From: Octopus vulgaris
Taxonomy: Eukaryota
DNA length: 64,000 bases
Assembly (NCBI GenBank): GCA_951406725.2
Contig: OX597814.1
Span: forward strand, 193,688,001 to 193,752,000
Direction of reading: 5' to 3'
Position 1 is the stretch's first letter. Every line of letters starts with the position of its first letter. A model generated the notes under the pieces. It saw nothing but the letters and a program-made list of their open reading frames with translations, made no database searches and was not told where the DNA came from. The position numbers were made by a program, and so were the translations under genes. Below are positions 1-64,000 of the stretch, one piece after another.

Positions 1-353
1 GGAGGACGGTAGTGAACCCCGCTGTACTCATTCATCACAACTTTCTCTCACTCTTTCTTCCTACTTCTGCTACAAAGCAGAGGAACCATGGTGTAACCAC
101 ACTATGGTGTGGTAAACTTTCAGACCCTAGTCTAGATTGCGAATCCTCTGTACCCCAGGATGGTTCAGCTCTCCACCCTTTAAAAGCCACCGCTTACGGA
201 ATGAGGATAACAACGTAGCTTTCGCGCCCGTGCAACTGCCAGTCTATCGCGTGTAGTGGGTGGATCTTCAAGTTGCCACACGCATTCTTAATAGCTTAGA
301 GTAGGCTCGAATTAAGGATTATTCTTTGTGGCTAATGGCGTGAGTCCTGATTG

Positions 354-455
354 GAAGAAGAAGAAGAAGAAGAAGAAGAAGAAGAAGAAGAAGAAGAAGA
401 AGAAGAAGAAGAAGAAGAAGAAGAAGAAGAAGAAGAAGAAGAAGAAGAAGAAGAA
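354..455. repeat. (GAA)n microsatellite
   Basis: Pure GAA run; source of the poly-K/poly-E ORFs. Confidence 0.97.
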
Positions 456-551
456 GCAGAGCAACAACAAATACAACAACGTTGCTATATTCAGATACAG
501 CGCAATGAAATTTGGTGGTGGCGTGAACTATGTAAAGTAATAATAACTGGC

Positions 552-870
552 CCTCCGTCGGTTACGACGACGCAGATTCCAGTTGATTCGATCGACGGAA
601 TAGTCTGTTCGCGAAATTAACGTGCAAGTGGCTGAGTGCTCCACAGACACGCCTGCCCTTAACGTAGTTCTCGGTTGAGATTTAGCGTGACACGGAATGT
701 AACAAGGCTGACCCTTTAAATTACTGCAACAACTCACTTTTGCCAGCTGAGTAAACCGGAGCAACGTGAAATAAAGTGTCTTGCTCAAGGACCAATAGCA
801 CCTCCAGGAATCGAGCTCACGAGCTTCCGATTTAATCCGGTTATCGTAATCACCAAGCCACGAGCTTTCA
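552..870 (-). mobile_element. tRNA-derived SINE (family D)
   Basis: Minus strand has a degenerate A/B-box head near 870-810 followed by 'tccttgagcaagacactttatttcacgttgctcc'; the 3' part matches 16155-16320 and the head matches 41133-41260. Confidence 0.75.
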
Positions 871-942
871 CGTGATGAAGTTTATCTAAAGTGATGTGTG
901 TTTTCTTAGCCAGCATTACTGAACCGAGATGTTCCAATGAGC

Positions 943-973
<31 letters not shown>

Positions 974-1455
974 GGTGGTGGTGGTGGTGGTGGTGGTGGT
1001 GGTGGTGGTGGTGGTGGTGGTGGTTGTGGTGGTGGTTGTGGTGGTGGTGGTGGTGGTGGTTGTGGTGGTGGTGGTGGTGGTGGTGGTGATGGTGGTGGTG
1101 GTATTGGTGGTGGTGGTATTGGTGGTGGTTGGTGGTGGTGGTGGTGGTGGTGGTGGTGGTATTGGTGGTGGTGGTATTGGTGGTGGTGATGGTGGTGGTG
1201 GTATTGGTGGTGGTGGTATTGGTGGTGGTTGTGGTGGTGGTGGTGATGGTGGTGGTGGTATTGGTGGTGGTGGTATTGGTGGTGGTTGTGGTGGTGGTGG
1301 TGATGGTGGTGATGGTTGTGGTGGTGGTTGTATTGGTGGTGGTGGTATTGGTGGTTGTGGTGGTGGTGGTGGTGGTGGTGGTGGTATTGGTGGTATTGGC
1401 GGTAGTGGTTGTGGTGGTGGTGGTGGTGGTGGTGGTAATTGTTGTTGTAGTAGTA
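943..1455. repeat. (GTA)/(GGT)n compound trinucleotide microsatellite
   Basis: Direct reading; explains the poly-V/G/T/H ORFs. Confidence 0.97.
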
Positions 1456-3002
1456 GACGGCTCCACTAAGGGCTTTATGAATAAAAGTAAAGTAAATACA
1501 TAAATATTTAGTCTACAAACATCAGCAGCGATATGAATAAGAGGAGATAAAGCTATTCTAAAGTTTAACAGCGGACTAAAGGGTTTCCTTAATTTCTTTT
1601 GGAGAATATTTACCAAGTAGTATGCAGCCGAATTGTTATTTTTATGTATATAAACGCAACAACTACTTGCCAAAAATTCAATACAGTCATTGTATACACA
1701 TTGTATATAAAAAGAAACAGTTATTGTATATAAACATCTTTATTTGTGTATATGGTTTTACGTTAAAAAAATATAGAAAAGAGTGCGAAAGTATGAGGAA
1801 ACCAGCGGTGGTCTTCTGTTGGCAAAGATTATACAAAGTAGTTCAAGAATTTCATTAAGAATAGTTCAGAGTAGTTTATGAGTTTCATTGAAAATAGTTC
1901 AGAGTAGTTCACGAGTTTCCTAAACCATATTTTGTATGGTGTAGGAAGAATAGAACATTGATGCTTTGGAGTTGACCTCTTGTTCAAGAGAAAAGATCAT
2001 TTTCAGTGGGTTTGATCATTCGTGAGAGGAAATACGTTTGTTTTTAACAGAGACGTGCGCAGAGTGATGAAAATGTCCTGCATTTAGTGCCCGAGTATTG
2101 CTGACTTGTGGGGTTATATAGAATATATAGAATATCTGCTGTCACGTGTTGGACGGATCCGGCTATTAGCTGAGACCATTGCGAAGAGAGTGACGCCGCT
2201 TTCCTTTAGCAAGGAATATCAGACAGTGCTTATCTTCTGGTGGCTTTGGCAAGATAGGTTGCATGTTGAATCAGACTGTAGGCTGAAAACAGACACCTTC
2301 GTTCTTAGCCAAGCTTCATCAACTTTTTCAGATTTCGCTTGAAAAAGAAAGTGAAAGTAGAGAGTGACCTCTTGTCTAAAAGAAAGATGTGAGAGAGGAA
2401 ACAGACAATTTTTCTTCTTTATTTAGCAAAGTAGAAAAGTATCTTTTCTCAAGCAAAATATCAGATTCAACTTCTTGCCCTTGACATACAAACTTTTAAC
2501 TAAACTTGCCGACCTCACTGTACGTATAAATATGTGTTTATACTTTCGTGTTTATGTATTTAAACATATTGGGCTGTATCGTAGAAACGTGACGATTTAT
2601 AACCCCAGCACAAACTTACTTAACTTACCTAAGAAGATTTCAAGTAGAACATGTTTCCGTCGTATCGTTGATTAATTCCTCGTAATTCACCACGATAGTT
2701 GTAATTAGATAGAATTACGAAAAAAGTAGATCGGTGATGTTTAGTCGATGTTTCATTCATTATTACGTTAAATAAAGAAGTGTTGAGAAGACATTGGCAG
2801 GTGAAACCAATTTTTGATTCGTTGGTAGGAGAATCAATCGTGTCATGGTATCTACGTAAATATTTGGTTTTATAGTCAAGTGTAACTATAAAACCAATTA
2901 CAAAATTGCTGTTTACATCAGTTGCCATTTTCACTAACTCTTCGCTCCGTTCTAAGTTTTTGTCTAAAAAATTCTCATTTATCAAAGAAGTAGAGTAATT
3001 TG

Positions 3003-3066
<64 letters not shown>

Positions 3067-3359
3067 GCCTGGGGATTTACTTTGGTTATCTGCCCTTTAA
3101 TTTTTCTTTCCGTTTTATTTGTTTATTTGTTCTACCTTGTGATCATATTCCCATGATTTCCTCTTGTTTTCTTTTTTTTTCTTTGCCTTCAAGATGAAGG
3201 GACTATATACGAAAAGTTAAAAAATGTTTTTCTTCTACTTTCTTAAATCGACATTGCATTTAATTTCTACCTTGTTTCTTTTACTTCTTGCATTTGTATG
3301 ATATATATGTATACATACATACATACATACATACATACATACATACATACATACATACA

Positions 3360-3390
<31 letters not shown>

Positions 3391-3458
3391 GCAAGTACAT
3401 ATATGTAATATAAATGTATACATATATATAATGTATACATACGAATATCTATCTATCA

Positions 3459-3490
<32 letters not shown>

Positions 3491-3549
3491 GTATGTATGT
3501 ATATATGTATGTATTATGTATGTATATACATATATGCATATATATATAT

Positions 3550-3601
<52 letters not shown>

Positions 3602-3637
3602 GTATATATGTATGTATTATGTATGTATATACATATA

Positions 3638-3706
<69 letters not shown>

Positions 3707-3707
3707 T

Positions 3708-3990
3708 ATAGGGAGAATTCGCGAAAAAATAAACAAAAGACGAAGACAGGTGGTGTAGAAAACAAACATATGTATTAGTATAACGCTCGGGAATTGAAAA
3801 AGTCTTTTACGTTTCGAGCCTACGCTCTTCTACAGAAAGGCACACAGAAAGAAACAAGGAGAGAAAAAAAACGTGTGTAGTGGCTACTGATCTATCATGG
3901 CGACTGCCGGACAGAAGGGTCACGCAGGAGCGCGAAGAAGTAGGCGAGATAACAACGTAATAGTGATTCCAAAACGAAGGTGCGCATGGC

Positions 3991-3995
<5 letters not shown>
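3708..3995 (-). mobile_element. Penelope-like element 3' end / pLTR fragment (HHR family H2)
   Basis: Homologous to 19700-19877, 32258-32445 and 49028-49230; contains an HHR motif; flanked by (TA)n on both sides. Confidence 0.75.
3804..3839 (-). ncRNA. minimal type-I hammerhead ribozyme, A6U core variant
   Basis: Minus strand cttt-CTGTAGA-a-gagc(gtag)gctc-GAAACGTA-aaag: stem I cttt/aaag, stem II gagc/gctc, palindromic stem III ACGT. Confidence 0.65.
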
Positions 3996-4042
<47 letters not shown>

Positions 4043-4251
4043 CCACGATAGTTTTCAATAATACATTTCTAGCCTTAAGCCTGACGTAAGGAAAAAAAAC
4101 AAGAACTGAATACTAGTTTAATGGTTCTCAGTTGTTTGTAAATCAGCGATTCTTTTCACGGAACAGCGTTTTACATATGCCACATTAATATATTTTGCAT
4201 AATAGTAGTGGTAGTGGTTGCGGGTAGTAGTAGTGGTTGTGGTTGTGGTGG

Positions 4252-4317
<66 letters not shown>

Positions 4318-4318
4318 T

Positions 4319-4371
<53 letters not shown>

Positions 4372-4681
4372 TGTTGTTGTTGTAGTAGTAGTCCCAGTAG
4401 TATAGTGCAGTTATAATATATAATTAACCGGCATATAAATGAACTCCAACGAATGGATACCAAAACGAGAAAAAAAATGACAGCAAACAAGGTGCATTAT
4501 CCAAAAACTGATATTTATAGAATCTACGTTCCTTTAAAAGAGAGCGGAAGAGTCCTCATCCTGCTAGAATTATAGCACAAGACCATCACAATAGATCTTA
4601 ATTCATACATTCAGCACAACTATGACTGCATGCTACAGCTAGAATTCTACCAGCTCGGCACCTTAAATGATATGAATATAC

Positions 4682-5043
4682 TCTCTTTACTCTTTTAGTC
4701 TTTTACCTGTTTCAGTCATTTGACTGCGGCCATGCTGGAGCACCGCCTTTAGTCGAGCGAATCGACCCCCAGGTCTTATTCTTTGTAAGCCTAGTACTTA
4801 TTCTATCGGTCTCTTTTGCCGAACCGCTAAGTTACGGGGACGTAAACACACCAGCATCGGTTGTCAATATACATATATACGACGGGCTTCTTTCAGTTTC
4901 CATCAACCAAATCCACTCACAAGGCTTTGGTCGGCCCGAGGCTATAGTAGAAGACACTTGCCCAAGGTGCCACGCACTGGAACTGAACCCAGAATCATGT
5001 GGCTGGTAAGCAAGCTACTTACCACACAGCCACTCTTACGCCT
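4682..5043 (-). mobile_element. tRNA-derived SINE (family A)
   Basis: Head 'gagtggctgtgtggtaag...gggttcagttcc' (A/B boxes), CORE-like 'ccttgggcaagtgtctt', tail (gagtaaaa)n; many copies in the window. Confidence 0.9.
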
Positions 5044-6159
5044 AATTAGTGATGATAGTCTGCCTTGGTAGTTATTAAAATTCATTTATAAGTTTGGGTT
5101 TCGTGAGGGATGCGTGATCTGAGGTATAGCGCTTCGCAGCTCTTTGAACAACTCTTAACCACAAAATCCTTCCCAAGGGAGCTAAAAATATTAACCAAAA
5201 TGTCACTCTCTTTACACAAATACCAGTTAAAATGAAATTAAGAAAAAAGTAAGACATGTACTGCCGTCCTTACAAACCACAAATGAACTTCACGAAGTCT
5301 ATGAATTATATATAATTTTCGTTCCTTCTGTTACATGTCAGTTACATTTCATGTTTTTAATGAGTTACACAAAACATTTCACAAACAAACTGCGCACTGT
5401 GTTTTAGGCTAGGATGATTTATGTTTATTTGGTTTATTACCCGGTTTGCTTCAGAGTTTTTTTAAACAGACTAATTTGGCAACACCACAAGTATCTTCTT
5501 ACGTAGATCTTTGCATATTTTCCAGACAAATTGAAAAGACTGCAAAAAAAAAAAAAGAATAGGGAAAGAGAAAAACCCAGTGAAGGGAGGGGGGATGCGC
5601 AGAACAAACCGGCGGCAGTAATTTACAGCTGCTCTTTGCTAAATAGTCATACAATCCACTTAGATATTTACCTGACTGTCTCCATGTCTATCTTTCTTGG
5701 TATCTTCTGGATATATACACATGCACATACACACACATATTCATATATACATACATACATACATATATATATGTATACATACATACACACACAAGCGTAC
5801 ACATATGTATATTCATACATTCATATATATATATACACATACATATATTTATATGTATGTGTATATATATATATATATATATTTACACACATACACACAT
5901 TCACATATGTATATGTATATATATATAGAGAGAGAGGGAGATCGAGAGAGAGAGAGCTCCTCTATTACTAAAGTGAAGTATAATAGACTGAGATATTTGC
6001 TTTGTTGTATCCATATCTATCTTAGAATCTTCTGGGTGGGTGCATATGTTATGTTATGTTTGTTATGTTATGTTTTCCAGTTTCAGCTCTTGAGCTGTGG
6101 CCATGCTGGGGCACCGCCATTTGGTGTTGCTACATGATTTTGCCTCACGAATGCTTTTT

Positions 6160-6425
6160 AGCAACTGCCATTTGGTGCATGAGAGAGTTCGATGCAGCTG
6201 CCCTCATCTGCACTCATATATATATATACATTCCTGCCGTGAAGTTGGTTCATCCTGGACACCTGACAGGAAGAGATCCAGTCCTACTTTTAAGACATCC
6301 GCATCCACCCCATGCAGGTCCCTCAGGTTCTTCGGGAGGATATTGAAGAGCTGTGGGCCTCTGAAGCCCGGCTATCATAGTATCTTGTCCTACATCTTGA
6401 TGGCAAATTTGGAGTCCTTGGTGCA
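6160..6425 (-). mobile_element. CR1/L2-group LINE 3' fragment
   Basis: Minus translation GFRGPQLFNILPKNLRDLHGVDADVLKVGLDLFLSGVQDEP resembles the C-terminus of the 37708 ORF (IGPALFNITP...LDKFLQTVPDKP). Confidence 0.7.
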
Positions 6426-6442
6426 TATATATATATATGCAC

Positions 6443-6489
<47 letters not shown>

Positions 6490-6625
6490 TTAGAAAAAAA
6501 CTCACCTTTTATCAATTCAAAATGAACAATTAAATTACACCATCTAGAAAATTACATATAATAGAAATATTAAAATTAAAATAACAATAGAATGTCAATG
6601 ATTAAGTAAATTGCAAATATAATTG

Positions 6626-6681
<56 letters not shown>

Positions 6682-6682
<1 letters not shown>

Positions 6683-6900
6683 TCCTTTACTTGTTTCAGT
6701 CATTTGACTGCGGCCAAGCAGGAGCACCGCCTTAAGTCGAACAAATCGACCTCAGGACTTATTCTTTGTAAGCCTAGTACTTATTCTATTGGACTCTTTC
6801 ACCGAACCACTAAGTCACGAGGACGTAAACACACCAACATCGGTTGTCAAGCGATGGTGTGGGGACAAACACAGATACATAAACACACACATACATACAT
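6682..6900 (-). mobile_element. SINE family A, 3' half
   Basis: Matches the family A tail; ends in the internal microsatellite where a mariner end begins. Confidence 0.85.
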
Positions 6901-6957
6901 ATATATATTTGACACATAAACACATACCTACATATACATATATATACATATATGTAT

Positions 6958-7002
<45 letters not shown>

Positions 7003-7020
7003 TATGTATGCATGTATATA

Positions 7021-7290
7021 CGAGGATGAGTCAAAAATTAATGCCATTTTGTTTAAGACAGGTATAATTACCAACACAGGAACATGTATCATAGATCAAA
7101 ATGAAGCTGGTCCTCTGTGGATCACATCCCTACTTCTCAACATAGTCGCCATTTCTCTCAATGGCAATGTTCCACCTTCAAATGAGAGCATGTATCCCTG
7201 CCCCGTAAAATTTTGTTGACTGTTGTTTGAGCCACTTCTTCACTACAGTTTTCACTTCGTAGTCACTGGACTATGATCGTCACTGGACTA
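7021..7290 (-). mobile_element. mariner transposon 3' end (TIR plus transposase C-terminus)
   Basis: TA|cgaggatgagtcaaaaatt TIR-like end; minus translation EVKTVVKKWLKQQSTKFYGAGIHALI*RWNIAIERNGDYVEK* is a typical mariner C-terminus. Confidence 0.8.
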
Positions 7291-7406
7291 TCATCCATGA
7301 AGGAGGACTTGAGAGGCACTTATATGAGAGGCTCTCCCGAGATTAATATTCGATATTCTGACGAGACAACTGTTAAGTTGGATATATATATATAGAGAGA
7401 AGTAGG

Positions 7407-7997
<591 letters not shown>

Positions 7998-8227
7998 CTT
8001 TACTTGGTTACTCTTCCTACTAGAAATACCACTCTATCATATTTGTATGTTAGAGTGAAGGTGTGTGTGTTAGTGAAGTATTCATTTTGTTTATATGTTT
8101 TGTCAGTGCTTGTTTGTATATGTCAAGCTTTTCAAAAAACATAATTTGTTATTTAACGAAAGTATTTATGTAAATGTATGCATAACTATGTAAATATTCA
8201 CGTATATAGGCAGTAAGTATATACATA

Positions 8228-8309
<82 letters not shown>

Positions 8310-8420
8310 TGTATGTATGTATGTATGTATGTATGCATTTATTATGTATGTATGTATGTATGGATGGATGGATGGATGGATGGATGGATGGATGGATGGA
8401 TGGATGGATGGATGGATGTA

Positions 8421-9686
8421 CAGGGTGCGAAGGTATTTGAAGACATACCTTTTTTAGTTCATTGCTGCATTTTTTGCTAACTCTGTATAATCTTTGTTTC
8501 AGAAAATAATAATAGCAGACCATGAGCTTACTCAAGAAATGTATAGGCATACTGTTATTGTGGTTATAAAGGCTGAGCATAGCGATTTAGAAACATTTCG
8601 ACTTTTAAAAGTTGTCAGGTCTTTCGTCTACAAAGTTTGTAAGAGCAAGAGACTAAAAATGGAAACTTATCAACAGTATCAAAGCATAAAAAGCATCCTA
8701 AACGCTCTAAAATCAACAGGACACCTGAATTGATCCAGCAAGCTCAACAGATCATTGATTACAATCCCAGAAAGTCCATGAGGTCAATTGCAAAATATCG
8801 CCATGTGTCAGAAGGAACAGTCAGAAATGTTGGCCACGAAGACATCAGATATAAGTCTTATATGATGGAGAAAGGTCAATTTGTCAGAAAAAGGAAAAGA
8901 AAATCACTACATCAGATCTTAAAGTTTCTTTAAAAAACTAAAAATAAAAACAGCAGAAGATTTGATTTGGTTTTTCTCAAATGAGAAAAACTTCGATCAA
9001 GATCAAAAAGTTAACAGAAGACATGACAGATGGTTATGTGCAGATCCTTTGAAGTTCCAAGTGTTATGCATACAGAATTTCCTGCAACTGTCAAGGTTTT
9101 TAATGGTTGTCAGCAATGAAGGACATGTGATGCCGCCTTACTTCTTTCCACAAGGCCTTAGAGTTAACTCTGCCGCTTACATTTAGAGCTCGGAAATAAT
9201 TGTTAGGCTGTGGATAGACTGTGTATGCAATGGGAAGTCATATGTTCTTCAATGAAATTCTGCACTATCACACATGGCTCTAGTAACACAGGAATGGATG
9301 GCTGAAAATGTTCATGATCACATAACCCCTAACATTTGCCCTTCTAATTCCCCAGATCTCAATCCATTAGACTATTACACGTGAAGAGCTGTTGAGAGAG
9401 AGGTCAATGAACACACCTATAACACCAAAGATTCTTTGAAAGCTGCCATAGTCCGAGTAATGTCCAAAATGAACCAGGATCACTTTATTCGAGCATGTAC
9501 ACGATTTAGATCTCATATAGAAGCAGTTGTTGAAGCTGAAGGTGGCTTTATTGAATAACATTATAGAAATGTAGGTTTATTTTTACCCTCATAGCATTTT
9601 TTGGTAAATAAAGTTATTATCTAATACTATATATCTGTGTTTTTTTTATAAACATAAATCTGTCCTCAAATATCTTACGCACCCTG
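8421..9686 (+). mobile_element. decayed full-length Tc1/mariner-superfamily transposon, DD37D (maT) type
   Basis: TIRs cagggtgcg(t)aag(g/a)tatttga(a/g)gaca at both ends with TA TSD; fragments WFFSNEKNF, Q*NSALSH...SPDLNPLDYY with 37 residues between the last two catalytic positions; stops and frameshifts present. Confidence 0.9.
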
Positions 9687-9690
9687 TATA

Positions 9691-9738
<48 letters not shown>

Positions 9739-9761
9739 TATATACATACATGTATACATAC

Positions 9762-9852
<91 letters not shown>

Positions 9853-9891
9853 AAAAAAGGTTTGAAAATGCAATTTAAACGATGTTTATTT

Positions 9892-9932
9892 ACTTAACCG
9901 GTTTCACTCTTTGGTAAAAGATTGTCAAAAGT
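9892..9932 (-). ncRNA. minimal hammerhead ribozyme, U3-A8 variant (left arm)
   Basis: Exact reverse complement of 14139-14179. Confidence 0.65.
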
Positions 9933-9949
9933 TACATTTAAGGAAACAT

Positions 9950-10175
9950 TGAATAATATGGGTTCAAAAAAGTTTTTTACATAATTGTCACATTGAATAT
10001 TATGCATTCAAAAAGTTTTTTACATAATTGTCACATTGGATATTATGGGTTCAAAAAAAGTTTTTTACATAATTGTCACATTGAATATTATGCATTCAAA
10101 AAAGTTTTTTACATAATTGTCACATTGGATATTATGAATTCAAAAATGTTTTTTTATACATAATTGTCACATTAT
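9950..10175. repeat. ~43-bp minisatellite (about 5 copies) inside the PLE arm; mirror at ~13895-14120
   Basis: Unit aaagttttttacataattgtcacattg(a/g)atattatg..ttca with alternating variants. Confidence 0.9.
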
Positions 10176-11568
10176 TTGGGAAAATTTGGCAGAAAAGGAT
10201 AAAACAAATATATTATTGGGAATTGGTTGCGTTAATTATTGGTTGTCGCAAATTGTCACATTACATGTATATATATACAATCTTTGGTATATATATACAG
10301 CGTTTTGACAGCAAAAATTAAAATGGATTTTTTGTCCATCTCAGAATATTTTAAGTATGTTTTTACTGACCTGTTAGTATTAGCAGAAAGGCTGAACTGA
10401 GAGAACAGAAGTAGCCAATGTGGTGTATACTTCCCCTTTATGCATGAATGATTTTGGGGTTATCAGGAGGTTAGTATGCGGGTGTGAATAGATGTGTCCG
10501 TGCCTGCTGGTCAGACAGCGTCTGTTTGTCACACACATATATATACACACAAACACACACACACACAACAACACACACACACACACACATAGTATACAAA
10601 CACAAACCACATACAGACAACACACACACACACAGAACACACACACCCACACACAACGCACCCACATATATCACATATATACACAGCACACAAATATAAC
10701 ATGTATCTATATATAATATACACAGATATATAACACACATACACACACACACACACAACACACGCACACATACATACATAATATAAATATCACACAAATA
10801 CACCTAGCATATATATATATACACATACAATACACACATACAGCATGTAAGTAATATACATACACAATATATGCATGCAATATACATACGCAATACATAC
10901 ATACAATATATATATATATAGACAATGCATATACATATATACACATATACATATAAATAGTGTTTACATACACATACATAGATGTACCACATATACACAC
11001 AACACACATACATACAATGCATACACATACACGTACGCATACATATAATATATATATACACACACACACACATATAACATACATACACACACAATGCATA
11101 CATATATATACACGCAATGCATATACATGTATTCATGCACATATAGCACACCTACAATATACATATATACAGTGCACACATACACACAAATATATACACT
11201 TAATTGTACACGTACATATCCAATACACATACATACAATATACATATATACAATGCGCATGCAAATAATGTACATGTTTATACACACATAAACATGCAAA
11301 TAAATATACACACACACACATACACACACACACATATATATACACACATATATATATATATATACACACATACATACATACATACATGCACATACATATA
11401 TTTTTTCACACACATACACACACACATATATATATAAAAAATTCACCACCCCCCACACACACAAATTACAAACCTATAGCGTACACACTCAAATATATCT
11501 CTACATGCCGCACATACACACAAACAAAGTACTAACATATACACACATACCATGCATATACACACACA

Positions 11569-11618
<50 letters not shown>

Positions 11619-11794
11619 AAGATACATATGTAAATACATACACACGTATACAATGCTCACACACACACACACACACACATACACACACACCCGCACACAG
11701 TGCACACACACACACACACATATATACACACGTGCACACACACAAACACATACAACGCGCGCACACACACATATACACACACACGCACACAGTG

Positions 11795-11828
<34 letters not shown>

Positions 11829-11980
11829 ATGCATGCGTGTGCATGCCACGTATGTGTGTGGTCAATGCCCGCTAGTGTGTCCTATGCGTGCCGATGCGCG
11901 CATGTGCCCGCCCGCACGATATGCTGTGAGCGTGCGCGCGTCCCTGTGTGCTTGCTCTGGATGTGCTTCCAGGGGGTATG

Positions 11981-12200
11981 TTAGAGTATGTTTAGTTGTG
12001 GTCTGTATTTTTGAATAAGATTACTTTCCTTATTTATTCGTGTTTGGTCTGTGGTGTTGTCCGAGCATTGGTATAGTGGGAAGACTAAGAATTTGGGGGA
12101 CTTATTGTGTGCACAAAGGTCTAAGTGTCCACTTAGTGGTATCTGTCTTGTGGAGGGGTCCCTCAGTTGTTGTCGGTGAACTGTCATTCTGTCTCTGAGG
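11981..12200 (-). pseudogene. GIY-YIG endonuclease C-terminal fragment of a Penelope-like element
   Basis: NALRDRMTVHRQQLRDPSTRQIPLSGHLDLC...FPLYQC...RINKESNLIQKYRPQLN* fits the R..H..E..N pattern of PLE GIY-YIG domains. Confidence 0.85.
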
Positions 12201-12453
12201 GCATTGACCACACACATACGTGGCATGCACACGCATGCATTATATATATGTAGGTGATATATGTGTGTGTGTGTGTGTGTGCACTGTGTGCGTGTGTGTG
12301 TATATGTGTGTGTGCGCGCGTTGTATGTGTTTGTGTGTGTGCACGTGTGTATATATGTGTGTGTGTGTGTGCACTGTGTGCAGGTGTGTGTGTATGTGTG
12401 TGTGTGTGTGTGTGTGAGCATTGTATACGTGTGTATGTATTTACATATGTATC

Positions 12454-12500
<47 letters not shown>

Positions 12501-13298
12501 TGTGTGTGTATATGCATGGTATGTGTGTATATGTTAGTACTTTGTTTGTGTGTATGTGCGGCATGTAGAGATATATTTGAGTGTGTACGCTATAGGTTTG
12601 TAATTTGTGTGTGTGGGGGGGGGTGAATTTTTTATATATATATGTGTGTGTGTATGTGTGTGAAAAAATATATGTATGTGCATGTATGTATGTATGTATG
12701 TGTGTATATATATATATATATGTGTGTATATATATGTGTGTGTGTGTATGTGTGTGTGTGTATATTTATTTGCATGTTTATGTGTGTATAAACATGTACA
12801 TTATTTGCATGCGCATTGTATATATGTATATTGTATGTATGTGTATTGGATATGTACGTGTACAATTAAGTGTATATATTTGTGTGTATGTGTGCACTGT
12901 ATATATGTATATTGTAGGTGTGCTATATGTGCATGAATACATGTATATGCATTGCGTGTATATATATGTATGCATTGTGTGTGTATGTATGTTATATGTG
13001 TGTGTGTGTGTATATATATATTATATGTATGCGTACGTGTATGTGTATGCATTGTATGTATGTGTGTTGTGTGTATATGTGGTACATCTATGTATGTGTA
13101 TGTAAACACTATTTATATGTATATGTGTATATATGTATATGCATTGTCTATATATATATATATTGTATGTATGTATTGCGTATGTATATTGCATGCATAT
13201 ATTGTGTATGTATATTACTTACATGCTGTATGTGTGTATTGTATGTGTATATATATATATGCTAGGTGTATTTGTGTGATATTTATATTATGTATGTA

Positions 13299-13338
<40 letters not shown>

Positions 13339-14138
13339 TTATATATCTGTGTATATTATATATAGATACATGTTATATTTGTGTGCTGTGTATATATGTG
13401 ATATATGTGGGTGCGTTGTGTGTGGGTGTGTGTGTTCTGTGTGTGTGTGTGTTGTCTGTATGTGGTTTGTGTTTGTATACTATGTGTGTGTGTGTGTGTT
13501 GTTGTGTGTGTGTGTGTTTGTGTGTATATATATGTGTGTGACAAACAGACGCTGTCTGACCAGCAGGCACGGACACATCTATTCACACCCGCATACTAAC
13601 CTCCTGATAACCCCAAAATCATTCATGCATAAAGGGGAAGTATACACCACATTGGCTACTTCTGTTCTCTCAGTTCAGCCTTTCTGCTAATACTAACAGG
13701 TCAGTAAAAACATACTTAAAATATTCTGAGATGGACAAAAAATCCATTTTAATTTTTGCTGTCAAAACGCTGTATATATATACCAAAGATTGTATATATA
13801 TACATGTAATGTGACAATTTGCGACAACCAATAATTAACGCAACCAATTCCCAATAATATATTTGTTTTATCCTTTTCTGCCAAATTTTCCCAAATAATG
13901 TGACAATTATGTATAAAAAAACATTTTTGAATTCATAATATCCAATGTGACAATTATGTAAAAAACTTTTTTGAATGCATAATATTCAATGTGACAATTA
14001 TGTAAAAAACTTTTTTGAACCCATAATATCCAATGTGACAATTATGTAAAAAACTTTTTTGAATGCATAATATTCAATGTGACAATTATGTAAAAAACTT
14101 TTTTTGAACCCATATTATTCAATGTTTCCTTAAATGTA

Positions 14139-14179
14139 ACTTTTGACAATCTTTTACCAAAGAGTGAAACCGGTTAAGT
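14139..14179 (+). ncRNA. minimal hammerhead ribozyme, U3-A8 variant (right arm)
   Basis: actt-TTGACAA-tctttt(acca)aagagt-GAAACCGGTT-aagt: stem I actt/aagt, palindromic stem III ACCGGT, C3-G8 replaced by U3-A8. Confidence 0.65.
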
Positions 14180-14256
14180 AAATAAACATCGTTTAAATTG
14201 CATTTTCAAACCTTTTTTCTTATATAATCCCACTCGTGCGATACCCCACAACTCAA

Positions 14257-14312
<56 letters not shown>

Positions 14313-14944
14313 CATATATATATATATATATTTCGCTTTTGTATTTGGTCCGTGAGCTATAGGCGGCTAGCAAAGTTACTGTGTTGAATCTTTGGGTTAA
14401 ATCCCTTTAAGATGGTGTTCCAGCATGGAAGCAACTAAAAAAATATCCTTCTACACATTTTAAATTACTAAACTAGAATAATTAGTTTCTGCTCATTTAC
14501 GGGTTCTTATTGAATCATCATTTTTGTAGCTTAAAAATCTCGCTGATAAATTTTTTTAAGGTGTTAAGGAAAAATGACCCTGAAAGGGAATGATGGTGTG
14601 AGAAGGAATTTCAACCGTGGTCTGCTACCACAACAGCTCCTTCATAGGATCCAGTTAGCTCAAGACATCATCAGGAGGAACCACGTCCGGTTTCGGACCC
14701 TACTCCTCCAACGTTTTGACGTGGCGGCCCCCCGTCTTTCGGAGACGTCTTCAGCTCTGGTGCTTGGTGCATGTCTTCTTTCTTCTTCTTTCTTCTGTTC
14801 CCTGACATCTTCGATGTAGCGTCAGCGAGTGTCAGCGGGCGACTGACTGTCTTGTCAAATTGTTTTCCTTTAAAGGAAGATGAAATTGTTAGAAAGACAA
14901 GATTTCCATATTGCTTCAAGACATCCATTTTCCATCCGATCATG

Positions 14945-15163
14945 CCTATTTCTTTACTACCCACAGAGGGGACAAACAAGGACAGACAAACGGATTAAGT
15001 AGATTATATCGACCCCAGTGCGTAACTGGTACTTATTTAATCGACCCCGAAAGGATGAAAGGCAAAGTCGACCTCGGCGGAATTTGAACTCAGAACGTAG
15101 CGGCAGGCAAAATACTACTAAGCATTTCGCCCAGCGTGCTAATGTTTCTGCCAGCTCGTCGCC
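14945..15163 (-). mobile_element. tRNA-derived SINE (family B)
   Basis: Minus head ggcgacgagctggcagaaac, B-box gagttcaaattcc, body gcctttcatcctttcggggtcga, tail gtagtaaagaaata. Confidence 0.9.
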
Positions 15164-15660
15164 TTTCCATCCGATCATACCGCTCATTCCTCTCCTCCAT
15201 CAATCCACCCAACCATCCATCTATCCATCCTTCCATCCACTCGTCCAAACAACCAGCCAGCCTGCCAGCCAGCCAGCCAGCCAACCAGCCCATCCGTCCA
15301 TCTTGTACAGAAAGTTGTTTCTCGACAGAATGGCGACACTGTCTCTTAGAACAGGATCCTTTCTAAACATAACATGTCAGTGCATGTCAGTGCATGCCGG
15401 TGCATGCCGGTGCACGCCGGTGCACACGTTGCAAAATTGGCCATTCAGTATATTTAGTTCATTTCCTTTCATCTCGATGATGTGTATTTCGAAAAGGTAT
15501 AGTATATTTCTATTTGTATCTTCATGTATATGTGTGTGTTTGTGTATGTAGGTGTGTGTTTGTGTGCGTGCGTGTGTGCACGTGTGCGAGTGTGTCTAAG
15601 TTTTACGTTTACACACACACACATACATACAAATATATATATATATATATGTATATATTT

Positions 15661-15749
<89 letters not shown>

Positions 15750-15866
15750 AATAAGAAAATGGAGAAACAATTTAGTTGGTTTATCAGCTTTAGGATATTA
15801 GAATGTTGACTTATTTATTCATTTAGCAAAACGAGAACCATAATAACATATATATATACATTATCT

Positions 15867-15927
<61 letters not shown>

Positions 15928-15956
15928 TGTGTGTGTATGTATATATATACATATAT

Positions 15957-16010
<54 letters not shown>

Positions 16011-16154
16011 TTATTTACTGATGTATCAGTTTTCCTGTATGGGTTTGAAAAGTGTGCGTGTGAGACTGCTTTCCAATTGATGGTAAACGGAGTATTTTTC
16101 TTTTCTTTTTAATTGCCATACATGTTGGGATATTGATGTATATGTATATAGAAG

Positions 16155-16495
16155 CACTCCGTCGGTTACGACGATGAGGGTTCTGGTTGATCCGAATCAA
16201 CGGAACAGCCTGCTCGTGAAATTAACGTGTAAGTGGCTGAGCACTCCACAGACACGTGTACCCTTAACGTAGTTCTCGGGGATATTCAGCGTGACACAGA
16301 GAGTGACAAGGCCGTCCCTTGACAACCGATGCTGGTGTGTTTACGTCCCCGTTACTTAGCGGTTCAGCAAAAGAGACCGATAGAATAAGTACTAGGCTTA
16401 CAAAGAATAAGTCCTGGGGTCGATTTGCTCGACTAAAGGCGGTGCTCTAGCATGGCCACAGTCAAATGACTGAAACAAGTAAAAGACAGAAAGAG
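16155..16495. mobile_element. fusion of SINE D 3' part (-) and SINE A 3' part (+)
   Basis: 16155-16320 matches 552-715; 16320-16495 matches the SINE A tail; joined at 'ccttgac'. Confidence 0.75.
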
Positions 16496-16617
16496 AAATT
16501 ATTCTTCTCAGGAGACTACTTGTGTAGCGTATTCCCTTTTTATCTTTCCGAGTTCGAATGGACACAAACATGTTAAATTTGATTCCACCAGGAAACTAGC
16601 CCGATGCCCTATATATA

Positions 16618-16704
16618 CAGTAATCCCTCGACTATAGCGCGTGTTATGCTGCAAAACCCCACGCGATAGGTGAAAATCTGTTAAGTAGAAACATTACTTT
16701 ACTG
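16618..16704 (+). mobile_element. Tigger/pogo-like DNA transposon 5' end
   Basis: TA|cagtaatccctcgactatagcgcg...cgcgataggtgaaaatc resembles pogo-type TIR ends; no partner TIR seen. Confidence 0.5.
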
Positions 16705-16708
16705 TATA

Positions 16709-17091
16709 TCTCTCTCTATATAAACGGCAGTTTGTCTGTCTGCGTGTCTGTGTGTCTGTTAGGTTGTACCCTCACCCTGACCACGGCTTTCAACCGATTC
16801 TGATGAAACTTGACACACACATAGCCCAATGTCATAATTCAAAACTAACGCAGCGAAAATTTTGAAAAGTTCCCCCAGTTCTGAAAAAAATCGATAAATT
16901 CGACATGGAGTCGAGAATCAGAAACACAAACCACAGACTGTCTAGGGGACGCAACTCGACCTTTTTAACTCTCAAAAAAATTTACCATCATTTTTTTCCC
17001 ATTTTTTTGCTATTTTTTTGCTATAACTCTCTAAAAATGCTTTATAGTTATTTCCCTTACAAACCCGAGCAACGCCGGGCGATACTGCTAG
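16709..17091 (+). mobile_element. non-autonomous Helitron
   Basis: 5' A|TC start, 3' GC hairpin cccgagcaacgccggg followed by CTAG|T, no TSD. Confidence 0.85.
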
Positions 17092-17441
17092 TATATATAT
17101 ATATTCATAATTTCTGGAGCACCGCCTTTAGTCGAGCAAGTCGACCCCAGGACTTATTCTTTGTAAGCCTAGTTTTGTAAGCAGATCGGTTGCCAAGCGA
17201 TGGTGGGGATACAAACACAGACACAAAGACACACTGTGTTATTTGTCCTGTACTCTATTTTTTTTGCTGTTTAAGAAAAATGTCCAGTTCCTTGGTTTTG
17301 TGTTTATGTTTTCGTTTCTCATTGTGTTCGACGTGTTTTGGTGTCCTGTATATGCGTGTATATATACATGTAGAGGTAGGTACATACATATATGTATGTA
17401 TATATGCATATGTTTTATTTATTAATATATATATATATATA

Positions 17442-17518
<77 letters not shown>

Positions 17519-18201
17519 GTATGTATGTATGTATACATGCATGTATGTATGTATGTATGCATTATGCATATATGTATGTATGTATGCATATATGTATGTA
17601 TGTGTGTGTATACATATATGTAAGTTTGTATGAATAAGATTACATATATAAGCATGTGTGTGTCTATGGCTATGTATGCGTGCTTATATGTATATGTATG
17701 GTCATGGATATGTGAGTACGTTTGTGTTTATCTTTACAAGTGTGCTTGTGCATTCAGGGTTATGCGTGTGTATGTGTACAAAGGCTATGTGTATGTGAGA
17801 GCGCGTGTGTGCGTGCGTGTACGCTTGTGTGTGTTTGTGTGTGTGTGTGTGTGTGCGTGCGTATGTGTGGTTGTATGTATATTAATGGTTATGTGTGAGG
17901 AACATAAATATGTGTCAATGTATATGTGCACGTATGTATATGTATATATACATACAATGCATGAGTGCATTTATGGGTGTATGTGTGTGTTCATGCGTCT
18001 GTGTGTGTGTGTGTGTGTGCGTGCGCGCGCGTATGTGTGCTTATATGCGTATTAATGGTTATGTGTGAGGAGCCTGCGTGTGTCCCTGCAGTTAAGAACA
18101 TAAGTATGTGTCAGTGTATATGTGCATGCATGTATTATGTATATGTATATATACATACAATGTATGAGTGCATCTCTGGGTGTATGTGTGTGTGTTCGTG
18201 C

Positions 18202-18259
<58 letters not shown>

Positions 18260-18589
18260 ACGTGTCTGTCGGAGTGCTTGGTTTGGAGGGCCTTACTGCC
18301 GATATGTTTATTTTACCATGTGTTCTGTTGATGTGAAATGGGTGTAAAGAAGGAGTAATATAAGATGTCTAATGTGAGTACCAGATACTCTTTTCCTTAA
18401 CTCATTTATGTCAGCACTACACTGGCAGACAACACATCCTAGACAAAACCTTCATTATATTAAACCCTCAAGTCTTAGTCTCAGTATTTGCACGGACTAA
18501 ACGCACACATACTATATATAGGCATGTATAGAGCGATATAGAAACAGATTTATATGTGTGTGTTTGTGTGTATGTATGTATATATGTAT

Positions 18590-18804
18590 TTCACTACTGC
18601 CCACAAGGGGCTAAACACAGAGGGGACAAACGGATTATGTCGATTACATCGACCCCAGGACGTAACTGGTACTTAATTTATCGACCCCGAAAGGATGGAA
18701 GGCAAAGTCGACCTCGGCGGAATTTGAACTCAGAACGTAACAGCAGACGAAATACGGCTACGCATTTCGCCCGGCGTGCTAACGAGTCTGCCAGCTCGCC
18801 GCCT
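18590..18804 (-). mobile_element. SINE family B
   Basis: Match to the family B consensus. Confidence 0.9.
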
Positions 18805-19258
18805 TGTATGTATATATGTATGTATAAATGTATGTATGTATGCAGTTATGCTGTATGTACATATAAATATGCATGCATATATTTATATATGTGCACACGT
18901 CATATATATAAATATGTGTGTGTATGTATGTATAAATGCATGTATGTATGTATGCATGTATGCATGTATGTACATATAAATGTGCATGCATATATCTATA
19001 TATATGCACACGTCACATATACATATATATATATATATGTGTGTGTGTGCTTACGTCATATATATAGATAAATATATATTTTGAAACAGTTTAATGTGTA
19101 TGTATGTATATATGTATGTATAAATGTATATATGTAAGCATGCATGCTATATGTACATATATCTATATATGTGCACTCCCTTCTTTCCTGAGCGTCCAAT
19201 AATACTTTATTTGTTCCACATCCTTGCGTTGTTGTTTTTTGTTTTCTTGTTTGGATTA

Positions 19259-19295
<37 letters not shown>

Positions 19296-19424
19296 AATAA
19301 TGAAGTGAAATTAATTAATTTGGAATAATTATCAATTACACAAGTAGTCTTCGGCATGTAAAAGCCTCATTCGAGGAAAATTTAAGTAATACTAAGCAAT
19401 AAAGGGTTTGGCAACGAATTGCCT

Positions 19425-19481
<57 letters not shown>

Positions 19482-19546
19482 TTACGTCATATTTATAGAT
19501 AAATATATATTTTAAAATAGTTTAATGCGGTTTCGTGCAACTTCGA

Positions 19547-19577
<31 letters not shown>

Positions 19578-19742
19578 GCTAAAAAGATAGTCTTCGACTT
19601 ATTCTATACAAAAGGGTGTTTCAACCCAATATTTACATGGTATTATTTATGGTTTTATGTGCCCCGGGATTCTTTGTTCCTATATATATATTTTTTTATT
19701 CTCTCTCTCTTTTCTTCCCCCTCTGTTTATTTTCTAGTGTTC

Positions 19743-19778
19743 CTTCCTGTTGAAGAGCGTAGGCTCGAAACGTAAAAG
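19743..19778 (+). ncRNA. minimal hammerhead ribozyme, A6U variant (H2), in a PLE 3' fragment at ~19700-19877
   Basis: cttc-CTGTTGA-a-gagc(gtag)gctc-GAAACGTA-aaag. Confidence 0.6.
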
Positions 19779-19891
19779 ACTTCTCACCTTCCGGAGTGTT
19801 AAACTAATACACCTATTGGTTTTTTTACACACCTGTCTTCATCCTTTGTTGTTGTTTTTTTTTTGTAAATTCCAACTATATATATATACTT

Positions 19892-20320
19892 AGGCGCTGG
19901 AGTAGCTGTGTGGTAAGTAGCTTTCTTACCAACCACATGGTTCCGGGTTCAGTCCTACTGCGTGACACCTTGTGCATATTGTCTTCTACTATAGCCGCGG
20001 GCCGACCAAAGCCTGTGAGTGGATTGGTAGACAGAAACTGAAAGAAACCCGTCGTATATGTGTGTGTATGTGTGTGCCTGTGTCTGTGTATCTATGTATG
20101 TATATATATATATGTATGTATACATATGTATGTATATATATGTATGTATGTATGCATATATGTATACGTTTGTGTGTCTGTATTTGTCCCTCTATCATCG
20201 CTTGACAACCGATAGGATAAGTACTAGGCTTACAAAAACTAATTCCTAGGGTCGATTTGTTCGACTAAAGGCGGTGCTCCAGCATGGCTACAGTCATATG
20301 ACTGAAACAAGTAAAAGAAT
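19892..20320 (+). mobile_element. SINE family A
   Basis: Head, internal microsatellite and tail present. Confidence 0.9.
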
Positions 20321-21343
20321 ATATAGGTAATGTGGAAGGCATCGTTTGGCTGGATGTACGATGTTGCAGTTCCTGGGATTATGCTCGACTACAAATGGAA
20401 TATTATATTTGCATTTTTATTTTCACCCTTAGCACGAGTGTTTCTCCGCAAGGTATATATTGGGATTTCTTTTGTTTTGGTTATGACATGATTCATTAAC
20501 CTTTGCAGGTATTTCTATTTTTGAAGAAATATATTCAGTTCTGCAAGTCGTTTCTTTTGTGTCTGTAACTATTGCGCATATTGAATGGTATGTTCCATTT
20601 TTATGCGAAGGGCAGCAAAATCTAAAATCTAAATACTGGTGTGTGTTTGTGTTCTTGTAATAGAAATCAGTTGTAAATGTCTAATTTTCTTTAATCATTA
20701 GAATATTCAGAAAAGGGACTTCCTTTTCATTCGTTTCCATAGTGAATTGGATTGATTCATGAATGCATTTTATTAATTTAAGGAACCATACTTTTATTCC
20801 AAAATATAAAACTGTCATCCAAGAGTTTTTTCCAGTTCCCAATTAAATAGGTTTGGAAATGATGATTAAGTAATTCTGGATAGGGTATAGATTTTTCTTC
20901 TATGATTGGTGTCGCAAACGGTGCGACTTTCGTCCCCATTACTGTGCCTTGTATTTGTAAATTATACTGGTTGTCAAAGAAGTAGTTATTTTCCAGTATA
21001 AACCGTAATCCTTCGAATATAGATTCTTTGGAGAATCTCTCCTGAATTCTTTGTGGGTATTTGTTCATCCAAATTTCTACTGCTTCTAATTCTGATCCAT
21101 GGGGGACATTTGTGTAGAACCTGGTTACATCAAAACTAACAAGGATTGTCTCTTTATCTAGCCTTTCTGGAATGTGGTTTAGAAAGTCCATGTCATCTTT
21201 GAAGAAACTAGGAACCAATTTGAATAAAGGTTTCAAAATTACGTGAAGCACGCTGCTAAATCGTTGGGAGCTACATGTTGGTCCTGGAACGATTAGCGTA
21301 ATTTTAAATCAGATCGTTTGGGAATCTTTACATATTTTTACAT

Positions 21344-21516
21344 AGGCGTAGGAGTGGCTGTGTGGTAAGTAGCTTGCTAACGAACCACATGATTCCAGGT
21401 TCAGTCCAACTGCATGACACCTTGGGCAAGTGTCTTCTACTATAGCCTCGGGCAGGACCAAAGCTTTGTGAGTGGATTTCGTAATCGGAAACTGAAAGAA
21501 GCCCGTCGTATATATG

Positions 21517-21568
<52 letters not shown>

Positions 21569-21572
21569 TGTG

Positions 21573-21619
<47 letters not shown>

Positions 21620-21804
21620 TTGTCCCCCAACATCGCTTGACAACCGATGCTGGTGTATTTACGTCCCCGTAACTTAGCGGTTCGGCAAAAGAGACCGATA
21701 GAATAAAGTACTAGGCTTACAAAGAATAAGTCCTGGGTCGATTTGCTCGACTAAAGGCAGTGCTCCAGCATGGCTACAGTCAAATGACTGAAACAAGTAA
21801 AAGA

Positions 21805-21805
<1 letters not shown>
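21344..21805 (+). mobile_element. SINE family A nested in the PLE
   Basis: Full head-to-tail match. Confidence 0.92.
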
Positions 21806-21866
<61 letters not shown>

Positions 21867-22493
21867 AGTATGGAAACCCTTTAATAATCTATTGATTTCT
21901 TTAGATTTATGGCTTTTTGAAAGTCCATAAAAGTTACTTGTTTTTACCTCAAAATCTAACACTTTTTTATTAAATCATTTTTTAATTTGTTCGTTAATTT
22001 ACCAATTTTATTTATTCGTATATCTGTACGGGTTTCTAATATTTTTTTTTTTGTAGAAATGTTGGTCACTTAGTTGTTCTAAGACCATTTCCTTGTAACG
22101 GGTTTTGTCCATTATGACAATGGCTCCTCCTTTGTCGGCGTTTTTAAATGGCTACAGAGGATTCTTTCTGTAGAGATTCCAATGCTTTTTGTTCTTCATT
22201 TCTAATGTTTGATTCGATATGTTTTTGTTTTTTTTAATATATCTTTTCTCCTTTATTTGTTTCGGTTATTAGACTGCGGCTATGCTGGGGCACCGCCTTG
22301 AAGAATTTATAGTCTAATGAATCGACACCAGTATTTATTTTATTTTTCCTAAGCCTGGTGCTTATTCTATCAACATCATTTGCCGAACCGCTAGGTTATG
22401 GGGATGTAAACACACACCAGCACCGGTTGTCAAGCGGTGGTGTGGGACAAACATAGACACAAACACACACATATATATGTATATATATATAAT

Positions 22494-22919
22494 ATATTAA
22501 ATTAGAGATAAAACCACTATTAGGCAAATCATACAATGAAAAACTTAAGCCAATACATAAGATTATTTAATTTATATTATTTAAATATATAACAAAATTA
22601 TTTAAAAAATTATTGATTAAACCTCGCCAAGTTAAATATTTAAACCACCTGATGAATGACTGTAACTCGAAAATTTAAAAAAATTAACAGCCATGAAACG
22701 ATCGTAGTGTTATATTAATTATATTTTTTTAATAATTTTGTTATATATTTAAATAATATAAATTAAATAATCTTATGTATTCGTTTAAGTTTTTCATTGT
22801 ATGATTTGCCTAATAGTGGTTTTATCTCTAATTTAATATAATATAATTTTTTACTATAAAATTGGATTCAATCCTAAATCTGATTTTTCCCTGTAAGTTT
22901 GGATTTATTCCCTAATATT

Positions 22920-22923
<4 letters not shown>
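22494..22923 (+). mobile_element. AT-rich HHR element (H3) with inverted duplication
   Basis: Arms ~22494-22610 and ~22725-22840 are inverted; ~85-bp tail to 22923; homologues at 35293-35770, 37090-37155, 45240-45470. Confidence 0.75.
22643..22711 (+). ncRNA. type-I hammerhead ribozyme with long stem II
   Basis: cac-CTGATGA-atgactgt...acagccat-GAAACGATCGTA-gtg; palindromic stem III ACGATCGT. Confidence 0.75.
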
Positions 22924-22958
<35 letters not shown>

Positions 22959-24202
22959 GCGACGTGCTTCTTTCAGTTTCCGTCTACCAAATCCACTTAC
23001 GAGGCTTCAGTTTGACACGAGGCTATAGTAGAAGACACTTGACTAAAGTGTCAATGCAGAGGGACTCAACCCGGAACTACGCGGTAAGGAAGCAAGCTTC
23101 TTACTACACACCCACACCAGCGCCCGTACGTTTTAGACACACTATGTATTCCTCTAAGTGCTTTTATCCTGTTTTTAAGAGGTTTAAGTCCTCTTTCGCT
23201 TTTCGCAAAAGGTGAATCTTCGTCGTACTTGTTTTAGAAGAATTCTCGCTGACGAAGCTTTCTACGAAATTTCTCAGTGTGTCATATAAGATCCGTCAGC
23301 TGAAGTGAATTTGAGTCCACATTCCAGAAGTTTTCCACAAAGTTTCGTCCAATATTATCTTGACGCATTGTATCATTGGTGTTTTCTCTCGTTTTTGTTT
23401 GGAACTCTTGTTCCCTTAAAAATTGAGTCATTGGTACCTTGTCTCTCAGTTATAGTATATGTACACACACACACACACTCACACACACACACATGCACAC
23501 ACAAGTACGCACATACACTGGCACACACGCACACACATATATGTATGCAATTTTATCGCTTTATTTTTCATGAGCAATTTATTTGCTTGATATATTTTAT
23601 CATATTAAATATGTTTCCTGCTTCATAGATATTTATCTAAGCTTGTCCTTTTCCTAGTACATTGCTTACGAGACCTACCGTTGCACTAGTCTTTTGATAA
23701 GCTTGTTTTCGATGTGACATTATGTTCTTGATGTGATGTTGATTAAGAAAGAAAGTACCTGGTAGTCTATGTGTGCTTATTGTCTGAATGTCCTTCTAAG
23801 AATAAGTTCTTTGTGGCAATAAATTATCACTGTTTACTTCTATGTTGTTACTTTTAGTGATAAGCAGATGGATTCCCAGGCAGCATTTATATTTTTAACG
23901 TTGGTCACACTGCCAAACTGAATGATATTCCCCGGGTATCGAAACCACAGTGATATCTATTTGGGTAGCTGATGATGGGAATATTCTTATTCTATGCTCG
24001 ATTGGGAATTTTTTATATCTTAGTCTCGTTATTTTGAGCTTTCCTTCAGTTTGGTAAAGTGGAAATTTTAATTCATCTTCTAGAAACTTCTACACACCCA
24101 TGTACACAGCTTCACCCCCATAAACACACTACATACCTAGCGCGCGCACACACATATATATATATATATATACATGTATAAAAACTCTTCACACACACGC
24201 AT

Positions 24203-24257
<55 letters not shown>

Positions 24258-24293
24258 CACATACATACATACATACATACATACATACATACA

Positions 24294-24326
<33 letters not shown>

Positions 24327-24636
24327 TGCTTTATCTGCTTCGAGATCCATCGTTCCAAAAATAAGAATTATTTCATGCTCTCTCGAACTTTACAAATTCT
24401 CATTACGCAGACAACATCCAATTCTCACAGATAAGAATATAGTTTCTAAAATGGAGAGAGAAATTCAGACGGTCCAAAGGTGGAATGCCAACCATGTCTC
24501 CACAAGTTGTCTCAAGGGCAGCCTTCAACTATTTCTAACCACAAGGTTTTTTTAAACCCAATGTTTACACACCGTAATTTATAGCTTTACATGCTTGAAG
24601 TTAAACACCCCTATGTCGTCCTCGGCGGAAGAGTCC

Positions 24637-24676
<40 letters not shown>

Positions 24677-24681
<5 letters not shown>

Positions 24682-24935
24682 GAATTTTTTGTGTAATGAG
24701 ATTAAAAAAAAAACCAAGGCTGTATAGATACTAGAGAATTTATAGATAGAAGGTCTTACAACTGTTTCTAGGATATTAATTAATCAATAATATCCCTTGA
24801 TCAGAGACGGTGTGAGAGGAAAAATTATCCTAGAAATATCCTAGAAACAGCTGTAAGACCTTCTATCTATAAATGTTCTAATATCTATACACCCTTGGTT
24901 TTTTTATCTCATTACACAAAAAAATTCATATATAC
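24677..24935 (-). mobile_element. HHR element (H4) with inverted duplication; HHR at 24753-24808 (-), G8C in this copy
   Basis: gtct-CTGATCA-agggatatta...taatatcct-a-GAAACAGTTGTA-agac; the inverted arm 24837-24935 keeps GAAACAGCTGTA. Confidence 0.7.
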
Positions 24936-25080
24936 ACACGCTGACATAGAACCAGCGATGAACCCTTTATTCGCAATATTACCGAATCTGGAACTTAACT
25001 ATGGTCTGTCTATAGCACTTATTCAACATTACCTGACACCTTTGGATCTCAATGACACCATTATCTCTTATAAACTCAAC

Positions 25081-25156
<76 letters not shown>

Positions 25157-26556
25157 TATATAAACTGACAAGCAGTATATTACTAGTTATGGCATACACC
25201 TGGTTAGAAAGCTACTAACGGTTTTGCAAATGGCTGTTTATTTATATACATTGTATTCATTCATGTATGATTTTGTGCGTAGGTTTTACTATCATTGGTA
25301 TAACGATAGGGAGCCTTGTAGGATATGTATATCTATTTATAAATACACTCATGCATTCATACACACATACATATGCACACATATAGGTATATATCTACAT
25401 ATTTAAACCTGTGCGGCTATGTAGTTCTTTGGATCACCTACTATCAGCAACCATCACTAATTTTCTTTTTTCATTTTTATCAGGCGGAAGAGTTTTTTCT
25501 AAGAAGCAGCAGTAATCAAATTGCGTCATTATTAGGTTAACCTGTCTAATAAACAAATTTAAAGAGCCTGTGACGCCATTTTGTGGAAAACACACCATAA
25601 AACTCTGTCTTTCTACAATAAACATTTCTAACATGATATTCACAACCCATTCCATAAACACAAACATTCATGCAATAAAACTAGAGTGAGAAACTGATAT
25701 AGTAAGTCACCGGTCGACAATGGTACGTAAAGTATATAAAAGGAGTTTTGGAAACTGAGATTTCTGTTCCTTTATCGCTTGTCTAGTACTTATAAACTTG
25801 AATCGAGTTGTGTTAAGCCTCCTTTTAGAACCTGAAACCATGAACTGGAGTCGCCAGTTAATTTTATATATAATTTAATCATCAATTAATCCTGATGCCA
25901 AATATTATTTGCCAGTTAATTCTAAGTCGAATGTGATATAAATGAAATCATTCTAAGAGGTGATAGGCTAAACCTTCGTCGTTTTCCCTAATTTATTTTC
26001 TACACTTATGCCCATTTGCGGTTTCCTCGTTCATTAATTATACTGGCCTGAAATCAGTGCGTGTAACCCTCGCCAAATCCAAGCCGCCATGTTGTGCGCC
26101 ATATATATGAAAATACATGAATGCAATAATTGCTCTAGATTTTGAACGCTTTAAATTTTTCTGTAATCAATTGTTATAATTAACATTTTAATGGAGATGA
26201 TGAATGACAGACGGGAAGAACTAGTAGAATGCCTTGAAATATTTAAATACGTATTTCGACTTTCTGAGTTCAAATCCAGCAGAATTTAGCTTTGCATTTC
26301 ATGTCGGGCTCTGAAAAGTAAATCACACATTATACTGTGACATACAAGACATCTATCGAATCCATTGTCCTTGGCTCCCTTAAACTTGTAGAGGTCTTGT
26401 CTCAAAGTAAGAAACAATACTAAGTGGTATTTCGATGGTCATGAAATGTACTTCTATTTCTCACTCAAAACCTAATACGTACTGTAGGGTCCCTCCGAAT
26501 ATAAAATATATATATAAAAAAAAATACCAAAGTATTATTATAACCTATTATTTAAA

Positions 26557-27330
26557 CGGTGAGCTGGCAGAATCGATAGCACGTCGGGCGAAATGCTTTG
26601 TGGTATTTCGTCTGCCGTTGCGTTCTGAGTTCAAATTCCGCCGAGGTCGACTTTGCCTTTCATCCTTTCGGGGTCGATAAATTAAGTACCAGTTACGCAC
26701 TGGGGTCGATGTAATCGACTTAATACCTATGTCTGTCCTTGTTTGTCCCCTCTGTGTTTAGCCTCTTGTGGGTAATAAAGAAATAGGTATTTCGTCTGCC
26801 GCTACGTTCTGAGTTCAAATTCCGCCGAGGTCAACTTTGCCTTTCATCCTTTCGGGGTCGATTAAATAAGTACCAGTTACGCACTGGGGTCGATGTAATC
26901 GACTTAATCCGTTTGTCTATACTTGTTTGTCCCCTCTGTGTTTTGCCCCTTGTGGGTAGTAAAGAAATAGGTATTTCGTCTACCGACGGCGGCGATCTGG
27001 CAGAAACGTTACCACGCCGGGCGAAATGCTTAGCAGTATTTCGTCTGCCGCTACGTTCTGAGCTCAAATTCCACCGAGGTCGACTTTGTCTTTCATCCTT
27101 TCGGGGTCGATAAACTAAGTACCAGTTACGCACTGGGGTCGATATAATCGACTTCATCCGTCTCTCTGTCCTTGTTTGTCTCCTCCTTGTGGGTATTTCG
27201 TCTGCCTCTACGTTCTGAGTTCAGATTCCACCGAGGTCGACTTTGCCTTTCATCCTTTCGAGGTCGATTAAATAAGTAACCGTTACGCATTGGGGTCGAT
27301 TCGATATAATTGACTTAATCCCCTTCCCCC
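26557..27330 (+). mobile_element. SINE family B tandem multimer
   Basis: Two heads (26557, 26988) plus re-entries at 'ggtatttcgtct' (26786, 26970, 27192). Confidence 0.9.
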
Positions 27331-27928
27331 AGGTTGCCCTTGTGGTAAAGATTTGAAATCATTATTATAACCTGTCACTTGTGAGGAATGCATTAATGAT
27401 TAATGTGGAAAAATGTGTATTGCAGACGATATCTATCAGAAATACATAAACGTTGAAAGCTGAGAGACAAATGAGAAATACCTGCGCCTCTTTTATTGTT
27501 GTCGTTGTTGTTGTTTAAAATTTTTTTCGATTGTTTTTTTTTTATATTTAAATTAGTGTGTAGAGGTTAAACCGTCAGCAATATCATTTCATCACACCTT
27601 TTTTAATTCTATTCTAGCTCTTTCTCTTCACCCCCATCTCCTCCTCTCCACACACACCGCTATTATTTTCCTCTCAACATTATTCTTTCTCCATCTACCA
27701 TTCTAGATGCTCCCATTAATTACAACAGAAACGTTGCTCTACCCTTAACACAAACAGCAACAGCAACCCCTGGTGCAAATTTCAACAGATTTTTTTTATA
27801 TTTTTGAGCAGCTGTTTTTATTTTTCTTCTTTTCTGCTGTCACAGCCGGTATTCAAAAAGGATAAAAATAAAATTCTATCACTTACCTGTTGGAATTTAC
27901 CTATTCTCTGTTTCATTTATTGTTTCTC

Positions 27929-28286
27929 TTCTTCTTCTTCTTCTTCTTCTTCTTCTTCTTCTTCTTCTTCTTCTTCTTCTTCTTCTTCTTCTTCTTCTTC
28001 TTCTTCTTCTTCTTCTTCTTCTTCTTCTTCTTCGTCTTCTTCTTCTTCTTCCTCTTCTTTTTTCTTCCACTTCTTCCTCTTCTTCTTCTTCTTTTTCTTC
28101 TTCTTCTCCTCCTTCTTCTTCTTCTTCTTCTTCTTCTTCTTCTTCTTCTTCTTCTTCTTCTTTTTCTTCTTCTTCTCCTCCTTCTTGTTCTTGTTCTTCT
28201 TCTTCTTCTTCTTCTTCTTCTTCTTCTTCTTCTTCTTCTTCTTCTTCTTCTTCTTCTTCTTCTTCTTCTTCTTCTTCTTCTTCTTC
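27929..28286. repeat. (TTC)n microsatellite
   Basis: Direct reading. Confidence 0.97.
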
Positions 28287-28705
28287 GCACTGCCGAACCA
28301 AGCTGAATATCACTGTCTTCAGGAGTACGAGGGAAGAAAATGTAAATTGCATTATTGGGAATATTTCCGGCTCCGATTACCTGACGAAATACATTAACTC
28401 AGATTCAGAATGTATAGACAGGAAAATCATATGATTTATAACTTGCATTTCTTACACATGTGTGTATGTGTGTGTGTGGGTGTGTGTGTGGGTGTGTGTG
28501 TGGGTGTGTGTGTGTATGTGTGTGTGTGTGTGTGTGTGTGCGTATGTATACGTGTGTGTGCGTGCGTATGATGGAGTAGGTGTGTATAGTTTAATTTAAG
28601 CTGACCCAGTAGGGTGTTACACAGGCGTTTTCCAATGTGCTGCCAACACCCCAGACTACAGGATCAGCTTATGTACATACATACATACATACATACATAC
28701 ATACA

Positions 28706-28763
<58 letters not shown>

Positions 28764-28847
28764 AATGTATAGGCATGTATTTACGTGAATATATTTTCAA
28801 ATATTTTCTACCTTATATATATATATAAGTATATATATATATGTAAG

Positions 28848-28902
<55 letters not shown>

Positions 28903-28912
28903 GTATATATAT

Positions 28913-28999
<87 letters not shown>

Positions 29000-29544
29000 C
29001 ATACATACACATATATATGTATGGTGCGTATGAATGCACGTATTTATGGATATATACAAATATATATATGTGTTTGTGTGTATACATACATACATATATA
29101 CATACATGCATTTATACATGCACACATACATACATACATACTTAAGGTATGGAAGACTTATCTTGCACCTGCAGCAGTGTGCTTGATACTCCATTGTATC
29201 TGCGTGTGTGTGTGTGTGCATACATGTTTGTGTATATGTGAGCGTGTGTGAGGGTGTTGGAGAGTCTGGGTGGGAGTAAATGTGTTGGAAATCTGAATTC
29301 AACTTTGCATTCATCATATTTCTTGAAGGGCTTTGCAAAAAAGATATTTGTGCAGAAAGAATGTACGAATTTCCTTTGTAGGAAAACAAATCTGTAAATT
29401 CTTTAGTTGTCTGAATATCCTTGAATTTACGGATTTGTTCTCTTACGAAGGAATGGAGATATTCATTGCTCTCTTCTCGGTTTTAGGAGTCTAGGTGGGT
29501 GAGGGTAAAACCCTGTGATTAAGAAGTTTGGTGCATGTTGCTGC

Positions 29545-29928
29545 CAGGAGTGGCTGTGTGGTAAGTAGCTTGCTAACGAATCACATGGTTCCGGGTTCAG
29601 TCCCACTGCGTGGCCCCTTGGGCAAGTGTCTTCTACTATAGCCTCGGGCCGACCAAAGCCTTGTGAGTGGATTTGGTAGACGGAAACTGAAAGAAGCCCG
29701 TCGTATATATGTATATATATGTGTGTGTGCGTTTATTATGTATGTATGTATGTGTGTGTTTGTGTGTGTGTGTGTGTGTATCTGTGTTTGTCCTCCCAAC
29801 ATCGCTTGACAACCGATGCTGGTGTGTTTACGTCGCCGTAACTTAGCGGTTCGGCAAAAGAGACCGATAGAATAAGTACTAGGCTTACAAAGAATAAGTC
29901 CCGGGGTCGAAACAAGTCAAAAGAGTAA
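29545..29928 (+). mobile_element. SINE family A followed by (GAA)n at 29931-30045
   Basis: Match to family A with a deletion in the tail. Confidence 0.9.
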
Positions 29929-30224
29929 ATGAAGAAGAAGAAGAAGAAGAAGAAGAAGAAGAAGAAGAAGAAGAAGAAGAAGAAGAAGAAGAAGAAGAAG
30001 AAGAAGAAGAAGAAGAAGAAGAAGAAGAAGAAGAAGAAGAAGAAGAGACATCAAGGTACCGTAGGCTGTAGGTAGTGAGCCCGCTACGCATGCAAGACTC
30101 CGGGAGTTACAACAAAACTTGTGATAAAAAAAAAATAATAATAATTATAATACAGTGGATGGTTTCAAATTCTGGCACAAGGCCAACAATTTCTGTGGAG
30201 AAGTGCACATGCACACACGCGCAT

Positions 30225-30273
<49 letters not shown>

Positions 30274-30571
30274 AGTGTATAAGGACCATGTAGATTGTAG
30301 TCAAAAGCTCGTCAGCATCAAGCATACAAATGGTTAGTTTAGAACGTTCGAAGGAAAAACAACCGATCGATAAAATTTATTAATCAATATATAAGATTCA
30401 TTTCGTTCCATCACAAAATATTGGAATCATTTTGAGAAGAGGAGAAGTGCTATACAACTCCATATTTAATTGCATCTTACGCGAAAGAAAATAATCGATG
30501 GATACTATTCCTTCGAGTGTTCTATCCTAGCCAACCGTATGCAGGATGATAATGAGAAATTGATCTAAATA

Positions 30572-30971
30572 CAGGTCAACGTCGACTTACGACCTATCGA
30601 CTTTACGACGATTGACGCGCGCGCTCCCGGTAGTAATAATATATAAGCCAGTTGAAATTTAATGGGTCTAATTTCTTAACCCGTCTACGGATGACGTCAA
30701 CTAGCAAACGCTTACCCTAGGTTTGGTTTTCGATCGCCGCTGTGGTTTTCCCAAGTGTTGGATGAATATTCTGTCGCCGAGACATCGATCCAACCTTGTA
30801 TTTGCTTATTAGATGACTGCTTGAAACTCGGAAATTTTTGACCAACACTAGTGTAATAGTATAATACAGAACGCTGTGTGTGACTTTTAGCCGATAATGT
30901 ACCTTAAGAATGTAAGAATATAAAACAAAGCTATGTAGACTTATAGGCCGACTTACGACCAAATCGACTTA

Positions 30972-30975
<4 letters not shown>
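30572..30975 (+). mobile_element. Tigger/pogo-like MITE, 3' TIR missing
   Basis: TA|caggtcaacgtcgacttacgacc start and subterminal repeats cgacttacga at 30949-30974. Confidence 0.5.
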
Positions 30976-31021
<46 letters not shown>

Positions 31022-31134
31022 GACGGGCCTCTTTCAGTTACCGTGTACCAAATCCACTCACAAGGCGTTTGGTCGGCTCGAAGCTATAGTAGAAGACATT
31101 TGCCCAAGGTGCCATGCTGTGGGACTGAACCCGG

Positions 31135-31169
<35 letters not shown>

Positions 31170-32012
31170 CTCAAATTTCTTCTACATGTAATTGCAATTT
31201 GCATCAGTTTCACTAAATAATAGCAGGTTTATAAAATGCGCAAATCTGTTTGATGATTAAGAGCTTCACTCCTATTTAAACCATATTTGGCCAGTTTTTG
31301 TCACAAGCTAGTGACTAAATGGCTCTTTTCGCTTCACCACAAAGATGCACTCTCTGGCTTCTGTATTTTCTTAGATCTTCAGATTGCCAAACGTTGCAAA
31401 ATATAAGGAGCAAGAAACATCTGGTAGTTTAGAAGTGTCTCAATTCTCTTTCTGATAACTACATTTAATAGATACATCATCCCATCTCTGCAACTTCATA
31501 AGCAAGAGCAAATGAGATTGAGTGATGTTTATGCTGTTCTGTTATTCGATAGGCTTGAAGTGCTGAAGTAAGGAGTATGTTCTGTAAAACTGGTTTATTA
31601 CGATGAGAGTAACATGACTGCGGTGGATTGTGGGTAATATAGAGCAGGGTGGGGTGAATACAACAGGAAGAATTAATTAGTTGGTTGCTTGGAAGGAAGA
31701 TTGGATTAAACATTCAACCATAACGTCGGTTACTGGTGCTGTGGTTGCTGTTGTTTATAACCCCAGGTCATGCCTGATCGAGTATATCTATGATCAAAGA
31801 TATCCCAGGCGAGCGACCGCGTTTTTAGAAGTATGACTACGGTTAGATTACCACTGAATCCCTTCCTTTCGTAAGACAGCTTGCGTTTAGAAAAATTAGC
31901 TGCTATTTCAGGTAAAGAGATTCCCATACGTACTATTGTGATGAAGATTGAGTTAAATTGAGTATGTAGTTAAGCAGATACTAGGACACACTTGTGCGTT
32001 TGTATACATATG

Positions 32013-32058
<46 letters not shown>

Positions 32059-32059
32059 C

Positions 32060-32090
<31 letters not shown>

Positions 32091-32104
32091 CATACATACA
32101 TACA

Positions 32105-32140
<36 letters not shown>

Positions 32141-32155
32141 TACATACATATATAT

Positions 32156-32262
<107 letters not shown>

Positions 32263-32314
32263 AGATCGTTAGCCACTACACATTTTTTTCTATCTTTGTC
32301 TTTTTTCTGTGTCC

Positions 32315-32350
32315 CTTTCTGTAGAAGAGCGTAGGCTTGAAACGTAAAAG
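32315..32350 (+). ncRNA. minimal hammerhead ribozyme, A6U variant (H2), in a PLE 3' fragment at 32258-32445
   Basis: cttt-CTGTAGA-a-gagc(gtag)gctt-GAAACGTA-aaag. Confidence 0.6.
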
Positions 32351-32503
32351 ACTTTTTCTATTCCTGAGCGTTATACTAATACATCTGCTTGTTTTGTACA
32401 CGACCTGTCTTCGTCTTTTGTTTTTTTCGTAAACTCTCCCTATATATATATTTATATATATGTATGTATGTATGTATATATGTATGTATTTATGTATGCA
32501 TGC

Positions 32504-32550
<47 letters not shown>

Positions 32551-32636
32551 GTTTTGCGTTCTTGTCCCATTTTGCTTTTTTATATAAATATTTTATACAT
32601 AAATTATTGCGGCGTAACGTACAACTTGTTCTCTTC

Positions 32637-32715
<79 letters not shown>

Positions 32716-32785
32716 CGGCCGCAGCTCTGAGCTGAAACTAGAGAAAAATATATATATATATACACACACATGTATTATAAAGGTT

Positions 32786-32900
<115 letters not shown>

Positions 32901-32937
32901 TATATATATATATATATATACATGTATTATAAAGGTT

Positions 32938-33002
<65 letters not shown>

Positions 33003-33479
33003 TCTTTTATTGGTTTCAGTCGCCGGACTTCAGCCATGCTGGAGTACCGCGTAAAATATTCTTTATAGATTTTTTGTCGCTTTATGATTGAAAGTTGGTT
33101 GATGATCGAATTTATCCTTGAGTGGTTGGTTGGTTGGTTGGTTGGTTGGTCTGGGTTCGTCATTAGGATTTCATCCAATGTTTTTTTTAAGTTTCAGAAG
33201 AGATCTTTTTGTAATTGCTTCCAGAACCATTATTCCAAAGAAATATCATTTTTCATTCTCTCGAAAGTTTATACAATTTTTATTATACCAACAATATATA
33301 CATACATACATGCATGTATGCATGTATGTATGTATGTAAGTATGTATGTATGTATCTATGCATGTATGTATGTATGTATGTATGTATGTATCTATGCATG
33401 TATGTATGTATGTATGCATGTATGTACGTATCTATGCATGTATGTATGTATGTATGTATGTATGTATGTATGTATGCAT

Positions 33480-34195
33480 GTACAATCTCTTGAACAAGCC
33501 TCAAATTGTGTAGGTCTTTACCTCAATGAGGCCAAAAGTGAATACATAAACAAGTGCCTGTCCAACAGTGATTGCATCATCCATACTCTCAACAATGCGC
33601 CCTTAAATATGGTTTCTGATTATAAATATCTTGGGTCATACATATCATCATCTGGAAAATACTTTCTAACTAGAAAGGGTATGGCCTGGTCAGCCTGTAA
33701 TGACATGCATAAGATCTGGTCATCAAATCTAAGTAGAGACTTCAAACTTGAAATATTCAAAGCCACAGTCGAACCAATTCTACTATATGGCTCAGAAACC
33801 TGGACGTTATCAAAGAAGCTTGAGAGGCGGTTGGATGGAACCTACACTCGCCTCCTTATGAGAGCTCAAAATCTCTCGTGGAAGCGCCATCCAACCAAAA
33901 TGCAAATACATGGGAAACTACCACCTGTGTCATCTCTTGTGAAAGGTAGGAGAGTCCAGTTTGCTGGACATTGTTGTAGAGCTGAAAAAGAAGTAATTTC
34001 TACTCTTCTCCTCTGGAAGCCATCTACTCGCAATGCCAGAGGGCGCACAACTCCTACCCTGATGTAATCTCCAGGGATACAGGCATCCAGCAACAGGACC
34101 TCCGTAATGCCATGATGGACAGTGAAGTCTGGCGTAGCATGATAAATTCCATTGTCTCGACCACGGTCGAACAATGATGAATGATGATGATGATG
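33480..34195 (+). mobile_element. 5'-truncated RTE-clade LINE (RT C-terminus plus (TGA)n tail)
   Basis: GLYLNEAKSEY..YKYLGSYI..VEPILLYGSETWTL..FAGHC motifs; ends in tgatgatga. Confidence 0.9.
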
Positions 34196-34304
34196 TATGT
34201 GTGTGTGTGTGGGGGGGGGTTAATTTCTCTGATAAATACTCCTGTAGCAAACTTTGAGGTTATAGCCACCTTGCATTTTGATTCAATTAAACATACATCA
34301 AATA

Positions 34305-34474
34305 TATAGTTCTATATTTAAGAGTTGAGGAATAATATACATTATTTACACTATTTACATTCGACGTATATTTGTCCTCATTTGTTTGTTGTTAACACAA
34401 CGTTTCGGCTGATATACCCTCCAGCCTTCATCAGGAGTCTTGGGAAAATTTCGATATTATTATTATTATGATTA

Positions 34475-34508
<34 letters not shown>

Positions 34509-34668
34509 GGTCACTGCCTGAAATCGAACTCGGAATCTTGGGGTTAGTAGCCCGCGGTCTTAACCACCACGCCATATGCCCATGAGCTGGAGGGTATATC
34601 AGCCGAAACGTTGTGTTAACAACAAAGATGAGGACAAATATCCGTCAAATGTAAATAATGTAAATAAT
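34305..34668 (-). mobile_element. tRNA-headed HHR element (H5) with inverted partial copy
   Basis: Minus strand: tRNA-like head 34580-34508, (AAT)n, HHR, tail to ~34305; inverted copy of the HHR 3' part at 34585-34668. Confidence 0.75.
34394..34439 (-). ncRNA. minimal hammerhead ribozyme with extra A after A9
   Basis: gactc-CTGATGA-a-ggctg(gagggtatat)cagcc-GAAACGTT-gtgtt. Confidence 0.75.
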
Positions 34669-34689
34669 CAAATATATATATATATATAT

Positions 34690-34734
<45 letters not shown>

Positions 34735-34739
34735 ATATA

Positions 34740-34830
<91 letters not shown>

Positions 34831-34888
34831 TTTCGGTGCGAATGGTTTTTTTATACGGTAGCGTATTTTACAATTCTGTAAGTAATAC

Positions 34889-35270
34889 TAATGGTACTTT
34901 TATATAAGCCTAAAGCGATCAGCGTGCAATGGCTAAGGAAAATTGTCTAACAAGGAGGCATATAAGCCCTTGACAGAAGAAAGAATGCTTTTCTATCCAC
35001 GTGGGACTCGAACCCACATCCCTTTGTTAACGCGACTAAGTGTGTTACCTTTACACCAGCTAATTCGTTTGTGTAAAGGTAACACGCTATAGCTGTTGTA
35101 AAGATAACACACTTAGTAGCGTTAAGAAAGGGATGTGGGTTCGATTCCCACGCGAATAGGAAAGCCTTCTTTTTTCTAGCGAGTGCTTATATGCCCCCTT
35201 GCTAGACTATTTTCCTTAGTCACTGCATGCTGATCGCCATGAGCTTTAAGCTTATCTAAAAATATCATTA
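34889..35270. repeat. inverted pair of tRNA-like heads plus downstream sequence
   Basis: Arms 34889-35062 and 35089-35270; each has an A-box-like t(g/t)gt(g/-)taaag and B-box gggttcga(g/t)tccc; extra ~60-bp tail on the left. Confidence 0.8.
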
Positions 35271-35292
35271 ATATATATATATATATATATAT

Positions 35293-35548
35293 TAGGGAGT
35301 GAATCCAAACTTACAGGGAAAAATTAGATTTAGGATTAAATTTAATTTTATAGTATAAATATATATACATATATTAAATTAGAGATAAAACCACTATTAG
35401 GCAAATCAAACAGTGAAAATCATAAACCAATACATAGAAATAAAATTAATTAATAAAAAATATATAAAATATAATATTCAAAATTTAAAATATTTAAATT
35501 AAAATTAAAATTTAAGAAATTATTTAAATAAATAAATTAAATAATAAT

Positions 35549-35589
<41 letters not shown>

Positions 35590-35764
35590 TTTATAAGTAT
35601 AAATTATTAATTTAAATAATTTCTTAAATTTTAATTTTAATTTAAATATTTTAAATTTTGAATATTATATTTTATATATTTTTTATTAATTAATTTTATT
35701 TCTATGTATTGGTTTATGATTTTCACTGTTTGATTTGCCTAATAGTGGTTTTATTTCTAATTTA

Positions 35765-35770
<6 letters not shown>
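35293..35770. repeat. palindrome of H3-family 3' ends
   Basis: Arms ~35372-35535 and ~35607-35767 are inverted; tail 35293-35370 on the left only. Confidence 0.85.
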
Positions 35771-35841
<71 letters not shown>

Positions 35842-35908
35842 TCATTTATATATATGTACATATATATATGTGTGTTACATATATATATGTGTGTGTATAC
35901 ATATATAT

Positions 35909-35962
<54 letters not shown>

Positions 35963-35965
<3 letters not shown>

Positions 35966-36352
35966 ATTAGGATAAAGTCATTAATTAAGGATTTAACAGT
36001 GGCCAGCGTATAAAAAACCATATGGGTTAAATTAATATTTAAAATATAATTATAAATATATAATTATAATTAAGGGCGCTGAAGAGGCCACGTCTGTACG
36101 CTTGAAATAGACGTCAAACGAGTACAAACCACTTAGGTCAGCCCTACGTTTATCACAAGGCTGTATGCGAGGAAAATGGACAAGAAAGGATTTATAAAAA
36201 TATCGTGTAGGCGTAGCTGTATGGTAAGGGATTTGCTTCCCAACCACCTGTTTCCGGTTTCAAACCCACTGCATGGGACTTTCACAAAAGCCCTGTGAAT
36301 GGAATTAGGTGGCCGAAACTGAAAGAAGCCCGTCGTATATATAGATATATAA

Positions 36353-36383
<31 letters not shown>

Positions 36384-37024
36384 TGTGTATTTGTGTTGTG
36401 TGTGCGCGTATGTCTCTGTTTGTCCCCCACCATCGCTTGACAACCGATATTGGTGTGTTTACGTCCTCGTAACTTATCGGTTCGGCAATAGAGACCGATA
36501 GAATAAGTATTAGGCTTACAAAAACAATCAGTCCTGGGGATCGATTTGTTCCACTAAAAGGCGATGCTCCAGCTTGGCCGCCGTCAAAATGACTGAAGCA
36601 AGTAAAATACAAAAGAATAAAAGAATAAAAGAATATATCTATATATATATATCTTCTTAAGATTCCATGTTTTGCGATATCAAAATTGCTTAACAATCAT
36701 CAGTAGGGTATCCCTATGGTTATGTATATGTAATCCACATTAATTTACGCTCGGTGTATCTTACTGATGATTGTAAAGCAATTTTGATATTGCAAAGCAT
36801 GAAATCTTAAGAGATAAGGTTACACTTTTACTCTTTTACTTGTTTCAGATATTTGACTGCTGCCATGCCGAAGCACCGCCTTTAGTCGAACAAATCGACC
36901 TCCAGGACTTATTCTTTGTAAGCCTAGTACTTATTCTATCGGTCTTTTTTGTCGAACCACTATGTTACGGAGACGTAAACACACGAATATAGGTTGTCAA
37001 ATGATGGTGGAGGGACAAACACAG

Positions 37025-37091
<67 letters not shown>

Positions 37092-37149
37092 TATTGGCTT
37101 AAGTTTTTCATTGTTTGATTTGCCTAATAGTGGTTTTATCTCTAATTTA

Positions 37150-37218
<69 letters not shown>

Positions 37219-37595
37219 GACGGGCTTCTTTCAGTTTCCATCTACCAAATCCATTGACAACACTTTGGTCAGCCCGAAGCTATAGTATAAGACACTTGGC
37301 CAAGGTGCCATGCAGTGGGACTGAATCCGGAACCATGTGGCTGAAAAGCAAGCGTCTTACCACACAACCACTCCTGTGCTTATTGTCCACAGTATCTTTA
37401 TAAATCCCCTTTTGTCCATTTTCCGCACATACAACCAAATCCTTTCTTGGCCATTTTCCTCGTATTCCAGCCTTGTGATAAACTTAGTGCTAACTTAAGT
37501 TGTTTGTAGTTATTTGATGTCTATTTAAAGTGAACAGGCGCTGTCCCTCCAGTGTCTCTAATTATAATTATATATTTATACTTTAAATATTACTT
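35963..37595. mobile_element. old inverted duplication of an HHR element (H6) with a SINE A in each arm
   Basis: X(36040-36207)-SINE(36208-36632)-HHR(36650-36712) is mirrored by HHR(36754-36825)-SINE(36826-37381)-X'(37388-37595). Confidence 0.75.
36754..36825 (+). ncRNA. hammerhead motif with AAA-bulged stem II (U16.1 mutated)
   Basis: gtgtatctta-CTGATGA-ttgt-aaa-gcaat(tttgat)attgc-aaa-gcat-GAAATCTTAAGAGA-taaggttacac. Confidence 0.6.
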
Positions 37596-37621
37596 ATATA
37601 TATATATATATATATATATAT

Positions 37622-39790
37622 AACTTAGAATAACTTAGAAAGGTTTTGGCCAGTATTGGCCCAGGCCATGTCTAACTTAATAGCACCACCTGGCGAAGTC
37701 TTTCAGTTCAGGATTTGGGCACCAAGGCCCATTCGAGCAGAGAGTTATTGTTTGCGGAGACATATCCGGGTGTGGGTGGTTTGTCCGGTACTGTTTGAAG
37801 GAATTTGTCCAAAGACTTCTTGAATTTTGTGTGGTCAGTTTCTTTTTTGACGTGTTCTGGTGTAATGTTGAAGAGAGCGGGTCCAATTGAGGTGAAATAG
37901 TTGTGCCGTATTGTCGTTATGTGATGCGATTTAGATTTTTGTTGTGGACAGATGGCACGTGGTCCAAGCCTTGGATGCATTTTGAAGGTGATGCCAACAT
38001 CATTCGGACAGTGCTGATGGAATATTTTCCACATCATACAGATAATGTAGCGTTCACGGCGTCGTTGGAGTGAATACAATTTCAGCTTCTCTAGTCTACC
38101 CCAGTAGTCAAGGTCTGACATGCCATCTATCTTTTTTGTGAATGACCTTTGGGGAGCTTCAATTCTCATAATATTTTGTTTTGTGTAGGGAGACCACAGT
38201 GGACAGCAGTATTCAAGGTGGGGTCGGGCAAAAGTGGAGAAGAGAAGGATAATAGCGTGGGAATCTCTCGACTGGAAGGTTCTGAGAATCCAGGAACACA
38301 TTCTGCGGGCCATGTCAACTTTGCTGCTTATATGTGTAGCCCAGCTTATGTTGTTGTCCACTGTTACTCCCAGGTCTCTGATGTTGTTGGATGCCATGAG
38401 AATTTCTCCAGAAGGAAGAGAGTATGGGAGTTTCAGAGCGTCCTCCCTTCCAAAGTGGATCAGTTCGAATTTGTCTTCATTTAGCAACATGTTATTCTTT
38501 TCCGCCCATTGGACAACAGCCAGTAGGTCTGACTGAAGGTTTATTCGGTCATCCACGCCATTGATGACCTTCTGGAGCTTGGAATCATCAGCGAAGGTTC
38601 TGATGTTACTGTGTTTGATGGTGTCAGTAATATCATTTATGTAGATGATGAAGAGAAGTGGGCCCAACACAGTGCCTTGTGGGACACCACTGCTGACTTT
38701 GGCTGGGCTGGATTTGACTCCTTCGACTACAACATGTTGGGTTCTGTTAGACAGGAAGCACTTGATCCACTGCAGCAGCTTTCCAGTGACACCAATATTG
38801 GACAGCTTTCTCAGAAGGATCTTATGATCAACCCTGTCAAAGGCCTTGCTGAAATCAAGGTAGATGACATCAGTGTTGGAACCTTCTCCCAAGGCTCTCA
38901 AAATGTCATCAAAATGATGCAGTAGCTGCGTCAGGCAATCTCTCCCATTACGGAATCCATGCTGGTTGGGGTTCAGCATATTATGACTCTCAAGGAAGTG
39001 AGTCATACGCGATCTCAGCACCCTCTCAAATACCTTGATGATATGAGAGGTGAGTGAGATTGGACGGTAATTCACGGCAAGCGATTTGTTTCCTTTTTTG
39101 AAAACTGGGACAACAGACTGGGATAGAAGGTCTTCTGGTATATATCCAGCATCCAGTGAGTTCCGCCACAGATTGGCTAGAGGGGGTGCAAGTTGGTTTT
39201 GACACATCTTCAAGACACAAGCAGGGAACCTATCGGGACCTACTGCTGAATTATGCTTCATTTCCTTTATTGCTGCTAAGACATCAGGAGCGCCAAATGT
39301 TATGTCCGATAAAGTGTATTGGGGAGTAACATCACTGATACAGCCCAGATCAGTCATATCAGGATTGCTGAAAACAGAGCAATATTGTTTCTGCAATATC
39401 TCTCCCATGGTTTTGGCATTGTCTTGAAGAGTACCATTTTCATCAATCAGAGGGCCAACAGTAGAACCAGTGACTCTGTGTTTTTTTGCAAATGAAAAGA
39501 ACACTTTGGGATTGAGTTTGATCTTCTCAATGGCCCAGGCCTCTTCAGCTCTTCGCTGACTATTGATGATAGACATCATGTTGTTTTGGAGTTTATGTTT
39601 TTTAATCTCTAGCGACGAGATGGCAGTCAGGTTGGTGTGTTGCTGCTGACAGTATTTCAGCATGTTGATCTTTTTGTTGATTCTTTTAATTTTCCTTATG
39701 AGAGATTTTCTATTTCTAGGGATTCGACACTTAGATTTGTTTGCAGATCTTAATGGGGTGTGTCTTGCACATATGTTCGTGATGAGCACA
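37622..39790 (-). mobile_element. 5'-truncated CR1/L2-group LINE
   Basis: RT ORF, short 3' UTR, tandem tail (ttctaagtta)2; (TA)n on both flanks. Confidence 0.92.
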
Positions 39791-39819
39791 TATATATATA
39801 TATATACGTGCACACACAC
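37708..39819 (-). CDS. non-LTR retrotransposon reverse transcriptase (ORF2, endonuclease missing)
   Basis: NYRPISLTS, QHGFR, YLDFSKAFDRV, GVPQGTVLGPLLF, FADD, DLGV motifs with no stops; the first ~10 codons are flanking microsatellite, so the start is not genuine. Confidence 0.93.
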   Translation of the reverse strand: MCVHVYIYIYVLITNICARHTPLRSANKSKCRIPRNRKSLIRKIKRINKKINMLKYCQQQHTNLTAISSLEIKKHKLQNNMMSIINSQRRAEEAWAIEKIKLNPKVFFSFAKKHRVTGSTVGPLIDENGTLQDNAKTMGEILQKQYCSVFSNPDMTDLGCISDVTPQYTLSDITFGAPDVLAAIKEMKHNSAVGPDRFPACVLKMCQNQLAPPLANLWRNSLDAGYIPEDLLSQSVVPVFKKGNKSLAVNYRPISLTSHIIKVFERVLRSRMTHFLESHNMLNPNQHGFRNGRDCLTQLLHHFDDILRALGEGSNTDVIYLDFSKAFDRVDHKILLRKLSNIGVTGKLLQWIKCFLSNRTQHVVVEGVKSSPAKVSSGVPQGTVLGPLLFIIYINDITDTIKHSNIRTFADDSKLQKVINGVDDRINLQSDLLAVVQWAEKNNMLLNEDKFELIHFGREDALKLPYSLPSGEILMASNNIRDLGVTVDNNISWATHISSKVDMARRMCSWILRTFQSRDSHAIILLFSTFARPHLEYCCPLWSPYTKQNIMRIEAPQRSFTKKIDGMSDLDYWGRLEKLKLYSLQRRRERYIICMMWKIFHQHCPNDVGITFKMHPRLGPRAICPQQKSKSHHITTIRHNYFTSIGPALFNITPEHVKKETDHTKFKKSLDKFLQTVPDKPPTPGYVSANNNSLLEWALVPKS

Positions 39820-39910
39820 ACATACATATATATATACAAGAACACAGAGAGATGTAAAAACAAGAAGAGAAATAGAAAGTCGTTAGACACATGTAACCTA
39901 CTGTTGTATG

Positions 39911-40213
39911 GAGGCACATGGCCTAGTGGTTAGAGCAGCGGAGTCGCGGTCGAGGGATCGAGGGTTCGAATCTCAGACCGACGATGTGTGTGTGTATGAG
40001 CGAAACACCTCAGCTCCACGCGGCTCCGGCAGAAAGTAATGGCGAAACTTCTGCTGACTCTTTCGCCACAACTTTCTCTCGCTCTTTCCTACTGCATCTT
40101 GTAACTCACCTGCGATGGACCGGCGTCACGTCCAGGTGGGGAACCTATACGCCAAGGAAACCGGGAAACCGGCCCTTATGAGTCAGGCATGGCTCGAGAA
40201 GGAACAAACAAAT
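39911..40213 (+). mobile_element. tRNA-derived SINE (family C)
   Basis: A-box tggcctagtgg, B-box ggttcgaatc; second copy at 57455-57750 (-). Confidence 0.9.
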
Positions 40214-40254
40214 AACCTACTGCTGTATCTCAATCAATTTCTCTAATCTATTTT

Positions 40255-40548
40255 GCTAACGAGCAAACAATCCAAGTGTCGATCTAACCTTGCCATTCAC
40301 CATCGAGTTAAAACTCAAAACAAGCAAAAAAACATTAAAAAAAACGAAGAAAGAAAAACGTTCCCCTTTGTTCGGTGTTTTATAACGAAGGAGATACTGT
40401 TGAAGATTGAAGCAATATGGCGGAGCTGGCGTCCAAGAGAGATAAATCAAACAGATAGCAAAGCAGTAAATAGCTGCGTCAAAGAACAGATAGTAATGAG
40501 AATGTGTGTTTCCTGTTCATGACTTTCTGCATTTCAACATATCTTATA
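40255..40548 (+). repeat. unclassified ~280-bp dispersed repeat, copy 1
   Basis: Clearly alignable with 52351-52622. Confidence 0.8.
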
Positions 40549-41132
40549 GTTGTAGATCTTCTCATTAATGTTGTTTGCTATCTGCTCATTTATTTCTCTG
40601 GCCGGGTGGGATATCAGTTTACTGTTAATATAATTACTTGGCAAAATGTGTTCTTAATTAATTATTTGGTTAACCAGTTAAAAAGTTAATGTGTTTACTC
40701 GAGTAATCCGTATGTTGGGTTAATTGGTTTGTGGATTTAATTAATTATTTCCTTATTTATTTAATTTTATTTTGCCATTTTATTTCTATGTATGTACTTC
40801 GTCATAGTCGTTGTCGCCGTTGTGGCTCCTTTTGTTTTAGATGTTTTTTCTTATAGTTTAACTCTTAGGTCAACCCTGATAGAGAAACCTCTGATCAAAG
40901 ATATTCCAGTAATAATCATTCCAACATTTTAGGAGAGACAAGGACTTGTATTACTTAAGATGTCTTGCCTTTATAAAAGATGTAGGTTGTGATGTGAGGG
41001 AGAGTTGGCTCTAACTGAGAAACTAACTACACAACCAGACATGCCCTGAGCGGTCCATTCATAGTTCAGAGAGAAGATATTATTTACGATGCCTGGAGAA
41101 AATCAAATAATACAGCTACTACTGTAACTTAT

Positions 41133-41375
41133 GGAGGCACGTGACGTAGTATCTAGGGTATTTGGTTCAATGATCCTAAGATTTTAGTTTCGATTCTGGG
41201 ACCCTGCCATGTCTTATGTTCTTGAGCAAACCACTTCATTTCACGTTGCTCCAGTTCAGTCAACTTGTAAAAACGAGTAATCCTGTGACGGACTGATGTC
41301 CCGTACAGGGGACGGGTGGGAATATATGTGCCACGGAGACCGGGAAACCGGCCCTCTGAGTCTGTATGACTCGGG
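41133..41375 (+). mobile_element. old SINE with D-type head/core and C-type tail
   Basis: 'cttgagcaaaccacttcatttcacgttgctccag' is as in D; 'accgggaaaccggccct' is as in C. Confidence 0.7.
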
Positions 41376-42069
41376 CAGGATCTCACTGTAACTTCTACAA
41401 GATCGTCATCCGAACCAAAAGAGATGCTTTCGAGCATTGTACAGTTAACAAGGTCTCCTAGCGCTTAAAATGCAACAGATCTTTTTGGTTACTTAGTAGA
41501 CTCCCACTTATAGCCACTTCCCCATTACGATCTTTCTGTAAGCATTACTTCCACGGAGAAAACCACCCCTATCGGGGGGGTTTTTCTTTACATCCTTTTT
41601 GCTATAAATGATCGACTTGACTGTCAACACCTTTAACAAAACCCTATCTTGCACGGATGATTTCAACCTTTATTTCTCTCTCACCTCTGTATTCTTTCTC
41701 TGTCTTTTTAACAGCTACCATACTGACCTCTGCTCCTCGGATCTGGTTCGTTTCGCTCCTACTCAAGCATTCTCCACTTTCGTTTTCCAGTCACCCATTT
41801 TGTATCCATTCCACCGACGTCCTGATCACCCCTAACCATTATGTTTAAGGGGCTCTATAACTCTATATCTGCATATATTTTTCCTGCAGCCGTTAACTTA
41901 CAATATTTCAAGGGGAACTTAAACCACAACAATTTCATCACTCCCAGTGGGCCTCTAAATCCCATAGCCAGAGCTCCTACCTCCTGACCAAACTGATGAT
42001 GTGCCTTATAACTGTGACGGTGTAACAGCCTGGATATGTTGCACACTCTCCTTTGTCCAGTCTATTCTT

Positions 42070-42300
42070 ATTTCTTTACTACCCACAAGGGGCTACACAC
42101 AGAGGGGACAAACAAGGACAGACAAACGAGTTAAGTCGGTTATATCGACCCCAGTGCGTAACTGATACTTATTTACTCGACCCCGAAAAGATGAAAGGCA
42201 AAGTCAACCTCGGCGGAATTTGAACTCAGAACGTAGCGGCAGACAAAATGCCGCTAAGCATTTCGCCCGGCGTGCTAACGTTTCTGCCAGCTCGCCACCC
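42070..42300 (-). mobile_element. SINE family B with TSD
   Basis: TSD tttgtccagtctattctt on both sides. Confidence 0.93.
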
Positions 42301-42818
42301 TTTTGTCCAGTCTATTCTTGTACACTTGTAGCTCCTGGTGATGGTTACAACAGAAGTAGACAAAAGAACTTACTCAGAATGCGTTAGTTGCTACTCGCTA
42401 CTCCTCTGTATTTAACACCTGTGGTGTGAGTTTCGCCACTTATTTTAACCTTAGTTTGTACTGTGTGGCAAAGACAGTGTTTTGGAGAATATCGTATTAG
42501 TGCTTTCGTAACTCATGGTACTATGATCCTCCTTTTGTGTGTGCGTGTGGGGATGTTTATGCTGCAGTGAGTGCTGCTTGCCTGTATTTTATGTAATGCA
42601 ATGCTCAAATACTGCAAGTGTCGACTATCTCTTTCCTCTTTCAGAGGACGACAAAATGAGCGTCAGCCGTCAATCAGTTCGATTAAGCAACTGATTTTTG
42701 TTCCCAAAATGCGTGGAACTGTACCAAAGAAATACTAGAAAATATTATAGTATTATTCCGAGTTTGATTATTAATTAAGCAATTTAGCTTTCATCAGGCT
42801 ATATGATTCACTTTAAAT

Positions 42819-43373
42819 CAGTGGTCGGAGAACTTTTTTTAACCAATTACCCCAAAATATATTTATTTATGCCAACGTTACCCCCTTGATTTAAACGGAA
42901 GAAAATCAAAGATTCTTCGAATTGAAAAGGTTTATTGAATTTATTTATATGCAGAATGCAATTATAAATATAAAAAGTATAAAACAAATACGATAAAATA
43001 AAGTAATATCCTCATTATGAAGCAAAAGGATTTTTCTAGAAAATTTTTCACTTCCGGTTTTCACTTCCAGTTTCATTTTTGTTACAATTGCATCAAAACT
43101 GGGGCATTTTGATGCCAGAACAATTTGAACTTTTCGGGATCTAATCGATTTCTCTACTTTGTTTTTATGTTCATTAGAGTGGAAAATCCTTGTTCGCAAA
43201 TGTAGATTGTTGCAAATAGCAGTAACGTTTTGACTGCTCCCCACCCCTCACGCCAGAAGAAAGATTTCTGTCGTTTTTTTATATAATTTTACTTATGTCT
43301 ACGGGTCCTCATTATCCCCAAGAATTTCATTTTTACCCCACTTAGGGTAATTTACCCCAGTTCGCCCAACCTG
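42819..43373. mobile_element. non-autonomous hAT element
   Basis: Imperfect TIRs cagtggtcggagaact / agttcgcccaacctg and an exact 8-bp TSD ctttaaat. Confidence 0.85.
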
Positions 43374-43879
43374 CTTTAAATACTCGAAAATCTAATGGTA
43401 GGTTTTTGTGGAGATTTGAATGTTATAAAGGTCGTAACGTATGTCTTTATTGTTTCCCCAAAAGTGGTAAATTACGGAAGATAATTTTTACAAATCATTA
43501 ACAGAAAGAGGAATGTAGAATGGCTAAAGTAACAGAGTGAAGAAGGTTAAAAGAAAAGGAGCGAAAAGAAGAAAGAAAGGAAAAGAGAAGAAGGCAGAGG
43601 AAGATCTTTTAAATAAAATGAAATTAAGAATAGAATTAGAATTAAAGTTATGAATCGAGACCAGGAAAGTTACAGGGTACGATTAAAGTTGAGTTAGTGT
43701 CATGCTGTCTGTATATAAATATGCACAGGAATGAAAGCTTGTACATATATTTGTTGAAATACACGCAAGTTGTACGAACATATATTAATTCATAAACTTT
43801 AAATATTGAGGTTTGATGAGTGTCAAAATGGAAAGAAGAAATCTGCTTAGAGGGGATAGTGAATTCCAGTGTTTTTATA

Positions 43880-44750
43880 AATGCTTGTGAACATGCCAAC
43901 ATTTTGCAAAAATCTCCGATCTTGTGTTTTGGAAATTAGCAGAATTTTGAACATTTTTTAAAACGTGTCTCTTCTCGTACATAGATCACATCTTTGATTC
44001 TCGTTTTATATGGTCCCGCACTTTCAATGATCTTCCACTTGATATTTACGTCACTTGCACTTTCTCCCAGCTGGCAGATGTAGTCAATTTCCGGAAAAAA
44101 TATGCGTGAAACACGGTTTTAATGTATTTACTGTTGTTTAACGTATTTACTACTACTTAAATTTTTCTTCCGTCATACGAATGAGGTTTTCGAGTACTTC
44201 TTCAAGATTTGGTTTTGTTTAGTGATGGTGACTTTCGCTACATACATGACTGTTTCAGCATTAAATGACTGATTGTGTGAAAATATATATGTACATATGA
44301 CCATAATTGTTTTGGTAGGTTTATTACTGGTTCAACTGAAACTTAATTTCAGATTATTCCTATTGACTTATTTTCTGTATTCAAGGTTAGGAAAGAAATA
44401 CTTATCAATAACGAATAGAAATGCTTCTGGTAATATTAGAGTTCACATGTAACGAAAAATGAGTGAAAACCACAGGATATTTCTGCATTCCTCCTTTGAG
44501 GGCCTCTGCCACTATAAATTAGTTTCAGAGTGAGATAATGATCGTATGCATTCATTGTGCATGTACATTCAGATATCGAAACCATAATGATATCCGATCG
44601 GCAGCTGATGATAGATATACGCGTTTGATGTAGTTGTTGACTGTGTATCTTTTGTAGCTTGTGTTCTAGTGGTTCTAAGTCGTCCTTCATTGAAATTCTC
44701 GTAGAGTTGAACTTGTTTAAGAGTTTTTGATTTCTTAATTTATCGTGGTA
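43880..44750 (-). pseudogene. highly decayed Penelope-like element C-terminal half (linker plus GIY-YIG)
   Basis: Frame-shifted minus-strand pieces RNILWF, FLFVIDKYF..NRNNLKLSFS, YICQL..NIKWKIIESAGPY..RCDLC..TRSEIFAKCWH. Confidence 0.7.
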
Positions 44751-44792
44751 TTGTCAGATATATAAATATATACAAACACAAGCACACACACA

Positions 44793-44838
<46 letters not shown>

Positions 44839-45163
44839 AGGAAAATCTCAGGTCATTTACTACATTTAATTAGAATAAGGTGAATCAAAAATTGGAGAGG
44901 TAGAAGTAATTAATGTCTTGCAGATGTTTCTGTTGCTGCTACTGTGAATGGTAATGTCAATAACCTAGGTCCAGTCTCAACTATGAACTTGGAACCTAAC
45001 GGATGACAAATTATAACACTTACAGACCGTCCCTATTCGCTTAGATCATCAGTGAACTAAATCCCTCATATCTTATCTATCTATCTATCTATCTCTATAT
45101 ATATAATAAATAAATAAATAAATTAATTAATTAATTAATTAAATAATATATAAATAAAAAAAT

Positions 45164-45239
<76 letters not shown>

Positions 45240-45242
<3 letters not shown>

Positions 45243-45470
45243 AAATTCATAAGTTTAATTTATTTAAATAATTTTTTAATTTTTAACTTTTATATTTTTA
45301 AATTAATTTTATGTATTGGCTTATGTTTTTCACTGTTTGATTTGCCTAATAGTGGTTTTATCTCTAATTTAATATAATATAATATAATATATTTTTACTA
45401 TAAAATTGGATTTCATCCTAAATCTAATTTTTCCCTGTAAGTTTGGATTTATTCCCTAATATTATTATTA
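45240..45470 (+). mobile_element. H3-family 3' end fragment
   Basis: Matches 22770-22923 including the tail; between (TA)n tracts. Confidence 0.8.
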
Positions 45471-45472
45471 TT

Positions 45473-45513
<41 letters not shown>

Positions 45514-46239
45514 AGAGATAACGAAAAAAACAAAAGACGAAGACAGGTGGTGTACAAAACAAACAGGTGTATTACGACGAGCTTCTTTCAGTTTCTGTCT
45601 GCCAAATCCATTTACAAGGCTTTTGTCAGCCCGACGCTATCAGTAGAAGACACCTGCCAAGGTGCCACACAGTGGGACTGAACCCGGAACCATGCGGTTG
45701 GAAAACAAGTTTCTTACCACACAGCCACACCCGCACTTATACTACGCCTGCACCTATGTGTGGGCATATTTATTTATATGCGTATGTAATGTCTGTATAT
45801 ATTTATATGCAGGTGTCAGAATGTGAATAAGTGAGTGTATATGTGTGTGTGTCTGTGTGTATTCACTGCTCATTGTTGCTTTTTTCTGTTTCGGGTTACG
45901 TTTTCGGTGTTGTTGCTGCTGCTGCTGCCACTGCTGCTGCTGCTGCTGCTGTTGTTGTTGTTGCTGATGTTGCTGCTACTGTGAATGGTAATGTCAATGT
46001 TGATATTGTTGGTTGTTTTGTTTATTGGTGTGTTTTTTTTCCTGTTTATTTTTTGTTTTTAGAGAGTTTTTTTTTGTTATCTTTTACAAAAAAAATGAGG
46101 TTCTTTCTGCGTACCAGGGCAGTGACGCTATTGTTATAAATACAATAGGTTCTTATAGATCAAAGATAGGGCTGTAACATTTGATACAATCAAGGTGAAA
46201 ACGAAAGGTAAGCTGTATAAGTTTGTATGTATGTATGTA

Positions 46240-46276
<37 letters not shown>

Positions 46277-46420
46277 TATTTATATATATGTATGTATGCA
46301 TGTATGTTTAGATACGTATACACACACTCATATATTTATATATATATACTCATAAACATATGTATATATATATATGTATGTATGTATGCATATATATAGG
46401 TATATGTGTGTGTTTGTGTG

Positions 46421-46478
<58 letters not shown>

Positions 46479-47321
46479 ATGGTGATCCCAACAAGCTAAG
46501 GTGTACAAGTGTGTGTGTGTATCTGAGAATGGTGCGTGTGTGAGTGTGTGTGCGTGTGTGTGTATGTGTGTGTCTGTCTGTGTGTCTCTCTGTGAGCAAA
46601 TAGTGTGCATGCGTATAGTATATATATATATATATATATACATGTATACATATATATATACAACGTATACATGTACATGTAACTCAAACACATGTATATA
46701 TAGGTTTATGTATACCTATAGTATATAGACATATATGTACACATATGTATGTATGTATGAATGTATGTATGTATGTATGCGTGTCTTCAATACATGTGTA
46801 TGCAGATATGAATATACTCTTAGCTATATGTGTGTGTGTGTGCGCGCGCGTGCGGGCGTTCATGGTGGGGGGGGGTCCGGGACGGGTGCTGGGGGAATTC
46901 CTGACTCTGTTATGCTGACAGTTTGAGTAATCCCCCTGAAATTGAGATCTTTTGTATTGTTTAATAAAACGTTATCTCGTATTTCAAAAGGATTATCCAG
47001 AACAAATGAACGGCGAAACGAACTCCTGCTTCGTGTGTATGTCTGTTGTATTGTTGGCGTGTGTGTATGTGTGTGTGTATGTGTGTTTGGCAGGGAAAGA
47101 GAGAGAGAGAGAGAGTGGGAGAGGAGGAGGGAGTTGACATAGAGAGAGAGAGAGTAAGATCACGTAGATTGATACGAGGTCAACAGTTTGTACCTCAGAA
47201 GCCCTGAGTTCATTTCATTGTAAACGGCATTGATTTCTCTTAAGAAAATACCTTCGACTTTTACTGACTACGGCTTGCGTTTCTCACCTGTGATGCAGTT
47301 TTAACACCTTAGCTGCTGTGG

Positions 47322-47324
<3 letters not shown>

Positions 47325-47384
<60 letters not shown>

Positions 47385-47386
47385 TA

Positions 47387-47457
<71 letters not shown>

Positions 47458-47485
47458 AATAATAATGATGATAATAAAAATAATA

Positions 47486-47580
<95 letters not shown>

Positions 47581-47601
47581 GGTGATGATCATAATAATAA
47601 C

Positions 47602-47675
<74 letters not shown>

Positions 47676-47799
47676 TGATGATGAGATAAGAGGTGTTATC
47701 TTAGTTCACTGGTAGTCAACAGCTGACACCGTAGTACATCTCTAGCGTTAGAAGCTGTGCAAAATAATAATAATGATGATAATAATAATAATAATAATA

Positions 47800-47841
<42 letters not shown>

Positions 47842-47852
47842 GTTATTATTAC

Positions 47853-47949
<97 letters not shown>

Positions 47950-47950
47950 G
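47325..47950. repeat. (AAT)/(GAT)/(ATT)n compound microsatellite block
   Basis: Direct reading. Confidence 0.95.
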
Positions 47951-48186
47951 ATGCTCGTTACTGTTCTTTTAGGATGAAAACGAATTCAGATGCTCCAGTT
48001 ACTGTTCTTTTAGGATGAAAACGAATTCAAAAGATTTTTAACGTTTGAAGAACATTTATTGCATGTAAGCAGCTGGTGGTTGTTGCAGATTTATTGGCTT
48101 TTAATTATACATACATTCATACGTATATACATTTATACATATATCCATGCATTCAAGCATATATACATGCATATATGCATAGATAC

Positions 48187-48266
<80 letters not shown>

Positions 48267-48401
48267 ATATACATATATATATATATATAAATACATATAT
48301 ATGTTTATAAATATGCGTGTATACACACACATATACGCTGATATATATAAATATATATGTGTGTGTCTATGTGTATATATGTATGTATGCATGTATGTAT
48401 G

Positions 48402-48433
<32 letters not shown>

Positions 48434-48589
48434 TGTATGTATGTATGTATGTATGTAGGCCGTGCTGGAAAACAGTTTTCGTTAAACATATCGAGTCATT
48501 AAGTTATACAACATAAAGTGACCCAACACATACAACAACACCTGTTTTTAGACCGTTGTAAACATACAATCGAGCTCGGAAACGACATA

Positions 48590-49027
48590 ATACATACATA
48601 CATACATACATACATACATGCATACATACCTACATACATGCATACATACATGCATACATACATACATACATACATACATACATACATACATACATACATA
48701 CATACATACATACATACATACATACATACATACATACATACATACATACATACATACATACATAGATAAATACATACATGCATACATACATACATACATA
48801 CATACATACATACATACATACATACATACATACATAAATACATACATGCATACATACATACATACATACATACATACATAAATACATACATACATACATA
48901 CATACATACATACATACATACATACATACATACATACATACATACATACATACATAAATACATACATACATACATACATACATACATACATACATACATA
49001 CATACATACATACATACATACATACAT
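48590..49027. repeat. (TACA)n microsatellite
   Basis: Direct reading. Confidence 0.97.
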
Positions 49028-49768
49028 AGTGGAAATTTATAGAAAAACAAAAGATGAAGACAGGTGCAAGAACAACAAGCAAGTGTATTAGTTTGACACT
49101 CGAGAAAAATGGAAAAGTCTTTTACGTTTCGAGCCTACGCTCCTCGACAGAAAAGAATAAGAGAAAATAAATAGAGAGAGAATGAGAAAAAACGTGTAGT
49201 GTTCAGAGATCCAACGTGGCAAATGATTGAAAAAAGAGGTTCTATGAAAGGGAGATAATAATGGTGGTGATATGATGGTGATCCCAACAAGTGTATATTT
49301 GAGAATGGTGTGTGAGTGTGTAAGTGTCTGTGTGTGAATAAGGGCAAGTGAGTTTGATGTGTGTGTGTGTGTGTGCGTGCATAACGTGTGTGCGTGTGTA
49401 ACTTGTGTGCGTGTTTGAAGGTGTTATGGATATGTGTATAATGGTGTGTGAAGTGAATGAGTTGAACAGTGTGTATGGGGTGTGTGTAGTGGTGCGTGTA
49501 GGTGAGGGTACCGAGGTGGGCGGTATGCAGATGTGTAGGTGGAGGGGCAGTTGAATGTGGGAGATGTGTGGGAATCCATGTGGAGCTAGTGTAAAATGAA
49601 GAGAAGTGGTGAGGTTGTTAAGTTGAGAGGTAAGTTGAGACCATGTGGCGCAAAAGAACGAAGAGAAAAGATTAATTGAAGGCCGAAGTCTGGGTGTCTC
49701 CTGTGCAGAGACAGTCCGAACACAGACAGATGTTGTAGTGTTTGATAGAGTTTGATGAGTTTGATGTC

Positions 49769-49770
<2 letters not shown>
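49028..49770 (-). mobile_element. Penelope-like element 3' end: GIY-YIG C-terminus, 3' UTR and HHR (H2)
   Basis: Minus frame QHLSVFGLSLH...QLIFSLRSFAPHGLN (~49740-49635); HHR at 49118-49156; (TACA)n on both flanks. Confidence 0.8.
49118..49156 (-). ncRNA. minimal hammerhead ribozyme, A6U variant (H2)
   Basis: tctttt-CTGTCGA-g-gagc(gtag)gctc-GAAACGTA-aaaga. Confidence 0.65.
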
Positions 49771-49799
<29 letters not shown>

Positions 49800-50117
49800 C
49801 ATACATACATACATACAGCTTCTATATCCGAGTTACAAATTTACATTTATACCAATAATAATTAGTGCACTTGGTTTTGTAAGTAAATGCCTAACTGACA
49901 GTCTAGATAAGCTTGAATTTTCAGAAAAAATGTAATCAACTAACTTTTTCGTACTTTACAAATACAATCTATAAGTGGAACAGTAAAAATATGCAACATT
50001 ATTCTCAAGTTTAGAATGTGACATTGTTTTCGTAATCTACATTCCTGCGATGGAGCGTTGTATCTTTTTTAGAAACCAGTTCCTACTTCAGAAGAAGAAT
50101 TTGAATAATTAAAAACA

Positions 50118-50170
<53 letters not shown>

Positions 50171-51117
50171 AAGATAGATAGATAGTTAAGAGGGTCTTCG
50201 TAGGGTTTCTCTCAACGAAATGATTACCATTAGGCTATAGTAGAAGATATTACTAGCCCGCCCAGAGTGCTGTACAATGAGATCGAATCCTGGAATCATG
50301 CGGCTTTGAAGCAAACTTTTTAACGACATCATTGTTTCTACACCTGTATTACATATGCTTCTATATACTTATGTAATAATATTTTATATCAAGAACACTT
50401 CTTAGTTTTAATTAAACTAAAAGAATATTTCCTGTTCATCTTGATAACTTATGCGTTATAGAGCTAAGTAAATTACTATATTATTTTAACGTGTTTCTCG
50501 AATTAGTTTTCTGGTTCTTAGTCATGCGAACTATATATTTCAAACACTTCCCAAGAAAAGGTAGACACCGTATTTGATAGCATGTGTGTATGATACACTT
50601 CTTCCAAGAAAAAATATGTCTCAAAAAATCAACCTGGGACCTATATTTTGGTGTTGGACTTTTAACATAAGCTAATTTCATCCCTGATGTTCATTTTTAC
50701 CTGTATATGCTCTCCTGAAATTGCAGTGCATCTGTTAAGTCCGTACATGCTATTGAATACGGTATCGCTTGTTTTATGATGTTCATTGGATAAGAGATAA
50801 ATCATCTATTGGATTGCTGCCAGTCTTTTACAAGTAACATTTCTTAAAAGTCTGGTAGCAGTTCTTGAAAATTAGATGAACTGAGCCGTATAAACCTGCA
50901 ATGTAAGTATCGCTAGTTTAACGGAACTCTTGCAGTATATTAATTCAATATAAGAACCATCTATAACAATTTTGTTTCTATACTTCTACCCACAAGTTTA
51001 TCTAGTTACTGAGCTGATGAACATTTTGATCTGATATTAAATGTTAAACGAATTAACAGGACATTAACAATACTTTGCAGTTCTGAGATGGAATTCTGTC
51101 AAAAGATAAAAGTAGAT

Positions 51118-51328
51118 ACTCTTTTACTCTTTTACTTGTTTCAGTCATTTGACTGTGGCCATGCTGGAGCACCGCCTTTAGTCGAGCAAATCGACCCCAG
51201 GACTTATTCCTTGTAAGCCTAGTACTTTATTCTATCGGTCTCTTTTGTCGAACCGCTAAGTTATGGGGACGTAAACACGCCAGAATCGGTTATCAAGCGA
51301 TGTTGGGGGGACAGACACAGACATACAA

Positions 51329-51399
<71 letters not shown>

Positions 51400-51563
51400 C
51401 TACGGGCTTCTTTCAGTTTCCGTCTACCAAATCCACTCACAAGGCTTTGGTCGACCCGAGGCTATAGTAGAAGACACTTGCCCAAGGTGCCATGCAGTGG
51501 GACTGAACCCGAAACCATGTGGCTGGTAAACAAGCTACTTACCACACAGCCACTCCTACGCCT
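51118..51563 (-). mobile_element. SINE family A, full length
   Basis: Complete head and tail; short TSD tagata. Confidence 0.93.
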
Positions 51564-51772
51564 AGATAGCTTATAAAATGCCGAAATAAAGCCTTTAGTT
51601 CATTATGTACTTTTAACTATTTTAAGTTCTAACCATACTGAAACACTACCACATTTAGAATGAATTGTTTTGAAGAATGTTTATGTTGTAGCACCCTAAC
51701 CACTAGGCCATGCACCTTTGCCGTATCATGTACAATTATATAGTATTGATGCGGCGAGCATCAAAATATTAG

Positions 51773-52187
51773 GGCGGCGAGCTGGTAGAAACGTTAGCGC
51801 GCCGGGCGAAAAACTTAGCGGTATTTCGTCTGTCGTTACATTCTGAGTTCGAATTCCGCCGAGGTCGACTTTGCCTTTCATCCTCTCGGGGTCGATAAAT
51901 AAAGTACCAGTTTCGCAAAGGGGTCGATGTAATCGACTTAATCCCTGTGTCTGTCCTTGTTTGTCCCCTCTATGTTTAGCCCCTTGTGGGTAGTAAAGAA
52001 ATAGGTATTTCGTCTGTCGTTACGTTCTGAGTTCAAATTCCGCCGAGGTCGACTTTGCCTTTCATCCTCTCGGGTTCGATAAATAAAGTACCAGTTTCGC
52101 AATGAGGTCGATTTAATCGACTTAATCCCTTTGTCTGTCCTTGTTTGTCCCCTCTATGTATAGCCCCTTGTGGGCAGTAAAGAAATA
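51773..52187 (+). mobile_element. SINE family B dimer
   Basis: One head followed by two 184-bp bodies joined at aaagaaata|ggtatttcg. Confidence 0.92.
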
Positions 52188-52350
52188 TATATAATATTGA
52201 TGCACTAACTCACAGGAAGTGAATTTGCGGAGATATTTGCGAGGGGACAAAATGTCTTGCTATATTTGTGCTGAGTCTATAGGCGTTGCGTCCAGATTCT
52301 GTCATGGCCATCTCAATCTGCTGCATCTCAATCAATTTTTCTTATATTGT

Positions 52351-52622
52351 ACTAACAAGCAAACAATCCGAGTGTCGATCCAACTTTTCCATTCACCATA
52401 GAGTTAAAACTCAAAACAAGCAAGAAAACAGAAACGCTTTACTCTCTCTGTTCAGTATTTTATAACGAAGGAGATTCAGTTGAAGTTTGAAGCAATATGG
52501 CGGAGCTGGCGTCCAACAGAGATAAATCAAACAGATAGCAAAGCAGTAAAAGCTACGTCAAAGAACAGATAGTGATGAGAAAGCGTTTTCCCGTTCATTA
52601 CTTTCTGCACTTCAACATATAG
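52351..52622 (+). repeat. unclassified ~280-bp dispersed repeat, copy 2
   Basis: Alignable with 40255-40548. Confidence 0.8.
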
Positions 52623-53405
52623 TTTTAAACCCGGTTCAACACTATCTCCTGGTTCTTGCGAGTCTCTAGCAGAATCCACTCTGTTGCAAACATTCAGTCC
52701 AGGTCTCCGATTTGAACATAACTTCCTCTATTTTTCGTTCAAGTTAGGGACTGAAAAAATAAAGGATTATGGATGTTGCATTTCTTTCCCTGAAAAAAAA
52801 ACGTAAAAAGTCGACAACTGTAAAAGTGCTTCATCTGATCAGAATGATTTCTATAACAACATAAACAACATGAAGTCCAAATGCAGTAAGATCGAACCCG
52901 GATCAACGAGATTAAAAAAGCAGACTTCGTAACCAAACTTCCTGGACATATATGCTGACATAAATAAAGTCACACGACTTATTTCAGGAATGGAAATTTC
53001 TCGAATTCGGTTCATGATCTTTTTTGTCAAAAGCTTACCTACATTGTTACATGCTGGCCACTTTCCTCAGATTTTGTGATTTTCCGGATTATAAGAGATG
53101 TAAGTTGAAGTGAAATGGTTAATTTTGCAAATCAGGTGATTATATCTATCGCTCTCGTATGAACCTAGTTTGATACAAGAGAAAATCTAAGTACTGTCGA
53201 TTATCACAATATTGGTTTCAAATTTTGGCAGAAGGCCAGCAATTTCGGGGTAGGGAGAAAATCGAATACACTGACCCCAGTGCTCAACTGATACTTAGTT
53301 TATTGACGTCGAAAGGATGAAAAGCAGAGTCGACCTCGAGGGCATTTGAACTCAGAATGTAAAGTAAAGTCAGAAAATCTGCTTAGGGGCATTTTTTCCG
53401 TTATA

Positions 53406-53636
53406 GGCGGTGAGCTGGCAGAAACGTTAGCGCGCCAGGCGAAATGCGTAGCCGTATTTCATCTGTCGTTACGTTCCGAGTTCAAATTCCGCCGAGGTCG
53501 ACTTTGCCTTTCATCCTTTCGGGGTCGATAAATTAAGTACCAGTTACGCACTGGGGTCGATGTAATCGACTTAATCCGTTTGTCTGTTCTTGTTTGTCCC
53601 CTCTGTGTTTAGCTCCTTGTGGGTAGTAAAGAAATA
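53406..53636 (+). mobile_element. SINE family B nested in an older antisense B-like copy (~53215-53665)
   Basis: Consensus match; older degenerate copy on the minus strand flanks it. Confidence 0.88.
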
Positions 53637-54525
53637 TATAGCAACGATTCTGACAGCTCACTACCTCAATCGATTATTATAATATTGGAATAATTTTCTT
53701 CTTAAGTTCACTTTTGATTGGCTGTAGGGGTTATAAGATTAAAATTTAAAATATTACCCCATTCTTATTCGAATCCCACTTGAAGTTTAAACCTACTACA
53801 GAACTAATATAGTACGTGGTTAAAAATGTAAAAACCATAGAAATTTAGGTTTTGACCGCCTGCATTTCTAATCGATTTAAAGACTTCTCATCAATCATAA
53901 AATGTCGGATCCGAGTATCATTTATAGAGTCATCTTTCAGAATCTAAGAAATCGTGTACTTCTAATCAATCTAAAGTATTTAATAACTGAAGAACAGTTT
54001 CAGTTTACAACAAGCTTCCTAAAAACAGTAATTCGATATTTTCCTGTTAAATGCATAATTAGTCACGTAATGTTCCATGGAGTAAGTTACTGGTACAGTG
54101 AAAAAGACATCATTTTCATGATCAATTCAAGAATTATCGTTAGTTACACCGGAATACTTCTGTCAAACTCACATGAGCTCAACATTACAAACTGACGAAA
54201 TACTGTTTAATTATGCTGTCTCCCAGAATAAGCTCTAATTTTTACATCCTTAGTATATTTAATTTTACAGTCTACATATAATGAGCAATTCAAAGTGAAT
54301 GGCCAGTCTCTGGGTACAAATTCAATCCTTTCCTATCAGTAATTTCTCACATTGGCCTCGCGCTACAACTCGTATTTCTTGAAGTAATTTTGAAGTTTAC
54401 TTTTTTTTTTTTCTTTCAAAATTTTTCAAATCAACGCAATTGTTGTAATAGACGTTCTTGGCAGAGAACCAGGCCACCTCTTATCGAGATGACTTATGAT
54501 TAAAAGCGTTCCATCCTTGACCATT

Positions 54526-54907
54526 GTACTTACTTGTACTTGTACTTGTGGCGACATTCACCCTGGGCGGGTTGAGTCGGCTTCTTCCTTGGAAGAAGTT
54601 TCGTCGGAATATGTGGATTTCACAAGCGGTCCCCAACAATCCCGCATGTAGGGACATCCTGTTTGCCGCAGATTGTCTGCAAACGCAGGGATAGAACGAC
54701 CGAGGAGCCGCCGGTTGCCGAAACAGACACTGCGAGGATTTTCACCAGAGCCCCGTCTGCCGGGTTGTGGCCCTAATACCACTCGGTGTTAGACCAATCC
54801 GCCTTGGGTGGCCCTTCCAGGAACCGAAGTTCCCGACGGTATAGCTCTGACACTACCCGTTGCCAGCGTCCCCACCACGGCGAGGAGGGGATAGACTTTG
54901 GGGACGC
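54526..54907 (-). mobile_element. short non-autonomous RTE-derived element
   Basis: Minus 5' end resembles RTE 5' UTRs (cc-tcgccgt-ggt-gggg...gagctataccgtcggga..agggccaccc); tail (caagta)n; no ORF. Confidence 0.65.
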
Positions 54908-54912
54908 ATAAA

Positions 54913-55142
54913 GGCGGCGAGCTGGCAGAAACTTTAGCACGCCGGGCGAAATGCTTAGCGGTATTTCGTCTGCCGTTACGTTCTGAGTTCAAATTCCGCC
55001 GAGGTCGACTTTGCCTTTCATCCTTTCGGGGTCGATAAATTAAGTACCAGGTACGTACTGGGGTCGATGTAATCGACTTAATACCTATGTATGTCCTTGT
55101 TTGTCCCCTCTATGTTTAGCCCCTTGTGGGTAATAAATAAAT
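54913..55142 (+). mobile_element. SINE family B with 16-bp TSD
   Basis: gactttggggacgcat at 54894-54909 and 55145-55160. Confidence 0.95.
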
Positions 55143-55841
55143 AGGACTTTGGGGACGCATTCCGTTTGTTTTTCTCTTTTATTCTTTTTTTCTTTTTTTT
55201 TCTTTTTTTCTTCATTTTTTTTTTACAAAGTGCCATTTATTATTTCAGACGGTAAATAACGAATCGAAGGAGTCTTAGTTGCAAATTCGCTAATTCTAAG
55301 TTTTAGCGACTACGCACGGAGACCTCTTCGTTGATTTCGTATTAAGGAAGTTGATACGACGAATACCGAAGCCCTGACTTGTTACACTACTTATGTTAAC
55401 GACTGCAACAACTGTTTAGACAAATCATTGAGAAAAGAACACGTGCCAGACATTACTGTAAATTATCATGCCGTTCATTCAATCCAATACATGTCATCAC
55501 GACTTCCTGCAGTGAGATGACTTCGCTGTCAGAAAACCTAATTTCTCGGGTTTCTCATTATATTCAAATATATATTTTATGCAGAAAATCAAAACATAGA
55601 TTATGTTTCAATTTCAATACTTGATAGAAGGAAAAAAAAAATATTAGATTTTCGTTTAGACTTAATTACTGCTTCCCGAAAAATATTAACTCGTTTTAAA
55701 ATGGTTCACAGCACACTTGTCGACTGACATTTCAAGAGATACGTTTGCAAATATACATACAAAATCCTGTAAGATTTCATATGAATTTTCTCACGACAAA
55801 TTTATATATGCGTGTGTGTGTGTGTGTGTTTGTGTGTGTGT

Positions 55842-55931
<90 letters not shown>

Positions 55932-56086
55932 TTGTAGTGTAATATATGGAATCATAGAATCATGTAGTATCATGGAAAGCCCCTCCAGCGGATCTGCCTA
56001 GCAGACTACATAATAATCCAACACAAATAAGTATAACGCAGAATTCTATACAGCTTATGTACCACTCATGATACATATATAAATTA

Positions 56087-56133
<47 letters not shown>

Positions 56134-56159
56134 ATATATTTATGTTTCTTTCTGTGTGT

Positions 56160-56218
56160 ATTCCACTGATGAGGCAAAGCATTCCTAAATGCAAAGCCAG
56201 AAATCCGGGATCTGGAAT
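56160..56218 (+). ncRNA. type-I hammerhead ribozyme with AAA-bulged stem II
   Basis: attcca-CTGATGA-ggc-aaa-gcatt(ccta)aatgc-aaa-gcc-a-GAAATCCGGGATC-tggaat; 6-bp stem I, AUC site. Confidence 0.8.
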
Positions 56219-56463
56219 TATCCAGTAATTTTTTACTAGTTTCATCTTGTCTCTTTGTCTTCTCTCCGTGTTGCTATATGGACTCTTAAGGTGGTTTTAG
56301 AGTCAGATCATGGCTGCTATTTTCAGCATGGTGGTATCTCGTAGATACCCTAATTTATAATTTTTATAATTATAACCTTTGAGGGTTATTTTTTTCCATG
56401 CTGACCACTTGATAAGATCGTTATTTTATTTTAAATTAACGATCTTATCCTAATTTAGATAAA

Positions 56464-56504
<41 letters not shown>

Positions 56505-56536
56505 TTTATTTAAAGCAGCAGAAAATTCAACAAGAC

Positions 56537-56574
56537 CTGTTACTCTGAGTTTCACGTCGCCGTTCGTCGGACAG
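56537..56574 (-). ncRNA. minimal hammerhead ribozyme, U4C variant
   Basis: ctgt-CCGACGA-acg(gcga)cgt-GAAACTCAGAGTA-acag. Confidence 0.7.
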
Positions 56575-56600
56575 TTTTTGCTAGAATCTATATATATATA

Positions 56601-56972
56601 GTGACGCATATTTGCCATTTCAATATGGCTACCCCTAAGGGTGGATGCTACTGTAGTTTTTAGCCCCAGGAGGACACACTCCTCCAGCTGGCCATAGACA
56701 CACTTTCTGTGCCCTGTCAGTATTTGCAAAGGGAAGTCATCCTTCCCGTCTTCAACTTATGATACATACGGACTCGAGTTTCGAGGTATTGGCCTCTCGT
56801 CAGCGTGTGACAATCATAGTTGTCGGCGAGAATTAGATTTCCTTCACAAATACTTATACTTTTTCCAGCGTCCACTGTCGCTGATATTGAAAAAGTGAAA
56901 TCAAACAATGATAAATATCAAAGTGAGTTATATACAGTAGCGGTAACACATCGTGACGCATATTTGCCATTT
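56601..56972 (-). mobile_element. retrozyme-like 352-bp monomer with 20-bp terminal redundancy
   Basis: gtgacgcatatttgccattt at 56601-56620 and 56953-56972; central HHR; (TA)n flanks. Confidence 0.7.
56765..56809 (-). ncRNA. canonical minimal hammerhead ribozyme
   Basis: cacacg-CTGACGA-gagg(ccaata)cctc-GAAACTCGAGTC-cgtatg; GUC site, palindromic stem III ACTCGAGT. Confidence 0.85.
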
Positions 56973-57454
56973 ATATATATATATATATATATATAATTTA
57001 ATGTAATTTAGATTCAGTTGAATTAGGTACTTAAATTGAGGCACCTTATTAGGACGATCTTATTTGCACACTCAGACAATATTAGGTGATTATCAAACTC
57101 TAGATAGAATTTTTTCCATCCGATATCCATGTAGTGTATGCAGGTGGCACGATACATCTTAGTGAAGAAATTCGCTGTTGTTTGTTCAGACATGTACTTT
57201 ATATAAAGATATCTTCCAAATACTTCCGAAGTGCAGCTTCCAGAGTGGGTGGATTTTTATATCGTCAAGCAATATATAATGGACTGTGGCATATAGCTGG
57301 TCAGAAGGTTACCGTCAGTTTGGCGCCTAATATTGCCACTAGACAATGTTGACTCTAGGTTACTTCAGTAGTCTGAAAAGTGTTGACCGAAATTCAGTGA
57401 AAAATATTTGAAAGAAGAAAGAAGAAAGGAAGATCACCCAGATATTGGTGTTGT

Positions 57455-57750
57455 TGTGTTTGTTTGTTCCTTCTCGAGCCATGCCTGGCTCATAAGTGCC
57501 GGCTTCCTGGTTTCTTTGGCGTATAGGTTCCCCACCCGGATGGGATGTCGGTCCGTCGCAGGTGAGCTGCTAGATGCAGGAGGAAAGAGTGAGAGAAAGT
57601 TGTGGCGAAAGAGTCAGCAGAAGTTCGGCATTACCTTCTGCCGGAGCCGCGTGGAGCTTAGGTGTTTCACACACATCGCCCGGTCTGAGACCCGAACCCG
57701 CGATCCTCGACCGCGAGTCCGCTGCTCTAACCACTAGGCCATGTGCCTCC
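57455..57750 (-). mobile_element. SINE family C
   Basis: Reverse complement of 39911-40213. Confidence 0.9.
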
Positions 57751-58074
57751 GAGATATTGGTGTTAGTCATAGTTAAAATGTATATAAAGTTATATATGTA
57801 CCCTTTTTAGATCAAAAACGGACTCGTCCAAATCGTCAGTCGGAATTTGTGCATATGAGGGCATATTTAAACCTTTCACTCATCGAATTTAGAAAGCGCT
57901 CAGAACCTGTAAATATTTTAGAACGAATTTCTTCTACGTTAGCTGTATATGGTGATTAAAGGAGGACACAACAGCGTATAAAATCAGCTGAAGGTCCTCA
58001 TCTTAAAAAAAGACGAATGGTTACGGCTGAAATGCTTTTCATCATAGATTTACATGATTAAGTCTGACACTGCA

Positions 58075-58360
58075 ACACTCGCTGTTTTACGACAATGCTA
58101 CTCTTCCTGTTCTCATTTACGACCATGCTACACTCTATTTTACGATCTAACTACATACACGCTCTATTTTGCGTGCCTGCTATTCTTTCACTCAATTTGA
58201 CATGCTTCACTCTCACTCTACTTTACGACACTGTCGCGCTAACTCTGTTTTACGACATTGCTATGCGTTCTAATACGACCTTGCTACACTCACTCTTTAT
58301 TTTACGAATCTGCTGTTCTTTCACTCTATTTTACGAGCCTGCTATATTCTCACTCCATTT
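58075..58360. repeat. degenerate minisatellite (core actctattttacga)
   Basis: Core recurs about 9 times at irregular ~22-35 bp spacing. Confidence 0.6.
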
Positions 58361-58591
58361 TAATTCTTATTTTATAGTTTCTGTTTTTAACTTAGCCAGA
58401 AACCTTACAAAAGTTTATCTGAAATTAGTTTTAAATGACCTGTTATCGCTTCGTAATCTATGCTGTTCGTTTAATTAAGATATTAAATGACTAATTAAGG
58501 CACTTATACAGATCTACGTGCTCTTACTTTCAGATAGTATCTCTTAATTAGAATGAATCCATTTGATTTAGAAACATTGGTGTATATATAT

Positions 58592-58820
58592 ATTTCTTTA
58601 TTGCCCACAGTGGGGCTGAACATAGAGGGGACAAACAAGGACAGACAAAGGGATTGAGTCGATTATATCGACCCCAGTAACTGGTACTTATTTAATCGAC
58701 CACGAAAGGATGAAGGGCAAAGTCGACCTCGGTGGAATTTGAACTCAGAACGTAACGGCAGACGAAATACCGCTAAGCATTTCGCCTGGCGTGCTAACGA
58801 TTCTGCCAGCTCGTCACCCT
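58592..58820 (-). mobile_element. SINE family B
   Basis: Consensus match; flanking gaaacattg/ggaacattg duplication. Confidence 0.9.
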
Positions 58821-59219
58821 GGAACATTGATATATATATATATAAGAGCCATAAATAACAAGTTTAACACCTGTTTAGAATTTGGTGGAGGCTTTCATCT
58901 TAGATCGTTGAACTCAAAACCTTCATTTTGATATTGTAGCTTCTGAACTATTTCAAGTATGTCAGTTATTTTACGTGAGGGCAGCTTTATCAAGGGGTAA
59001 CTCTATGCTTTCATGAGATCATGAGATATTTTTATCCCAACTCTACTTCCTACGGCAGAGAGACACATTGAACCAATGAAACGATATGCGGCTCATGTTC
59101 ATAAGATTGTGCGTTCAATTTATGAGCCGAGCAGCACACTGTGTCCTTGAGCAAGGTTCTTTATTTCACATTACGTCAGTCTATTCAGTTGTAAATGAAT
59201 ATCAACCGGCTGCTGCTGC

Positions 59220-59256
<37 letters not shown>

Positions 59257-59933
59257 CTTGTTTCACTTTTTCTTTCTCTCTCTTTCGCGCGCTCTCTCTA
59301 TTCTCCTTCTCACTCTCCTCCCCCCTCTCTCTAAGAGTAAGAGTGTATATATGCCTGGTCGAGACTTCATAGCAGCCTAGACAATTAGCGAAAGCGTGAT
59401 ACATATTACCGAGCCATACTCGCTCGCGAGTGACGGCTGGCTGTACTCTATTACTGATTTCATTCCGTCATGTTCTTTCGTATTCTACGATTATCTTGAC
59501 TTTCCTGTTATTGAATCTGCCCTAACGAAACAACAATGGAAAACACTAACATACAAGAAACAAGCGATGATCTGCGTCGGCCAAAAGAACAAAGAAAACC
59601 TAGCTTTTCTTGAAATGTCAAAACTCACGCTACTCGCAGAATTGATCAATTTATCATGTTTTCTGAATATTGGAACTGAAGAAAATAGAACTAATTTCAG
59701 GTGATCTGCATCAAGTACCCAGTTCAAAGTGAAAGATGATGCTCCCTGATTTATTTACCGTTTTTGATGACCTATAAGACGCGCTTTATTTTTACCCCAA
59801 AATGGCTTTAAAAACCCCTCTGCATTCAATGCACTCAATGTAAACTCAAAACTCGTGACTGTGCTGCCATTGATTGAATCGTCAAGTGATGGCAACGCTG
59901 AAGTTACTTGGCAACGCTGCAAACGTTCGCTAT

Positions 59934-60335
59934 AGGCGCAGGAGTGGCTTTGTGGTAAGTAGCTTGCTTACCAACCACATGGTTGTGGGTTCACTCCCAC
60001 TGCATGGCACCTTGGGCAAGTGTCTTCTACTGTAGCCTCGGGCCGACCAAAGCCTTATGAGTGGATTTGGTAGACGGAAACTGAAAGAAGCCCGTCGTAT
60101 TTATGTATATACATGTGTGTGTGCCCGTGTTTGTGTTTGTTCCTCCAACATCGCTTGACAACCGATGCTGGTGTGTTTACGTCCCCGTAACTTAGCGGTT
60201 CGGCGAAAGAGACTGATAGAATAAGTACTAGGCTTACAAAGAATAAGTCCTGGGGTCGATTTGCTCGACTAAAGGCGGTACTCCAGCATGGCCACAGTCA
60301 AATGTCTGAAACAAGTAAAAGAAAGAGTAAAAGAG
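59934..60335 (+). mobile_element. SINE family A, full length
   Basis: Complete head, core and (gagtaaaa)n tail. Confidence 0.93.
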
Positions 60336-60999
60336 TACACATACATACATATATGCATACATATATGTATACACACACATACACACTCACACACGCTGTA
60401 GTCCTACTTTCTAAGAGTAGTAGCTACATTTCCCTCAAATCTCACCGTCCGTCTTATTCTCTTTGAAAAGGGAAGATACAATTGACAACGTAATCCCGGG
60501 CATACGAAAAGAAAAGAAAAGAAATGGTCACCGCTGGAACGTCTCTCATAGATTTTGGTTGATCCACGCTGACCCTTGAGCTAATCAACAACAAGTTAAT
60601 AAAACAATTACTCCTACACATTCGTACCTACACACACAGCAACACAGCTACGGCAGCCACAATGTCTTCCCAACCTAGTTTTTACCCCACCACAACCGCC
60701 TTTCCCATACATTTTGATCCTATTTTCGTTGACACGGCAAACAATTTAATCTCTCGTTATTTTCAAACTTAAACGTGACTATATATAAAGGGTAAATGTA
60801 ATTTTCTTCCCACTGAATATCTCTACCAAAATGTCTCTACCGGTGCTGTCGGATGTTCTTAATCAACATCCTCACCATCATCATCGTCGCCGTCGTCATC
60901 TTCCTCATCATTATTACCGGCACCAACACCACCACACCATCATCATCATCATTATTATTGTCGCCATCATAATAATGATGATGATGATGATTTCATTTG

Positions 61000-61640
61000 T
61001 TTGCCACTAGGGCGAAGAATGAGGGTCACAATACAACGACAGACACAAAATTTTGGCACAAGGCCTGAAATTTGGGGGGAAGGAGCCAGTCAATTTCATC
61101 GACCTCAGTACTTAACTGGTACTTATTTTATCGACCTGAAAGGATAGAAGGCAAAGTCGACCTCAGACGAAATGCCGCTACGCATTTTGGCAAGCGTGCT
61201 ACCGATTCTGCCAGCTTGCCGCCTTCGTTGTAAAGTTATTAATATAATTAATAATAATAATAATAATCATTCCTACTGTAGACACAAGGCCTGAAGTTAC
61301 ATCGACCCCAGTGCGTAACTGGTAGTTACTTAATCAACCCCGAAAGGATGAAAGTCAAAGTCGACCTCGACGGAATTCGAACTCAGAACGTAGTTGCGTA
61401 GTTGCGGACGAAATACCTATTTCTTTACTACCCACAAGGGGCTAAACACAGAGAGGACAAACAAGGACAGACAATCGGATTAAGTCGATTATATCGACTC
61501 CAGTGTGTAACTGTTACTTATTTAATCGATGAAAGGCAAAGTCGACCTCGGCGGAATTTGAACTCAAAACGTAACGGCAGACGAAATACGGCTAAAAATT
61601 TCGCCCGGCGTGCTAACGATTCTGCCAGTGTGCTGCCTTA
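61000..61640 (-). mobile_element. cluster of SINE family B copies (one dimeric)
   Basis: Copies at ~61000-61225 and ~61300-61640; junction gacgaaatacc|tatttcttta at ~61418. Confidence 0.8.
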
Positions 61641-61689
61641 ATAATAAAAATAATAAAAATAATAATAATAATAAAAATAATAATAATAA

Positions 61690-62245
61690 ATGCCCTGATG
61701 CAGTACCAGGCAGTGGCTCTCATGGCTTCTGATCTTAACTGATTGGAAGTGTTATCATGTACATTGTTTTGTCTTGGTATAAAAGATGAGCTACAGCAAA
61801 TATTCTGCTCAATACCACAGATTTGCTTGTCAGTTGTTTAACCTTAACCAGTTGAGCATGTCCCTTAGTGGCTGACGATATGTACATCTCTGATCACGAG
61901 CAGAAGTAGTGGGGGAGCATCATAGCCATGTGTTGAGAGGGATTCATTGGGGTTTGAATAATTCACCTCTGGAAACATGGGTGGTTCGTTCAACATCCTT
62001 AAACAATCCTTATTCAGGGACCGTTTGAGCGGGATGGGCTACTCAACCTGAAGAAAATTTTAACTGGGCCCCACCTGCAAGGTCATGTGCTGTTTATCTT
62101 GATATGAGATCACCATGTCGCGCACATATGGTTGTGATGCATGTGCTTGGTGTACCCTTATCAGACGGGTAGTCATGATGGGTATATTGGGCTTCGTATA
62201 TTTTACCCCAGTGTCACTTTGATGGCATGCACTGCTCTCTCACTC
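61690..62245 (+). mobile_element. ~555-bp element embedded in (TAA)n, start repeated at 62421-62447
   Basis: Unique-complexity block flanked by (TAA)n; tgccctgatgca(g/t)t(a/g)ccagg(c/t)agtgg recurs after the tail. Confidence 0.55.
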
Positions 62246-62319
<74 letters not shown>

Positions 62320-62864
62320 CAACAACAACAACATCAACAACAACGACGACGACGATGACGATGACGACATCAACAACAACAACCACAACAATAATAATGA
62401 TAATAATAATAATAATAATAATGCCCTGATGCATTGCCAGGTAGTGGTATAATAATATTCCAGAATTATCGCTGGAATTCTTCTGCTAAAGTGTCAATGA
62501 AACTATAGCAGAATAATGCGATAAAACGTGTTGCTCCCTTCATTCTCCTTGTGAATATTTATAACAGATTAAGGCGGCCAGCAGGCAAAAACATTAGCAC
62601 ACCGGACGAAATGCTTAGGTGTATTTCGTCTGCCGATACTTCTGAGTTCCAATTCCGCCGAGGTCGACTTTACCATTCATCCTTTCGGGGTCGATAAATT
62701 AAGTATCAGTTGCCTAGAGTGGAAACGAATATTTTTGCACATATATAGGGATGGAAAGAAAGCCCTGCTGCATTTTTTACATAATCACTCTGAGGTAACT
62801 TCTTCAACACTTACAGTAAAGCCAACCAAAGCTCTTATGAGCAGATTTGGTAGAAGAAGCCCGT

Positions 62865-62927
<63 letters not shown>

Positions 62928-62959
62928 ATGTATGTATGTATGTATATGTATGTATATAT

Positions 62960-63692
62960 TCTTTTATTCTTTTACTTGTTTCAGTCATTTGACTGCGGCC
63001 ATGCTGGAGCACAGCCTTTAGTCGAGCAAATCGCCGCCAGGACTTATTTTTTTGTAAGCCTAGTACTAATTCTATCGCACACTTTTGCCGAACCGCTAAG
63101 TTACCAACACATCAACATCGATTGTCAAGCGATAGTGAGGGGGACAAACACAGCTACATAAGCATATACACACACATACACACACACACACACTCACACA
63201 CACACACACACACATACATATATATATATACAACGGGCTTCTTTCAGTTTCCCTCAACCAAATCCACTCACAAGGATTTGGTCGGCCCGAGGATATAGTC
63301 GAAGACACTTGCCCAAGGTGCCATGCAGTGGGACTGAACCCGGAACCATGTGGTTAGTAAGCACGCTACATACCACAGAGCCACTCCTGCGCCTATAAAA
63401 CATAAAGGCAGACGAAATACCGCTAAGCATTTCGCCCGACGCGCTACGTTTCTGCCATATATGTATATGTTTGTGTGTCTGTGTTTGTCCCCCACCACCA
63501 CCACCACCACCACCACCATCGCTTGACAACCGATGTTGGTATGTTTACGTCCCCGTAACTTAGCACTTCGGCAAAAGAGACCGATAGAGTAAGTGCTAGG
63601 CTTACAAAGAATAAGTCCTGGGGTCGATGTGTTCGACTAAAAGGCGGTGCTCCAGCATGGCCGCAGTTAAATGACTGAAATAAATAAAAGAA
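62960..63692. mobile_element. SINE A (-, 62960-63393), SINE B fragment, SINE A 3' half (+, 63460-63692)
   Basis: Consensus matches; the two A tails form an inverted pair. Confidence 0.85.
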
Positions 63693-64000
63693 TATACATA
63701 GCTAACAATCAAAGTTTGCAATAGAAACATTAACAAAACATGTCTGAGTCGAAGCATGTTTGAGTTTTCAATATTTGCCAAGCGCGAACTTTATAATTCT
63801 GGAAATGTCTATTTCCGGCAGATGCCTACGTCACAAATGTTTATGCCAAAAAGACTATTCAAATCTCCTCAAAGCCACAGTGCTCCTTTGTTCACCACTG
63901 AAGTTCGTTAACCTAAACAAAGAAATCAGTAAAGTGATTTCTACATATTACTCCAAGGCTCCAAGATGGCGTCAGTTATTTGTCGGGAGTTCGCAGAATT

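Follow-up and report, generated by a model that had tools for sequence, protein, structure and literature searches.

A 4.4-kb palindrome at positions 9845..14263 of a 64,000-nucleotide stretch of the Octopus vulgaris genome (contig OX597814.1; hereafter the window) raises the question of how two inverted copies of one sequence came to lie side by side, and whether the arrangement is peculiar to this locus. The initial annotation had proposed a recent Penelope-like element (PLE) insertion in an inverted arrangement with a one-sided tail, and that much holds. The palindrome is two 5′-truncated copies of a young Neptune-like Penelope element that meet head to head within (TA)n, and this inverted form is an ordinary, already published insertion shape for a young, high-copy PLE. 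The palindrome itself is known biology, and two by-products of its analysis matter. Jointly, we think it probable that insertion is primed on both target strands from sites 37 nt apart and that a helical ORF1 is fused to the RT-endonuclease (RT-EN) by a −1 frameshift; new beyond the palindrome is the extra ORF1, likely joined to RT-EN by a ribosome slip in a layout common to seven families.

The two arms (9845-11870 and 12199-14226) are 98.7% identical over ~2030 nt by pairwise alignment, agreeing with the near-identical, inverted ~2.0-kb arms first described, and differ by 4 substitutions (2 of them at the edges of repeats) and by small indels, most of which alter repeat length. Substitutions and repeat lengths had already been listed as differences, but the 7 bp counted as an insertion in the right arm have more likely been lost from the left, since the stretch is also kept in 15 other arms. 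On the left, a decayed Tc1/mariner-like transposase region ends at the (TA)n target tract (9687..9850), which is followed by the longer 5′-truncated copy (9845..12201, minus strand), comprising the end of the endonuclease ORF and a 2.1-kb 3′ UTR; this copy matches positions 3469-5827 of the reference copy and ends at the upstream 3′ end, without the tail. Its endonuclease segment (11981..12201, minus strand) is 100% identical over 12199-11984 to residues 705-776 of ORF2 in an intact copy, i.e., the end of the GIY-YIG domain in the full-length RT-EN ORF, so that the GIY-YIG ORF end annotated in the unpaired 328-bp spacer (11871..12198) stands, and the spacer is simply the part of the longer copy missing from the shorter one. 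Beyond a head-to-head junction with 3-bp GGG/CCC microhomology (12199..12201), the shorter inverted 5′-truncated copy (12199..14263, plus strand) holds 3′ UTR only (reference positions 3800-5864), reaches the downstream 3′ end, and bears a 37-bp tail (14227..14263, plus strand) on the right arm only, as annotated. The tail is the sequence between the two 3′ ends and carries the 5′ strand of a conserved stem, which in intact copies closes just upstream of the ORF1 ATG. The right-hand (TA)n tract (14263..14331) abuts the tail, and the left and right flanks of the palindrome are unrelated to each other.

Each arm contains the low-complexity CA/TA tract that belongs to the family's 3′ UTR (10530..11820 on the minus strand, mirrored at 12257-13540) and a minisatellite (9946..10173, minus; 13897..14125, plus) that had been recognized before with a period of 43 bp, whereas TRF gives a period of 44 bp and 5.1 copies in either arm. 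A putative minimal hammerhead-like motif was found by pattern match at 14138..14179 (plus strand; mirror 9892-9933, minus), predicted to be a U3-A8 core variant (described in PMC4209133) with a palindromic helix III; the pattern was matched in 4/5 families, with helix II weak in the palindrome's own family. An Rfam scan of an intact copy returned no hammerhead match and only sub-threshold microRNA matches, all to the CA/TA tract. Apart from a methionyl-tRNA-synthetase-like piece, no host exon was recognized in the 32 scanned of the window's 60 longer ORFs, which lends no support to an intronic position of the palindrome. The suggested relevance to ADAR editing finds no counterpart in the sequence changes of 59 arms, where A>G is not in excess outside repeats (15 A>G vs 41 G>A), and the suggested relevance of a cruciform or long dsRNA is likewise unsupported.

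Nor is the arm an unusually long pLTR peculiar to this locus, as had been supposed, being a second 5′-truncated copy that includes the family's normal 2.1-kb 3′ UTR. This CA/TA-rich UTR was present in all 33 other loci fetched, and shorter arms range from 149 bp to ~3.5 kb across loci, placing 2 kb in mid-range. The family is young and numerous, with a 332-nt stretch occurring at 100% identity in at least 39 further places (40 scored out of 612 candidates). Among 34 sampled insertions, 24 are head to head and 10 lack an inverted arm, while tandem pLTRs occur in L021, L039, L043, and L052. All outer 3′ ends fall at two fixed positions, each running into (TA)n, which leaves target-site duplications unreadable because every end lies inside the repeat. 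The arms of inverted pairs differ by 1-3%, chiefly through repeat slippage. Junctions hold pieces from elsewhere in the element RNA at L024 (499 bp) and L046 (24 nt), and at L040 both arms start within a few bases of each other; junction classes combine two analyses, and exact-match microhomology is unreliable where copies diverge from the reference near the junction.

Other copies carry a full RT-EN ORF, linking the arm sequence to PLE coding regions as the initial annotation anticipated. The RT is of PLE type (Pfam RVT_1, E 6e-08 in intact copy L043), and its YLDD core, DKG motif, and RT4 motif agree with the PLE rows of Craig Fig. S1. Pfam scans did not match a GIY-YIG domain; a C-terminal GIY-YIG with a CCHH motif was read from the sequence and compared by eye with Craig Fig. 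S2, and three RT-EN homologues carry the name GIY-YIG nuclease. Upstream of the GIY-YIG core lies a C-x4-C-x2-C linker, and a CX2-5CxxC linker also occurs in Nematis and Naiad (PMC8557442). The element further displays the (TA)n target bias of the Neptune clade together with EN+ PLE traits, namely partial tandems forming pLTRs, an inverted 5′-truncated copy, and a 37-bp tail of the 30-40-bp class. The parts of Craig et al. 2021 (PMC8557442) on Neptune-clade EN+ PLEs give the same combination: a C-terminal GIY-YIG with CCHH, a CX4CxxC linker, and a Neptune-like RT4 motif; (TA)n targeting, partial tandems, and inverted 5′-truncated copies; and a 30-40-bp tail, often at one end only. We base the Neptune-like assignment on motifs; the element works like an EN+ PLE but departs from the canonical single-ORF layout.

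How the inverted shape may arise is suggested by the tails. Among 23 complete palindromes, the tail is on exactly one arm in 22, on both in 1, and on neither in 0 (P=2.7e-6 under independent choice per arm), and in the 22 one-tail loci it sits on the shorter arm in 7, on the longer arm in 14, and on one of two equal arms in 1. The partner arm is the closest of ~50 arms in 9/22 pairs and among the top 3 in 15/22, but ranks 32-47 in 3/22 (one of them cut by the fetch edge), so that, with arms that are not identical, a pair may stem from one RNA or from two sister RNAs; shared haplotypes could also result from gene conversion between the arms. AUAUA is present at both RNA end sites, and 5 families conserve an AUAUA-stem-loop-ATG layout whose 7-bp stem shows 2 compensatory changes; the folding z is −4.7 in the palindrome's family. 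The one-tail rule and the mostly shared arm haplotype point to priming of the two target strands in a coupled fashion, at two (UA)n sites separated by 37 nt, although the insertions lacking an inverted arm (10/34) count against it. The enzyme would cut both strands of (TA)n, probably as a dimer, the form predicted for the anole PLE. Since the reverse complement of (TA)n is again (TA)n, each of the two 3′ ends could anneal to (UA)n at either RNA site; each protomer would take one site, and the two cDNAs would stop at independent points before being joined via microhomology or a short template jump.

Much of this scheme has a biochemical parallel in PAc, the Poseidon element of Anolis carolinensis (Frangieh et al. 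2024, PMC11167929), which in vitro cuts and extends both strands of an AT-rich target, is predicted to dimerize, and has two RT start sites that bound the tail and lie in a stem-loop downstream of a hammerhead. PAc differs in its single ORF, in start sites inside that ORF, and in priming without homology to the cut DNA, unlike the (UA)n annealing proposed here; one-of-each coupling of the sites within a single insertion is not among the findings reported in the relevant parts of that paper (PMC11167929). The octopus sites instead lie just upstream of the ORF1 ATG, and the (UA)n at both of them matches the target. For the still debated transposition cycle of PLEs, the many near-identical octopus copies yield a rule that can be counted in vivo, one of each start site per insertion with a self-complementary target and template-borne (UA)n; a dimer model predicts this rule, which is testable in the existing in vitro system.

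Two other origins of the palindrome were weighed against coupled priming. Fold-back self-priming, in which one cDNA or antisense template hairpins and is copied back into an inverted arm, was proposed for Penelope inversions in rotifers (PMC3846280, in the passages on these inversions); it would account for shared arm haplotypes and fits L040, yet in 7/22 one-tail loci, the window palindrome included, the shorter arm has a tail absent from the longer one, which fold-back copying of the longer arm could not supply, and the foreign-position RNA pieces at the L024 and L046 junctions also speak against it, making this route unlikely in our view. That the palindrome could be a fold-back assembly artefact would agree with the absence of the inversion junction among the contigs listed from 4 public runs. 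This absence is uninformative. A young polymorphic insertion would be missing from other animals; the public contigs span the spacer and then run into ordinary upstream endonuclease sequence at 12201. Unrelated flanks are not what such an artefact would give, and with an asymmetric tail, arms that differ, and identical architecture with different junctions at 23 other loci, we regard an artefact as highly improbable. One contig listed as an apparent joint was rejected, being a normal element mapped across the duplicated arms.

Coupled priming concerns how copies enter the genome; the intact copies also bear on how their proteins are made. They hold two ORFs, a 447-aa helical ORF1 overlapping the RT-GIY-YIG ORF2 in the −1 frame at a U_UUU_UUA heptamer read in the ORF1 frame; RT and EN thus lie in one ORF, which the conserved ORF1 overlaps in another. 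Seven families in the genome have this layout, the RT-EN of the others being 43-58% identical to that of the palindrome's family, and all resolved families (7/7) combine an X XXY YYZ heptamer in the frame of the upstream ORF with a downstream ORF that is open in −1. The overlap with T TTT TTA or T TTT TTT was seen at 16/21 loci in one set and 18/35 in another, the remaining 17/35 being fused (2), broken (4), or with no ORF2 in reach (11); the exact junction is kept in 19/29 readable copies, and the rest differ in homopolymer length. In the rest of these ORF1s, TTT, TTA, and CAT belong to the minority codons, and "FL", matching the heptamer, occurs within the last 45 aa of 64/78 distant ORF1 homologues vs 2/78 and 8/78 in control windows. 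No ATG ahead of the first conserved motif of ORF2 is itself conserved (3/5 families lack one). These patterns make it likely that ORF1 is joined to RT-EN by −1 ribosomal frameshifting: most ribosomes would stop after ORF1, yielding a structural protein of coiled-coil, RNA-binding-like type, whereas a fraction would slip to give an ORF1-RT-EN fusion, as in gag-pol. A weak search for a fused protein found none among the longer candidates, the best 120 RT-EN homologues measuring 419-803 aa.

ORF1 is 350-500 aa long across families and has homologues in 926 clusters at E<=0.001; no Pfam family scored above cut-off (11 members scanned), Atlas scores were at most 0.78, and no Gag similarity was found. 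Its AlphaFold model is all-helical (pLDDT 78, pTM 0.54), with no PDB fold match at E<=0.001; a related solved structure was not found for ORF2 either, and no DNA context was found for the external ORF1 homologues. Judged by sequence, ORF1 appears to be an uncharacterised family ahead of Neptune-like RT-EN genes with a conserved putative frameshift signal.

Frameshifting by −1 usually requires a downstream stimulator structure. After the heptamer, local, pseudoknot-free folding showed no stimulatory RNA structure beyond shuffles in 7 families (z from −0.9 to +1.4). The ORF1 stop lies fewer than 10 codons downstream of the heptamer in 0/71 cases and exactly 10 codons in 22/71; a strict 10-codon periodicity is weakened by the two families found last, both with 23 codons. 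Tentatively, and with rather low confidence, we suggest that a widespread EN+ PLE clade with a gag-pol-like layout might shift frame without RNA structure, a ribosome at the ORF1 stop acting as a roadblock 10 codons (one ribosome length), or a 2-3-ribosome queue, downstream of U6A; if so, how fast ribosomes terminate and how densely they load would set the output of RT-EN. Lack of a stimulator would also suit termination-reinitiation or RNA polymerase slippage on the T run in place of ribosomal slippage. Reinitiation could use an ATG that overlaps the ORF1 stop in the palindrome's family but is not conserved across families, and T and C run lengths at the site vary in 10/29 copies, so that either some polymerase or the assembly slips there; polymerase slippage, however, would not require what all 7 families show, a heptamer fixed in X XXY YYZ register relative to the ORF1 frame, and we give these routes little chance. 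Just as improbable to us is that TTTTTTAG at the ORF junction acts as a 3′ splice acceptor, with RT-EN made from spliced RNA and no frameshift. TTTTTTAG is present in 6/7 families and PLEs are known to retain introns (PMC8557442, where introns are treated), which weakens the objection that 29/29 readable genomic copies are unspliced here; against splicing, one large family reads T TTT TTT ACG, without AG, the residue after FL cannot begin with G in 19/64 homologues, and a search of ORF1 in 5 families gave no conserved phase-2 donor.

Ribosomal frameshifting, our preferred route, has a parallel in Athena, where a frameshift lies between ORF1 and RT. The EN-deficient Athena/Terminon PLEs share two ORFs and coiled-coil structural ORFs with the octopus element but are telomeric and without endonuclease, according to sections of a review that describes PLEs as having "a single ORF including RT and EN, or two ORFs lacking EN" (PMC6431247). 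The HIV-1 gag-pol site (PMC4373837) likewise links an upstream ORF to an enzyme ORF through U UUU UUA; HIV has a stem-loop stimulator, whereas none is predicted in the octopus element, whose ORF1 is not Gag-like. Canonical EN+ PLEs are single-ORF in the sections of Craig et al. 2021 on their layout, in contrast to the octopus overlap; the Fig. 1 legend there refers to a frameshift, together with a pseudoknot, that sets an ORF1 apart (PMC8557442). If ORF1 and the frameshift are confirmed, the "single ORF" description of canonical EN+ PLEs changes, such elements are currently annotated without their first gene, and natural structure-free frameshift sites, with their stop-codon spacing, become open to reporter testing. 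Separate upstream ORFs do occur in other EN+ PLEs: in Chlamys-2/5_cBra the EN is N-terminal and ORF1 contains a zinc knuckle; in the killifish Neptune repeat.CL27, ORF1 is non-overlapping, measures 420 nt, and resembles nothing known (PMC12602865). The corresponding excerpts describe no frameshift for either. The long 3′ UTR, finally, resembles the non-coding spacer between ORF and 3′ pLTR in Adineta vaga Pen1, except that Pen1 spacers, in the passages describing them, vary between copies and hold captured host DNA (PMC3846280), whereas one 2.1-kb microsatellite-rich UTR is common to 34/34 octopus insertions examined.

The palindrome is upheld: near-identical arms, a spacer holding the end of a GIY-YIG domain, and a one-sided tail, all described in the initial annotation, were each confirmed. 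Its left (9845-11870) and right (12199-14226) arms are 98.7% identical, with four substitutions and small indels in pairwise alignment, and enclose a 328-bp spacer which, with the junction, encodes on the − strand the final 72 residues of the GIY-YIG domain. A 37-bp tail, the interval between two alternative 3′ ends of the element, follows the right arm only, while both outer ends reach (TA)n and the left and right flanks are unrelated to each other. At the assembly level this is a real and ordinary Penelope-like element (PLE) insertion; its inversion junction was absent among the contigs listed from four public runs, which is uninformative because the insertion is young. A decayed Tc1/mariner-like transposase region (8421-9687, + strand) stops exactly at the (TA)n tract entered by the PLE, the label resting on what we take to be helix-turn-helix and DDE-like motifs in its translation.

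A search of the same genome for the spacer returned 612 candidates, and among the best 40, which were scored, at least 39 other places were 100% identical over 332 nt; all 39 were retrieved as 33 ten-kb loci. The same 2.1-kb CA/TA-rich 3′ UTR was present in 33/33 of these, and the microsatellite-filled arm is therefore normal family sequence and not, as had been proposed, an unusually long pLTR. With L043, a genuine full-length copy, as reference, 24 of 34 insertions (window counted) were head-to-head pairs of 5′-truncated copies and 10 had no inverted arm; the shorter arm measured between 149 bp and about 3.5 kb. The inverted shape, often with a tail at one end only, is already published in PMC8557442 and PMC3846280. 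Among named proteins, the one closest to RT-EN (reverse transcriptase with an endonuclease, EN, of GIY-YIG type at its C terminus) is an Octopus bimaculoides protein (83%). At L043 (2736-2997), ahead of the pLTR, a tandem duplication of about 260 bp takes in the 5′ junction with its flanking (TA)n and host bases.

Outer 3′ ends occupied two positions only, 37 nt apart, all entering (TA)n. In the 23 palindromes with both ends visible, the tail was on exactly one arm in 22, on both in one, and on neither in none (P = 2.7e-6 for the one-tail pattern under independent choice). The tail-bearing arm of the 22 one-tail loci was the longer in 14, the shorter in 7 (window included), and equal in one; since back-copying of the longer arm could not supply a tail on the shorter, both arms likely derive from RNA. 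Partner arms mostly share one haplotype across 27 diagnostic columns, the partner being the nearest of about 50 arms in 9/22 pairs, within the top 3 in 15/22, at rank 8-11 in 4/22, and at 32-47 in 3/22, one of these three clipped by the fetch edge. In read-through RNA, AUAUA lies at both end sites, one ahead of the base of a stem and one inside its loop, and this stem closes immediately upstream of the ATG of ORF1, the upstream frame; five families conserve the layout, which includes two compensatory changes. A candidate minimal hammerhead motif of the U3-A8 type, its helix III palindromic, lies upstream in 4/5 families; this variant is described in PMC4209133. Separately, a GC-richer stretch of the window (14640-14760) resembles by eye, on the − strand, another candidate hammerhead-type core.

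Head-to-head joints were blunt, had 1-7-bp microhomology (3 bp in the window), or carried short inserts. One inversion junction (L046:4993-5025) holds a 24-nt copy of the ORF-junction region and another (L024:3028-3526) a 499-bp copy from RT; both source regions lie far off in the element, which suggests template jumps on intact RNA. We propose that, the (TA)n target being self-complementary, its two strands would both anneal to element RNA, one per end site, and that the two cDNAs would be joined where each stops, bluntly, by microhomology, or with a short insert; the template may be one RNA or two sister RNAs. For an anole PLE in vitro, PMC11167929 reports both strands cut and extended, two start sites bounding the tail, and a predicted dimer. 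The insertions of the octopus family bear a clean signature, in vivo, of coupled priming at two sites.

Intact copies carry ORF1, 447 aa counted from the ATG, which overlaps the 776-aa frame of RT-EN at −1; at the overlap the ORF1 frame reads T TTT TTA. This junction was exact in 19/29 readable copies, and C- or T-run length differed in the other 10. Genome searches with ORF1 and two distant homologues found six further two-ORF families, their RT-EN 43-58% identical to that of the window family. The −1 overlap with a U6 heptamer (T TTT TTA or T TTT TTT) was found in 16/21 of a first locus set (the rest: site kept but ORF2 broken, two; read-through, two; ORF1 broken, one) and 18/35 of a second (fused, two; broken, four; without ORF2 in reach, 11). 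ORF1, modeled as all-helical with a basic low-complexity tail, matched no known protein family or fold. Profile searching returned 926 ORF1-like clusters. A full-length tail was present in 78 of the 155 homologues inspected, and 64 of the 78 carried Phe-Leu (FL), matching the heptamer codons, within 45 residues of the C-terminus, versus 2 and 8 in control windows; the heptamer-site codons are minority codons elsewhere in ORF1. ORF1-like groups L152, L158, L160, L213, and L210-L212 had no RT-EN in the fetched stretch and are either broken copies or non-autonomous ORF1-only elements.

The best reading of this arrangement, and on sequence grounds a probable one, is that RT-EN is reached by −1 ribosomal frameshifting. 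RT-EN could instead be made from RNA spliced at TTTTTTAG, which is disfavored because one family lacks the AG, a G after the Leu codon is impossible in 19/64 homologues, and no conserved phase-2 donor was found in ORF1; reinitiation is likewise disfavored because the ORF2 ATG is missing in 3/5 families. As for what might stimulate the slip, RNA folding downstream of the heptamer beat shuffles in no family. Among 71 ORF1s with FL (including five own families and two near-copies), the stop lay fewer than 10 codons after the FL Leu in none, exactly 10 in 22, and exactly 11 in 6, against 60% below 10 under a rough null taken from an off-frame of the palindrome's element. Of 40 stops beyond 12 codons, 16 lay at 20-21, 30-31, or 40 versus 5.7 expected, in bins picked after the data were seen; on a quickly built tree the distance classes cluster, with 6, 5, and 3 changes, and the 23 codons seen in two own families fall outside the 10-codon periodicity. 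Ten codons approximate one eukaryotic ribosome length. This match, together with precedent for stop position, keeps alive the minority hypothesis, in our judgment an unlikely one, that a ribosome terminating at the ORF1 stop is a roadblock stimulating the slip. E. coli ribosomes queue behind stop codons at about 27-nt spacing (PMC7544508), and in SARS-CoV-2 frameshifting changes with where the stop lies, though the route proposed there is another one (PMC8168617). A requirement of ORF1 for 10 or more residues of C-terminal peptide would fit as well, as would an unmodeled pseudoknot or protein stimulator.

On its motifs, the element would belong with the Neptune clade. Canonical endonuclease-bearing (EN+) PLEs have a single ORF according to Craig et al. 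(PMC8557442), whereas this family has a separate ORF1 overlapping RT-EN at −1; two-ORF PLEs lack EN according to a 2019 review (PMC6431247). EN+ precedents for an upstream ORF are two Chlamys families and a killifish Neptune, whose upstream ORF is short and non-overlapping (PMC12602865). The Fig. 1 legend of Craig et al. (PMC8557442) cites an ORF1 with frameshift and pseudoknot for a marked clade. For EN+ PLEs with a C-terminal endonuclease, no account of a frameshifted ORF1 turned up in the full-text literature searched, though subscription journals, Repbase records, or the supplementary files of a bioRxiv preprint may contain one. The window family represents a two-ORF, probably frameshifting, Neptune-like clade that departs from the canonical EN+ layout.

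A second very young two-ORF family has dozens of intact 454-aa ORF1 copies (L165-L193, L198-L201, L206-L209; G000:C23:4577421-4596541), includes a five-unit tandem and inverted array, and has a few copies that are read-through fusions of 1199-1214 aa; of the families seen, it is the one best suited to laboratory study. Elsewhere in the window, 20366-22148 (− strand) holds an older, broken PLE RT relative (28-45% to the window family ORF2), amid whose pieces an ORF (21312-21710) matches tRNA-synt_1g (methionyl-tRNA synthetase, E 1.4e-05) and would be either an exon of the host or a fragment of a captured gene. A 724-aa open frame with RVT_1 (37711-39882, − strand; E 4.3e-31) gave no match to the PLE ORF2 query and is likely a LINE.
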